Part shown: piece by piece, positions 1-56,477 of the stretch
How positions within the stretch are numbered: position 1 is the stretch's first letter
How the letters are laid out: every line of letters begins with the position of its first letter
Assembly (NCBI GenBank): GCA_036496065.1
Contig: DASXLU010000065.1
Span: forward strand, 1 to 56,477
DNA length: 56,477 nucleotides
Direction: 5' to 3'
Source: Candidatus Acidiferrum sp.
Lineage (GTDB): Bacteria; Acidobacteriota; Terriglobia; Acidiferrales; UBA7541
Position numbers and translations under genes: made by a program
The notes under the pieces: generated by a model
Seen by the model: only the letters and a program-made list of their open reading frames with translations
The model's database searches: none
What the model was told of the DNA's origin: nothing

Positions 1-597
1 GTGAAATTGAAATTGCCGGCTGGCGCGTTTGGCGCATATCTGTTCGATTGCGACGGGACCATTGTCGATTCGATGCCGCTGCACTACATGGCATGGAAGA
101 AGGCGCTTGCGGAGTGGAATTGTACGCTGGAGGAGAGGCTCTTTTACGCGTTGGGCGGAACTCCGGTGGCGGAGATTGTTGCGCTGCTCAATGAAAAGCA
201 CGGACTGAGCATGCCGGTGGAAGGCGTGTCGACACGGAAGGAAAGTCTGTATATGGAGTTGTTGCCGCAGCTCAAGTCGGTGGCCGAGGTTGTGGAGCAT
301 ATCGACGCGCAACATGGGCGGATTCCATTTGCGGTAGTGTCTGGCAGCACGCGGGAATCGGTGATGGCATCGCTCTCGTCGCTAAAGCTGTTGGAGAAAT
401 TCGATGTGATGGTTTGTGCGGGGGAATACAAGAAAAGCAAGCCGGACCCGGAATGTTTTTTGTTGGCGGCTGCGAAGCTGGGGGTGGCGCCGGAGGCTTG
501 TTTGGTTTTTGAGGACACGGAGATGGGCATTCAAGCGGCGACGGCCGCGAGGATGGCCTCGGTGAAGGTGCCGCCGCCTTGGGAGCGGGGTGGGTAG
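1..597 (+). CDS. HAD-family phosphatase (beta-PGM/YqaB-like)
   Basis: HAD motif I FDCDGTIVDS, motif II VVSG, KSKPDP and motif IV VFED; GTG start at the window edge. Confidence 0.9.
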   Translation: MKLKLPAGAFGAYLFDCDGTIVDSMPLHYMAWKKALAEWNCTLEERLFYALGGTPVAEIVALLNEKHGLSMPVEGVSTRKESLYMELLPQLKSVAEVVEHIDAQHGRIPFAVVSGSTRESVMASLSSLKLLEKFDVMVCAGEYKKSKPDPECFLLAAAKLGVAPEACLVFEDTEMGIQAATAARMASVKVPPPWERGG

Positions 598-744
598 TAG
601 GCGTGGCGAAGAGTTAGTTGTCGGGGAGCGGAGGCAAAGAAGCAAAGAGGCGGAGATCGAAGAGGGATTCCTCGCGTTGCTCCCCTCGAAGCTCGGGGCT
701 GTGCGAAAGCGTGCGGGTCGCGGGAGACAAGGTAGAATCGCCGC

Positions 745-1146
745 GTGACTCGCGCGCTCTTCGTCCGGCGTCTACTATTTTTTGGTGCGCTTGTTGTGGT
801 CTGCGGGATCGGTCTGTACTCCCAACTTGACCGAATCGACAGTCTCAACGTCAGCCTCGCCATCTACAACGGTGCCGCGATCCTAAGTCTCGCTCTGACG
901 GTGCTTGGACTGCTGACGCTATTGATTGGAGCGGTGGTTTGGGCTCGACGAGCGCTACTGCGTCAGTTGCTTTGGGCGGGCGCGGGAACTGGGGTGGCTA
1001 CTTTTCTGTTCGCGGAACTTTTGCTGAGCAAGTTTCACGGATACAGTTTGATTTTGTTGTTTGTCGTGAGCGCTGGAAGCTTGGCGTGCGTGTTGATGTT
1101 TTTGATGGCGGCTGCCCACGGGCTGCGGTGGCGCAGAGGAGGATGA
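745..1146 (+). CDS. hypothetical membrane protein (~4 TM)
   Basis: 133-aa ORF with four hydrophobic segments filling the gap between genes; no recognised motif. Confidence 0.55.
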   Translation: MTRALFVRRLLFFGALVVVCGIGLYSQLDRIDSLNVSLAIYNGAAILSLALTVLGLLTLLIGAVVWARRALLRQLLWAGAGTGVATFLFAELLLSKFHGYSLILLFVVSAGSLACVLMFLMAAAHGLRWRRGG

Positions 1147-1212
1147 AGCATTCGCGGAACCCGTGCAACACAGGGACGGAAAGAACATTGCGGCAGGAAA
1201 ACGGGCGGCATG

Positions 1213-1248
1213 TTGCGGGCATGGGGCGCAGCAGTGCTGCGCCCCTAC
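1213..1248 (-). repeat. REP-like palindrome (GTAG-type), copy 1
   Basis: ttgcgggcatGGGGCGCAGC-agt-GCTGCGCCCCtac; the minus strand begins GTAG; near-identical copy at 5723-5757. Confidence 0.65.
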
Positions 1249-1269
1249 CAAAAACAACTTCGGTGCGAG

Positions 1270-3483
1270 TTAGAGGGGCGGCCAGGATTTGCACTCTGAC
1301 AGGGTGAGTGGGGCGGTGATCGGGTTGCCGAGCTTGAAGCGGATGAGTCCGTCGGAAGTGGAGCAGAAATTTCTTTTGCCGGTGTTGGCAGAGACGGGTG
1401 TGGCGAGTACGACGTAATCTTTGCAGACTTGCAGCTTGCAAAGCGCAGTCACACGGAACTGAAAGCCGGATTTAGTGCACCACGCATCGCCTTTACAACT
1501 GTCATTGGCCAAAGACTGGTCGAGCAGACCCGCGTGCTCGGGAGAATAGGCGTTGGGTCCTTGGGGATTCAAGCCGAGTGATGCGAGGTTGGAGGCGAAG
1601 CCGCGCTTTGGAAATGTCACTGAATAAGTAACCTGAGCAGTGTTCACAGTGCGGACACTGCCAATGGCGCTGGATTCGTTAGCAGCAATTCTGGAGCGAA
1701 TTAGATTTGGGATGGCGACTGCGGCGGCGATCAAGACGCCACCGATTTCAATGCCCGCACTGTTGCTAACCTCTCGGATGGCGGCATCTTCCCCGTAGAC
1801 GGCGAGTGTCATGGGAAATACAGCGTTCGAATTCTGCTGTAAGGATTCGACCAAGCTTGGAATAACGGAGCGCACTTGGAGCGCGCTTATGGCGATTGTG
1901 TCCTCGTAGAACAATGCTGAAGCTTCCAGCGAATGGCCCGGCGGCAACGAGGCGAGAAATGTTTTGGATTTGGCAAGGGATTCGCCGGAACGATGAGCTT
2001 GCACGGCTTCGGCAATCGCTTCGCGGCTTGAACCGAGAAGCATGTATCCATCGACAAACGCAAAGGCGATTTCCGTGGTGGTCTTCCCGGAAGGGACGGC
2101 AAGCGTGCGATAAGTGACACCGGCATCATCGATCACGGTCGTCTCGAAATGTGTTTTGGCGATCAGCGTATTCAATGTTTGCGCGAGGTGCTTGGTATCG
2201 TTCACGGCGAGCATGGCCTTCCATACCGGGTGCGATGGAGCGACGCTGTCCAATTCGATGGTGACTTCGCCGCGGAGCAGGTCGAGGAAGTCGTCTTTTA
2301 ACTTCACGCCCATTGCCTGTTCGGCTCCGGGAATCGCGGCGTAGGATTGTGCGCCGGCGGGACCGCCCATATCCTTAACGTCGTCAAAAATCTGAGATGG
2401 ATCCGAAAGAACTACGGTGGCCGCCAGAATCGCTTTGGGAGAAACAAAGTCGAGACTGCCGAGAGGCGCCGGCTTAGCTAGCCATGCGGCGGCTCCGTGG
2501 CGCGGTCCAGTAAAACTCAATACCATCTGGCTGACACCTTTTCCCTGCGGCGCTGTATGGTCCCAGGTCAAGTACTGCACATCGGCGAACCCGCTTTTTT
2601 GTAAAGCGGCGCTTTGCTTCGTGGCGGGTGAGGACTTCGCCATGATTTCCTGCAGATCGGCGGCGGCCAGAAGCGTGACGTTGCTGCGATACTCTTGCAG
2701 GACGTGCTGCCCAAACGGAGTTGCGACGAAGCTGCGATCCGCAGATTCCAGATGGTCATTGAAACTGCGCAGCGTAGCGAGATCCGGCGTGGCAACGACG
2801 AAGTCTGGGCGGACCAGGACCGTGAGAGCTTGCGGGCCGGGCTTGTCCTTAGCGGCGGCGAGTTCCTGCACATTCAGGACGCGTAGGGAGACATCGGATT
2901 TGCCTGCGTGCTCGGTTGCCGCGGATTGCAGGAATTCCTTCAGGCCCGGCTTGCGCACTTCGGAAACAAGAATGAAGGCAGGTTCCTTGCCGTTGATTGT
3001 GGCCGAGACGACGATCTCGTTGCCGAGGTACTGGTGGAGTTGAGAAAATTTGTCGAGAGAGTCAAGGAGCTTGGGCCCGTTCGCGGCCATTTGCCCGTGT
3101 TCCCACCAATCGCGGAGAACGGAGCTGTCTTGTAACTCCTGGCGAAACGTTTTGACCGCTTGCGAGACCGTGTCGCCGTAATTGGGGATGGCAAAAACGG
3201 AGATGGTGGGTTGCGGCAACAAAGGCAGGAGATGGCTCTCGGTGCGCGGAGCCGGGAACTGGACGTTTTGTCGCAATTTTTCGAGCAGATGAGTGAGTTC
3301 GGCGGGCAAGCCGGGATATTTGTTGAGATCTTGCGTCCACGGCATTTCGGGAGGCTGAGGCGTTGCGGGTGCCGTGGCGTTTTGGGCGTGAGAGGCAGCG
3401 GCGAGCATCAAGAAAACGACAATAGCAGTGGCGCGGCGAAAGAAGGATTGGCGATTATGGCGAGAAGGCTGGGCGGGTCTCAT
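1270..3483 (-). CDS. secreted DUF3352-like protein with C-terminal type IV pilin-like domain
   Basis: Signal peptide (..AAASHA/QN); C-terminal IAAAVAIPNLIRSRIAANESSAIGSVRTVNTAQVTY pilin-like helix followed by a Cys-containing head; the DUF3352 call is tentative. Confidence 0.7.
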   Translation of the reverse strand: MRPAQPSRHNRQSFFRRATAIVVFLMLAAASHAQNATAPATPQPPEMPWTQDLNKYPGLPAELTHLLEKLRQNVQFPAPRTESHLLPLLPQPTISVFAIPNYGDTVSQAVKTFRQELQDSSVLRDWWEHGQMAANGPKLLDSLDKFSQLHQYLGNEIVVSATINGKEPAFILVSEVRKPGLKEFLQSAATEHAGKSDVSLRVLNVQELAAAKDKPGPQALTVLVRPDFVVATPDLATLRSFNDHLESADRSFVATPFGQHVLQEYRSNVTLLAAADLQEIMAKSSPATKQSAALQKSGFADVQYLTWDHTAPQGKGVSQMVLSFTGPRHGAAAWLAKPAPLGSLDFVSPKAILAATVVLSDPSQIFDDVKDMGGPAGAQSYAAIPGAEQAMGVKLKDDFLDLLRGEVTIELDSVAPSHPVWKAMLAVNDTKHLAQTLNTLIAKTHFETTVIDDAGVTYRTLAVPSGKTTTEIAFAFVDGYMLLGSSREAIAEAVQAHRSGESLAKSKTFLASLPPGHSLEASALFYEDTIAISALQVRSVIPSLVESLQQNSNAVFPMTLAVYGEDAAIREVSNSAGIEIGGVLIAAAVAIPNLIRSRIAANESSAIGSVRTVNTAQVTYSVTFPKRGFASNLASLGLNPQGPNAYSPEHAGLLDQSLANDSCKGDAWCTKSGFQFRVTALCKLQVCKDYVVLATPVSANTGKRNFCSTSDGLIRFKLGNPITAPLTLSECKSWPPL

Positions 3484-3653
3484 CGTTGTGTCCTTAAAAT
3501 TGGAAAGACTAAAGCGGATTGCGGGTGCTGTTTCTTATAGCAAAACACAAATTGGAGTAGTACGGTTCGTGGCACGAAAGGCGCTGTGCCCTGACGTGTA
3601 TTATCCGCATACGTGTTAGCACTATAAAAACTTGGAATTGAGCGGTGGCGGGC

Positions 3654-4403
3654 ATGAAAGCGACCCGGGCTCCAGTTTTATTCCTTTTGGGGGCATTGCT
3701 GGTTGCGCGAAATGTTTGGGCGCAAAGCAATCCGCCTGTTCAGAGTGCGGGTCTGTGCGCGGGAAGCGGGCGGGCCGTGGAAAAGGCGGGCATCGCGGAG
3801 CCGCTGCAACTGGCGGCAAAACAAATCATGCCGTCCGAGAGCGATGCGCGGCTCACTGTAGTGACGCTGGCTAGTTTTGGCTTGTGCCAGTACACCTTCT
3901 ATTCCGCCGCACAAAATAAATCGTTCACGTTTGCCGATACGCAGGGCGCCTTGCACAAGTTGGGTAGCGGCGCGCCTAAGACAGCTCCGCGAGCTCTTCC
4001 GGAGGCGTTTCTTGATCTGCCCGAAGCGATTGTGGCGGCGCAACAGCAAGGTCTGACGTTGCCGCTCAAGTCGGCGATTCTTCGTGTTGCTGGTCCTCAA
4101 GGGAAGGTTGTCATTGCGGTTTGGGTGCTGACCCCGGTGAACAATTCAGGGGTGAGCTATTTCGTGGCGGCTGCGGATGCGGGGCACGCATTGCAAGCTA
4201 CCGATATCAGCGACATCCCGAGCGATGCGCAGTCACGCCATATTGTCGATCCGTTTCATTCGGTGGATGCAGCGAGAAACGCAGCAGGCGACTCCACGTC
4301 GAAGCTTGACTGCTTGGTGGTGCATAGTCAGCGCGGCACCCAGCAACTGAGGATCTATAGTCATCGGCCATGCCCTTCGGCCGGAGCCGTTCCCGCACCG
4401 TAA
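3654..4403 (+). CDS. hypothetical secreted protein
   Basis: Signal peptide MKATRAPVLFLLGALLVARNVWA; no confident family. Confidence 0.6.
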   Translation: MKATRAPVLFLLGALLVARNVWAQSNPPVQSAGLCAGSGRAVEKAGIAEPLQLAAKQIMPSESDARLTVVTLASFGLCQYTFYSAAQNKSFTFADTQGALHKLGSGAPKTAPRALPEAFLDLPEAIVAAQQQGLTLPLKSAILRVAGPQGKVVIAVWVLTPVNNSGVSYFVAAADAGHALQATDISDIPSDAQSRHIVDPFHSVDAARNAAGDSTSKLDCLVVHSQRGTQQLRIYSHRPCPSAGAVPAP

Positions 4404-4521
4404 TGGTTCGCAAAGTGCGAACGGCATGCTGATCATTCCATTTTGGAAGCAGTTGCGAGGCGCGCGGACGATGCCAGTGCACGTTTGTCGGGCACTGTGA
4501 CCTGCGACACTTCGGGTTGCG

Positions 4522-4550
4522 TTGACAATCCCCCACACTACACTTAGCAT
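4522..4550 (+). promoter_or_regulatory. sigma70-type promoter of the gap operon
   Basis: TTGACA (4522-4527), 17-bp spacer, TAGCAT (4545-4550); RBS GGAGGA at 4612-4617. Confidence 0.65.
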
Positions 4551-4621
4551 TTTTAGTTCTACCTGCGGCGTCTCTCCGCTCTATCGGCCGCCGCAAAACA
4601 CACCCCGCATCGGAGGAAGTA

Positions 4622-5626
4622 ATGCCTATTAAGGTTGGTATCAACGGCTTCGGCCGCATCGGTCGGAACATTGTGCGCACCGCACTGGACGATAAGGATA
4701 TTCAGTTTGTGGCCGTGAATGACATCACGGATGCGAAAACGCTGGCACACCTGCTGAAGTACGACTCCGTGTTGGGCAATTTGTCGCAGACCATCACGCA
4801 CACGGAAGATTCCATCAGCATCGAAGGCAAGCCAATCAAGGTATTCAAAGTTAAGGATCCAGCGCAGATCGACTGGGAGAGTGTCGGCGCAGAAATCGTT
4901 GTCGAGTCCACGGGATTGTTTACCAAGGGGCCGGAAGCGGCAAAGCATCTGCACGGTCCGGTGAAGAAGGTGATTATTTCGGCGCCGGCGGAAGGGCCGG
5001 ATGCCACGTTCGTGTTGGGCGTGAACGACAAGACGTACGACGCGGCAAAGCACAACGTAATTTCGAACGCGTCTTGCACGACGAATTGCCTGGCGCCGGT
5101 TGCCAAGGTGATTCACGACACGTTTGGGATTCAGGCCGGCACCATGACCACGATTCACTCGTATACCAACGACCAGAAATTGCTGGACCTGCCGCACAAG
5201 GACTTGCGTCGCGCGCGCGCCGCGGCACTGAGCATGATTCCGAGCTCGACTGGTGCGGCGAAGGCCCTGCACCTGGTGATTCCAGAGTTGAAAGGCAAGC
5301 TCGACGGCTACGCGATGCGCGTGCCCACGCCGAACGTCAGTGTTGTGGACCTGACGGTTTTCGTGGAGAAGCCGGCGACGAAGGAAACGGTAAACGCTGC
5401 GTTGAAGGCTGCCGCCAACGGCCCGATGAAGGGCATTCTTGGATACACGGAAGAGGAGTTGGTCTCGATCGATTTCCGAGGCAATCCTAATTCCTCGATT
5501 GTGGACGCCGAATATACCAAGGTGGTGGGCGACCGTTGCGTGAAAGTGCTGGCGTGGTACGACAACGAGTGGGGCTATTCCTGCCGCGTACGCGACTTGA
5601 TCAAGTTCGTCGCCAAGAAAGCCTAG
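4622..5626 (+). CDS. gap: type I glyceraldehyde-3-phosphate dehydrogenase
   Basis: [18 protein letters not shown] active site, WYDNEWGY. Confidence 0.99.
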
Positions 5627-5687
5627 GGCGAGTGAGTGGATTAACACCGCCTGTTCAATTCGCTGTGATTTAAGACAGTCGCGGAGA

Positions 5688-5757
5688 GCAGGCAGGAATG
5701 CCTGTGCCACGCTTGCGTAATCTTGCGGACATGGGGTCCAGCGTGCTGGACCCCTAC
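5688..5757 (-). repeat. two tandem REP-like palindromes between gap and pgk
   Basis: GCAGGCA-ggaa-TGCCTGT-gccac (5688-5710; minus strand starts GTGG) and GGGGTCCAGC-gt-GCTGGACCCC-tac (within 5723-5757; minus strand starts GTAG). Confidence 0.6.
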
Positions 5758-5799
5758 TGGCTGAGCTTGCTGGCCACTAACGGAAAGAATAGGTAAATC

Positions 5800-6996
5800 A
5801 TGAACAAATTGAGCATTCGTGATCTGGAGTTGCGCGGGAAGCGTGTGTTTATTCGCGTGGATTTTAACGTTCCGTTGAAGGACGGAAAAGTAACGGACGA
5901 TACGCGTATTCGGGAAACATTGCCGACGTTGAAGGTAGCGATCGAAAAGGGTGGGCGGCTGGTACTGGCGTCACACCTGGGACGGCCCAAGGGCGGTCCG
6001 GACGCGAAATATTCGTTGAAGCCGGCAGCAGCGAAGTTGCAGGAGCTTCTCGGGAAGCCCGTGGCGTTTGCCTCGGATTGTGTTGGCGCGGAAGCCGAGA
6101 CGAAGAGTAAGGCACTGAAGGATGGGGAGGTGCTGCTGCTCGAAAACGTGCGGTTTCATCCGGAAGAAGAAAAGAATGATGAGGCTTTTTCGAAGCAGTT
6201 GGCAGCTCTGTGCGACGGGCTGTTTGTTTGCGACGCGTTTGGCTCGGCGCATCGCGCGCACGCTTCCGTCGTGGGAATCACGCGATTCGTGCAGAAGTCT
6301 GCCGCAGGACTGCTGATGGAGAAGGAGATTGAGTACATCGGTAAAGCGGTGAGCAATCCGGCGCGGCCGTTTGTGGCGATTCTGGGCGGCGCAAAAGTCA
6401 GCGACAAAATTGAAGTGGTAGAAAATTTGATGAAGATAGCCGACGCGATGCTGATTGGCGGCGGCATGGCGTATACCTTCTTGAAAGCGCAAGGGCTGGC
6501 CATCGGCAAATCGCTGGTGGAAGAAGACAAGCTGGATCTGGCCAAGAGAATTCTGGCCGATGCCAAGCAGAAAAATTTCAAGTTTCTGCTGCCGGTAGAC
6601 AACGTGATCGCGCCCGAATTCAAGGCGGATGCGCCGGCCAAGACTGTCGATGTAACCGCGATTCCTGCCGACCAGATGGGGCTGGATATCGGTCCTAAGA
6701 CGATTGCCGCCTATGCCGCGGAAATTGCCAAAGCGAAAACCATAGTGTGGAACGGGCCGATGGGCGTGTTCGAAATGCCGGCGTTTGCCAAGGGCACTCT
6801 GGAAATTGCCAAGGCTGTGGCTGCGGCTACCACGGCTGGTGCGACCTCGATTGTTGGAGGAGGCGATTCGGTAGCGGCAGTCCACCAGTCCGGCGTATCC
6901 GGAAAAATTTCGCATATTTCAACGGGCGGCGGCGCTTCACTGGAATTTCTGGGCGGGCGCAAGCTTCCGGGCGTGGAGGCCCTTACAAACAAATGA
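5800..6996 (+). CDS. pgk: phosphoglycerate kinase
   Basis: [39 protein letters not shown]. Confidence 0.99.
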
Positions 6997-7763
6997 GCAC
7001 CACGAAACGTCGCCGGGTGATTGCCGGCAATTGGAAGATGTACAAGACGCAGGCGGACACGCGCGCATTTTTCGAGGCGTTCAACCCTATGGTTGCGTCG
7101 GTATCGGACTGCGACATCGTGATCGCTCCCCCTGCCATCGATATTCCGGCGGCAGTGGAAGCGACCAAGGGCACGAAGATCGGCATCTCCGCGCAAAACG
7201 TATATTGGGAGAAGGAAGGCGCCTTTACCGGAGAAATTTCCACGGGAATGCTGGTGGAAGCGGGCTGCCGTTATACGTTGGTGGGCCACTCGGAGCGGCG
7301 ACAGTTTTTTGGAGAGACCAACGAGACCGTGTTTAAGAAGACGCGAGCGGCGCTGGCGGCGGGCTTAACTCCCATCGTTTGCATTGGGGAGATGCTGGCC
7401 GATCGGGAGGGTGGGAAGACGGAGGATATCTGCCAGACGCAATTCCTTGGCAGCGTTGGAGCTTTGACCCCTGAAGAGTTTTCCCGTATTCTAGTAGCTT
7501 ACGAACCGGTCTGGGCCATAGGTACGGGCCGCACGGCGACCCCAGAAATTGCTGCGGCTGTGCACAAGTATGTGCGGCGGTGCGCGGCAGAGAAGTTCTC
7601 TCCCGATCTTGCTGCTGCTCTGCGCATTCTGTATGGCGGGAGCGTGAAGCCCGATAACATCAAGGGATTGATGGCTCAGGAAGAACTGGATGGGACGCTG
7701 GTCGGTGGCGCAAGCCTGGACGCAAAGTCGTTCGCGAGTATCGTGAAAGATTGGCCCCGTTAA
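6993..7763 (+). CDS. tpiA: triose-phosphate isomerase
   Basis: [30 protein letters not shown]; ATG at 6993 overlaps the pgk stop (ATGA), so the longer ORF-track start is rejected. Confidence 0.98.
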
Positions 7764-7829
7764 CGGCGGGGAAGAGTGCCGGAATTCCGCAGAAATCGTG
7801 TCCGGCCGGGCAAACAAAACTAGAGGTGG

Positions 7830-8312
7830 ATGGAAATGCCAGGTTGGATGAAATGGACGTTGGCGCTGCTGGTGGGCTTCGGAATTATTATGGTGGGATT
7901 TCGCTGGGCAGGCTGGTTGCTGACCGCGTTTTTCGTGTTGAACTGCCTGGTGCTGATCATCGTGGTGCTGCTGCAGAGCGGCAAAGCGGCTGATCTTGCG
8001 GGCGCTTTTGGCGGCGCGGGAAGCCAGACGGCGTTTGGTCCTCGCGGGGCAGCTTCGGTGCTATCGCAAGCCACGACATGGTGCGCCGTGATGTTCATGG
8101 TATGCGCGCTGGCGATGGTGGTTCGCGTAGATCGCTCGGTGGAAGAAGGCGGAGGTGGCGGCTCGGTGCTGCAGCAATTCGCCAGACCAAAGGGCAAACC
8201 GACGCCTGTGCCCGTGAATCCAGCTCCAACGCCTACGACGCCGCAGTCAACCGTGCCGCAAGCTCCGGCGCAGCAGCCAGCTGCACCCGCAACACAACCG
8301 AAGAAGCCATAA
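7830..8312 (+). CDS. secG: preprotein translocase subunit SecG (extra N-terminal TM, Pro-rich tail)
   Basis: [25 protein letters not shown] motif; canonical position between tpiA and tRNA-Leu; GAGG RBS. Confidence 0.95.
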
Positions 8313-8348
8313 ATTCGTGATGTGCTTTTGATTCGTTGCGGTGCTGCC

Positions 8349-8377
8349 TTGCCCGATTTGGGCGGCGCGGCTACAAT
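8349..8377 (+). promoter_or_regulatory. sigma70-type promoter of tRNA-Leu
   Basis: TTGCCC, 17 bp, TACAAT, ending 18 bp before the tRNA. Confidence 0.55.
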
Positions 8378-8395
8378 GAAATCTCTTTCCTCTGT

Positions 8396-8482
8396 GCGGT
8401 CGTGGCGGAACTGGCAGACGCACCAGCTTGAGGGGCTGGCGGTAGCAATACCGTGGTGGTTCGAATCCACTCGACCGCACCA
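8396..8482 (+). tRNA. tRNA-Leu(GAG)
   Basis: Acceptor GCGGTCG/CGACCGC, anticodon arm CCAGC-TTGAGGG-GCTGG, long variable arm CGGTA-GCAA-TACCG, T-arm GGTGG-TTCGAAT-CCACT, encoded ACCA. Confidence 0.98.
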
Positions 8483-8504
8483 TCTTCCTTTCGAGCGATC
8501 CAAA

Positions 8505-8861
8505 TTACTTCTGCACCAGTTTTAGAAGTTCATCCAAGTCGAATGGTAGCCCTTGCTGTGGAACGCCGGGTGCCATTCCGATCATCGGAACGATTGCCAG
8601 CGCATCGAAAAGAACATCGGGCGGATTTCCTGGGAATTCTTGGATTTTCTTGAGCATCCACGACATCGAAACCCGGAACCCCACTGCCGCGACATCTGCG
8701 CCCGGACTGCACACGCCCCGTATGTCGATTATCATTTGTTGGCCCGCATGAGCTGCTAGAATTTTGTTTTGGAATTCCCAAGCGCTCTTCAGATCAGCGG
8801 ATCTAACGGCCGGAACCGGGCTGGGGCCGGTCAAAAAGGCAGGAGTGTTGGAGTCGTCCAT
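8505..8861 (-). CDS. hypothetical protein
   Basis: 118-aa ATG ORF with protein-like composition; no motif. Confidence 0.55.
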   Translation of the reverse strand: MDDSNTPAFLTGPSPVPAVRSADLKSAWEFQNKILAAHAGQQMIIDIRGVCSPGADVAAVGFRVSMSWMLKKIQEFPGNPPDVLFDALAIVPMIGMAPGVPQQGLPFDLDELLKLVQK

Positions 8862-9073
8862 GGAAAGGATTAACCTCGGGCGCCAGCATACCCTAAGGAG
8901 AATGAGTCACCCTGTCCCGATGGACAGGGTTCTTTCCTTCAGCTCGCCTTTGAACGGACTGACGTCACATCTCTGATATATACCTGGCAGTGAACTACAG
9001 GGAATTTAGCAGGGAATCCCTACCAAATTAGCGGGGAATCCCCGCTTGCGCGTCAAGAGTAGTTAAGACAATC

Positions 9074-9578
9074 TTAGCCCGAGGGGGCATGAGTTTGAGA
9101 GCGAGCGTAGAGGGATGCCCCACCTTGCCCCAAAAGAATGATGCGCTGCCGCGACTGGACGTCCAATACACAAACGTATGTAAAAATCGAGAAGAGCCAA
9201 CCTCCAGTATGTCCTGATGTCCTTTTTGCGAGGCAAGCCCTCCGTTCTAGTACCTTGCATAGCGTGTCGACCGGGCCATTAAATTTCGGGATGGAACTGA
9301 ACGGCTCTTTTGAACGACGCCTACTGTATCTAGCAGGGGACTGACGGCTGAATCGGAACGAGCCGACGGGCGGCATGCCATTCATTGACAATGTCCGCGG
9401 CGTTGATCTTCGTGAGGCCGTTGTTTGCTCGCTTTTTATTTTCCCTCCGGATGTCATCGAGATAAAGGATGTTCAGCAAGGCCGCCAGATCCTGATCAAT
9501 TTCAAAATGATTTTTTGTGGGTTCCATCTGCGGATAAAGCATGTCCAGCTCGGCAAAACATTGTTCTTCCAGAGTCAT
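9074..9578 (-). pseudogene. possible degraded or frameshifted ORF (82-aa ORF 9330-9578 plus overlapping frame to 9074)
   Basis: ATG at 9578 with upstream GAGG; plausible N-terminus ends early while a second frame stays open; no family recognised. Confidence 0.3.
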
Positions 9579-9851
9579 ACGGCCACCTCACAAGTGATGC
9601 CAAGCGACGGCGCAAGTCAGTTGGACATCCAGTCAGTCTGCATAATGTTGGATTCCAACGGTCAGAGTCGCGCGGTCTCGAACGTGTCACTACTCTGTTA
9701 TTTTTTTCACTGATTCGTGACGAAACATCGATCCGGGCTAGTTACTTTAAACGGTTTGTAGACGCGGCAGGGGAGCACGGGCGTTGTGCACTAGGTTGTT
9801 GCGGCGGAAGCGAGCTTCGTTCGCATGCATTTCTGCTGATATGATTTTGGA

Positions 9852-10517
9852 ATGGGATTGCAACTGACGGACACGGAAGTACGGGTGCTGGGCGCGCTCG
9901 TGGAGAAGGAGTCTACGACTCCGGAATATTATCCTTTGTCGCTCAACGCGCTGGTCAACGCGTGCAACCAGAAATCGAATCGCGAACCGGTGATGACGCT
10001 GGATGAAGAGTCGGTGCGGCACGCTTTGCGTTCGCTGTCGGATCAGGCGCTGGTGCGGTCTGCGGGTGGCGATTCGCGCGTGCCCAAGTTCGAACATCGC
10101 CTGAACGAACTTTACAACTTTCATCGTCATGAAATTGCGGTGTTGTGTGTGTTGCTGCTGCGCGGGCCGCAAACTCCGGGTGAGTTGCGCACGCGAGCTG
10201 AGCGCATGTTTGCGTTCGAAGATCTGGAAGCAGTGCACTCCGCGCTGAATCACCTGATGCGGCGCGAACCGCCGTTGGCGAAGGTGTTGCCGCGTCAACC
10301 GGGTACGAAAGAATCGCGCTACATGCACCTGTTGGGTGAGGATGCCGAGCCGATGATGCCTGCCTCTGGGGAAAAGGAATTTGGCGCCGGGTCGAGCGCG
10401 AACGATTCTGCGGAACTGGAGCGAATCAGCCAACTCGAGACGGAAGTGAACTCGTTGCGACGGGAGCTGGAAACACTTCGCGAACAATTCGCCGCGTTCC
10501 AGAAGCAGTTTCAGTAA
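9852..10517 (+). CDS. yceH: YceH / DUF480 family protein
   Basis: RVLGALVEKESTTPEYYPLSLNALVNACNQKSNREPVM, LLLRGPQTPGELR; C-terminal coiled coil. Confidence 0.93.
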   Translation: MGLQLTDTEVRVLGALVEKESTTPEYYPLSLNALVNACNQKSNREPVMTLDEESVRHALRSLSDQALVRSAGGDSRVPKFEHRLNELYNFHRHEIAVLCVLLLRGPQTPGELRTRAERMFAFEDLEAVHSALNHLMRREPPLAKVLPRQPGTKESRYMHLLGEDAEPMMPASGEKEFGAGSSANDSAELERISQLETEVNSLRRELETLREQFAAFQKQFQ

Positions 10518-10561
10518 CGCCTCGCGCAACGGTCGTGGCTCTGCATGTCGGCGCGGACGGC

Positions 10562-11182
10562 TCACTTTTTGCGGAAAACGCCTTGAACCACTCCGCCTTT
10601 GCCGCTGTGCATCCGGCCTTCGTTCAGGTCCGCAACGGTCTCTTCCAACTCTACAATTTCTGCTGAAGCAAAATCCTGGCGCAAAATTTCAGCGGTATAG
10701 AGAAGGTCCAGCTGCTTCGGTCCGCCGGAAGTGTATTGCAGCTGCGCAGGGGAAAATGCCTGCAGAATAATCACGCCGCCGGGTTTTGCAGCACGCAACA
10801 TTCCGGCATGCGCAATCTGCCGATCTGCCGGCAACATATGCACAAAGATGGAGGCGACGGCATCGAATCGTGCTTCCGGCCAATTCCATGTGGTCAGATC
10901 GCCCTGCTCGATCTGCATCTCGACTCCGGCTGCCGCGGCAATCTTACGGGCGCGCTCGACGCCGACCGACGAAACATCCACGGTGTGCACGCAGAATCGT
11001 TGTTGCGCAAGCCACAAACCATTGCGGCCGTAGCCGTCACCCGGAACAAGCACCCGCGCACCCGATTTCAGACTCGCTGCGTGGGCTCGCAGGTAGGTGT
11101 TGGGCGTATCTCCATATACCAGTTCCTCTCGCGAGAATCGTTCATCCCACATTGCCGCAGCATCGTACTGTTTGCTCACCAT
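10562..11182 (-). CDS. class I SAM-dependent methyltransferase
   Basis: WDERF..YGDTPN, VLVPGDGYGRN SAM-binding loop, KPGG. Confidence 0.9.
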   Translation of the reverse strand: MVSKQYDAAAMWDERFSREELVYGDTPNTYLRAHAASLKSGARVLVPGDGYGRNGLWLAQQRFCVHTVDVSSVGVERARKIAAAAGVEMQIEQGDLTTWNWPEARFDAVASIFVHMLPADRQIAHAGMLRAAKPGGVIILQAFSPAQLQYTSGGPKQLDLLYTAEILRQDFASAEIVELEETVADLNEGRMHSGKGGVVQGVFRKK

Positions 11183-11203
11183 TTTCTCCGCAGGACTCCA
11201 GTA

Positions 11204-11237
11204 TAAAAGAAAAGAGCCGCCCCAAGCAGAGCGGCTC
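11204..11237 (-). terminator. intrinsic terminator after 11255-11623
   Basis: GAGCCGC-N10-GCGGCTC stem with an A-rich tract on +, i.e. a U tract on the minus transcript. Confidence 0.7.
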
Positions 11238-11254
11238 CCTGTGTCACAGCGACT

Positions 11255-11623
11255 TTACTTCTTGGTTGTGTCTTTGGGCTTTTCGTCGCCACTCTTGGCA
11301 AGGTGGTAGCCGGCCTTCATGGCATCCGCTTCGGTCATGTATTGGCCATGCTTGGTCTTGCCGTACCACTCGTCACCTTCCTTGTGGTAGACCTTCGTCG
11401 AAGTGTTCACCCACACTTTTCCGTTGCCGCCTCCGGGCGCCTGCGGAATTTTGGAAGGATCAGGGGGAGCTTGCTTGGTTTTTGCTTTGGATTTGCTCGA
11501 ATCGGTTGTAGTGCTCTGCGTGCTGGATGGGGCCTGAGAAGCGGCTTGCGGAGTGGCAGTTGCGCCTAGCAAAGTAACGCAGGCAAGCCATGCCACAGGC
11601 AGCAGGAAAGCTTTTTTCGTCAT
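11255..11623 (-). CDS. small secreted protein
   Basis: GAGGAG RBS, signal peptide, low-complexity linker and compact C-terminal module [32 protein letters not shown]. Confidence 0.8.
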
Positions 11624-11849
11624 GCGAATCCTCCTCAGATTTTTTCGATGGCGGGTGGGCCAATTCCAATGGGCAAGATCATACACCGTGGCCGAAGGAT
11701 TCGCTGCATAGCGGGGCGCGGGTCAGCGCGGATTTTAACGTAAAGAAAGACGGTCGTTCTGAGGCGTGCGCTGCATTTGCAAATTTTAGGGCAGGGGGTA
11801 ATATATCGACTGGTTCAGGGTACCGCCAACAGGGCGGAACTGTCTCTAC

Positions 11850-13544
11850 ATGGTCACACACGACGACGGCGCCGACGCAACTTCCCCCGCAGAAGCCTCT
11901 TTTATCTCTCGCTACGTGTTTACTACGCATCACAAAACAATAGGTTTGCAATATTTGTGGCTGGCGCTTGCCAGCGTGTTTGTCGGCATGATTTTGTCGG
12001 CATTGTTGCGCATTCACAGCTCCTGGCCGGACAGCGCGATTCCGTTTCTGCGGGCCATCGAGAATACTCCTGAGCGCTATGCGGCCGTTCGGTTGTTGCA
12101 CGGATCGCTGATGGTGTTTTTTGTGCTTACCGCGGCGCCGCAGCTGGGATTCGGCAATTATTTGTTGCCGCTGCAAATCGGCGCCGACGAGATGGCGTTC
12201 CCGTCATTGAACTTGCTCTCACTCTGGCTGACGGTAGGCTCGCTGTTGGGCATGACCGCGTCGTTTTTCTTCCCGCTCGAGTCCGGGATAAACATCTGGC
12301 TGGTAAGCGCAGCGATATTCTCGCTGGCGGCGCTGCTGAGCGCGATCAATTTTACGGTAACCACGATCGAACTGCGGGCCAGCGGAATGACGTTGCCGCG
12401 CATGCCCATTACGGTTTGGGCGTGGTTCCTGAACGCCATCTTGAGCATGCTGATTTTCAGCGTGTTGCTCGCGGGGAGCAGCGCGATTCTTAGCGACCGG
12501 CTGCTCGGCTCGCAATTTTTTTCGGCGGCGAACTTTTTAGCGCAGCAACCGCAAAACCTGGTGCGACAGGGGAGCCTCCCTGTTTTGTGGCAGCGGTTGT
12601 TCTGGTATTTCGCGCAGGCCGAAGTGTATGTGGCGATGCTGCCGTGCTTCGGAATTGTTACGCATCTGGTAGCGACGTTTTCGCGCAAGCCCGTGTGGAA
12701 GGAACGACTGGTAGTGTTGGCATTGTGCGCGGTCGGACTGGTTGGATTCTGCGTGTGGGGCTACCACATGTTCGCGACAGGGATGAACCCATACGCTCCG
12801 CTGGTGTTTGCAGTGCTGGCGTCGTCGCTGGGAATTCCGGCAACGATTCTGCTGGCGAGTTGGTTTGGAACACTGTGGAATTCCCGGATCGAGTTGAACG
12901 CCGCGATGTTGTTCGCGATTGGATTTGTTTCGCTATTTATCGCCGGAGGGCTTTCGGGACTGTTTCTGGCGCGGCATGATCTGGCGCGAGCGGCGGTGAG
13001 CGAAGATTTTGTAGTTGGCCATTTTCACTTGGTTATGGGCGTTGCAGCGACATTTGCGATTCTGGGCGCGCTGTTTTTCTGGTTCCCCAAACTTTTTGGA
13101 CGCCGTTTGAACGAAACGATGGGGAAAGTACATTTCTGGATGACCTTTGCGGGCGTCTATTGCATCTTTATGCCGATGCATTGGATGGGCCTGCTGGCAC
13201 AATCGCAAATGCTGCCCGCTGCGCAACGCGCGGCACTGGCCGCGGGCGGCGGCTCTTTTCGCACGATCATTACGCTGGCCACCTTGTGGACCGTGGCAGC
13301 CCAGTTGCTATTTGTAGTGAATTTCGCGACTACCTTGCTGCGGCGCAAAAATGTTCGGGAAGACAACCCATGGCACGCATCGACACTCGAATGGAGTGTC
13401 GCGTCGCCCGCGCCTGACATTAATTTTGGCGATGCCCAGCCCACTGTTTATCGCGGAGCGTACGAATTCCCAGCCGGTTCTTCCACCGATGATTTTGCAC
13501 CACAGCACCTCGCGCCCGAGCTGTTGACACAGAAAGCTCGTTGA
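11850..13544 (+). CDS. ctaD: heme-copper oxidase subunit I-like protein, atypical (two CuB His missing)
   Basis: HKTIG..YL, LHG, PLQIGADEMAFP, GHFH, NPW..STLEW; HPEVY appears as QAEVY and HH as YH. Confidence 0.85.
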   Translation: MVTHDDGADATSPAEASFISRYVFTTHHKTIGLQYLWLALASVFVGMILSALLRIHSSWPDSAIPFLRAIENTPERYAAVRLLHGSLMVFFVLTAAPQLGFGNYLLPLQIGADEMAFPSLNLLSLWLTVGSLLGMTASFFFPLESGINIWLVSAAIFSLAALLSAINFTVTTIELRASGMTLPRMPITVWAWFLNAILSMLIFSVLLAGSSAILSDRLLGSQFFSAANFLAQQPQNLVRQGSLPVLWQRLFWYFAQAEVYVAMLPCFGIVTHLVATFSRKPVWKERLVVLALCAVGLVGFCVWGYHMFATGMNPYAPLVFAVLASSLGIPATILLASWFGTLWNSRIELNAAMLFAIGFVSLFIAGGLSGLFLARHDLARAAVSEDFVVGHFHLVMGVAATFAILGALFFWFPKLFGRRLNETMGKVHFWMTFAGVYCIFMPMHWMGLLAQSQMLPAAQRAALAAGGGSFRTIITLATLWTVAAQLLFVVNFATTLLRRKNVREDNPWHASTLEWSVASPAPDINFGDAQPTVYRGAYEFPAGSSTDDFAPQHLAPELLTQKAR

Positions 13545-13562
13545 GCTTAGAAAAGGGAACGC

Positions 13563-14234
13563 ATGCCGGGCACATCTTCAACGCACGATATCGAGTTGAT
13601 CGTCGAAAAGGTTGGCGGCGGAGGCGGCGACACGGTTCCGCCTGCCGGTGGACATGGCGGGGGCGACGACAGCAAGCGTCCGCGCAAAGGGAAGCCATCT
13701 CCGAAGCGCTACTACACGGGCATCGCGCTCGGCATTGTATCCATCCTGATGTTTTTCATGGCGCTGGCCAGCGCTTTTTTGGTCCGCAAGGGTGCGAGCA
13801 GCGATTGGGTGCCGGTACATATCCCGGCGCTGATGTGGCTGAATACACTGGTGCTGTTGCTGAGCAGTGCAACGCTGGAGATGGCCCGAAAGCGGCTGGC
13901 GCAGTCCAATGTGGACGGCTTCAAGAAGCTATGGATGCTGACGACCGGCCTGGGGATTGCGTTTCTTGTGGGGCAAGTCGTCGCCTGGAAACAGCTCGCG
14001 ACGCAGGGAATTTATCTGGCGACGAATCCGGCAAGCAGCTTCTTTTATATTTTCACGGGCGCTCACGCCTTGCACCTGATCGGCGGGGTTGGCGCTCTGA
14101 TATATGTAGCGTGGCGTAACTTTGATCGCGCCAACGTAACGCGAACCGTAGCGGCGGAAGTCGCTTCCTACTACTGGCACTTCATGGACGCGCTGTGGCT
14201 CTTTTTGCTAGCCCTGCTGTATTTGGGAAAATAG
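13563..14234 (+). CDS. ctaE: heme-copper oxidase subunit III (short form)
   Basis: NTLVLLLSS, FYIFTGAHALHL, YWHFMDALWLFL. Confidence 0.9.
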   Translation: MPGTSSTHDIELIVEKVGGGGGDTVPPAGGHGGGDDSKRPRKGKPSPKRYYTGIALGIVSILMFFMALASAFLVRKGASSDWVPVHIPALMWLNTLVLLLSSATLEMARKRLAQSNVDGFKKLWMLTTGLGIAFLVGQVVAWKQLATQGIYLATNPASSFFYIFTGAHALHLIGGVGALIYVAWRNFDRANVTRTVAAEVASYYWHFMDALWLFLLALLYLGK

Positions 14235-14256
14235 GCGAAACAGACCTGTAGAAATG

Positions 14257-14295
14257 AAAGAGCGCCTGTAGCCAAAGACTACAAGCGCTCTTTTT
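14257..14295. terminator. bidirectional intrinsic terminator
   Basis: AAAGAGCGCCTGTAG-ccaaaga-CTACAAGCGCTCTTTTT between convergent genes. Confidence 0.85.
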
Positions 14296-14327
14296 GCGGT
14301 CGTTGCAGTTCTAAGAGCGAAACCCCG

Positions 14328-17300
14328 TTAGAAGATTATTTTTAGAGCGGCCTGCATCTGGCGCGCGCTGGTGGTGCCGTCGGGACGCGTGACCGTCGAG
14401 AGCGACTGGCCAAAGGTGTTGTCCTGCAGCAGGTTGTCTGGATTAGTAAACTGGGTGTGATTGAAAAGGTTATAGACCTCGAGGCGGAATTGCAGATGGA
14501 ACCTCTCGGTGAGGCCTGTATCTTTCAGTACGGCCGTGTCAACGTTGACGAGATTCGGACCGTAGAACGCGTTCTTGCCAATGTTTGGTGTCACATCCAG
14601 CGGAGTAATTTCAATACCGCTTGCCGCGGGGCCGGTGAAGGTCTTGTCGGTCCCGGTCGGTTGTGAAGTCGGGCCGATAATCGTGCCACGCGCGGCCTCA
14701 CCAGTGTGATCGCTGTCTACGTTGCCGAGAATGTCGTAGGGGTGGCCAGTTTGCGCTTCGATGACGCCGCTTACGGACCAGCCTTCAAGAAGCCTTCCGA
14801 CCATGCCGCTACTGAGATGGCCGCGGCCACGCCCGATATTCGGTTCGTAAATGAAATTGATCACACCGCGGTGGCGGATGTCGAAATCTGAGTTACCGCG
14901 TTCGGCGCGCAGGTCGAACGAATCGCGCGGAAAGGTTTGATTCCCTAACGCGGGATTAAGAGGATCGTTTACATCGCTAATCGCGTGGGCAAATGTATAG
15001 GCTCCCTGAATTTGCAAGCCGTGGGACATGCGTTTCTGCAGATTCACCTGCAAACCGTGATAGATGGAGTTACCGGTGGATTCATTGAAGGCAGATCCCG
15101 GCGCACTTCCGGCATTGTTGAAAGCGTTGTTGTTGGTGGCGTCGAAGGGCAGGTTGCCGTTTTCCGCTCCGAACCAGAGACTGCCAAATTGCAGCGTGCT
15201 GGAAGAGCATCCGAAGGCATTCCCCGGTACGCAGTAGGCCAGCAACTGGGAAACGAGATTTGGCTGCGGAGGGTTTGCGTCTACCACGCGGAAAAGATGG
15301 GTCCCTTTGACTCCGACGTAATTCACTTCGAGAGTTAATGTGGGAGTGATGGCATGCTGGACGCCAAAATTCCAGTTTTGGCTATCGGGCGTTTTGAAAT
15401 TCGGATCAAACAACGTGGCGAAGAAACCGGCGCCATCATCAAGCGTAGCGGAAGTGGGCACCAATGTGGGAGCAGCAAGGGTCGATACTTGGGCGCTGGG
15501 AGAGGCAAAAAAGGTCTGCTGGAACGGAGGATTGCCGCGAGCATTGCCCACCAGATTGCCAAATATTCGGTCGTGGAAGATACCAAAGCCCGCGCGAATC
15601 GACGTTTTGCCATTCTTGAAAGGATCCCAGGCGAAGCCGATGCGCGGTTCGAAATTCTTGTACTGATTTTTGTATAGGTTGTGTCCGGTCCCGGGTCCCA
15701 CTGTGGTGAACGTGAAAGGTGCGGGGCCGCTCGCATCCTGAAATAACGCGGAGAGGTTGTTGTTTATCTCGAAGGGCACCCCGTAATACTCGTAGCGCAT
15801 GCCGTAGTTCAGCGTGAAATTGGGCCGCAACTTCCAAGTGTCCTGGATGAAGCCTGCCCACTCACGCTGCCGAAACCCGCGCAAATCGGAAGAAGTGTTC
15901 TGCTGCGCGTGGTTGAAGTATTGGTTCTGGAACTGGAAATCAACAAAGCCCAGCAGGGAAGAAACGGCATTTTGCAGCGAAACTAATTGCCCGATGTTGC
16001 CGGGATTGGCAGTAATGTCCAGAGGAGAGCCCGCGGGAATATTCACGACCGGCACTGCAACGCCGTTGGTGAACGAATTGAAGTCGAAAGTGCTGCGCGT
16101 GAAAAAGTTGTCGAAGGAGTTGGAATAGACATCGCGGAACTCGGCGCCCCACTTCAACAGGTGGTTGCCCTTGGAGTAGTTCATGTTATCCAGTGTTTGA
16201 TAGGTGCCTGTGTATCGCACTTGCGAGTTGGTATCGCCGAGTTGTTGGCAGCCAAATCCGTTAAAGGTTGGCGTGCCAAACGGAATGGCGTAATCGGCGC
16301 CGCGGCCGAAGGAATCAACAAAGCCGAAACCGTCGAAGGTAGAAGTACCGTTGCAGGTGAATTGCAGATCGGTGCGGTTGGCGCCAAATCGAAATTCATT
16401 GATGAATTTGTCGGTCAATGTGGAAGTCATGGAGATGGTGCCGTTTTGTGTGCGCTGATACGTGCCGATCGCACCCAGTCCGCCAGGGAGAAAGTCTGTA
16501 TGGAAGGCATTGGGGTCGGTAAAGCGGTTGTAGGCGTAGCGGCCGCTGAGCACATGTTTCTTGGTGAGGTTGTGATCGAGTTTGATGGTGAAATCATCGG
16601 TCTGCTGGCGCGAGGCACTAGGAAAAAAGAGAGTGCCGGTGACACCGGGCAGAACCGCCGGCCCATTTGGAGAGGGAAACAGCGAAAATATCTTCTGCAT
16701 GACCGGATCCAGGCCAAGGCCCAACCCATTGTTGTTGCTCGCCGGGGTACTGACATCGATCGGTGTCCCCAAAGCAGTAAAAGTGCCGGTTTTGAATTGG
16801 GCTGTGGGCACGACACTCTGATTTGTCAGCGTGGTGACGAATCGCTGGCCCTCATAGTTCGCAAACCAGAAAGTTTTGTCTTTTTTAATTGGGCCACCAG
16901 CCGAGGCCCCGAAATCATTCCGGACGTAAGGATTCTGGGGAGCGCCATTTGGCCCGTTGCCTGGATTAAAGAAATCACGGGCGCCGAGTGCGTTGTAGCG
17001 GCCGAACCAGTAGACCGTGCCATGAAGTTGGTTGGTGCCGCTTTTGGTGATGACTTCGATGACGGCTCCATTGTTACGTCCGTATTCAGGCAGGAAATTG
17101 TTGGTGATTACGCGGAATTCCTGGGTGGAATCGGGATTCAGTGAGTTGAGGCCGCCGGCAATCCCGGGGACTTCGGTGTCGTTGTTGTCGACGCCATCGA
17201 GCAGAAAATTGTTGTTTCGCTCGCTGGTTCCATTAGCAGAAAATCCCCCCAAGCCGGTGTTACTTTGCACGACGCCGGGGCTCAGAAGAATAAGTTGATA

Positions 17301-17765
17301 GGGGTCGCGGGTGAGAAGAGGCAGCTCCGTGATTCTCTTGGAATCGACCAGATTGCTGATTTGCGCATTTTCCAGTTCTACGGGAGGCAGCTCGGAAGCA
17401 TTGACTTCCGTGCTGGTAGACAAGGTGCCAACTTCCATGCGCGCATCGAGAGTGAAGGTTTGATCCACGGTAAGAACCAGATTCTCGAAGCGAGTGGTCT
17501 TAAATCCGTCTTTTTCAACTGTTAGTCGATACGTTCCTGGTACCAGGTTGGTGACGCGGTAAAGGCCCGTCTCGTTTGACACCGCATCACGGGTCGCTCC
17601 TGTCTGGGTATTAACCACCGTGACTTTCGCGTCAGAGATCACGGCCTCGCTTGCGTCCGTTACGGTGCCAACGACGCTTGCTGTCTGTGCGTAGACTAAA
17701 CTTGGCAGGAAAAAGCAGAAGACCAATAACACAGCCGCAGAGAAATGCTCACGCAACCAACTCAT
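14328..17765 (-). CDS. TonB-dependent receptor, Oar-like, with carboxypeptidase regulatory-like N-domain
   Basis: Signal peptide, GTVTD..A.VT, LLDGVDNND, EFRVITNNF.PEYGR, TKSGTN, C-terminal RQMQAALKIIF. Confidence 0.95.
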   Translation of the reverse strand: MSWLREHFSAAVLLVFCFFLPSLVYAQTASVVGTVTDASEAVISDAKVTVVNTQTGATRDAVSNETGLYRVTNLVPGTYRLTVEKDGFKTTRFENLVLTVDQTFTLDARMEVGTLSTSTEVNASELPPVELENAQISNLVDSKRITELPLLTRDPYQLILLSPGVVQSNTGLGGFSANGTSERNNNFLLDGVDNNDTEVPGIAGGLNSLNPDSTQEFRVITNNFLPEYGRNNGAVIEVITKSGTNQLHGTVYWFGRYNALGARDFFNPGNGPNGAPQNPYVRNDFGASAGGPIKKDKTFWFANYEGQRFVTTLTNQSVVPTAQFKTGTFTALGTPIDVSTPASNNNGLGLGLDPVMQKIFSLFPSPNGPAVLPGVTGTLFFPSASRQQTDDFTIKLDHNLTKKHVLSGRYAYNRFTDPNAFHTDFLPGGLGAIGTYQRTQNGTISMTSTLTDKFINEFRFGANRTDLQFTCNGTSTFDGFGFVDSFGRGADYAIPFGTPTFNGFGCQQLGDTNSQVRYTGTYQTLDNMNYSKGNHLLKWGAEFRDVYSNSFDNFFTRSTFDFNSFTNGVAVPVVNIPAGSPLDITANPGNIGQLVSLQNAVSSLLGFVDFQFQNQYFNHAQQNTSSDLRGFRQREWAGFIQDTWKLRPNFTLNYGMRYEYYGVPFEINNNLSALFQDASGPAPFTFTTVGPGTGHNLYKNQYKNFEPRIGFAWDPFKNGKTSIRAGFGIFHDRIFGNLVGNARGNPPFQQTFFASPSAQVSTLAAPTLVPTSATLDDGAGFFATLFDPNFKTPDSQNWNFGVQHAITPTLTLEVNYVGVKGTHLFRVVDANPPQPNLVSQLLAYCVPGNAFGCSSSTLQFGSLWFGAENGNLPFDATNNNAFNNAGSAPGSAFNESTGNSIYHGLQVNLQKRMSHGLQIQGAYTFAHAISDVNDPLNPALGNQTFPRDSFDLRAERGNSDFDIRHRGVINFIYEPNIGRGRGHLSSGMVGRLLEGWSVSGVIEAQTGHPYDILGNVDSDHTGEAARGTIIGPTSQPTGTDKTFTGPAASGIEITPLDVTPNIGKNAFYGPNLVNVDTAVLKDTGLTERFHLQFRLEVYNLFNHTQFTNPDNLLQDNTFGQSLSTVTRPDGTTSARQMQAALKIIF

Positions 17766-18059
17766 GGACCCTCCCCCAATCAGACTTCGAGAATGAACAA
17801 TCCCGCCTTCTGCGACAGGGCAACACAGTTCGGGAGGAACCCGGGCTACGGAACGAAACCACGGGTTAGACCACTCGTGGTTTTACTGCGATGGCACGAA
17901 GTATAGCACCGACGAGAGGCGGATTTGTCTCGTAGGCAGCAATTGTGCTCTTAAATAACGAGGTGCCGAGGAGGTCAATTGGAGGACCCGACGCAATTGG
18001 TATCAGCGATAGCTCTACTCTTCGGTGGGTATGGACAGCAACCTGAGGAACGCAAAATC

Positions 18060-18317
18060 TTATCGCAAGCGGGCAGGGGGATCGGCGGAAGGTGGTGACG
18101 GCGACACTGCCTTCGCGGGAGTTGTATTTGCCGCGACGCTAGCTGGAGCTGGGTTCGCTATGCCGACGCCCGCGTTCCAATCGATATGATCCTTGGCGCA
18201 TGCGGGGCAGTAACCTTTACCCGTATCTTCATCGCGGAGGCTGGCCAGTTCGTAGCAGCCGCACACGCAATCGCAATAGCCCGTTTCGGATGCGGTCTTG
18301 AGTGGAATGAGCGCCAT
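18060..18317 (-). CDS. small Cys-rich protein (possible metal binding)
   Basis: AGGA RBS; CDCVCGC-x15-CPAC; Pro/Ala-rich tail; downstream of the HD-GYP gene on the same strand. Confidence 0.6.
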   Translation of the reverse strand: MALIPLKTASETGYCDCVCGCYELASLRDEDTGKGYCPACAKDHIDWNAGVGIANPAPASVAANTTPAKAVSPSPPSADPPARLR

Positions 18318-18392
18318 GGTCTGTTCCTATGCAACATACCACACGCTGCAATGGAATCGCGTTTCGCTGACGCAGCAGAAACGCGCGGTTGG

Positions 18393-19490
18393 TTACAGGT
18401 TCTTCAGATGTGCCAAGCGCAGCGGAGAACCTAGATTCTCGCGTAACTCGAGCCAATGACCTTCCGGAATGGAGAGAAACACCTCGACGATCTTTGGGTC
18501 GAATTGCGTGCCGGAACAGCGGCGTATTTCATCGCGAGCATGCGCCATTGGCAATGCCTTGCGGTAGGGACGATCGCTGACCATGGCATCCAACGCATCT
18601 GCAACCGAAAATATGCGGGCGCCGAGAGGAATTTGTTCGCCTCGCAAACAGCGCGGATAACCGGTGCCATCGAAAAACTCCTGGTGAGCCAGGACGATTT
18701 CCGCGGCATCACGCAAGAACGGAATACGCGTGAGCATGTTGTAGCCAATTTCACAGTGTGTGCGCATGATGGTCTTTTCGTCGTTGTCCAAGGGGCCGGG
18801 TTTGCGCAGAATCGAATCCGGGATGGCCATTTTGCCAATATCGTGCAGAAACGCCGCACGGGCGAGCACCGGCAGGTAGGGAAGCGGAACCGGCACGCAC
18901 TTGGCGATGGAAACGGTGAACGCCGTAACACGCTGGCAATGGCCTTCGGTCTCTGCATCTTTTAAGTCGAGGGCGCTGCCAAGAGCCTCAAGGGTGTCGT
19001 CGTAAGACTGCTCCAGTTGCGCCAAAGCGCCAGTCAACTGCGCGGTACGGTCTTCCACCTGTTGTTCGAGGTTGCGCTGGTAATTCCTGTTTTCGAGGAC
19101 GAGGTTGCGATGTTGCAACGCGCGCCGCACACCCAGAAACAGCTGATCCTTCTCAAAGGGCTTCAAGATGTAGTCATAGGCGCCACGGCGGATCGCTTCG
19201 AGAGCGGTAGAGATGTCGTGAATCGCCGTGACCATGATGACCGGAACTTCAGGATCGTGATTGCGCAGCCATTCGAGGAGTTTGATTCCGTCCATCTCGG
19301 GCATGATCATGTCGCTGAGAACGAGGTCAGGAGTATTTTTGCGGACGTGTTCCTGAGCAGCGCGACCGTTGCTCACGGCGGTGCAATGATAGCCGCGAGA
19401 TTCGAGCATGGTCGAGACGACTTCACGTATGGCCTCTTCGTCATCGACGACGAGAATGTTTTCGGTGTCCACGGTTAGAAGTTCTCCCAA
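18393..19490 (-). CDS. response regulator with HD-GYP phosphodiesterase domain (RpfG-like)
   Basis: REC ILVVDD..LSDMIMP..KPF; LHDIGK, HQEFFDGTGYP, RPYR; start may be GTG 19472. Confidence 0.95.
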   Translation of the reverse strand: MGELLTVDTENILVVDDEEAIREVVSTMLESRGYHCTAVSNGRAAQEHVRKNTPDLVLSDMIMPEMDGIKLLEWLRNHDPEVPVIMVTAIHDISTALEAIRRGAYDYILKPFEKDQLFLGVRRALQHRNLVLENRNYQRNLEQQVEDRTAQLTGALAQLEQSYDDTLEALGSALDLKDAETEGHCQRVTAFTVSIAKCVPVPLPYLPVLARAAFLHDIGKMAIPDSILRKPGPLDNDEKTIMRTHCEIGYNMLTRIPFLRDAAEIVLAHQEFFDGTGYPRCLRGEQIPLGARIFSVADALDAMVSDRPYRKALPMAHARDEIRRCSGTQFDPKIVEVFLSIPEGHWLELRENLGSPLRLAHLKNL

Positions 19491-19649
19491 GCAGCATTAT
19501 ATGTGACGTCACAGGCGGAATGGGGGAGGCTTGCCCAGGTAGAAAATAGCGTGTTAGCGTCAAGTTAAGGCTACTGCCGTAGTTTCTCGCTTCGGAAGCG
19601 CCGCGGCACAACTTTCTTTTCAACCTGTGCGTATCTAGGGAGAGCTGCT

Positions 19650-22600
19650 TTGGTTCCGAATCAAGGACTTCAGGGCATTGCGTTCTTCGAAGCCACGGCT
19701 TGCCTCACCCTCCTCGTTTTATTCCTGCATTTACGGCGCGACAACGGTGAATCTTTCTACCGATTGTGGCTTTTCGGGTGGATTTGCCTGACCATTTCGT
19801 CGTTCAGCGAGTTGGCGATGTATGGCGGCCTGAACGCTGGGTTGCGAGTGGTAGTTTCCTCTGCAAGTGTCGCGGCTCTGATTTTATTCCTTGCGTCGAT
19901 TGTGCAGCTAACCGTGGGTCAACAGCGGTTCTACTGGCCGATGGCATGGCTGGCGACGTTGTTGGTACTCACCACCGGATATGCCGAGAGCAAAGCTCCC
20001 TATTCGCGAGGATTCCACTGGGAGACGTCCATTCTGCAGAGCGTTATCTGTATGGCAACCGGATGGATTCTGTGGAGAGCGTCGACTTCGAAGCAGGGTC
20101 ACGGCGGGAAGCTGCTGGCCGGGGCCTTCGTGCTGCTCGGTTTGAACACGATCAACCGGCCACAATGGTCGCACGATGAAGTGCATTTGCTGCGATTCGC
20201 GTTCGATCATTTTTTGAATGCCAGTCTGGGTATCGGGATGATCGTGTGGCTGCTGGAGTCGGCGCGCACGCGCAGCGAAGAAATCAGCGAAAAGATGCGG
20301 CAGTTCACGATGTTGACGGCTTCCAGTAGCCAAACAGTTTCGCTGCAGGAGTTGCTGAAAAAAGCCTTGATGCAAATTACCGGGAGCCTGGGCGCAACCC
20401 ACGGGATGATCCGCTTGCTGGAAGGCGAAGGCGACGCTGCGGAATTTGTAGCCTGCGCCTCACTGGGCTTTAGTGAAACCTATTTAAAGCAGAACGATCG
20501 CATGCCCTTGCGGCATTCCTGGCTGGAAGAAGTTTTGCCAGAGAAATATCGCCTGGTCCGTTTTGAAGAGGAGAAAGATACCAGGATTCGCCGGAACATG
20601 GCAGAAGCAGGAATAACCCAGTTGATCGCGGTGCCGATGAGAGGCAAGAAGGGCCCGGTGGGCGTACTTTACATCGGAGCGCTGCCCGGTAAGCGTTTTC
20701 ACGATGATGAGTTCACATTCTTGGTGAACGTGACGAATTTCCTGGGCACTACTGTTGAGAACGTCAATCTATTTGAGCAAATCAAAACCGTTCAGCAACA
20801 GTGGGTATACACATTCGATTCGATTGGCGATCCCATCATTGTCCATGACGGCGAAGGGCGGATTGTTCGCACCAATCTGCGCTTAGCCAACCTTTTGGGA
20901 CGCGATTGCCAGTCGGTGGTAGGCCGTTCGGTGCGCGATTTGCTCAGTCCCCGCGAAAATACCTTTCAAATCTGTCCCTATTGCGAAGGGCTTTCGGGAG
21001 AAGCGGATTCGCCGGATCCCTGGCTCCATGGCTATTTTCTCGCGTCAAACTCGAATTTCATGGATCGAGCCGGACAGAATCTGGGCACGATCCATGTGCT
21101 GAAAGACATCACCGACCGAAAAAGAGCGGAAGAAAAATATCGTACGCTGGTAGCAAGTGTCCAGGAAGGTGTGTTTATCGCCACGGCGCAAGGCCGATTC
21201 CTGGATTTTAACGATGCTTTCCTTCGTATTGTGGGATACGACAACCGGGATGAGTTGATGCGCGTGGACATTCCGACTATGTACGTGAATCCGGCTGACC
21301 GTGAGCGATTAACGCGAATCTTGACGGAACATGGCTCCGTCAATGAATTTGAGTTTGACATTCGCCGCACCGACGGCGAAATCCGCACGGTCAGCGAGTC
21401 TTCCATAGCTGTCCGCGATATTGCGGGCAATATCACCGCATACCAGGGTTTCCTGCTGGACGTAACCGAGCGGCGCCGGGCTGAGTATGAGATCCGCAGG
21501 CGCAACCGCGAATTGCTGGTGCTGAATTCCATCGCCGAAACCTTGGCATCCTCTCTGGACCTCAACGACTCCATTCACCGGACCCTGCGACAGATTGTTG
21601 AGTTATTTGCGCTTGATGCCGTGTCGCTGTATGTCTTCGAACGCGACGGCATCACGCTCAAGCGCGTGGCCTCGGTGGGGCAACGCTCGGAATTCGCCAA
21701 GAGTTTTCCCGTAGTAACCATGCCGACCGAATTGATTCAGCAAATTCGTTCGGTGCGCGCAAGTTTCCTGTCCGCGCAAGGACTTCCGTTACCGCCGCTC
21801 GTGCGGGAACTGCAACGAAAAGAAGGTATCGAGTCCTCCTATATCGTGACGCTGTGGTCCAAGGAGAAAATTGTTGGCGGGCTGGCAATAGGGTGCCGCA
21901 GCGCGCGCGAATTCTCGGCTGCCGATATCAGCCTGCTGATTGCTGTGGGTAGTCAGTTGGCCTCCGCCGTCGAACGCAACCAGTTGTATGAAGAAACTCG
22001 CCAGGCGTATGAGAACTTACGCCGCGCGCAGGAACAACTGCTGCACAGCGAAAAGTTGGCAGCCGTCGGACAACTGATTTCGGGTGTGGCGCACGAATTG
22101 AATAATCCGCTGACCGCAATTTTGGGATACAGCCAACTACTCTCCGCAAGCGGACAGGTAGGACCACAGGCGATTGCCTACAGCGAAAAGCTGTACAAGC
22201 AGGCGCAGCGCACACATCGCATCGTGCAAAACTTATTGAGCTTTGCGCGCCAGCACAAACCCGAGCGTGTGCCCGTTCGGCTTAACACCATCGTGGAAGA
22301 TACCCTGGCGCTGCGCGACTACGACTTGCGTATGAGCCAAATTCGGGTTCATCTGGAACTGGCCAGCGACCTGCCTCTGACATCAGCCGATCCTCATCAA
22401 CTGCAGCAGGTATTCTTGAATTTGATTAACAATGCAGTCGATGCGATCCTGGAAACGGAAAGAGAGGGCGATCTGACGGTACGCAGCGGCGCCGCGGGCA
22501 ACAATGTCTTCATTGAATTCAGCGACAGCGGACCTGGCGTGAAGGATGCCACGAGGGTATTCGATCCGTTCTACACGACAAAGCCGGTTGGCAAGGGGAC

Positions 22601-23147
22601 CGGACTCGGACTCAGCATCTGCTACGGAATTATCAGCGAGCATGGCGGTACGATTCAAATTCGGAATGAAAATCCGAAGGGCGCGACGTTTCGCATCGAG
22701 CTGCCACTGCATAGTAAAGCGGGCGGTTCGCGTCCGGCGGAAGCTTCGAAAACGCAATTTTCGGGTGGCGCGCGCATCCTGGTCGTTGATCCTAATGATT
22801 CCGTGCTGGAGACTGTAGCGGGATTGCTGCGTGGTAGTCACTACCGCGTCAAGACATCCAAGTCGCTGGCCGCAGCCCGCAAATTATTTGCAGCTCAAGA
22901 ATTTGATTTGGTGCTGGCAGACTGGCAGTTGGCGTCGACAGCGGAGTCTTCGGACGTAAATGGAAATTCGCAGTCCCTCGGGCTTGGCTCGCGAATTTTG
23001 TGGATGAGTTCCGTGGCGCCCCAAGGCGAGAACAGCCAGTGGCTGCTGCCTGCCAATGACCAGATTCTGCAAAAGCCCTTTCAGGCTAAGGACTTGCTTG
23101 CGGCAGTTGAAGCGAATCTACAGCGCGTCGCCGCAACCTTACTCTGA
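19650..23147 (+). CDS. hybrid sensor histidine kinase (~7TM-GAF-PAS-PAS-GAF-HisKA-HATPase-REC)
   Basis: GVAHELNNPL, QVFLNLINNA, DSGPG, FDPFYTTK..GKGTGLGL; atypical C-terminal REC; TTG start with GGAGAG RBS. Confidence 0.95.
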   Translation: MVPNQGLQGIAFFEATACLTLLVLFLHLRRDNGESFYRLWLFGWICLTISSFSELAMYGGLNAGLRVVVSSASVAALILFLASIVQLTVGQQRFYWPMAWLATLLVLTTGYAESKAPYSRGFHWETSILQSVICMATGWILWRASTSKQGHGGKLLAGAFVLLGLNTINRPQWSHDEVHLLRFAFDHFLNASLGIGMIVWLLESARTRSEEISEKMRQFTMLTASSSQTVSLQELLKKALMQITGSLGATHGMIRLLEGEGDAAEFVACASLGFSETYLKQNDRMPLRHSWLEEVLPEKYRLVRFEEEKDTRIRRNMAEAGITQLIAVPMRGKKGPVGVLYIGALPGKRFHDDEFTFLVNVTNFLGTTVENVNLFEQIKTVQQQWVYTFDSIGDPIIVHDGEGRIVRTNLRLANLLGRDCQSVVGRSVRDLLSPRENTFQICPYCEGLSGEADSPDPWLHGYFLASNSNFMDRAGQNLGTIHVLKDITDRKRAEEKYRTLVASVQEGVFIATAQGRFLDFNDAFLRIVGYDNRDELMRVDIPTMYVNPADRERLTRILTEHGSVNEFEFDIRRTDGEIRTVSESSIAVRDIAGNITAYQGFLLDVTERRRAEYEIRRRNRELLVLNSIAETLASSLDLNDSIHRTLRQIVELFALDAVSLYVFERDGITLKRVASVGQRSEFAKSFPVVTMPTELIQQIRSVRASFLSAQGLPLPPLVRELQRKEGIESSYIVTLWSKEKIVGGLAIGCRSAREFSAADISLLIAVGSQLASAVERNQLYEETRQAYENLRRAQEQLLHSEKLAAVGQLISGVAHELNNPLTAILGYSQLLSASGQVGPQAIAYSEKLYKQAQRTHRIVQNLLSFARQHKPERVPVRLNTIVEDTLALRDYDLRMSQIRVHLELASDLPLTSADPHQLQQVFLNLINNAVDAILETEREGDLTVRSGAAGNNVFIEFSDSGPGVKDATRVFDPFYTTKPVGKGTGLGLSICYGIISEHGGTIQIRNENPKGATFRIELPLHSKAGGSRPAEASKTQFSGGARILVVDPNDSVLETVAGLLRGSHYRVKTSKSLAAARKLFAAQEFDLVLADWQLASTAESSDVNGNSQSLGLGSRILWMSSVAPQGENSQWLLPANDQILQKPFQAKDLLAAVEANLQRVAATLL

Positions 23148-23693
23148 GTAAGAGTGAAGTTCCGAAGCGATAGCGGAACGTTCCGCCATCCTTGTGGTAA
23201 CGGTTTCCAACTGTAAAGTCATAGCGCTGGCCATTTCGGATAGTTTGCTGAATGCCTGCCACGGCGCCAGTCCTAAACGCAATCGCCAACTCAAATACTG
23301 GCAGTGAATCGCAAAACCCATGCTCAATTTAAGGCGCTCCCACTCTCGCATGGCGGCCAGGTCAGGAGCCATCATGGCCAGCACACCTGCGGCTTCGAGA
23401 AGCAATCCGAAATCTTTGTGGAATTCGGCAAGATATCGGAGCGCGATGCGCTTGCGATCGTTTCGAATGCGCCTGACCAAACGCGGTTGGCCACACCTTT
23501 TCAGGAACTCAATATCCTCGGGCCGCAGCGATTGCAGAATTTGCGGAAGATGGTGATAGTGGCGATCCTCTGCGAGAGCTTGCAAGACTTCATCCGCAGA
23601 TCGTGTTTCTTGAATCTGAGGACGCGCTGCCCAGATCAAAAGTGAAATTAAAATCAGGGCAGCCAGCAGAAACAACAAAAAAGTAACAGTCAC
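23139..23693 (-). CDS. hypothetical protein with N-terminal membrane anchor
   Basis: GTG at 23693 overlaps the upstream stop (GTGA) with GGAGG RBS; N-terminal TM followed by a basic helical domain. Confidence 0.8.
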   Translation of the reverse strand: MTVTFLLFLLAALILISLLIWAARPQIQETRSADEVLQALAEDRHYHHLPQILQSLRPEDIEFLKRCGQPRLVRRIRNDRKRIALRYLAEFHKDFGLLLEAAGVLAMMAPDLAAMREWERLKLSMGFAIHCQYLSWRLRLGLAPWQAFSKLSEMASAMTLQLETVTTRMAERSAIASELHSYSE

Positions 23694-24481
23694 GGGTGGG
23701 GATCCTCCGATCGGAGAAGATGAGCTAAGCGATCGTTGAGCACACGGAGGCGCAGATTGATTTGTCCTGACAACGTTCCATAATACTCCGGCGAAAGCTG
23801 AACAGCGCTTGTCGCCAGCCGTTCCACAGGAAAAATACGTACGGCATAGATCCAGATCACCAAGGTTGCCAAAAAGAACAGGATGTCGAGAAAATTCCAC
23901 AAGTTGGAGTACTTTTCGAGCAAAGGCTCAAAAAGCGTGAAATTAACTACGGAAAAGCAAGAGTAAAGGAAAAAGCCGATGGCCAGTATGCGTTCCAGCG
24001 GGAAGACGGGCACGCGGTAATAGCGGGCAAAGAGGAAAAGCAGCACGATGAAGGAAGCGATTGCCAGTTTGAGGCCTCGCTCCATATCCATGACCTTGTA
24101 CTGCAAATTTCCCTGGAAAAAGGTCAGAGAGTACACCAGTACTATCGCACTGGCGACGAGCAGGACCCGCTTTGCCAGTCCCCAGATTCCAGTGAAACCA
24201 GAGAGCATTCTGCGTGCAATTTCGAAACTGGCGAGCCAGCGGGCTCCCGTTAGGAGCAATTGGCTACCCCAGGCAATCCACCAGACCGTTGATCCTCTGA
24301 AACCCCAGGCGTGGTAGACAAAAGCTACCGCCAAACTCTGAAAAATTGCCGCCAGGATGTAAAAGAGAAAGGCTGGATGCGAGCGGTACAATCCTCTATT
24401 TACCAGATAGAACACTAAAACCAGTTCCGTCAACGAGGTAAAAGCCCAAGCAAAGTTGGTGAGCTGTTGAGGATCGGCCAT
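23690..24481 (-). CDS. stand-alone ~7TM membrane protein (putative peptide receptor)
   Basis: About seven hydrophobic segments, C-terminal amphipathic helix INLRLRVLNDRLAHLL, no catalytic domain; receptor role is inference. Confidence 0.8.
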   Translation of the reverse strand: MADPQQLTNFAWAFTSLTELVLVFYLVNRGLYRSHPAFLFYILAAIFQSLAVAFVYHAWGFRGSTVWWIAWGSQLLLTGARWLASFEIARRMLSGFTGIWGLAKRVLLVASAIVLVYSLTFFQGNLQYKVMDMERGLKLAIASFIVLLFLFARYYRVPVFPLERILAIGFFLYSCFSVVNFTLFEPLLEKYSNLWNFLDILFFLATLVIWIYAVRIFPVERLATSAVQLSPEYYGTLSGQINLRLRVLNDRLAHLLRSEDPHP

Positions 24482-24571
24482 TTGACAGCTAGCCTACCAT
24501 AACATAACTGGGCAGTAAATAAACCTTCGGAATAAGGTACTCTTCAGAGCATTAGTAGAATGAGAAAGCTC

Positions 24572-24889
24572 TCAGACCGACAGTTTCGACCCGGGAACTG
24601 CTGTTACAGGTTTCGGCCTCGGTGTGGGAGGAGGCAGCGGCACGCCATCCGCGATGAGAATCTGTGTGGGCTTCGGTTTCGGAGTTGGCGGAGGCAACGG
24701 GACGCCATCCGCAGCCAGCACCGTTCCTGGTTTGTGCGGCGGGGGTGGAGGAAGCGGAACACCGTCTGCTTGTAGAACGCCGCTCTTCACAGCGGGACGA
24801 GCTGAGGAAGAATTGACCGACGCGGAACCCGAAAGTAGGATTAGACTTGCTGGAAACGCGAAACAAATCGTTAGTAATCGTTTTTTCAT
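24572..24889 (-). CDS. secreted peptide precursor with three ADGVPLPPP repeats
   Basis: GGAGAG RBS, MKKR plus hydrophobic signal; three repeats identical in protein but with different codons. Confidence 0.85.
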   Translation of the reverse strand: MKKRLLTICFAFPASLILLSGSASVNSSSARPAVKSGVLQADGVPLPPPPPHKPGTVLAADGVPLPPPTPKPKPTQILIADGVPLPPPTPRPKPVTAVPGSKLSV

Positions 24890-24993
24890 AAGGCACTCTC
24901 CTTGCATTGGAAAGTGCCAGACAAAATCGGTCCTGCCGCGAAACGGCGGAAAAAGTTCCGGCTACGGAACGGAAAGCGTCACAAACCAGCCCG

Positions 24994-25422
24994 ATGCTGA
25001 ATCAGCTAAAAATACACCGGCAGATTCTCTATGACTTGACGGCGCTGCATCTGGAGCCCATGAAAGGGCTTTACGAACGACTGGCATACTTGGCGAGCAT
25101 GCGCGATCCCGGGACCGGGATTTATACGCACAAAAGCCTCAGCCTGCAGTATCCGGCGGATCGCGTCAGCGAAGCGCTCGAACGGTGTCATGAGGAGATA
25201 TTCGAGAAATTGTTGGAATCGCCATTGGCAACCCTGGAGCAGGACTTACGACGTTATTTCGAGGCGATGGCGGGACAAGAAAAGGTGGAAGCAGAGGCGT
25301 GTCAGAGTTTGACCGAGAGTTGGATTCCGCAGCAATCGCCCGACTATCTGCGAGAATTATATTGTTCTAATCAAAGCGCTCTGTGCGCTCTACTGCAGGA
25401 GAACAGGTCCAAGGCTCGGTAA
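24994..25422 (+). CDS. hypothetical cytoplasmic protein
   Basis: ATG 24994 (ORF open from TTG 24907); helical globular sequence with RLAYLASMRD..G.Y.H..L and CHEEIF. Confidence 0.75.
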   Translation: MLNQLKIHRQILYDLTALHLEPMKGLYERLAYLASMRDPGTGIYTHKSLSLQYPADRVSEALERCHEEIFEKLLESPLATLEQDLRRYFEAMAGQEKVEAEACQSLTESWIPQQSPDYLRELYCSNQSALCALLQENRSKAR

Positions 25423-26155
25423 GGTAGCTCACCACTCCCACAACCTGTCCCGCCACTTCCGCTTCTTCCGGTGTCCGCCAAGCTTCCGGGGAACATCGCG
25501 AAAGTGTATGCGGTTGCATAATCAGCCGCGACCGATCTTTCTGGAACCAACCACAACGATAGCCGCCGCGTAGTTCGACAAAATAGAGGGGGCGGTCGTA
25601 TTCACTATTCCATTCGGCGTCTTCGATGCGCCGCTGGGAAGTGTCCACCAGAACGATACTTCCGGGACGCAGGATGGGGCCCATTCGCCGGTCCTCGAGG
25701 CCGATGTAACCGTAGCGGTAGCGGCCTTTAGCGAATCTTTGCAACCCGGGAAATTGGCCGCCAGCGCCGGGAAGGTCGGGCAGCAGATCGGTCTCCTCGG
25801 ATTCGAACGAAGTTGCTATTGAATCAAGGCCGCCATTTGACACAGCCTCTGGCGCGCCCAGGCAGGTCAGGGGAGGAGGCAACCCTGCAGCGTCTTGAAA
25901 GCTGCACTCGAAAGGCACTTCATACCAAGTTGTGATCTGCATGGGATGCAGATGATAGATTGCCGCCATCGAATAAAGTTTGTGCAGGCTTGGAACGACA
26001 TTGCGATTTTCAATGTCTGCCAGGCGGCTGATGTGCAGTATGAATTCTGGACGGCCTCTTCGCGCGGCGATCTCGTAGCTGGCTCGCTCGACATCCCGGT
26101 AGGTGAGTCCTAATTTTTCCCGCGCGCGACGTAGTCGAAGACCTGGTGGATACAT
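25367..26155 (-). CDS. XRE-family HTH regulator with degenerate S24/LexA-like C-terminal domain
   Basis: LRRAREKLGLTYRDV..SRLADIEN HTH; M.PILRPGSIVLVD..GQVVGV resembles the S24 fold; GAAGGG RBS. Confidence 0.85.
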   Translation of the reverse strand: MYPPGLRLRRAREKLGLTYRDVERASYEIAARRGRPEFILHISRLADIENRNVVPSLHKLYSMAAIYHLHPMQITTWYEVPFECSFQDAAGLPPPLTCLGAPEAVSNGGLDSIATSFESEETDLLPDLPGAGGQFPGLQRFAKGRYRYGYIGLEDRRMGPILRPGSIVLVDTSQRRIEDAEWNSEYDRPLYFVELRGGYRCGWFQKDRSRLIMQPHTLSRCSPEAWRTPEEAEVAGQVVGVVSYLTEPWTCSPAVERTERFD

Positions 26156-26302
26156 GCACGTTCCCTTCAGCGCCGCCCGGCCCATCGGATATCTAACTAT
26201 AACAAATTACCAAGTTGTTACGAATGCGGAACAAGATATGGTTGTGGAAAAACGTTGGAAAGTCGATGGCAGATGGCGCAGGTTTGGCGATAGCAGGTGA
26301 CG

Positions 26303-26343
26303 GATATCAGAAGTCGGATATCGGATAACAGATTCAGATAACC
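26303..26343. repeat. GATATC-like heptamer tandem array 1
   Basis: GATATCA GAAGTCG GATATCG GATAACA GATTCA GATAACC. Confidence 0.65.
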
Positions 26344-26507
26344 TAAAGAGCCTGCACTTATGGGCAGACGGGAGAGGTTTCGAATCGAACAACGAGGCTG
26401 CTTCTCGTCTTGTTTCGAAACAGCGCGCATGAAAACCTGCTAGAGACTGAATCCCTGCATAGCCGATAGGCGAGATTCACGATCATGGCTGGCGGTGACA
26501 GATTCCT

Positions 26508-26535
26508 GATATCTGATATTTGATATCGGATAGCG
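26508..26535. repeat. GATATC-like heptamer tandem array 2
   Basis: GATATCT GATATTT GATATCG GATAGCG. Confidence 0.65.
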
Positions 26536-26622
26536 GTAAGAGTCTGCGCGTAACCCTATTATTGCGCTCAGGCATCCTACGAGAGTGCCCAACGACAATC
26601 TGCTATCCTGCTGAACCATACT

Positions 26623-28011
26623 ATGAACAGCACTACACTGTCCTTCTGGCGGAAATATTGTCTTGTCTTCTTATTGGCGTTGACCGCCGCGTTGGTACGC
26701 CCTGCGAATGCTCAGCCGGCTGCGACTGCTCCCGCAGACAATTCGAAAGCCAGTAACGCCGCGGAGTTTGCCGCTACGGCCGATGAAGTGCTTCAAGACA
26801 TGAGCGAAATCACCGGCTGGAAACTGAAGACGCCGCTGAAGAAAACGATTCGCTCCCGGGAAGAAATTCGCGCGTACGTTATCCATCAAATGGACGACGA
26901 CAAGGATGCCAAGGAACGCTACGCTTCCGCGCGCACTGCCGAGGCTTTCGGGCTGGTTCCCAAAGGATTTGATTTCGACGCATTCCTGGTGGATTTGCTC
27001 ACGGAGCAGATCGCGGGCCTCTACGATCCGAAACTGCACGAATTTTATATTGCCGATTGGATCAGTCCGGCGGACCAGCGCATGGTGATGTCGCACGAAC
27101 TGACGCACGCACTGCAAGATCAATATTTTCAGATCGAGCCTTGGGTGAAAGCGGCTCGACCCAATGATGACGCCGAGTTGGCGCGCGAAGCGGTGCTGGA
27201 AGGCAGCGCCATGGCCGGCATGCTCGAGTACATGCTCAAAGACAAAGGGCTGAAGCTCAAGGACCTGCCAGACATAGACCCTTCCGTTTTCGTTGGAGAC
27301 TTGAGCGATACGCCGATGCTCAAGAAGGCGCCGCCATTTATCAAGGATTCGTTGATGTTCCCGTATTTTGCCGGCTTGTCATTTTCTATGACTGTATTGC
27401 GCACGAACGGTTGGGCTGGCTTTAATGCGGTTTTTGCGCGGCCCCCAGCAGACACGCAGCAGATCATGCATCCCGAAATTTATCGCGCGGCGAAAGTGCC
27501 CGCGCCGCTGAAGACGGATCTGGGGCCCAGCGTGCCGGACACCTCCTGGGCGAAGCTGGAAGAAAATTCTCTCGGAGAGTTCGGCGTGAAGGAAGCGCTA
27601 AAACAGTTTCTAGACGAGGAGCGGGCCAAGGGATCGGCGCTCTCTTGGGATGGGGACAGTTACACGACATTCGAACAGAAAGATACAAAGCGCTTGATGC
27701 TGTTTACACGTGTTCGATTTTCCAGCGTCGATGCCGCGGCACATTTCTTTGGGCAATATTCGGAACTGCTGGAAAAAAAGTATCCGGAGCACTCGCATTT
27801 GTTCAGGCGACCCGACTTTTTTACGTTTAGCACGGCGGATAAAAATGTGTTTCTGCGTTGCTTTGAAACGCAATGCATCACGCTGGAGGGCGGCGACCGC
27901 AGCCAGTTTCTTCAGTGGAACAAGCACCTTGGGTGGGAAGCCATACCAGAAGAGCCGAGAAAGCCCGGCGGGCCGGATGTTACCAGTACACAATTGCTGT
28001 TCGCAAAATAA
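26623..28011 (+). CDS. secreted putative zinc metallopeptidase (HEXXH)
   Basis: Signal peptide (..PANA/Q); AGLYDP, SHELTHALQDQ, downstream AVLEGSA third-ligand-like Glu, FPYFAG. Confidence 0.8.
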   Translation: MNSTTLSFWRKYCLVFLLALTAALVRPANAQPAATAPADNSKASNAAEFAATADEVLQDMSEITGWKLKTPLKKTIRSREEIRAYVIHQMDDDKDAKERYASARTAEAFGLVPKGFDFDAFLVDLLTEQIAGLYDPKLHEFYIADWISPADQRMVMSHELTHALQDQYFQIEPWVKAARPNDDAELAREAVLEGSAMAGMLEYMLKDKGLKLKDLPDIDPSVFVGDLSDTPMLKKAPPFIKDSLMFPYFAGLSFSMTVLRTNGWAGFNAVFARPPADTQQIMHPEIYRAAKVPAPLKTDLGPSVPDTSWAKLEENSLGEFGVKEALKQFLDEERAKGSALSWDGDSYTTFEQKDTKRLMLFTRVRFSSVDAAAHFFGQYSELLEKKYPEHSHLFRRPDFFTFSTADKNVFLRCFETQCITLEGGDRSQFLQWNKHLGWEAIPEEPRKPGGPDVTSTQLLFAK

Positions 28012-28027
28012 TCCGCAATACCTTTGA

Positions 28028-29350
28028 CTAGCCGGTACGCGCTGTGGACGTTAGCAGGGGGCAATCCTCTGCAATTCCGCGGCGCATTTCCAGGCGTTTG
28101 ATTCGTTGCCGGAATTTCTCCTGCGCGCGAGCGACACGTGTAGAGGCGTAGGGATCGCGTGAGAGTTTCTGCACGCGGGCTAATTTGGCGAGCGCGAGGT
28201 TTGCATATTCCAGCGCACGCGCAAAATCACGCTTGTGCCGCTCGTAGTGAATCGCCAGTTGCTCGCATGCGGTGACGCCGTCCTGCGGATCGCTTACCAG
28301 TTCGAGCCAGAGCGCGGCGGATTTTTCCCGGTCACCGCGCCGTCTGGCCATATATGCCAGGTCACGAGTCGCTTGAGAGCGAAATTCGGCGGGCAAGCCG
28401 GTGTCCAGCGCCTTGGCACAAGTAGAATGTGCGCGGTCGCGTTCGCCGCGGCGATGCAGGAATTTCGAAAGGCCGAACAGGTCCAGCGAGTCCATGTCTT
28501 CGAATCCGGCTTCGCGCTCATCCAACAACGTATTAATTTTTCCGTAAAGCGCCGCTAGTCCGCGCAGGTCCATCTGATTGTGTTTGACTACGCCCGCCAG
28601 CGGATCGGCGCGGCCTCCGCGCAAATAATCGAAATAAAATTGCGGGATTAAGGCGGACGAAACGTCATCACCACGATGCCAACCGAGCCTCTGCGCATCG
28701 ATGACGTGGCGTTCGAGTTCGACCAGCCGGACGGAGCCGAGGCGCAGCCTCCAAAGCGCACGCGCGGGATGCAGCAGGTCGAGGTGGGCGGCAAGTTGCG
28801 GCACTTTGATAGTACGGGTCATGGTGAAGCGATTTTCCAGCAGCGGCCAGTCAAAGGTCTTGCCATTGAAGGTGACGAGGACGGGCCGTTCCGCAAGGCG
28901 TGCGGCCAATTCATGCAGAATCGAGTGTTCCTCGGAAAAATCGCGGAGAAATAATTGCTCTATTTGCAGGCCGCCGGCTTCCCACCAGGCGAGGCCAATC
29001 AGGAATGCATAAGTGCCGGTTCCTCCGGCGAGACCAGTTGTCTCGGTGTCCAGAAAGAGCCACTTATCCGGATTGTGCAAAGCCGTGCGCGTGCGGCGGG
29101 AAAGGGATTCGTCCCGAGTTCGCGAAAGCAGTTCCAGTGCTATGGGGGAAGGATCACTGAATTCTGGAGTGGCGAACCAGTTTCGAATGGAAAGGTGTTC
29201 GCCATAATGATTCCGCGCGATGGCGGCACCAAGTAAGCGGCCCAGCGGATCTACCTCATCGGGCGCACGCAAATCGGCAGGCTTCGACGAAACGCCACGC
29301 GCAGGTTTGAGCGCCGATAATCTGGAGAATTTGTCAGCCAGTAGGCTCAT
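28028..29350 (-). CDS. mrfB: RNase H-like (DEDD) exonuclease with TPR-like C-terminus, YprB/MrfB family
   Basis: FLDTETTGL, TFNGKTFD, HLDLLH, HNQMDL; LAIHYE TPR-like region; directly downstream of the helicase. Confidence 0.88.
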   Translation of the reverse strand: MSLLADKFSRLSALKPARGVSSKPADLRAPDEVDPLGRLLGAAIARNHYGEHLSIRNWFATPEFSDPSPIALELLSRTRDESLSRRTRTALHNPDKWLFLDTETTGLAGGTGTYAFLIGLAWWEAGGLQIEQLFLRDFSEEHSILHELAARLAERPVLVTFNGKTFDWPLLENRFTMTRTIKVPQLAAHLDLLHPARALWRLRLGSVRLVELERHVIDAQRLGWHRGDDVSSALIPQFYFDYLRGGRADPLAGVVKHNQMDLRGLAALYGKINTLLDEREAGFEDMDSLDLFGLSKFLHRRGERDRAHSTCAKALDTGLPAEFRSQATRDLAYMARRRGDREKSAALWLELVSDPQDGVTACEQLAIHYERHKRDFARALEYANLALAKLARVQKLSRDPYASTRVARAQEKFRQRIKRLEMRRGIAEDCPLLTSTARTG

Positions 29351-29363
29351 CGCTCGCGTTCCA

Positions 29364-31787
29364 TCAGGCGCACAGCCGATCGAGGATTGCCAGTGCCGCC
29401 TCTTTCGCTCGAGGCGCCAAATCTCCCGCCGGACCAACGCACGACGGGCATCCTTGTTCACACGGACACGCCAGAATGAGTTCTCTGGTTTTGCGTATCA
29501 GCAATTCGTGGACCCGGAATAGCGGCTCGGAAAACCCGATGCCGCCGGGATACGCGTCGTACAAATATAAGTTGGGCTCGAAGAATTCCTTCGCCTGCGT
29601 CCCCACAACATCTTCCATTCTGACGGGCGCATACTCGTCGCCTTCCGCGCCGGGACTTGGAGGACGCTCGCCGACGGCCGTCCCCAAATCGCGTCCATCG
29701 CACATCAATAAAAGCGTGGCGACGGACTCCATGGCGTGCAGCAAGCCAAACATCCCGGATTGTCGTTCGCTGACGGAGTAGGGCAGCGATTCGATCATCT
29801 GGCGCTCCAGCGTCAACCAGTACGACGTGGTATGCATTTCGTTTTCCGGAAGCTCGAGCTTTCCCGAGCCCACGTTTTCGTTGGTGAAAAATTTGATCTT
29901 CTTGAATCCGACCACTTGCGAACGCACCAGCACGTCGCCGTGCGAACGTGTTGCGGGGATTTGCGCATTCTCGTCGCTGGATGGGGCAGTGGCGGCGACC
30001 TCGAGTACACGCACCTGTGTGTAGCGGACCGCGTCGGTGTAGTAGTCCACGTTTACTTGCTTCACGTAAGCTTTGCGTTCTTTGAAGTCCAGATGCTCCA
30101 CGTGATATTGCTGGCCGCCGTGGATGTAAATCGCTTTCTCATGCACGAAAACCAGCGCACTAGGGAAATCGATTTCGCCGATCGCGCGCGGCTCGCCGGT
30201 AATGTCGATAATTACAAAATTATCGCTGGTGACCGCGCGCAGACTGATCGTGTCCGCTGGGTAAGCTTGCTGAGTCCAGTGATAATTTTCGCCCGCCAGA
30301 TGCACATAGCCGGCGTCGGCTAGGCGAGCACAAAGGTCCCGCAAATCGACTTCGCCATATTTTTCGCCGGGACCGATCGGAAGTTCGAACGCCGCACACT
30401 TCAGATGATTGACCAGAATTTCGAGGTTGTCTGGCTGGATGAAGGCATGTTCCGGCGTGTTTCCAAAGAAATAATCGGGATGCCGCACGATGTACTGGTC
30501 GAGCGGGGCCGACGATGCGACCATCACCGCACAAGAACTTCCGCTGCGCCGTCCCGCTCGCCCGGCACGCTGCCAGGTAGCCGCAATGGTTCCCGGATAA
30601 CCCGCCATCACCACGGTATCGAGCGAACCGACGTCGATGCCGAGTTCCAGCGCAGAGGTGGACACCACACCGCGAATCCGGCCATCGCGCAAGCCGCGCT
30701 CGATTTCACGCCTTTCGTTGGGAAGATAGCCGCCGCGATAGCCGCGAATGGCCTCAGGCTTTCCGGGCAACCGCGGATTCGCCTGCTGCAAATAGGTAAG
30801 AATGATCTCCGTGTGCAGGCGTGAATTTGCGAAGACGATGGTTTGCAGATCGTGCTTCAGGAATTCCTGCGCCACTCGAGACGCTTCGTTGATGTAACTG
30901 CGGCGAATGCCCAAAGCGCGGTTGACCACCGGCGGATTGTAGAACACCAAGGTTTTCTCAGCGGCTGGAGCGCCATTTTCCGCCTGAACTTCGACGCTGT
31001 CTTCGATCAGGCGCGAGGCCAATTCTCCGGGATTGGCAATGGTTGCCGAACAGCAAATGAACTGCGGCTCGCGTCCATAAAATCTCGCAATACGGCGCAG
31101 CCTGCGCAGCACATTGCACAAATGGCTGCCAAACACGCCGCGGTACGTGTGCAGTTCGTCAATCACGATGTAGCGCAAATTTTCGAACAGGCGAGTCCAG
31201 CGCGTATGATGCGGCAGGATGCCCGTGTGCAGCATGTCTGGATTGGTGAGCGCGATGTGGCTCTTTTCACGGATTGCCTTGCGCGCGTCGCTGGGAGTGT
31301 CGCCATCATAGGTGAAAACGCCGAAGCGATTGTCCAGCCGCTGGTTCAAATCGTGCAACTCCGTGAGTTGATCTTGCGCCAGCGCTTTAGTGGGGAAGAG
31401 GTAAAGCGCGCGCGTATCGGTGTCCTTCAGAATTGCGTCGAGGACCGGCAGGTTGTAGCACAGCGTTTTGCCCGATGCGGTTGGCGTCACGATCACGACG
31501 TTCTTGCCGGCGTGTACGGCTTCGGCGGCCGCAGCCTGGTGGGTATATAACTGGCGAATTCCCTTGGCTTGATAGGCGCCACGCAGGTCTGGATGCATCC
31601 ATTCGGGGAATTCCGCCCATTGCGCAGTGCGGGCAGGGTAGTGACGGACCGCGGTTAGCATCTCACCCGAGCGGTCGCGTTCGACGAAGCCGTCGAGCAC
31701 TTGAGTGACGCGAGTGAGCGACGAGGAAGCGGCCGCGTGGTGCGGGGAAGAAGAGGTCGCGGGACGCACGGCGAGCGAGTCGGACAT
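29364..31787 (-). CDS. mrfA: DEAD/DEAH helicase with DUF1998, YprA/MrfA family
   Basis: TPTASGKT, DELH, SATIAN, LELGIDVG, QRAGRAGR; C-terminal C..YDAYPGGIG..CPCEQGCPSC. Confidence 0.93.
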   Translation of the reverse strand: MSDSLAVRPATSSSPHHAAASSSLTRVTQVLDGFVERDRSGEMLTAVRHYPARTAQWAEFPEWMHPDLRGAYQAKGIRQLYTHQAAAAEAVHAGKNVVIVTPTASGKTLCYNLPVLDAILKDTDTRALYLFPTKALAQDQLTELHDLNQRLDNRFGVFTYDGDTPSDARKAIREKSHIALTNPDMLHTGILPHHTRWTRLFENLRYIVIDELHTYRGVFGSHLCNVLRRLRRIARFYGREPQFICCSATIANPGELASRLIEDSVEVQAENGAPAAEKTLVFYNPPVVNRALGIRRSYINEASRVAQEFLKHDLQTIVFANSRLHTEIILTYLQQANPRLPGKPEAIRGYRGGYLPNERREIERGLRDGRIRGVVSTSALELGIDVGSLDTVVMAGYPGTIAATWQRAGRAGRRSGSSCAVMVASSAPLDQYIVRHPDYFFGNTPEHAFIQPDNLEILVNHLKCAAFELPIGPGEKYGEVDLRDLCARLADAGYVHLAGENYHWTQQAYPADTISLRAVTSDNFVIIDITGEPRAIGEIDFPSALVFVHEKAIYIHGGQQYHVEHLDFKERKAYVKQVNVDYYTDAVRYTQVRVLEVAATAPSSDENAQIPATRSHGDVLVRSQVVGFKKIKFFTNENVGSGKLELPENEMHTTSYWLTLERQMIESLPYSVSERQSGMFGLLHAMESVATLLLMCDGRDLGTAVGERPPSPGAEGDEYAPVRMEDVVGTQAKEFFEPNLYLYDAYPGGIGFSEPLFRVHELLIRKTRELILACPCEQGCPSCVGPAGDLAPRAKEAALAILDRLCA

Positions 31788-31805
31788 GTCAAAAAGCTCC
31801 AGTAT

Positions 31806-31821
31806 TTCGCCTTTTATTCGC
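31806..31821. promoter_or_regulatory. direct repeat TTCGC-N6-TTCGC upstream of mrfA, candidate damage-response operator
   Basis: Two TTCGC at 11-bp period, 18 bp upstream of the mrfA ATG. Confidence 0.4.
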
Positions 31822-31997
31822 TCAGGCTAACATGGAGGAAAACGCGACGCAAGAGCCATTGATGGAAATTGTCAAACTTTTTGCTGCAGTGAAGAATTCT
31901 TCTTGAGGATACCCGCGAAGCGAGCACACCACTGCGTTAGTCCTATATAATGCGCCGTCTACGATCTTGATCCTCTGAAACGGAACAAAGGTAGCCC

Positions 31998-33362
31998 ATG
32001 AAACCGTCAACGCACGCAGGTAGTCGCCATTCGTACCGTCATTTTCCACTGACAGCAGCGATTGCACTTATTGCACTTATCGGGATCCTGGTGGCATTCG
32101 CCGCCGTCAGCTTTGCGCAAACGAAGGCCCCGGCTCACGTGGTGAAAGCCATGCGTTTCGGAAAATTGTGGGACGGTCACGGCAAAGTGTGGACTGGCGC
32201 AATCGTGATCGTAGAAGACGACAAGATTCGAACAGTAACTTCGGACGCGTCGGCGATACCCGCTGGTGTCGAGGTGATTGACTTGTCGCGCTACACCGGT
32301 CTGCCGGGACTGATTGATGTCCACACGCATATGACGCAGTACACCGACGAGACTCCCGGCCAACCCATGCTTAGACAATTGACGGCGAACTCGCCTGCGG
32401 TGGAAGTGTTCCTGGCGCGCAAGGGAGCGATGCGCACGCTGGAGGCGGGCGTGACGACGGTGCGCGATCTGGGCTCGGACCAGTACATGGATATCGCCAT
32501 GCGCGATCTGATCAATCGCGGCGAAATGATTGGACCGCGCATGTTCGTGGTTGGTTGCGGTCTCATGATCACGACAGCGCCGTATAAGCCGGGATTGAAT
32601 CCTCCCGCCTGCGGAGTTGCCGATGGAGTTCCAGAAGTTCTGCGGGTGGTGCGGCAGCAGATTGCGGCTGGCGCGGACCTGATCAAAATGTTTGGATCCA
32701 CAGGCACAGACGACGACACAAGTGGATTCGAGACTTACAACTTCGAAGAAATGAAGGCGGCCGTGGACACCGCACATCAATTCGGCAAGAAAATCGCGAT
32801 TCATTCTTACGGGCCCGACGGCGCGCGCGATGCGGTGCGTGCGGGCACCGACTCGTTGGAACACGCCACGGACATGGATGACGCGACGATTCAGGAGATG
32901 GTCAAGCGCGGCACATATTACGTGCCCACCATCGATCACAATCGCTATTACATCGACAATGGCGACAAGATTGGCTACGCACCGGGATTCAAGGACCGAT
33001 CCCAGGCGTTCATTGCGCGAAATCTGGAGACGGCGCGTCGCGCATTTCACGCCGGAGTAAAAATCGCCATGGGCTCGGACGCCATTTATTCGATGTTTGG
33101 AGAAAATACCCGCGAGCTGGGATGGTTCGTGAAGGCCGGGATGACCCCGGAGCAAGCGCTACAGACCGCCACGGTAAACGCGGCTGCGCTCCTCGGCAAG
33201 GAAAAGCAGTTGGGAGCTGTTGCTGCTGGCTACTTCGCGGATTTGGTTGCGGTGGATGGCGATCCTTTGGCCGACATTAATGTGACCATCAACAATGTGA
33301 AATGGGTGATGAAGGGCGGGCAAGTGGTGGTGGATAAAACCAAGCCAACGCCGGCGCAATAA
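31998..33362 (+). CDS. secreted amidohydrolase (Xaa-Pro dipeptidase-like subgroup)
   Basis: PGLIDVHTH, GVTTVRD, IK, AIH, SLEH, MGSD, GYFADLVAVDGDPL. Confidence 0.92.
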   Translation: MKPSTHAGSRHSYRHFPLTAAIALIALIGILVAFAAVSFAQTKAPAHVVKAMRFGKLWDGHGKVWTGAIVIVEDDKIRTVTSDASAIPAGVEVIDLSRYTGLPGLIDVHTHMTQYTDETPGQPMLRQLTANSPAVEVFLARKGAMRTLEAGVTTVRDLGSDQYMDIAMRDLINRGEMIGPRMFVVGCGLMITTAPYKPGLNPPACGVADGVPEVLRVVRQQIAAGADLIKMFGSTGTDDDTSGFETYNFEEMKAAVDTAHQFGKKIAIHSYGPDGARDAVRAGTDSLEHATDMDDATIQEMVKRGTYYVPTIDHNRYYIDNGDKIGYAPGFKDRSQAFIARNLETARRAFHAGVKIAMGSDAIYSMFGENTRELGWFVKAGMTPEQALQTATVNAAALLGKEKQLGAVAAGYFADLVAVDGDPLADINVTINNVKWVMKGGQVVVDKTKPTPAQ

Positions 33363-33506
33363 TTTCTCCATTTATCTGCGCGATACGGTTTCTCACGCCA
33401 ATCGGTTCGCCGAGTTTCTCATGGCACAATTCATGTGCCTTGCTATGCTTTGCTCAAGTTGGTGACGGGGTATAATGCCCGGCGTTTGGGTATTCCCGGG
33501 AGCTTC

Positions 33507-33632
33507 ATGGTAGCGGAGCAAACAAAAAGCGGCGCGAAGTCTCTCGCGGCCAACGTCCTCACAGATGTTCACTTCTGGGTTCCCGTAGCGGTGTTGATCG
33601 GTGGACTGCTGCTGCTGCGTTTGGTGAGCTGA
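33507..33632 (+). CDS. 41-aa single-TM small protein
   Basis: GGGAG RBS, ATG 33507, VLTDVHFWVPVAVLIGGLLLL; ends 15 bp before the transporter gene. Confidence 0.6.
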   Translation: MVAEQTKSGAKSLAANVLTDVHFWVPVAVLIGGLLLLRLVS

Positions 33633-33647
33633 GTTTTCCGGAGGGAC

Positions 33648-34952
33648 ATGCGGTCCACATCACCTGACAGCGACGCTTCGCAGAGTCCCGGCATTGCCCG
33701 CGCCCGTAGCCTGCAAATTCTCGGCATACTCAGCGGTTTCACGGCGGGTGCCTGGCTTGGCGCAGCGGAAGCGCCCACCAAGTTGGTGACCATAGGAATT
33801 TCTCCCGTAGTGATTTCGCTGGTGATGGTGGTTGGCGTGTTTCTGGCACGATGGAGTTTGCCCGCACTTATTTTGGGCACTTCGTCGGTGCGCGCGGACG
33901 TCCAGCGGGCTCCACATCTGATCGTGTGGGCGGTGCTGGCGGGCTGCATGTGGGCGACAGCCAATACGCTCACGATTTTCGCGATTCGCGAAATCGGGCT
34001 AAGCATCGCTTTTCCTCTCTGGAATTCGAACAGCTTGCTGGGAATTTTCTGGGGCTTCCTTTTCTTCAACGAATTGCGGCAGGCCGGTTGGCGACGGTGG
34101 TCAGGCGTACTCGGCGGAGCCTTGGCGATGTGTATCGGCGCGGCCATTCTCGCGGCCGCGACGACTTCGCAATCCTCGAACGCGCACTCGATGAACGGAG
34201 TTTGGGCCGCATTGGGTGCCGGCGCGCTTTGGGGCACCATGTACATTCCGTATCGCAAGGCATATTTGACGGGAATGAATCCCCTGTCGTTCATCACATT
34301 TTTCACTTTCGGCGAACTTGGGATGATGGCGATTCTTGCGATCGGCTACACCGGTTTCGGGCCGCTTAGGCAACAACTCTTCAACGCGCGGGGTGTGCTT
34401 TTCTGGCTGATGCTAGGCGGCTTCATCTGGGTGATTGGCGATCTATTCCAACAATATGCTGCAAAATACATTGGCATCAGCCGCGGCATCCCGCTTTCGA
34501 ACACGAATCAATTGTGGGGACTGCTGTGGGGAATTCTGGTGTTTGGCGAATTGCAAGGAAGGGCGAACATCACGTACTGGCAGGTCATCGGCGGGTCGCT
34601 GCTGATGGCGCTGGGTGCGGGGGCGATCGCGTTGTCTTCCGCCAATCGCGACGAGCGGTCGCGGTGGAAAGAAGCCGCGCAGCGCGAGGGCGAGCGTTAC
34701 GGCGTATCGTCGGATTATGTGCAAGCGCGCATGGATGGACGCCAAGCCGCAAGCGAAGCTGCGCCACGCCGGAGCGCTTCCGACTGGATTCTTGTCGCAG
34801 GCGCCACGGCAATACTTCTGGGTTTTGCCAGCATCGCGCGAGTGCCGGAGTTTTCCTTTCACCGGGCTCCTGCATTGGCTTTGACAGCAGCGGTTTTGGT
34901 GCTGCTCGGAATTACTGGGCTGCGGTTGTGGCGAACGACGCGCTTTCAGTGA
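33648..34952 (+). CDS. GRP/DMT-family sugar transporter (GlcU/RhaT-like)
   Basis: Two internal repeats (IGLSIAFPLWNSN..WG..FNEL and IGISRGIPLSNTN..WG..FGEL), many TMs, upstream of a PfkB kinase. Confidence 0.85.
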   Translation: MRSTSPDSDASQSPGIARARSLQILGILSGFTAGAWLGAAEAPTKLVTIGISPVVISLVMVVGVFLARWSLPALILGTSSVRADVQRAPHLIVWAVLAGCMWATANTLTIFAIREIGLSIAFPLWNSNSLLGIFWGFLFFNELRQAGWRRWSGVLGGALAMCIGAAILAAATTSQSSNAHSMNGVWAALGAGALWGTMYIPYRKAYLTGMNPLSFITFFTFGELGMMAILAIGYTGFGPLRQQLFNARGVLFWLMLGGFIWVIGDLFQQYAAKYIGISRGIPLSNTNQLWGLLWGILVFGELQGRANITYWQVIGGSLLMALGAGAIALSSANRDERSRWKEAAQREGERYGVSSDYVQARMDGRQAASEAAPRRSASDWILVAGATAILLGFASIARVPEFSFHRAPALALTAAVLVLLGITGLRLWRTTRFQ

Positions 34953-35012
34953 AAAGGCGTGACGCTGAGTGAATTGCGTCAATCCCAACGCGAGCGACAC
35001 GCACTACACACG

Positions 35013-35948
35013 ATGACAAATACTCCCATGGTGGATGTGGTCGGCGTCGGGCTGAATGCTACCGACACGCTGATTCCCGTCGAACATTTTCCCGAGCGCG
35101 GCTCTAAGGTCGAAATTCATTCTGCAAACGCCATGCTGGGCGGGCAGACGGCTTCGGCGATCGTCGCATGCCAGCAATGGGGACTGCGCACACGTTACGT
35201 CGGAAAATTGGGCGACGATAGTGCGGCGGAATTGCATCGCGCCGAATTTGCGCGTTGCGGCGTCGAGACTCATCTCTTCACTGCAGCCGGTTGCAATAGT
35301 CAGCAGGCGTTCATCCTGGTGGATTCGACGGGAGAGCGCACGGTGCTTTGGAAGCGCGATAGCCGGCTCACGCTTCGGCCCGAAGAACTCGAGCGCTCGT
35401 GGATCACGCAGGCGCGGATGCTCCATGTAGATGGACACGACACGGCCGCGGCGGTGCAGGCTGCGCGCTGGGCGGGCGAGGCGCACGTTCCGGTGGTCGC
35501 GGATCTGGACGATTTGTATCCTGGCTTTGAAGAATTATTGCCGCATATCGATTTCTTGATCACCAGCAGGGACATTCCTGCTCGCCTAATCGGCGACAAC
35601 GATCTCCAGAAATCATTGCCGGAAGTGGCGCGACGCTACTCCTGCCGGCTGGCGGCCGCAACTTTGGGGCAGGATGGTGTGCTCGCCTCGGATGGTCAGC
35701 GATTCCATTATGCTCCGGCGTATCGCGTGAAGGCTGTCGATACAACGGGCGCTGGCGATACGTTTCATGCCGGATTCATCTATGGATTCCTGCGAGGCTG
35801 GCCGCTGCAGAGGCAGCTTGAATTTGCGTGTGCGGCTGCAGCGTTGAATTGCGCTGCGGTTGGTGCGCGTGGCGGAATACAGTCGGTGGAGGAGATTGAG
35901 CTGTGCATGGCAGCAACGGAGCGGTATCCGGCGGCGTTCGAGACTTGA
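35013..35948 (+). CDS. PfkB-family carbohydrate kinase
   Basis: GG..A, VGKLGDD, TLGQDG, VDTTGAGDTF; start uncertain (34959, 35013 or 35028). Confidence 0.93.
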   Translation: MTNTPMVDVVGVGLNATDTLIPVEHFPERGSKVEIHSANAMLGGQTASAIVACQQWGLRTRYVGKLGDDSAAELHRAEFARCGVETHLFTAAGCNSQQAFILVDSTGERTVLWKRDSRLTLRPEELERSWITQARMLHVDGHDTAAAVQAARWAGEAHVPVVADLDDLYPGFEELLPHIDFLITSRDIPARLIGDNDLQKSLPEVARRYSCRLAAATLGQDGVLASDGQRFHYAPAYRVKAVDTTGAGDTFHAGFIYGFLRGWPLQRQLEFACAAAALNCAAVGARGGIQSVEEIELCMAATERYPAAFET

Positions 35949-36016
35949 GTAGAGGGTGGCCGCGCGGGACGGCGCATCTGCACCAAATTGTGATGGTCTG
36001 GGTGCCGATTGCGTTG

Positions 36017-36055
36017 AGGTCCTTCGGGCGCCAACTACGCGTCCTCAGGATGACA
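36017..36055. repeat. REP-like imperfect hairpin between convergent genes
   Basis: GTCCTTCGGGCGC..GCGTCCTCAGGATGACA; single clear copy in the window. Confidence 0.35.
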
Positions 36056-36117
36056 GACTCCGGAGAGTGGCTGATTTGCTCGGGCCGTTCGTAGTGCAGC
36101 AACACCCCACTTGCCAG

Positions 36118-36939
36118 CTATTTTGCGGCGTTCGCGGCTAGCGCATCTATTACGGCGATGTTTGGCACCAAGTCGGCCGGCAGGTTGTGCCGGGTTTGCA
36201 AATACGCAGGAGCATTGTAGGAAATCCAGGTTTTCCCGGTGGTGTCTTCGGCCACTAGAATTTTCAGCGGCAGGTCGAGCGCGACGCTGGGCGCAGCCAG
36301 CATGAGCGGAGTGCCGCCTTTCGGATTGCCAAAGATCAATAGCTTGGTATCCGGCATCTTCAGTCCTGCCTTTTCGGCTTCGCCGCTGTGATCCACGATA
36401 GTGAAGACCTTCACACCTTTGTTTCGAAGAATTTCTTGCAGCTGCGCCACCGTTTCTGGAACGGAGTGGGAACTCGGCAAGCGGACGATGCCATTCTCTG
36501 GAGTTGTGGACATGCTATTCTCCTGACTTTTCGAATTGTTTGGCTGGCTGGTGGGGCGTGTGAGGACCAAATAAAGACTCATCGCCAGTCCAAGAGCGGC
36601 CAGCAAGACGGCGACCACGATGCCTAGTGTCGAAGGCTTGCTGAACGAGTCCTGTCCCTTCTTGAGCTGGCTCATGAGTCGCAGGTAACGGATCAGCGAA
36701 AAAACCGCAGCGAATACGCCGAGAAAAATTAGCGAAGTGCCGAACCAAAGCGAAAGGCCGTAGTGCGCGAGCTTCACGTCAGGCTGATTGATGTTGAATT
36801 CCTGGAGGAATAGGCCGAATCGCGCCAACACAAATCCCAGCCCCATCAGCGCCACACCAGTGCGAATCCACGCCAGGAAGGTGCGCTCGACCGCCAGATA
36901 ATCGGTGGCTTTCGCTTGCGATTGTGACGCGTCTGTCAT
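36118..36939 (-). CDS. DUF202 (YidH)-DUF302 fusion protein
   Basis: LAVERTFLAWIRTG (YidH) in frame with VDHSGEA..LLIFGNPKGGTPLM..ALDLPLKILV (DUF302); internal RBS and ATG at 36513. Confidence 0.88.
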   Translation of the reverse strand: MTDASQSQAKATDYLAVERTFLAWIRTGVALMGLGFVLARFGLFLQEFNINQPDVKLAHYGLSLWFGTSLIFLGVFAAVFSLIRYLRLMSQLKKGQDSFSKPSTLGIVVAVLLAALGLAMSLYLVLTRPTSQPNNSKSQENSMSTTPENGIVRLPSSHSVPETVAQLQEILRNKGVKVFTIVDHSGEAEKAGLKMPDTKLLIFGNPKGGTPLMLAAPSVALDLPLKILVAEDTTGKTWISYNAPAYLQTRHNLPADLVPNIAVIDALAANAAK

Positions 36940-37006
36940 CTCGAGTTGCACTTGGGCCGAGCGAACAGTTCTGAGTCATGCATTGGTTCGGCCTGCCCCG
37001 GACACA

Positions 37007-38221
37007 TCAGGGTTGAATCTTCACCATCACAACGCTGTGCGAATCGACCTTGGCCGAGAAGTTACCCGAAGATTTACCCAGGTCCTTGTGCAGCCAGAGG
37101 TCTCTCACGTTGGCCGTTAGATGCTCGGGGTAGCCGATATCGACCCAGGAAAATTGAATGTCGGCCAGAGCGGCGCTGCGATTCAGCAGGATAACCGCGC
37201 GACTGCCGTCGCTGAGCGTCTTCGACCACACTTCCAGATCGCCCTGTTTGCGCACGCGCCGGCCTTGTTGTCCCAGTGCGTCCTGATTGACCGCAATCAC
37301 TTCTTTATTGGTGAGAATGTCGTGAATTTGCGGATCCATCGAGCGCACGTCGTTGCCCGCAATTAACGGAGCGGCAAGCAGCGCCCAGAGGCTGAAGTGT
37401 GCGCGCGATTCGGGAATGGTCATGCCGCCATTGCCAACTTCCAGCATGTCGGGATCATTCCAGTGGCCCGGCCCGGCATAAGAATACAGGTCGGCTTCCT
37501 GGTCCACGATGTCGACCACGCCATTATTGCAGCAACTTCCGTCCGGCCACTTTTGTTTTCCGCCGCCCCACCGATCTTGGATATCGCCTGTGGTGCGCCA
37601 TAGGTTGCCGCCGACCTCTTTGCCCCAAAGCCAGGGCTTCGCGGTGCCCCATTCGCAGATGCTAAGCACGATAGGTCGCCCCGTAGCATCGAGCGCTTTC
37701 CGAATCGTCGAATATGCTTCTTCGGCATTGCGCGAGCCGGTGTTGCACCAGTCGTACTTAAGATAATCCGCGCCCCAGCGTGCATATTGCAGCGCGTCCT
37801 GAAATTCATGACCCTGGCTGGCAGGCCGGCCGCCACACGTTTTTTCTCCCGCGTCGGAATACAGCCCGAACTTCAAGCCTTTCGAATGAACATAATCCGC
37901 GAGCGCTTTGATTCCGGAAGGGAAGCGTTCCGGGTCGGCGACAATATTTCCGTTTTCGTCGCGCTTCACCTGCCAGCAATCGTCAATCACCACGTATTGG
38001 TAGCCGGCTTCTTTCATGCCGTTGGTGGCGATGGCGTCGGCTACAGACTTGATCAGGTCTTCACTCACCTGGCAGGCGAATTTATTCCAGCTATTCCAGC
38101 CCATAGGAGGAGTGGGTGCCAGCAAGCCCGCAGAAACCTGTGCATTTGAAATAGCCGGTAATGCCAATCCCATCAAAAGAGCAATTAACAGCACGCCTGC
38201 ACAACGGGTGCACGCTTTCAT
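37007..38221 (-). CDS. GH27 alpha-galactosidase
   Basis: TPPMGWNSWN, IDDCW, LKYDWC, WRTTGDI, WNDPDMLEVG; GGAGG RBS before ATG 38221; signal peptide. Confidence 0.96.
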   Translation of the reverse strand: MKACTRCAGVLLIALLMGLALPAISNAQVSAGLLAPTPPMGWNSWNKFACQVSEDLIKSVADAIATNGMKEAGYQYVVIDDCWQVKRDENGNIVADPERFPSGIKALADYVHSKGLKFGLYSDAGEKTCGGRPASQGHEFQDALQYARWGADYLKYDWCNTGSRNAEEAYSTIRKALDATGRPIVLSICEWGTAKPWLWGKEVGGNLWRTTGDIQDRWGGGKQKWPDGSCCNNGVVDIVDQEADLYSYAGPGHWNDPDMLEVGNGGMTIPESRAHFSLWALLAAPLIAGNDVRSMDPQIHDILTNKEVIAVNQDALGQQGRRVRKQGDLEVWSKTLSDGSRAVILLNRSAALADIQFSWVDIGYPEHLTANVRDLWLHKDLGKSSGNFSAKVDSHSVVMVKIQP

Positions 38222-38363
38222 TCCGGACCTCCGAAAAAGTCGTGAAACACTTGCCAGGCACAAGAATTTGTTGCGGCGCATGGCCCACGGCAACATAGCG
38301 CCGCCTTTTGAGGATGTAAAGGTTAGGAGCGGATTTTTGAGAGCTACTAATGCAGGGAATTAG

Positions 38364-39659
38364 CTATTCCAGAGCGTAGAGCGACCCGTCGGTGCTGCCA
38401 ACGTAGACCACACCTTTGTTTACGACGGGCGACGAAATGATCGCGCCCACGGAAAATTGCCGATAAACGCCAAGGTACATGTCTTCGAAGTCGTGAAAGG
38501 TTGGAGCAAAGGTGTTCTGGGTGAATGAGCCATCTGCCTCCAGAACCTTGAGTTCATCCTTTTGGGCGGCGTCGGTGCGGAATTCCCACGACTGTTTTCC
38601 CGACTTCAGGTCAATTGCATGCAGCGCTCCGTTGAACGTGCCGAAATACGCAAGATCGGACGCCAGAGCGGGAGAAGAGACGATGCATCCCTTGGCATCC
38701 AACGCGTAGCGAAGACGTCCCGTCCTGGCGTCTACGGCATGAAATCTGTGGCTATCGCAGGTGCCGGCGTACACTACTCCGTCGCGGACGGCCGGAGTCG
38801 TGTTTACCCACGACTGGCTGGCGGAGTAGTCCCACTTCTTGCGACCTGTCGCGGCGTCGAAGGCATAAAGATGGCCGTCGCGGCAGCCAACGTAAACGAT
38901 GCCCTCAACAACAGCCGCGGAAGACTGGAAGCCTACCTGGTTGTGAATGACGGGATCTTCTCCAGCCTTGTAGCGCCATTTTTCCTGCCCAGAGTCGGCG
39001 TCAATGGCATAGAAATAGCTGTCCCAACTCCCGATGTAGACGACATTGTTGGCGATGGTCGGCGATGCGTGGACGATGTCGCCGGTCGGAAATTTCCAGA
39101 TCAGCACGCCAGTGTGCGCATCGATCGCGTAAACATTTCCGTCGCCCGAGCCAACATAAACCCGGCCATTGAACACAGCGGGCGACGAAGTGAGAAAATC
39201 GAAGGGATCCGGAATGGTCTGATCGTTGGGCATCGTGCCGTGAAGCCCTTTGGCCTGGAATCTTCGCTCCTGCTCCATGGCGAATCGCCATTTGGGCTTG
39301 CCAGTGCTGGCGTCCACGGCATACACCGCGGCTTCATAATTCGTGAAGTAGACCAAGCCGTCCGCAACTGCCGGGGACGAGGAAATCGGTTGGGCGGTAC
39401 CAAAATGCCATTTTTCTTTTCCGGTTTCCTGATCCACGGCATAGAGTTTGCCGTCAGAACTGCCGAAGAAAATCACCCCTTCCGAAATGGCGGGCGAGGA
39501 AAGAACGGGCCCTTCTGTTTTGAAGGTCCACTTCACACCTCGTAGTTCTTTGGGGCCTGCCGAATCGAACACGCCGGTTCGCGCCAGATTTGCATGAAAG
39601 GTACTTTGGGCGGGAGTGCGAACGGCTAGCAAGAGAAGAACCCAGAGGGCTCGTTTCAT
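38364..39659 (-). CDS. secreted PQQ-binding-like beta-propeller protein
   Basis: Repeated SSPA..VY.GS.DG.LYA.DA.TG..KW blades; GGAG RBS. Confidence 0.92.
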   Translation of the reverse strand: MKRALWVLLLLAVRTPAQSTFHANLARTGVFDSAGPKELRGVKWTFKTEGPVLSSPAISEGVIFFGSSDGKLYAVDQETGKEKWHFGTAQPISSSPAVADGLVYFTNYEAAVYAVDASTGKPKWRFAMEQERRFQAKGLHGTMPNDQTIPDPFDFLTSSPAVFNGRVYVGSGDGNVYAIDAHTGVLIWKFPTGDIVHASPTIANNVVYIGSWDSYFYAIDADSGQEKWRYKAGEDPVIHNQVGFQSSAAVVEGIVYVGCRDGHLYAFDAATGRKKWDYSASQSWVNTTPAVRDGVVYAGTCDSHRFHAVDARTGRLRYALDAKGCIVSSPALASDLAYFGTFNGALHAIDLKSGKQSWEFRTDAAQKDELKVLEADGSFTQNTFAPTFHDFEDMYLGVYRQFSVGAIISSPVVNKGVVYVGSTDGSLYALE

Positions 39660-39941
39660 CGAAGGACTCCCTGGACATACGAAGACAGCGATTGCCGGTT
39701 TAGACGGAATGCGAACTCAATCGGTAAGCCATCGCGAAAAGGGGCAAGTAGGGTCGACGGAATGTCGAGCCGAATGTGTTCGTTGGCGTACCCTGCTTGT
39801 GTCTAACTGGAAATTGCCGGGAACACCACAGGGCTTCGCGGTGTCTGAACAATGTGCTGCAATCCGTCGTATCTTCAGACAAGAGGCACGCTGCACGGGC
39901 TCGACCTTTGCGCGCCTTCCACTATGAGGAGCGTCGGGTCC

Positions 39942-40310
39942 ATGACTCGGGACACGGCTTTGCGTCGCGCCGAACGCAGGCGGTCGCCTCGTTACCACTT
40001 CCAGGCCCCATTGGAGATTGAATGGGGATCCGCACGCCTCCGCGCCCGCACACGAGATATCAGCGAAAACGGCATGTTTATCGAGTCCGAGGATCTTCTT
40101 TGGGTAGGTGCTGGCTTTCGCGCCAGGCTTGCCACGGAACGGCCGGTGTGGCTCGATTGCTCGGTGAAGCGCGTGGAACCTGGGCGCGGCATGGGCGTGA
40201 GCATCGCGGTTTCGCAAAATCAGCCGCAAGCGCATTATCAGGATTTACTCTCGCAACTCGCGGCATCTTCCTCGCCGCCGTATACTAATGGAGATGAGAC
40301 GCTGCCTTGA
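39942..40310 (+). CDS. PilZ-domain protein
   Basis: ERRRSPR (RxxxR) and DISENG (DxSxxG) motifs; GAGGAG RBS. Confidence 0.88.
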   Translation: MTRDTALRRAERRRSPRYHFQAPLEIEWGSARLRARTRDISENGMFIESEDLLWVGAGFRARLATERPVWLDCSVKRVEPGRGMGVSIAVSQNQPQAHYQDLLSQLAASSSPPYTNGDETLP

Positions 40311-40992
40311 TTGTGGAGCGGAGCGCACCACGGACCCTTGTCCCGCGTGCGGGTTAACCTCAGCCGCCGCCGAATACGTCTTCCGCCGCCGCCTGATCAC
40401 ACAAACCGCCATCTTCCTCGCTGGATCCCTGTTGTTTCCGTACGTCAGCCAGATATATCCGCCGCTCGACGCGGATGCGATGCTGGTTTTTTTCGGGATT
40501 GTGTTTTTCGGCGCCCTCGCCCTGGCCATTTTCCTCGATCGCCGCGCACGAGCGCGCAAAGACCTGGAAGTGCTGAAGCATCTCTTCATGGGGCTGATAC
40601 CGATTCCATTCATCCTTTCGGCGGGGCTGTTTCTGAACGGACGGCTCGATTCTGCAAAAAACGTTGCTTACCATCCGTCCACGGTTGTGGGCCGCTATCA
40701 AATGAAGGGAATCGTGCGCGGCACTCGGCGTCTGTTCGTTTATTCCTGGCGCTCCGGCCGGCGATACGAGCGACTGGCAGTGGATTTCGACGATTACGAT
40801 CGGTTTCAGGAAGGCGACAAGATCAATGTTGGGGTTGAGCCGGGCGCGCTAGGCATTCCGTGGTTCTATGGCGTGTACCGAGCCGATCAGCCACACGGGT
40901 TGACTCCATCACACATTGGGGCGGCAAATTCTTTGAACGGGCAAGACGCTTCGCCGTCGGCTGGCGGTGCCACTATGAAGCGCGATCAGTAG
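40288..40992 (+). CDS. membrane protein with N-terminal zinc ribbon
   Basis: CLDC..CPACG, three TMs, C-terminal beta-rich domain ending GALGIPW. Confidence 0.75.
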   Translation: MEMRRCLDCGAERTTDPCPACGLTSAAAEYVFRRRLITQTAIFLAGSLLFPYVSQIYPPLDADAMLVFFGIVFFGALALAIFLDRRARARKDLEVLKHLFMGLIPIPFILSAGLFLNGRLDSAKNVAYHPSTVVGRYQMKGIVRGTRRLFVYSWRSGRRYERLAVDFDDYDRFQEGDKINVGVEPGALGIPWFYGVYRADQPHGLTPSHIGAANSLNGQDASPSAGGATMKRDQ

Positions 40993-41444
40993 ATTGGGCG
41001 TCCGGTAGGTCCGAGAGGCAACTGCAATTCCAGAAAGTACCCGTCTTTCCCTAACCTGAAACGCACGCGCACCAGATTGCCGACGTTGCGCTCTTTCCAT
41101 TCCGGCGTTTCAATGGGTTTCTCGGGTAAATCCGCGAAGGACCACTCCACCGTGTCGTTCTTCACGTTCACTTTTTGTGGATCGATGTCGTAGGCTTCCT
41201 GTTCCACTGTATCGACCAGCAGATAGCGCTTCCATACGCGTACCAGCAGCACTCCCTTTTTCTCGGAGTGGTAAATGTTCCAGGATTTCGGCGCGTCATC
41301 GTTGAATTTGACGATGGCGAAAGCCACTTGCTGCCAAACCAATTTTTTGGCTGCATCGGTTTGTGCGCTGCTTGGCTTTACGGCGATTGCGAAAAGCAAA
41401 ATCACGGCAGCAGTGCACAATGAGGTCCGCAAGGTTTGTATCAT
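40986..41444 (-). CDS. hypothetical secreted protein
   Basis: ATGA overlap with the DinB-family stop; signal peptide ..PSSA/Q. Confidence 0.75.
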   Translation of the reverse strand: MIQTLRTSLCTAAVILLFAIAVKPSSAQTDAAKKLVWQQVAFAIVKFNDDAPKSWNIYHSEKKGVLLVRVWKRYLLVDTVEQEAYDIDPQKVNVKNDTVEWSFADLPEKPIETPEWKERNVGNLVRVRFRLGKDGYFLELQLPLGPTGRPIY

Positions 41445-41974
41445 TTGCCGAAGCCGGATTCTCGCCACAACGTGCCCCACTCCCACAGACCGAAATTTAT
41501 TTTCGGCGGCAGGGGATGGCCGACCTGATGAGCAAGCATGGAAATCTGTCCGCGGTGGTGAGAATCGTGCGCGATCATGTAGCCGACGAAGCCCACTACG
41601 TCCGGCTTGAAATTGGGAACTTTGCCTTCCGGACTGTCCGCGCCTTTTTGAATGAGTTCCTGGATCGCCAGCGCGCTGCTCTTCAGCGCCGCCTGGACCT
41701 GCGCGGGAGTCGCCTTATCGGGATCCAGCTTGGCGGCCACCTTGGCGTTTTTGTCCGCAGCGGAAAGCCACATCAGGCGAACATGGTGGATGTGTACGGC
41801 GATGTCCGCGATGGAGCGGCCCTTGCCCGATGGGGGTGGCGCTTGCCATGCAGCATCTTCAATATTTGCCAAAAGCAGCTGATTGGCCCTTTCGTTGGTC
41901 GCAAAGGCTTCGACGATCGATTTCTTGAAATCAAGCGTGGAAGGTTTTGCCGCGGGCGCGGTCATGGATCGCAT
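41441..41974 (-). CDS. DinB-superfamily protein
   Basis: SIADIAVHIHHVR and HDSHHRGQ His-triad motifs. Confidence 0.92.
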   Translation of the reverse strand: MRSMTAPAAKPSTLDFKKSIVEAFATNERANQLLLANIEDAAWQAPPPSGKGRSIADIAVHIHHVRLMWLSAADKNAKVAAKLDPDKATPAQVQAALKSSALAIQELIQKGADSPEGKVPNFKPDVVGFVGYMIAHDSHHRGQISMLAHQVGHPLPPKINFGLWEWGTLWRESGFGK

Positions 41975-42051
41975 AAAGGATTTACCTCGGATTGAGCGCT
42001 ACAGGAAAAGTGTACGATATTCCGACTTTTGCTGCTTACGGGCGCGGTACA

Positions 42052-44055
42052 TCAGTCTTTTTGCACGATGCCAGTAATGCCGGCGATGAACAGGGTGGCA
42101 AGAATCCAGCCGAGGAGCACCTGGAGTCGCAGAAAAACGAAAAGCAGGCGTGATGTTCCTGCGGCGTTCGAATTGGCTGGAGTCGGGTTGGGCTGCCAGT
42201 AATCAGTCTGACCCAATTTCACGAGCGGAAGGGAATTTTCCAGCGAGAAAACCAGCGGACTAAAGGGTTCGTAGTGACTCGGTGGGACCCCTTTTTCCTT
42301 GAAGAAGGCGTAGGCCTTTTCGTCTTTAGGAGTCATGGCTTTGTGAGCCGCAGCGCCTGCGTAGACCCCCCAACCGATGGAGACGAGGATCAGCAGGCCA
42401 AGCAGCGCCCGAAGGGGATAGTAGCCGTAGCCCACGACCAGGCTCAACGGCCAGCCTAGCAATACGCGACTGATACTGTGCTCTTCCTGCCAGAGCCGGC
42501 TCTCCATTCTGTACAGCACACGAAGACTGCCGCGTTCGACTCCTGCATCACTCATTACCTTGGCGAGTTGCCGGTAAGGCTGCGGTGTAAACGGTTGCTG
42601 CAGTTCGACCCACTCGATACGAGTTTTCGCGTCGGTCATCCCACTGGCGATATGCGCGTACACGAAGCCATCTAAATCCAGTCTGCCTTGTGTAGGCCAA
42701 CTCGTTTTTTCATCCTGTATGGCGCCTGCAGTGGCACTGCGCAAATTCAGGAATACTCGCTCGGGTTCGCGGACGCCGGTCCAGACAAGAGTTCCTTTGA
42801 TCAAGGCGTTTACGAAGCGAACTTCACCTTCCCCGCTGAATCCGTTGCGCAGCAGTACATTTCCCAGCACAGTGACGCGATCGGCATTGAGCGCTTTGCC
42901 GCCATTATTTCGAAACGTTCCGCCGTCGCACTCCAGGTTGTCGCCGATCTGTGCGCCCAGCAAATTCACTTCGCCTTCCGCAGCAAAGCCACTTCGCAAA
43001 TAAACGAACCCGCGCACATTGATCCCGTCGCCATTCAAAGCCCGGCCGCTAGCATTCTTGAAAATAGCCGCGTCGCAAGCCAGATTGTTGCCGATCAACG
43101 CTCCGGGGAGATTCACTTCGCCTTCCGACTGGAATCCATTGCTGAGCAAAACGTTTCCCTGGGTATCGATGCGGTCGGCATTCAGCGATATCCCTCCCGC
43201 ATTCTTGAATTGTCCGGCGTTGCACTCCAAATTGCCGCCGATTTTAGAGCCGAGAAGGCGTACTTCGCCTTCCGCCACGAAGCCGTCGCGCAAAAACACG
43301 CTGCCATGTACGACCATGCGATCGGCACTGAGAGCTTTGCCGGCCGCGTTTCGAAAAGTGCCGACATTGCATTCCAGATTGCCGCCGATTTGCGCACCAA
43401 GCAGTCGGACTTCGCCTTCGGATTGAAAACCGTTCCTAAGGAATATGCTGCCTTGCACATTCACGCGGTCAGCGCGAAGTGCCTTGCCCGAAGGATTCTT
43501 GAACGTCCCCGCTCCACAATCCAGATTGCTGCCGATTTGCGTTCCAACCAGGTTGACTTCGCCCTCGGCGCGAAATCCGTTGCTCAGCGAAAGCGTGCCT
43601 TTCACCACCGCGGATTCCGCCTGCAGGGAGCGCACCCAGCTGCCTGAAAAACTAATTGTCGGTATTTCAAGGAAACGAAGCTTGGTTTCTTCTTGCAGCC
43701 CACAGCAGCACAAAGACACGGGGAAAGGCACAGCTACAAACGACAAATCCAGTTCGCCTTCAATTTTCGCACCGTGCGCCTGAATCCCTCGAGGATCAAT
43801 CAATTCGCGAGCATTGCGGTCCACGCAGAGCCAGCGAATCAGCGCGGCGCGAATACTGCGCTCGGCTCCCCAGTTATTTGCTCTTCGTGCATCATTGGCC
43901 GGATCGAAGTCTTTGCGGTTCGGGCCACACGATGCCACTTCACCTTGTGGCGCTGCGCGCAATAATTTCTCTTCGGCTTCGCGAAGGGGCGCAAACTTCG
44001 CCTGAGCCAGTTCCAGAAGATCGTCAGGTCGCGCGATAGAGGGAAGGGCCGTCAT
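42052..44055 (-). CDS. membrane-anchored protein with 49-aa tandem repeats (beta-solenoid-like)
   Basis: Six GEV-containing units at 147-bp period; QPYRQLA, GYGY.P, YEPFSPLVFSLENSLPLV and TM helices at the C-terminus; start uncertain. Confidence 0.85.
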   Translation of the reverse strand: MTALPSIARPDDLLELAQAKFAPLREAEEKLLRAAPQGEVASCGPNRKDFDPANDARRANNWGAERSIRAALIRWLCVDRNARELIDPRGIQAHGAKIEGELDLSFVAVPFPVSLCCCGLQEETKLRFLEIPTISFSGSWVRSLQAESAVVKGTLSLSNGFRAEGEVNLVGTQIGSNLDCGAGTFKNPSGKALRADRVNVQGSIFLRNGFQSEGEVRLLGAQIGGNLECNVGTFRNAAGKALSADRMVVHGSVFLRDGFVAEGEVRLLGSKIGGNLECNAGQFKNAGGISLNADRIDTQGNVLLSNGFQSEGEVNLPGALIGNNLACDAAIFKNASGRALNGDGINVRGFVYLRSGFAAEGEVNLLGAQIGDNLECDGGTFRNNGGKALNADRVTVLGNVLLRNGFSGEGEVRFVNALIKGTLVWTGVREPERVFLNLRSATAGAIQDEKTSWPTQGRLDLDGFVYAHIASGMTDAKTRIEWVELQQPFTPQPYRQLAKVMSDAGVERGSLRVLYRMESRLWQEEHSISRVLLGWPLSLVVGYGYYPLRALLGLLILVSIGWGVYAGAAAHKAMTPKDEKAYAFFKEKGVPPSHYEPFSPLVFSLENSLPLVKLGQTDYWQPNPTPANSNAAGTSRLLFVFLRLQVLLGWILATLFIAGITGIVQKD
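42800..43620 (-). repeat. intragenic 147-bp tandem repeat, about six copies (boundaries approximate)
   Basis: cttcgccttc-like anchor at 42822, 42969, 43116, 43263, 43410 and 43557. Confidence 0.85.
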
Positions 44056-44149
44056 GGCTCGGAGATTATGCCATGCGTTATACCACGCCGCGAAAATGTC
44101 CGGCAATGAAGGCGGCCGGGGGAACGAAGCGGCGGATAGCACGCTACAC

Positions 44150-44193
44150 AAAAAAACTCAGTGAGCCGCAGGCTGGGCGGAGCGGCTCACTGA
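44150..44193 (-). terminator. intrinsic terminator of the Crp/Fnr gene
   Basis: TCAGTGAGCCGC-N12-GCGGCTCACTGA with an A run on +. Confidence 0.85.
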
Positions 44194-44210
44194 ACGGTAC
44201 AGGGGGACAC

Positions 44211-44999
44211 CTAACTGGCTGCGAGGTCTTCGAGTGCAGCCTTGTTGTGGACGAGCAGGGTCGCTCCGTTTAGCTCGACCAATCGCTGCCTCTTGAAACC
44301 GCTGAGCGTACGGCTCACAGTTTCGCGCGAGCATCCGATGCGCTGGGCAATTTCTTCGTGGGTCAAAGCCAGCTTAACCTTGAGGATTCCATCCATCACG
44401 CGACCACCTGAGGCACACTCCATCAGGAAACGCGCGAGCTTTTCCGTGGCCGAATTGCTCAGGCCAATGGAACGAATCACGTCATACGCGGAGTGGCAAT
44501 CGCGGCCGAGATGCTGGGCTACCTGGAGACATGCATCGGCATTGTCGCGGATAAAGACAAGGAAATCTTCGCGGCTGATGTAGGCCATTTGGCAAGGCTG
44601 CAACGTCTCGACAGTAATCTCATAAGGCTTGCCGGCTAGCACCGAATTCAGGCCCAGGATCTCTCCCGGTTGAGCAATCTTCACAATCAGGGTCTTTCCG
44701 TCGCTGTTGGTGGTCAGCAGCTTTGCGCGACCCTGGCACAAGATGTGGACGCCCCGCGCCATATCCCCTTCCATGAAAATCAGTGCGCCGTCCGGGTAGG
44801 AAGTGACGTGGTTGATGCGTTCCAGCGCTTTCGTAGCGCGTTCCGATAGCTTGCAAAAGTAATTATTCTCACTGATTGTGCAGGTACTGCAATTCTCGGC
44901 TACCGGCAATCCATAGGGTGTGTGCGCTTTCGGACGGGGCTGGAGAGCGGTGCGAAAACTGTTCATGGTCGGTCTCGGGGCGGTTAGCGTGGTCGACAT
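44211..44999 (-). CDS. Crp/Fnr-family regulator with N-terminal Cys cluster
   Basis: CSTC-x8-C, cNMP-type barrel (PGEILG), LTHEEIAQRIGCSRETVSR HTH; AGGA RBS. Confidence 0.93.
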   Translation of the reverse strand: MSTTLTAPRPTMNSFRTALQPRPKAHTPYGLPVAENCSTCTISENNYFCKLSERATKALERINHVTSYPDGALIFMEGDMARGVHILCQGRAKLLTTNSDGKTLIVKIAQPGEILGLNSVLAGKPYEITVETLQPCQMAYISREDFLVFIRDNADACLQVAQHLGRDCHSAYDVIRSIGLSNSATEKLARFLMECASGGRVMDGILKVKLALTHEEIAQRIGCSRETVSRTLSGFKRQRLVELNGATLLVHNKAALEDLAAS

Positions 45000-45203
45000 C
45001 TTTGAATCCTTTCTACTTTCGTGCGCTGGGCCGTACACCAATGGGAAAGGCAATCGAGATGCCGTTGTTGACGCGGGGTGGCTGTTGTGGGACGTAGCAA
45101 ATAACCCTAGTAAAATGAGCTTATTCGGCGATTGCAAGAAGATGGAGGGGTTAGACGGACAAGATCTCAGACGGAGGGTACTGGGTCATATGCCACAGGA
45201 CTG

Positions 45204-45219
45204 TGTGACATCCATCACT
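45204..45219. promoter_or_regulatory. CRP-like box
   Basis: TGTGA-catcca-TCACT, one mismatch from TGTGA-N6-TCACA, about 200 bp upstream of the Crp/Fnr gene. Confidence 0.5.
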
Positions 45220-45681
45220 CCAACCGCAGCCTTACATCGCACAATTTGACGCTTTTCAGCATCGAAAAAGGGCCGATAAAACCACTTTCCGCGGGCCAAT
45301 TGAGCCTTTACGTTGCACTTTAGGGTTGAGCCAGTGCTTGTTCGAAGTGAGAACGCCGCGTTCTTGTCGGTTTCTGAAATTCCGTTTGGCACCACGTTGG
45401 GCATTTACACCTTGGTCGTTCTGCTTCCTGTGCGAGCCGTCCGCTCCTGAGCTTATTCCATTCGAATGAACGAACGTATCTATGCATGTCTCTGGATGTC
45501 GTATCGGTAGATTGCCGTATTGTTCTCCACAGAGCACCGTTTTGTAATCGGTGCGTGAATGCACGACCGCCAGTTCGCGATAGCCGGATGAGTTTTATGA
45601 GAAGGTGAACGATCCACAATAAATCTCTATAGCGCTGATTAATTCCCCCACCCGGATTCTTCAGAGGAGGGAACTAATTCA

Positions 45682-46125
45682 ATGGAGCGCAAACCGAAAG
45701 TTCTATTTTTTTCGACGGGGGACGCATCAAGAAGCCAGATGGCCGAAGGATTCTTGCGCCGTTTTGCTGGCAACGAACTGATTGGAGTCAGCACCGCAGT
45801 GCTGTCTCCGGAAGCGGACCCTCTGACTGGCGAAGTTATGCGCGAGGTCGGAGTAGACATTTCCACGCAGCGCGCGAAAAATGTCGCAGAGTCGCTGAAG
45901 GAACACTTTGCTTATGTGGTTACTGTTTGCGACGCGTCGCGCGAACGGTTTCCCATCTGGCCATTCACTCGCAACCTGATTCACTGGAGTTTGACGGACC
46001 CGGAAGGCTTCAAAGGATCGGCGGAAGAGAAACGAGAGACATTTCGCCTGGTGCGCGACGAAACCGCTCGACGAGTCAGTGAATTTGTGGCGCAGGTCAA
46101 GCCTCAGTTGGCTGCAAACTCCTGA
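45682..46125 (+). CDS. ArsC/LMW-PTP-fold protein lacking the catalytic Cys
   Basis: VLFFSTGDASRSQMAEG, VMREVGVDIS, VTVCD, HWSLTDP, FRLVRD; GAGGAGG RBS. Confidence 0.88.
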   Translation: MERKPKVLFFSTGDASRSQMAEGFLRRFAGNELIGVSTAVLSPEADPLTGEVMREVGVDISTQRAKNVAESLKEHFAYVVTVCDASRERFPIWPFTRNLIHWSLTDPEGFKGSAEEKRETFRLVRDETARRVSEFVAQVKPQLAANS

Positions 46126-46349
46126 GCTGTGAGCTGAGTTCGTCAAAATGCGAAATCGTCCCTGAGTACGAATGGGCTAGGTAAAGGTCTGGATAGACTG
46201 ATCTGCTGCAAGAACGCATAAGGAGTTAGGAGGAGAACATTTAGCACGCTTGGCTGATGAACAGGGTGCGTTAAAGCGCCGGGCCGGGGGCCATCGTCAG
46301 TAGCGCGGGAACGGCCTGCAGCGATTTACGAAGGTTTAGGAGCCATCTC

Positions 46350-46649
46350 ATGGACCGCGAGCGTCCATTCCAAACCGCGATATGTGCCGAATACGAAGCG
46401 TTGTTGCACAAATGCAAATCGGCTCAGGACGAGTGGCAAGATAGAGAAGAGAAGTCAACACAAAACAATCCAGGCGCTACTGAACAAGATCAAGTGCTGG
46501 TGCGCCTACGTGAATATTATGAGCGGCTGTTCGGCAGGCTCGTGGACCATTACGAACGTTGCGAAATTTGTCAGTTTGCTCAGCGGGCCGGCGGAAAAAC
46601 GCCGCCCAGGCACTCACGCCCAGTTCGAGTTCGAAAACGGTCGGCATGA
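46350..46649 (+). CDS. hypothetical helical protein with Cys/His ends
   Basis: AGGAG RBS; C-x9-C and H-x3-C-x2-C. Confidence 0.7.
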   Translation: MDRERPFQTAICAEYEALLHKCKSAQDEWQDREEKSTQNNPGATEQDQVLVRLREYYERLFGRLVDHYERCEICQFAQRAGGKTPPRHSRPVRVRKRSA

Positions 46650-46901
46650 GCCGATATCGCTCATTGGTCATTTCCATTCGAAATCTTGGTAGGGTTTCCA
46701 GCCGCCGATCAATGCCCTCTAGTGTACCTACAGCATTCTTGCGATAGCTGACCCAAGCCGTTGCGACGTAAGGTTAAGGCAGTAGCGCGTACATGGTTTG
46801 GGGGGGAAGGCTTGGCTCAAAAGCAATTTTCGTTGCACAAGCCAAGCAGGTGGGTGCTTCGAACTTACGACCCGGACCCTACGTTCAACCCATCGCCTAG
46901 C

Positions 46902-47729
46902 GTGCGGGATACCCTATCCGCATTCATGCGCCGGATCTGGAGCGAATGGGACCTGGCTCTGGCCATGAACATGTCGGCGCAGGTCTCGTTCTACTTTGCG
47001 CTTTCGTGCTTTCCGTTTTTGTTGGTCATCGCATCGCTGCTTGGCTGGATTCACCGGACATCGAATTGGTATGCCTTCTGGTACTGGCTGACCAATTATC
47101 TGCCTACGAGTGCGCAGGATACCGTGCTCCTCATTATGTTGAACCTCTCCAAGGGATTTGGCGGGTACTTGTCGTTTGGCGTGTTGCTGACGATATGGAG
47201 CGCGTCAACCGGTTTTCTGAGTCTGATGGATGCTTTGTCGCAGGTATACGGGGATGTAGAAACGCGCAGCTATGCGCGACGTCGCATGATCGCGATATGC
47301 GCAACATTTGTAGCAGCGATGTTTCTGGTTTCATGTTTTGGGATTTGGAGCGCGGGCCATCTGGCGGCTTCGTTCATTTTTCGATACTCGGTTTATTTTA
47401 ATTCTCAGTGGAAGCTGATTCGCTGGATTGTGACGCTGGCGATGATTCTGCTAAGCGTGGACCTGATGAATTATTTTCTACCAGCCAAACGGCCGCCGTG
47501 GCGCTGGGTGATGCCAGGTTCGGCGCTCACGGTATTTTGTTTTTTGGTGGCGAGCGCACTACTGAAACTGTACGTACGTCACAATCCGGATATTTCGCGC
47601 ATTTATGGGACACTGACAGGCTTCATTGTCGTGATGCTGTGGATTTATTTGGCGAATCTGAGTCTGCTCTTGGGCGCGCAAGCCGACGCTGCCCTAACGG
47701 AGTTAAAGGCGGGGCGCTCTGGCCCCTAG
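46902..47729 (+). CDS. YihY/BrkB-family membrane protein
   Basis: SAQVSFYFALSCFP, WSASTG, PGS, YGTLTG.IV.MLWIYL..LLLGA; start uncertain (46761, 46902 or 46926). Confidence 0.9.
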   Translation: MRDTLSAFMRRIWSEWDLALAMNMSAQVSFYFALSCFPFLLVIASLLGWIHRTSNWYAFWYWLTNYLPTSAQDTVLLIMLNLSKGFGGYLSFGVLLTIWSASTGFLSLMDALSQVYGDVETRSYARRRMIAICATFVAAMFLVSCFGIWSAGHLAASFIFRYSVYFNSQWKLIRWIVTLAMILLSVDLMNYFLPAKRPPWRWVMPGSALTVFCFLVASALLKLYVRHNPDISRIYGTLTGFIVVMLWIYLANLSLLLGAQADAALTELKAGRSGP

Positions 47730-47882
47730 CCTCGAGCGGAAACTCAGGGCATGAATGGTATTCGCGAAAGTGGCCAAGAGTTTTACAAATGTTAAAATGT
47801 AGTCCTGCCCAGACCATTGCTTGAATCAATCCAGACGCTGTGAGTTGTCTTGTTTGGCCATTCCATTCGATAAGGTTAACGA

Positions 47883-49760
47883 GTGAAAATAAAAAAGAAA
47901 TACACGCTGATTTCGGCCTTGGCTGCAACGATCGCATTGGCAGTCGCCGTCCCCAGCACATGGCCGCAGGAAGATATTAGGGCGAATCAGGATGCTGTTC
48001 TGGCTCATCTGAATGCTGCCATCAACTGGTATAAGAATCTGACCGCGCAAATTCCCGCGGGGCAGCAGCCAAGCGATGAGATCTATCTCAGCAATGCGGA
48101 GAGTCTGGGCAGCCAAGTGGTTCGGCTGGCATTTCAATCGGCGCGCGCCCAGGCCAGCCTGAATGCTCAATCTGCTGCGGGCACCCCTTCGAACAATGCG
48201 GCACCCGACGCAAGCGACAATGCCAGTAGCGGCGCGCAAAAGTATGCGCAGATGGAAGCGCAGATTTTGCAGCGCATTGCCGACGAGGAATCGCAGATCA
48301 GCGCGTTGAAGCCTAAACCATCCAAAGGTGGAAAGAATACTGTCGAAGAGCAAAAGCGATCGCTCGAAGGCAAACTCACGTTAGACAAAGCCACCCTCGA
48401 TGCGGTCCAGCAAATGAAAAAATTCGTAGAGGACAGCAATTCTGGCGGAACCGGGCTCGATAAAAGCATCAACGAATTGGCGCGCTCCGTTCCGGAAGTG
48501 TTTAGTCCGCAACTAGCCGGCAAAACCGGTCCTTCGCTGAGCCCCACGAAGGCGCAGGCTGCTCCATCGTCCGGTTTGATTGGTCAGACGATGGCCCTTT
48601 ATGGCGAAATGGAAACCATTCGATCGATTGAGCAAAGAATGGATGAGAATGACAACGTCCAGAAGGTGGCCAACAATCTGCGCGCACCATTGCGAAAGCA
48701 ACTGCAGGATACGCTACAACAGGGCAAGGATCTGGGCACCCAGAGTAATGTCCCCAAAGGGGAATATGATGCCCTGACAAACAGGTTCAAGCAGCTATCG
48801 GCAGCTTTGCTGCCCCTTAGCGAAGAAACGGTAGTGCTGGATCAGAGCCGTTCGAACCTTTTGCAATGGAGAAGGGCGCACACCAGCGCGTCGCGGACGA
48901 TGCTGGTTACCGTGCTCACCCGAGTGGGGTTGATCCTCGCCTCAATCGCAATCATTTTTGGATTGGCCGAAGCCTGGCGGCGTCTTACCTTTCGCTACAT
49001 ACACGATCCTCGTCGCAGAAGGCAGTTCCTGATAATGCGCCGGTTCGTAATGGGCTTCTTTATCTGTCTGGTGATCATTCTCGGGTTCGTCAGTGAATTC
49101 AGCTCGCTGGCCACCTTTGCGGGTTTCGTGACCGCAGGTATCGCGGTGGGCTTGCAAACGGTGCTCTTGTCTGTCGCGGCTTACTTTTTCGTAGTGGGGA
49201 GATACGGCATTCGAGTGGGCGACCGCATCACGATCGCAGGTGTTACCGGCGACGTGATCGACTTGGGCTTAGTGCGATTTTATCTGATGGAATACGCGGC
49301 CACCGGCGTTGAACTATTTCCCACCGGCCGAATCGTGGTGTTTTCGAACTCCGTCCTGTTCCAGGCCACCACACCGCTATTCAAGCAGCTTCCCGGAGCC
49401 CATTACACCTGGCACGAAATAGTATTGCCGGTTGGCCAAGGCGCCGACCACGAGCTGCTGCAGAAAAACTTGTACTCGGCAGTCGAATCGGTCTTTAAGG
49501 AACATAGCCAAGAGCAAGAGTGGCAACGCGCACTGGATAGCCAAATGGACATCGCCGTAAAAGCCCCGGCGCCCGAACAGCGGCTGCAGTTCTCGGACAA
49601 CGGAGCGGAACTGGTCATACGCTATCCCGTGGATTTGCACCGAGCGCCCGAGATAGACGACAAAATAACCAGAGCTTTGCTAGAAGCCATTAGCAAGAAC
49701 GAAAAAGTGGCAGGCAGTGTAACTGGGACACCGAAGATTCGCCCTACTGTGAAGACATAG
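47883..49760 (+). CDS. MscS-family mechanosensitive channel with large periplasmic coiled-coil domain
   Basis: Signal peptide; AGIAVGLQ, IRVGDRITIAGVTGDVIDLG, VVFSNS. Confidence 0.9.
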   Translation: MKIKKKYTLISALAATIALAVAVPSTWPQEDIRANQDAVLAHLNAAINWYKNLTAQIPAGQQPSDEIYLSNAESLGSQVVRLAFQSARAQASLNAQSAAGTPSNNAAPDASDNASSGAQKYAQMEAQILQRIADEESQISALKPKPSKGGKNTVEEQKRSLEGKLTLDKATLDAVQQMKKFVEDSNSGGTGLDKSINELARSVPEVFSPQLAGKTGPSLSPTKAQAAPSSGLIGQTMALYGEMETIRSIEQRMDENDNVQKVANNLRAPLRKQLQDTLQQGKDLGTQSNVPKGEYDALTNRFKQLSAALLPLSEETVVLDQSRSNLLQWRRAHTSASRTMLVTVLTRVGLILASIAIIFGLAEAWRRLTFRYIHDPRRRRQFLIMRRFVMGFFICLVIILGFVSEFSSLATFAGFVTAGIAVGLQTVLLSVAAYFFVVGRYGIRVGDRITIAGVTGDVIDLGLVRFYLMEYAATGVELFPTGRIVVFSNSVLFQATTPLFKQLPGAHYTWHEIVLPVGQGADHELLQKNLYSAVESVFKEHSQEQEWQRALDSQMDIAVKAPAPEQRLQFSDNGAELVIRYPVDLHRAPEIDDKITRALLEAISKNEKVAGSVTGTPKIRPTVKT

Positions 49761-49882
49761 GCGTCCAAATTTCAGATTTAGTGGAAGATGGGCCGAGATT
49801 CTTAGAGTAGCGGCGCGGATTGGCCCAGAATTACGTTCGATTAGGGGTTCCGCGCAATAATTCAATAAGTGGAGGTGCCACC

Positions 49883-50776
49883 ATGCCATCCGACGTCGAG
49901 CGCATTCAAAAAAACGTACGCGCATTGCGGAAAATTCTAAAGAAGACGCCGAAGCGCATGAGTCCGGACGGGATTCACAAGCTACGGACGCGGACGCGAC
50001 GGCTTGAATCGGTGCTGGAAGCTTTGTCACGGGATCTCAACGCAGGCGAGCGCCGGTTGCTCCGAGAACTCACGCAGATTCGCCGCCTCACCGGTAAGGT
50101 ACGAGACATGGACGTTTTCAGCACACACCTTGCGACTACAAAGTTCAAATCCGATACCCAGTCCCTGGTGCTTTTGTTCGAATACTTGGGAGCGAAGCGC
50201 TACCGCCACGCCGGGAAATTGCATGACTGGATGAAGTGGGAAGGGCCATCCACCAGACGGCGGTTGAAGAAAATGTCGTCGAGGTGGAAAAGTCTGGTCG
50301 CGAAAAAAGACCGAGCACCCATCAGCGACACAACTCTAAACGCCGATGCCATGGCCTCAGCCCTCAACCTTTCGGCAGCCTTGGCCACACCTCCGAACCT
50401 GCAGCCGAGCAACCTGCACGAATACCGCATGAAGATTAAGGATCTTCGCGACGTATTGCAGAGCGTCGAACATGCGGAAAATCATAACCGGTTCATTGAA
50501 GCGCTGGGCAGAAGTAAGGATGCCATTGGCGAATGGCACGATTGGGAAGAACTGGTTCGGATTGCGGCTAAGGTTTTGAAGCGTGAAGACAATACGCGCC
50601 TGCTTGGCGAGTTACGAAAGATCAGCCAGCAGAGATATGAGCAGGCGTTATCGGTTACCAATAAAATGCGCGATGAATACGTCCAGGCTGGAAAGAGAAG
50701 TGCGAAAGGCGAACAAAAACGCGGTCGCAAGGCATCCTCACCGGCTCTGCAAGTAGTGAAGGCCATGACGGCTTAA
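49883..50776 (+). CDS. CHAD-domain protein
   Basis: IHKLRTRTRRL, GKVRDMDV, LHEYRMKIKDLR, IGEWHD; GGAGG RBS. Confidence 0.92.
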   Translation: MPSDVERIQKNVRALRKILKKTPKRMSPDGIHKLRTRTRRLESVLEALSRDLNAGERRLLRELTQIRRLTGKVRDMDVFSTHLATTKFKSDTQSLVLLFEYLGAKRYRHAGKLHDWMKWEGPSTRRRLKKMSSRWKSLVAKKDRAPISDTTLNADAMASALNLSAALATPPNLQPSNLHEYRMKIKDLRDVLQSVEHAENHNRFIEALGRSKDAIGEWHDWEELVRIAAKVLKREDNTRLLGELRKISQQRYEQALSVTNKMRDEYVQAGKRSAKGEQKRGRKASSPALQVVKAMTA

Positions 50777-50829
50777 CTACCGGACTTGCAAGGTTGAAGG
50801 TGAACAGAGTCTGAGTATGCCCAGTCGCT

Positions 50830-53082
50830 TTAGGCGACGACTTCGCCTTTGCCGGATGGTTTCGGGATCGTCGGCTTGGTTGAAGAATGTTTGCTTCGAT
50901 GCTCGGATAGGGTTTCGTCAATCTTGGATACGAGGGTCTCGCGCGAAAAGGGTTTCTGCAAAAAGTAACTACCGTCGAGAAATTCCCCAGTGGCCTTGTT
51001 GAACTCCAGATAGCCTGACATGTAGATAACCTTCAACTCGGGCAAGAGCGCCTTTAGAGATTTCGAAAGTTCCGGACCGCGCATTCTGGGCATGACAATG
51101 TCCGTGAGTAATATGCGAATCGGTTCAGCGGAATTCCGCGCCGCGCTAATTCCCAAGGCTTCATGTCCGTCTCTGGCCGTGAGGACTTGGTAGCCTGCTG
51201 CCTTCATGAATTCGGCGGCTAAATCGCGGACGGCGTCCTCATCTTCAACGATCAGCACTAGCTCGGAACGCTGCGGAGCCGCCGCGGTGCCGGTTGTTCC
51301 GGCTACATGGCTTTCTTTGGCGTGGACAACCGGCAAGTAAACTTCGAATCGGGCGCCTTCTCCGAGTTCCGAATCTACCCAGATGCAGCCGCCGCTTTGT
51401 TTAACCACGCCGTAAACCGTCGCGAGTCCAAGGCCGGTTCCTTTGCCAAGTTCTTTGGTGGTGAAAAAAGGTTCGAAAATTCGCGCTTTCGTCGCGCTGT
51501 CCATGCCGTGGCCCGTGTCTTCCACCATCAAGCGAACATATTCGCCGGGCTGAAGCGGAGGGCGGCTTTTCGCCAGTGCCTCGTCCACAATTACGTTGCG
51601 CGTCTCTACGATTAATTTGCCGCCTTGCGGCATCGCATCGCACGCGTTCACCGTGAGGTTCATGATCACTTGTTCGATCTGGCCCGGATCGGCTTTGACG
51701 CGTCCCAGCGAAGCGCCCGCGAGGAACGCAAACGAGATATCCTCGCGAACCAGTCGCTTTAACAAATTGCACATTTCGGAGACGAGAGCGTTCAGGTCCA
51801 GAATTTTTGGCTCCAGAACTTGCATGCGGCTGAACGCGAGCAGTTGTCGCGTGAGAGATGCCGCACGGTCCGCGGCTTTTTCGATCTGATCGGCGTTGCG
51901 TCGAACCGGATCATTGGGCTGCAAGCGATCGAGCATCAAGTCGCCGTGGCCCTTGATGATTGTGAGCAGGTTGTTGAAATCATGCGCGACGCCACCAGCC
52001 AGGCGTCCGATAGCTTCCATTTTTTGTGACTGCCGCAATTGCTCTTCAAGCTGCTGTTTTTGCGATTCGTTGTTCTGCAACGTGGAACGCATTCGGCTGA
52101 ACGCACGCGTCACCCGCCCAACCTCGTCACTGCTTTCAGCCTTGAGTGGATAGGAGTAGTCGCCTTGCTCCAGTGCCAGGACTCCGCGTACCAGCGAGCC
52201 CAGCGGCTGCGTGAACCTGTCAGAGATTACGAAGACCAAGGCTCCACCAAGCAACACCGCAAGGAGCCCGATTTCTGCCAGCAATTGAGTCTCCTTTTCC
52301 AGGTACGCCAAGGCTTCCTTGTAAGACTTCAGTACGATGAGACTAACTGGGTGAGTGCCCGCGGCGAGTTCCGACGAACTGACAAAGAAGCGCTCGCCGT
52401 CGAGTGTTACGCCTTGCTGCGATGAAGACCGGTCGAGTTGCCGGGCGAATTCCCGTTCTTCGAATAGCGGCAACGTGCTGGCGACAATGTCGTTTCCGTA
52501 ACGAAAGGCAAGTTGGCTCGATGACATATGGCGAAGCTCGTTAGCCGCCGGGTCGATACCGCGGCCGACGATGACGGTGCCAAGCCGATTCGCTTGCGCG
52601 GGCGCACCATCGTAGAAAGGTTTCAGCACTACCTGATATAAGCGAGTGCCGCTATACCACCAACCCGCCCCGCTGCCATTCCGCAGAGTTTGTGCCAACA
52701 AATCCTGAGCGACTTCTGTCGGAAAAGCGGCCGCTGTCGAGTGCAACGCTACGATTTTGCCCTGCGCGTCAGCGAGTACCAAGAGATCGCATTCATCCGT
52801 CTGCCAGGGGTCGTTGCTTACATCATCGATTGCGGAGGGATCGCCGTTGCGCATCGAGACGAGCGAGGCGAGCAGGTCCGCCTTGCGGATCAGCATCACC
52901 TGGTGCTGATGCTGCAGCACCTGAAAGGTCATCATGGCGTTCCGCGACTCTTCCTGGATTTCGCGCTGCACGCGGCTTTCACCAGAGCGGCGTACGATCA
53001 GCAGGGTCACTCCTGTCAGACAGGAGGTGACGATGGCAAGAGACAGCATGAACTTGGTGCGCAGTCTCAAAGCAGCCCTCAA
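50830..53082 (-). CDS. hybrid sensor histidine kinase (2TM-HAMP-HisKA-HATPase-REC)
   Basis: QSQKMEAIGRLAGGVAHDFNNLL, FEPFFTTK..GTGLGL, REC with LTDIVMP and QKPF; start uncertain. Confidence 0.95.
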   Translation of the reverse strand: MRAALRLRTKFMLSLAIVTSCLTGVTLLIVRRSGESRVQREIQEESRNAMMTFQVLQHQHQVMLIRKADLLASLVSMRNGDPSAIDDVSNDPWQTDECDLLVLADAQGKIVALHSTAAAFPTEVAQDLLAQTLRNGSGAGWWYSGTRLYQVVLKPFYDGAPAQANRLGTVIVGRGIDPAANELRHMSSSQLAFRYGNDIVASTLPLFEEREFARQLDRSSSQQGVTLDGERFFVSSSELAAGTHPVSLIVLKSYKEALAYLEKETQLLAEIGLLAVLLGGALVFVISDRFTQPLGSLVRGVLALEQGDYSYPLKAESSDEVGRVTRAFSRMRSTLQNNESQKQQLEEQLRQSQKMEAIGRLAGGVAHDFNNLLTIIKGHGDLMLDRLQPNDPVRRNADQIEKAADRAASLTRQLLAFSRMQVLEPKILDLNALVSEMCNLLKRLVREDISFAFLAGASLGRVKADPGQIEQVIMNLTVNACDAMPQGGKLIVETRNVIVDEALAKSRPPLQPGEYVRLMVEDTGHGMDSATKARIFEPFFTTKELGKGTGLGLATVYGVVKQSGGCIWVDSELGEGARFEVYLPVVHAKESHVAGTTGTAAAPQRSELVLIVEDEDAVRDLAAEFMKAAGYQVLTARDGHEALGISAARNSAEPIRILLTDIVMPRMRGPELSKSLKALLPELKVIYMSGYLEFNKATGEFLDGSYFLQKPFSRETLVSKIDETLSEHRSKHSSTKPTIPKPSGKGEVVA

Positions 53083-53224
53083 TGTTGAAGTCGTACCCTG
53101 GAATGGCCCGGTGGCCCATCAATTGAGACCTAAGCTAGTGGAAGCACGTGAGTTGCGGAATAGGCCGTGAGTACTAAATGATTTAGTTCGGAGGGACAGT
53201 GGCCGCCTATAGCAGTGGCAAGCG

Positions 53225-53608
53225 CTAATCGAGATTGGGCGGACTGAGGAGGGCGGTCAGGCAAGCCAGCAGTCGCTCCGTACCGCCTTCAGCCTTTGAG
53301 AGCACGTCGCAAAATCCCAGCGCCTTGGCCTCTTTTAGTAGCTGATTCGAAGCGTGCATCGTAAACAAGACTAACCTCGCTTGCGGCGCAATAACCGTGA
53401 TGTACCGCGCTGCTTCGAGCCCGTTCATGACCGGCATGGCCAGGTCCAGAATGACTACGTCCGGGCTCAACTTACGGACCATATCAACGGCGACTCGGCC
53501 ATTCTCCGCTTCGCCACAAATGCTCCAATCCGCGTTCTGCTCGATGCAGGCGCGAATCGCTTGGCGCAGGTGGACACTATCGTCGACGATCAGAATTTGA
53601 GCACTCAT
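53225..53608 (-). CDS. single-domain response regulator (NarL-type receiver)
   Basis: ILIVDD, GEAENG, ILDLAMPVMNG, FTMH, SK. Confidence 0.93.
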   Translation of the reverse strand: MSAQILIVDDSVHLRQAIRACIEQNADWSICGEAENGRVAVDMVRKLSPDVVILDLAMPVMNGLEAARYITVIAPQARLVLFTMHASNQLLKEAKALGFCDVLSKAEGGTERLLACLTALLSPPNLD

Positions 53609-53732
53609 GCAACCCCCCGGGGACGCCTTGGGTAGGTTGCCGGTGTTAGTGCGGGGAGGAACGGCCCGGGTCGGACAAAAGGTATCAAGCGAAGGCTAAT
53701 AGATGGGGAGGGAGCTACAATACGCAGAACGC

Positions 53733-53748
53733 TGTACGCTAGCGTACA
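53733..53748. promoter_or_regulatory. palindromic operator candidate TGTACG-N4-CGTACA, copy 1
   Basis: TGTACGCTAGCGTACA, perfect 16-bp palindrome upstream of the receiver gene. Confidence 0.6.
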
Positions 53749-53752
53749 AATC

Positions 53753-54586
53753 TCATGAGCCTTGGCGTGCTTTAGCTTCGTTATTCCAGGTGTCAGCTTG
53801 GCGTTTAATGGTTTCGTAGCACTCGCAGGCGGCTGTCTCGAGCCCGTCGCGATTATCGATCTTCACGTCACCGCGCCTATAGGTGATCAAGCTAGCCTTC
53901 TGCAGTATGCCTGCGGCAACGGTGACGCTAGCCCGTCGAGTTCCCAACATGTGTGCCAAGGTTTCTTGCGTGAGAGGCACGTCGTCACCACCTAGACGAT
54001 CCTGGCTCATTAGCAGCCATCGGGCCAGCCTGCGATCCACTTCGTGCAAGCGGTTGCAGGCGGCGATTTGTGCGGCTTGCATGGCCATAACCTGCGAAAA
54101 GCGCTGCAGACTCTTCGTTAGATTGGGACAGCCAGGCAGGAGATCGACGAGATCGGCTCGGGTGACACGTAGTCCGGACCCTTCCACCTGCATGACGATC
54201 CGAGTAAGATTGGTTTCGAAACCGAAAACGATCGGCAGGCCGACGAATCCTTCCTTACCGGTCAATCCCACTTCCACGCTTTTGCCATCCGCCATGACGG
54301 TCAAAAATGAGACCAGTCCGGAGGTAACGAAGTAGGCAAACTCACTACGCGCACCGGATTCGTTCAGAATCAGATGTTTTTGCAAGTGGAGAGAACTTGC
54401 CTTGCTCAATACGGCTTCGCGTTCCTTCGCAGGAATACCTATGAGGATTGAGTTTTGCGTGCCAGAGTTTGAAGAATTTCCTGAGGAAAGCAAAATGTCT
54501 TTGCTGCGTGGGAGCGCCTTATTTACAGTGGCCAAAACGTACCTCGCGAACCAAAACGCTGTCTGAATTCGCAAGGACCGCATCAA
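53753..54586 (-). CDS. Crp/Fnr-family regulator
   Basis: YFVTSGLVS, EVGLTGKEG, AACNRLH..RLARWLL, LTQETLAHMLGTRRASVT, ACECY; start uncertain. Confidence 0.93.
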   Translation of the reverse strand: MMRSLRIQTAFWFARYVLATVNKALPRSKDILLSSGNSSNSGTQNSILIGIPAKEREAVLSKASSLHLQKHLILNESGARSEFAYFVTSGLVSFLTVMADGKSVEVGLTGKEGFVGLPIVFGFETNLTRIVMQVEGSGLRVTRADLVDLLPGCPNLTKSLQRFSQVMAMQAAQIAACNRLHEVDRRLARWLLMSQDRLGGDDVPLTQETLAHMLGTRRASVTVAAGILQKASLITYRRGDVKIDNRDGLETAACECYETIKRQADTWNNEAKARQGS

Positions 54587-54702
54587 GTTCAGCCGCGGAA
54601 GGAGCCAATTAGACGGGTGTTGCTACTCTACTCTTTCCTAACGGAGGCGACTAGCTTAAAACGGTAGGAATCCCTACAGGTTTTTTCGGCCTTTTCAAAG
54701 GT

Positions 54703-54718
54703 TGTACGTTGGCGTACA
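54703..54718. promoter_or_regulatory. palindromic operator candidate TGTACG-N4-CGTACA, copy 2
   Basis: TGTACGTTGGCGTACA in the divergent crp/xre intergenic region. Confidence 0.6.
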
Positions 54719-54766
54719 TTCAATTTGAGTTGTCGCTTCCACACGGCACGATTGGATGCGCAGAGA

Positions 54767-55546
54767 ATGCCGAAGGCTTTACGCAAATCGAGGAACGGGG
54801 AGCCCGAATGGACCGAGCCGATTCGTGAACTTCGGCATAAGCTTGACTTGAACCAGGCTGAGCTGGGACGAAGGCTGCACTATTCCGCCATGGCTATCTC
54901 CAGGTGGGAACGTGGCGAGCAAGAGCCCACCGATCGGGGCTACATCGAACTAGGGAACTTGGCCGGCGATCCGGCGTGCTGGTATTTTTGGGGACGTGCC
55001 GGGCTGCACAACGAAAATCTGCTTCGCGTTATGCCGCAATTGCGGCAGCGGTTGCAGAAAAACCTGCTTGCGGATTTGGAAATTGTGCAAGCGGGGAGTG
55101 GGCCGAAAAAAATCCCAGACAAGATTCAACTCATTGCCATCCCTCTGCTGAGGGTTATCGCTGCGGCCCACGGCGAAAAAGGCGGAAGCCCTTCAAGCCT
55201 GCTGGCAGGACCTCTGGAGACTATGATTGCCGCGCCAAGAGACTGGTGTCCGAATCCTTCAGCTACGAGTTGCCTGCAGGTCCGCGGTAAGTCCATGACG
55301 CCGCTGATTCCCGACGGCTGCATCGTAGCAGTCGACAGCTCGCAGAACGATCACATGACACTGGATGGAAAAATTGTGGTCGCGTGGCACAAGGATAAAG
55401 GATTGACCGTGTCGCGATTCCGCCGTTACGACCACACCGAAATACTTCAGCCCGAGAATGATGGCTACGAGTCCATCACTCTGAGCGCAAAGAATCGCTG
55501 GAAGATTGTGGCGCGCGTGCTCTGGTGGATCGGGAAAGCCCCGTAA
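54767..55546 (+). CDS. XRE HTH plus S24 (LexA/CI-like) regulator
   Basis: IRELR..LNQAELG..ISRWERG; LQVRGKSMTPLIPDG..VAVD, LQPEN. Confidence 0.92.
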   Translation: MPKALRKSRNGEPEWTEPIRELRHKLDLNQAELGRRLHYSAMAISRWERGEQEPTDRGYIELGNLAGDPACWYFWGRAGLHNENLLRVMPQLRQRLQKNLLADLEIVQAGSGPKKIPDKIQLIAIPLLRVIAAAHGEKGGSPSSLLAGPLETMIAAPRDWCPNPSATSCLQVRGKSMTPLIPDGCIVAVDSSQNDHMTLDGKIVVAWHKDKGLTVSRFRRYDHTEILQPENDGYESITLSAKNRWKIVARVLWWIGKAP

Positions 55547-55566
55547 CTGCCCGGAGCTTTAGAGCT

Positions 55567-55800
55567 TTACTTCGGCCGCACTTTGGCTCGACGGACATTC
55601 CTGGTCGCAGAAGTCGGTCGTTGTTTTGCCGTTGATTTAAGTGGATGCGCACAGGCAGGCGCTGCAGCACTTTCACATAATTTCCCTGTGGTGTTTTCCG
55701 GAGGAAGCAAACCGGTACGCGCACCGGTGGCTCCAGGCATGCTCTCGACATATCTGTGATACTTACTCCCGTCGATGTCAACGCTGATGTCCGTATCTAA
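55567..55800 (-). pseudogene. frameshifted C-terminal fragment of an EmrA/HlyD membrane-fusion protein
   Basis: ESMPGATGARTGLLPPENTTG in one frame continues as NYVKVLQRLPVRI..LRPGMSVEPK in another; no N-terminal part visible. Confidence 0.85.
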
Positions 55801-56232
55801 TCTCATCGGACGGCGGAGGAGGGTTCCTCGCGAGTTCCGAGAGCGGTAAAGCTTCAAAGCGTTTCGCCGCCAGTGAGCTTCGCGCATTATTCATCGCGAA
55901 ACACCGGCTAAAGCTGCTGATCCTTGCCATCGCAGGTGAAGCGTTTTGGGATTGGCTCGCCTTCCCGGATGGAAGCGCTTAATAAACGCATCGCGAATGC
56001 TCCTTCTGGACGACAGGTAAATCCGAATTCACTAAAGCTTTCAAGAGGAAACTAGATTTTAGGCGACTGGTCAATCCGGACTTGCGCGTAGCTCGTCAGC
56101 ATTCGTACTGGCATTACCGTATTGTCTGGTTAGGTGACATCACACGTATGCTGTTTGCTCCCGAGCAGTTTACGCAACGCCCAAGGCCATTCGTTAAGAA
56201 ACAAGAAACTGTTGTGCAGAGGAATTATTCCT

Positions 56233-56477
56233 GTGGGCACTTTATCGCAACAATTGTTTGGCCTTTTTATTCTGGCGCTTCCGGTGTCGACGGTGGCGTG
56301 GACCGTCACCCACGAAGAAATCTTTCGCGAGTTTCGCGAACAGTGCGCGGCGCGAAGCAAACAGTGCGCCAAGTGGTACCAGCGCAAATTCTTTTACCTG
56401 CTGACCTGCGAGTACTGCTTCAGCCACTATGTAACAGCGCTTTTCCTGGTGATTACGCGCTTCAAGCTGCTTCTACC
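56233..56477 (+). CDS. membrane protein with CxxC (DUF1360-like), truncated by the window end
   Basis: Manual translation MGTLSQQLFGLFILALPVSTVAWTVTHEEIFREFREQC..KFFYLLTCEYCFSHYV..; GAGG upstream; absent from the ORF track. Confidence 0.75.
   Translation, partial: MGTLSQQLFGLFILALPVSTVAWTVTHEEIFREFREQCAARSKQCAKWYQRKFFYLLTCEYCFSHYVTALFLVITRFKLLL

Follow-up and report, generated by a model that had tools for sequence, protein, structure and literature searches.

A conserved five-gene module of Acidobacteriota as a candidate kinase-free peptide-sensing system with a stand-alone seven-helix protein

Gene content and linkage of the module

The window, i.e. the whole stretch of 56,477 nucleotides analysed here, comes from Candidatus Acidiferrum sp.; the named relatives of the host are Acidiferrales. 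A sequence-only reading had described in it a signal/receptor/transducer/regulator cassette, and all of its ORFs were found at the coordinates it gave. The genes and features considered are:

23139..23693, minus strand: membrane partner, N-terminal TM anchor and cytoplasmic four-helix bundle; predicted transducer
23690..24481, minus strand: stand-alone 7TM protein, model of GPCR/rhodopsin-type fold; predicted receptor
24572..24889, minus strand: precursor peptide gene, product probably secreted, signal peptide and three identical DGVPLPPP cores
24766-24743, 24709-24686 and 24649-24626, minus strand: core codons, with Ala before each core
24892..24918, minus strand: hairpin pairing the ribosome-binding site of the peptide gene, enriched in relatives
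24955..24970: palindrome GTTCCG-N4-CGGAAC, 16 bp, between the peptide and orphan starts; probable XRE operator
24994..25422, plus strand: orphan, soluble, 142 aa, without known family; predicted co-regulator/anti-repressor
25367..26155, minus strand: regulator of XRE type (HTH_31), C-terminal domain weakly S24/cI-like
26217..26232: further copy of the palindrome (GTTACG-N4-CGGAAC), lying 62 nt before the start of the XRE gene; probable autoregulatory operator

The start of the partner is coupled to the 7TM stop through GTGA, as had been reported, and the 3' end of the XRE gene overlaps the orphan by 56 nt. We examined the neighbours of 97 distinct 7TM genes of a close clade and of 73 distant homologues, loci which are related and not independent. 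In the close clade the 7TM gene is accompanied by the peptide gene in 86/93 loci, the partner in 94/95, the orphan in 85/86 and the XRE gene in 83/86, and in distant homologues the counts are 41/70 for the peptide, 36/67 for a TM-anchored ORF downstream, 21/56 for the orphan and 23/56 for XRE; within the flanks fetched, no peptide was detected at 29/70 distant genes, no partner at 31/67 and no XRE at 33/56. A locus was counted as having the peptide if an ORF with signal peptide and Pro/Cys core lies upstream of the 7TM gene (86/93 close, 41/70 distant), an arrangement found for only 12/221 multi-TM ORFs of the own genome, two of the 12 being these cassettes. At 12 loci (L110-112, 114, 115, 117-120, 124, L195, L281) the genes stand in another order, peptide>7TM>partner>orphan><XRE (order B), which indicates that XRE and orphan travel with the trio through rearrangement. 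The orphan nearly always adjoins XRE and 7TM, and in 301 genomes of the phylum 14 of its 16 matches adjoin both. Four of 19 full-length XRE matches stand alone, and one locus (L272) has the XRE and orphan pair with 7TM absent within 9 kb. The 7TM family itself is present in 41/301 genomes.

Peptide, 7TM protein, partner, orphan and XRE are a conserved five-gene module of Acidobacteriota, found at unrelated chromosomal sites and in two gene orders. The five-gene part of the earlier proposal is thereby strengthened, while two further elements that it had included, a HEXXH peptidase and heptamer arrays, are bystanders. The HEXXH protein (26623-28011, plus strand; HELTH at residue 158) occurs in 150/301 genomes, mostly far from cassettes, and in 0/45 distant loci scanned; set against the 41/301 genomes of the 7TM family, it was rejected as a linked processing peptidase. 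It could still act on the peptide in trans. The heptamer arrays (at ~26301-26335 and ~26499-26533) are absent from 61/61 related XRE-HEXXH spacers; four similar arrays lie elsewhere in the own genome. An adjacent convergent kinase gene (19650-23147) and a YprB-like gene were also considered as members and rejected: in the close clade their synteny equals that of the cassette (73/77 and 59/77), but they are not conserved neighbours at distant sites. The TM domain of the kinase did not resemble the 7TM family in a profile comparison (probability 1.1).

The module encodes no histidine kinase, no receiver domain and no processing protease. Among 600 ORFs of 64 loci neither a dedicated processing/export protein of the AgrB or ComAB type nor a GTPase recurs as a neighbour. 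No homology was found among the proteins of the module, and relatives were not matched in Rfam or in plasmid and viral contig collections.

The peptide precursor and the seven-helix protein

Counted from an ATG that follows a GGAGAG ribosome site, the precursor has 105 aa; starting at 24907, where a further ATG lies upstream, it would have 111 aa. In accordance with the secreted repeat-peptide described earlier, it has a basic N-terminus and one N-terminal hydrophobic stretch, the features from which the signal peptide is predicted. Its DGVPLPPP core occurs in three identical copies, at residues 42, 61 and 81, with synonymous codons differing between them. Precursors contain a signal peptide and 1-7 cores of the pattern Ala|DG-x-P-x-PPP. 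The 237 cores of 86 precursors have Ala at -1 in 180 cases and Asp at +1 in 207, the residues at -2/-1 being hydrophobic/Ala; in short distant precursors (L188, L193, L196, L202, L204) DG or DN follows an A-x-A-like site directly past the hydrophobic stretch. Core identity is 0.96 within precursors and 0.66 between them, with 39 core types. Codon differences in cores are 1140 synonymous to 86 non-synonymous, in comparison with 169 to 780 in spacers (68 precursors), so the cores are under strong purifying selection; since they were picked by a Pro-rich regular expression, their conservation is inflated. The hairpin over the ribosome site (z -5.25 in the window) is paired in 56/84 close and 18/35 distant loci and in 40/150 control genes, with covariation not above that of shuffles, and is possibly a functional element.

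It could be proposed that the peptide is a bacteriocin-like effector to which 7TM and partner, controlled by XRE, confer immunity, since a secreted, fast-diverging peptide stands beside two membrane proteins and co-varies with one of them. We regard this as very improbable, because the cores are short, Asp-led and poly-Pro, neither cationic nor amphipathic, and because the module occupies a fixed chromosomal site in 73/77 close loci and the plasmid and viral collections searched gave no relative.

The 7TM protein has 263 aa, and its AF2 model (pLDDT 82) shows seven long helices, of which a simple hydropathy scan picks up just five, and a predicted cytoplasmic C-terminal helix (residues 231-257). 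It gave no match to Pfam or NCBIfam and has no fused output domain, which agrees with the earlier description of an approximately seven-helix protein without enzymatic output. Homologous frames are of about 230-345 aa and unfused in the loci seen; a weak search for longer fused forms scored none. The odd loops are rich in K/R, which indicates an N-out/C-in orientation, and variability is higher in the outer half (p 0.002 and 4e-7). The conserved surface faces the cytoplasm, where the bundle of the partner lies. The 50 matches listed in a fold search are nearly all GPCRs, GPR155/LYCHOS or rhodopsins; among the matches listed, Z runs from 13.2 (rmsd 4.9, 210 aligned) down to 10.4, scores within reach of helical bundles without kinship. 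GPCRs score Z 10-13 at 4-12% identity and rhodopsins alike, and Foldseek gave no match at E <= 0.001. The model is a predicted GPCR/rhodopsin-type fold. For the partner, the predicted TM anchor (an N-terminal helix in a protein of 184 aa) and cytoplasmic four-helix bundle matched generic four-helix bundles only, the best, at Z 11.2, being a designed protein. The orphan had no sequence match in the PDB, a poor model and no usable Atlas match.

The co-variation of peptide and 7TM protein, which the sequence-only reading had put forward as a check, was found: distance between cores follows distance between 7TM outer halves (partial r 0.26, n = 56 loci), a value reached by 0/300 rate-matched column sets from other proteins and 0/500 permutations. 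A complex prediction of 7TM with precursor residues 36-76 scored 0.01, with controls unfolded too, and is counted neither way. Likewise not counted, as it carries no null test, is a partial-correlation table giving co-divergence of 0.37 each for partner-orphan, partner-XRE C-domain and orphan-XRE linker.

A further reading is that the 7TM protein processes the peptide, or is its transporter or channel, and that XRE senses something else; substrate specificity would likewise give such co-variation. Polar residues conserved within the membrane (E87 across the family, R81 and R135 in close relatives of the clade) are in accordance with this, as is the lack of any other linked processing enzyme. 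We nevertheless consider it unlikely: only E87, G169 and W210 are conserved in at least 90% of the family, a His/Asp/Ser/Cys catalytic set is missing, the fold neighbours are receptors and the conserved surface is the cytoplasmic one. Somewhat less improbable is self-monitoring, whereby the peptide does not leave the periplasm and informs its own cell of secretion load, protease activity or a leaky envelope. In a diderm host a peptide exported by Sec would be caught in the periplasm, a dedicated exporter is absent from the module and the regulon seems to be the cassette only. But such monitoring would not need diverse cores, and kin-specific signals should show just such diversity between species (39 core types), identity within precursors and receptor co-variation; like intragenic duplication is described for Rap-Phr (PMC5199041).

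The regulator and its probable operator

The XRE protein has an HTH_31 domain (E 5e-5) and no receiver domain. Its C-terminal domain resembles S24 only weakly (hhalign probability 20%, E 0.0012), with S24 appearing in other searches for 2/22 members at E 0.19 and for 1/4 XRE proteins at E 0.05. At the Ser/Lys catalytic positions the window protein has Arg and Gly, and other members also have residues other than Ser/Lys. From these weak similarities it may be a cI-like regulator without self-cleavage residues. TPR families were found neither in XRE (22 members) nor in orphan or partner.

The palindrome and its link to XRE are an addition to the earlier reading. The copy at 24955-24970 is the best-scoring site of the genome, and the palindrome is present in 84/86 close peptide promoters, in 61 of these 80-90 nt upstream. 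A matrix built from peptide-promoter sites only found a copy before XRE in 45/63 loci and in none of the coding controls; such a copy is present at 0/11 order-B loci and lacking in 7/14 distant order-A loci. The recognition helix ISNAWLTQ is paired with GGTTGG-N4-CCAACC and ISAARL with GTTCAG-N4-CTGAAC. Among distant loci the palindrome occurs in 18/21 having XRE and in 0/20 lacking it, as scored by a regular expression written after viewing the loci, one of the 18 sites (L209) being poor, and at one locus (L058) XRE, operator and core were lost together. Because the palindrome changes with the recognition helix and is not found at loci without XRE, it is likely the XRE operator, and its presence before XRE as well would likely close an autoregulatory loop.

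Another reading, to which we give hardly any weight, is that the trio does form a sensing unit, next to which XRE and orphan, as a module of their own, are merely co-resident, the palindrome being a terminator or the site of another regulator. Many trio loci are without XRE, solo XREs exist and the window site was flagged as terminator-like. Against this, the linkage persists through rearrangement, and the palindrome keeps its letters over its pairing (4/6 pairs invariant, one pair broken in 8/21). It also lies at a fixed distance and is absent around six LexA-like genes (best 6.9 bits). In the own genome, which is 66% complete, there are 10 sites of at least 17 bits and 2 in a shuffle; the other high scorers lie mostly inside ORFs, and no convincing regulon outside the cassette was seen. 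A sigma-70 scan was at chance level.

Proposed mechanism and relation to known systems

The sequences show which genes make up the module, their linkage in two orders, the selection acting on the cores, and the palindrome with its co-variation with the XRE helix. The folds of 7TM and partner are predictions, and what follows on export, cleavage, binding and relay, with its sign, is inference. We consider it fairly probable that the module is a kinase-free sensing loop in which the 7TM protein is the receptor of the processed peptide and the signal passes through partner and orphan to the cI-like XRE. The precursor would likely be exported and cut after Ala, freeing Asp-Gly-x-Pro-x-Pro-Pro-Pro peptides, which would likely be bound by the GPCR-fold protein at its outer half; XRE would likely control the module through the palindromes before the peptide and orphan genes and before its own. 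Multiple cores would raise signal output and species-specific cores would give kin specificity. The relay that we favour, though on its own it is less probable than not, is one in which the partner bundle holds the orphan, as anti-repressor, at the membrane until peptide binds 7TM, its release from there de-repressing the operon and leading to autoinduction, with XRE as a cI-like repressor without self-cleavage.

Known bacterial peptide signalling falls in a two-category scheme of kinase sensors and TPR receptors of imported peptides, and is described mostly from Gram-positive bacteria (PMC10075063). The module is likely a new, kinase-free kind, as judged from its sequences, and "pheromone", in the sense of a signal between cells, is a putative name. 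It is conceivable, at slightly less than even chances, that it represents a third class in a diderm soil phylum, with multi-copy hormone-like precursors and GPCR-fold receptors, without kinase, second messenger or G protein, in which the signal passes by a helical membrane adaptor and an anti-repressor to a cI-type regulator that has been disarmed. Receptor clades would then differ in whether they sense poly-Pro or disulfide peptides and in the regulators to which they connect, and the receptors would be candidate relatives of eukaryotic GPCRs. Should 7TM bind the peptide, bacteria would have a minimal receptor with a GPCR-type fold whose output does not run through a G protein; this would bear on the origin of 7TM peptide receptors, and many orthogonal peptide/receptor pairs would be on offer. 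Acidobacteria rank among the most abundant soil bacteria. Literature searches, with most subscription papers beyond their reach, returned neither a description of the module nor a communication system of Acidobacteria. The module offers candidate ligands, a receptor, a reporter promoter site and natural specificity variants.

Agr (AgrBDCA) and ComCDE/ComQXPA resemble the module in a peptide gene beside a multi-TM sensor, in allelic peptide diversity and presumably in autoinduction. In contrast to them, the 7TM protein here has no fused histidine kinase, XRE has no receiver and no AgrB/ComAB-like neighbour is seen; a Sec-type signal peptide, multi-copy cores and a diderm host are further differences, and in place of phosphotransfer there are a helical partner with a TM anchor and an orphan protein that is soluble. 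RRNPP systems (Rap-Phr, NprR-NprX) share the signal peptide, small core and nearby HTH regulator, the Sec-type propeptide beside the regulator being common to both, but the module is without a TPR receptor, and since the peptide co-varies with the outer face of a membrane protein, re-import appears unnecessary. As in Rap-Phr (PMC5199041), cores have been duplicated both within the gene and together with the whole gene.

With cI/LexA and their anti-repressors XRE shares an HTH and possibly, from a weak likeness, an S24-like domain; the probable palindromic operators, autoregulation and dependence on a partner protein would be further similarities. LytTR regulatory systems and ExsACDE, which switch by membrane sequestration, are also comparable. 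Unlike in these, the catalytic Ser/Lys are absent, a peptide and a 7TM protein go with the regulator, and no LytTR or AraC domain is present. 7TMR-DISM proteins are seven-helix bacterial sensors (PMC6107284). One is a structural neighbour in the Atlas at TM 0.52, below the bar for naming a family; PF07695 matched 0/56 members at E <= 0.1, and in the loci seen the 7TM protein carries no kinase, GGDEF or extracellular domain.

The fungal alpha-factor precursor is secreted and has tandem identical cores, which together with its stand-alone 7TM receptor Ste2 resembles the present arrangement. It differs in that the module has no G protein, and hydrophobic-Ala|Asp-Gly junctions in place of dibasic Kex2 sites. 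Ste2, which is not singled out among the GPCR fold matches, aligned with the 7TM model, without sequence similarity (10% identity), at Z 10.5 and TM 0.57 (rmsd 4.7, 209 aligned).

Gene content and linkage of the module

All ORFs that the sequence-only reading had named were found in the window where it had placed them. The genes and sites discussed here are the following.

Features in the window (position, strand, description)
19650-23147, plus, hybrid histidine kinase with TM input, GAF, PAS, HisKA, HATPase and receiver domains
23139-23693, minus, partner, TM-anchored protein of 184 aa, coupled to the 7TM gene by a GTGA overlap
23690-24481, minus, 7TM membrane protein, 263 aa
24572-24889, minus, peptide precursor, 105 aa, with three identical DGVPLPPP cores
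24955-24970, palindrome on the peptide side, best-scoring site of the 3.9-Mb genome
24994-25422, plus, orphan, 142 aa, its start 105 nt from the peptide start
25367-26155, minus, XRE regulator (HTH_31)
26217-26232, palindrome on the XRE side, 62 nt 5' of the XRE gene, fourth-best site of the genome
26301-26335 and 26499-26533, GATATC-type heptamer arrays
26623-28011, plus, secreted HEXXH protein, below-cutoff match to Hvo_1808-family surface proteins
28028-31787, minus, RNase_H_2/TPR protein, adjoining a DEAD-box-like helicase

Among the five module proteins (peptide precursor, 7TM, partner, orphan and XRE) the XRE regulator alone gave a Pfam match of note (HTH_31). The 3' end of the orphan overlaps the convergent XRE gene, and 131 of the 134 orphan/XRE pairs, counted with duplicates, overlap in this way. 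In the close clade of 7TM homologues the whole region is syntenic: over 77 loci, short contigs included, the partner was found in 65, orphan in 72, XRE in 69, HEXXH protein in 65, hybrid kinase in 73 and YprB-like gene in 59. The close clade alone therefore cannot tell members from bystanders, and these are separated by distant homologues situated at other chromosomal sites. In the close clade the peptide accompanies 86/93 7TM genes, the partner 94/95, the orphan 85/86 and XRE 83/86; in the distant set, which takes in one close-clade locus (L155), the peptide accompanies 41/70, a downstream TM-anchored ORF 36/67, the orphan 21/56 and XRE 23/56. These counts cover 170 distinct 7TM genes, each denominator omitting loci with too little flank, and as a control the same peptide filter fires on 12/221 multi-TM ORFs of the own genome. 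A second gene order, peptide>7TM>partner>orphan><XRE, was seen at 12 loci, and in the reverse search a 7TM gene adjoins 14/16 orphan matches and 15/19 full-length XRE matches. The proposal that peptide, partner, orphan and XRE are recurrent neighbours of the 7TM gene is thus borne out by linkage in both sets and by two gene orders, and gene neighbourhoods show co-inheritance of the module genes. One locus (L049) has neither XRE nor a detectable peptide, and in another (L058) XRE, operator and core were all lost together.

The HEXXH protein and the heptamer arrays, also listed with the cassette by the sequence-only reading, were excluded. The former is present in 150/301 phylum genomes (a tally including the unpublished G205 and G083), mostly in single copy and unlinked outside this family, and the latter are missing from 61/61 relatives; four similar arrays lie elsewhere in the same genome (contigs C170, C184, C245). 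The hybrid kinase gene, which adjoins the cassette in 73 of the 77 close loci, is convergent with the partner gene (9-nt overlap), and its TM domain does not resemble the 7TM family. The RNase_H_2/TPR protein and the helicase resemble the YprA/YprB pair.

The 7TM family gave 195 matches among 90% clusters and 1676 among 50% representatives, the named relatives being mostly Acidiferrales metagenome-assembled genomes. It is present in 34/36 genomes of the genus and, with a broader profile, in 41/301 phylum genomes (including the unpublished G107), among them 22/24 of one other family. Beyond Acidobacteriota, the Atlas contains a Gemmatimonadota cluster at TM 0.64. A second copy in the own genome, on another contig and 26% identical, comes with a separate precursor with one core (AEGTVPPP) and with a partner, coupled by ATGA, that is truncated at the contig end. 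This cassette (L002, G000:C304:1-1172), cut by that end, is of the second gene order by its likeness to locus L111, and its operator is apparently down to a half-site.

Peptide cores and the 7TM protein

The 86 close precursors contain 237 cores, one to seven per gene, three picked ORFs of the set being without any. Ala stands at -1 in 180 of the cores, Asp at +1 in 207, and Pro at +4 in 219 and at +6 in 223. There are 39 core types, with identity of 0.96 within a precursor versus 0.66 between precursors. In the 68 multi-copy precursors 1140 synonymous versus 86 non-synonymous codon differences were counted in cores, and 169 versus 780 in spacers, a contrast inflated by the regex that defines the cores; at the level of codons, the comparison shows selection acting on the cores. 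Several of the short precursors at distant loci have Asp-Gly or Asp-Asn right behind an A-x-A-like site that ends the signal peptide, which suggests that a free N-terminal Asp may be the mark of the mature peptide. Cores of other clades include xGGxPxPPTPW, VPIGPVHLPPP, MSPASPHPVPPP and two-Cys types such as PMCxPxDPNxC, and some of these peptides are present as tandem whole-gene copies. At L138/L189, L176, L177, L181 and L207 whole peptide genes (up to four copies) lie in tandem 5' of the 7TM gene in place of intragenic repeats, and L146 and L190 have upstream peptides with GGNPHP and GGTDPEP cores. Both intragenic and whole-gene peptide duplications are likewise described for Rap-Phr in the accessible part of PMC5199041. 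That the peptide is an effector with linked immunity proteins is very unlikely.

In the AF2 model of the 7TM protein (pLDDT 82) seven helices are followed by a tail helix in the cytoplasm. The best of its listed structural neighbours is GPR155/LYCHOS (Z 13.2, rmsd 4.9, 210 aligned), further ones being V2R (Z 12.0), rhodopsins (10.8), Ste2 (10.5) and adhesion and class B GPCRs, while the best Foldseek E was only 0.03; as far as the model goes, this shows a common architecture and not common ancestry. That the 7TM protein is an enzyme or transporter has a low probability. Charge bias predicts an N-out/C-in topology, and the outer half varies more than the inner half. Where every part is intact (56 loci), core distance follows the outer half most strongly (rho 0.28; inner half 0.12). 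The partial r for the outer half, with the leader and every other column controlled for, is 0.26, which exceeds 300/300 rate-matched column sets and 500/500 permutations, kinship among the loci being controlled only in part. The top co-varying columns (49, 53, 56, 16, 7 and 70) lie together on helices 1-3, in their outer parts; position 19 co-varies as well. The check for peptide/7TM co-variation was positive. Periplasmic self-monitoring instead of signalling between cells appears unlikely, if somewhat less so than an enzymatic or transport role.

The XRE regulator and its putative operator

The palindrome GTTCCG-N4-C(G/A)GAAC, absent from the sequence-only reading, is present 5' of 84/86 peptide genes of the close clade, and in 61 of these its distance to the start is 80-90 nt; the chance expectation for such sites in the window is 0.08. 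With a matrix derived solely from peptide-side sites, the XRE-side copy was recovered in 45/63 loci of the close clade, versus 0 in coding controls. Where the XRE recognition helix is different, so is the site: loci of the second gene order have a 6-4-6 palindrome, GGTTGG-N4-CCAACC, at the same place, and L113 and L116 have GTTCAG-N4-CTGAAC ahead of the peptide gene as well as of XRE. Among distant loci, 18/21 with XRE carry such a site versus 0/20 without, by a pattern composed after inspecting the loci, generic palindromes being found there in 15/21 versus 7/20. It is the letters of the palindrome more than their pairing that are conserved, and this speaks against a terminator. The reading in which XRE is unlinked to the trio of peptide, 7TM and partner is given the least credence of all. 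The palindrome is likely the XRE operator. None was found at six LexA-like loci, and no regulon outside the cassette was evident in the own, 66%-complete genome.

XRE ends in a domain with a weak alignment to the S24 domains of LexA (E 0.0012, probability 20%). In it the catalytic positions, Ser and Lys in LexA, are taken by Arg and Gly, which makes RecA-type self-cleavage unlikely; control through a partner protein would be the natural alternative. The linker at about residues 80-140 (RFDPxF...RMVExWG) is conserved in distant members and degenerate in the window subclade (alignment A4). Proteins of ~530-560 aa with a weak XRE-family match were seen at L278, L279 and L282, adjoined by a second recurring long ORF.

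Proposed working and known systems

The partner is modelled as a TM anchor with a cytoplasmic four-helix bundle (pLDDT 87), for which the fold search gave generic matches only. For the orphan, structure and sequence comparison identified no fold; its residues H46, H66, Y44 and R37 are kept. We consider it rather probable that the precursor would be exported by Sec and cleaved after Ala, that the mature peptide would bind an outer pocket of the 7TM protein, that the partner bundle and the orphan would relay the signal, and that XRE would control the peptide operon, the orphan and its own gene. A more specific version, in which the orphan would be a membrane-held anti-repressor whose release leads to autoinduction, is tentative.

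The module is similar to Agr/Com in layout, but has no kinase or response regulator; to Rap-Phr in peptide evolution, but has no TPR domain; and to alpha-factor/Ste2 in the build of its precursor and receptor, but has no dibasic sites. Unlike in 7TMR-DISM, its 7TM protein lacks PF07695. Bacterial 7TM receptors are described as fused to output domains in the accessible part of PMC6107284, and the module belongs to neither of the two main classes of peptide quorum sensing named in that of PMC10075063. No description was found in the main texts searched, which included few subscription papers. We take the five-gene module to be real and, as far as those texts go, undescribed.

The output of 7TM systems is probably modular, since in other clades the trio adjoins other regulators, or the 7TM protein is extended at its tail and lacks a partner. 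The 7TM gene lies beside other regulators at L198, L203, L216, L218 and L222, at L213 and L220, and at L127, L194 and L199, these being a different XRE-like protein, one with a Fis-like HTH at its end and a LuxR-like protein (the last two labels assigned by eye). Some of these other clades carry two 7TM genes in tandem.
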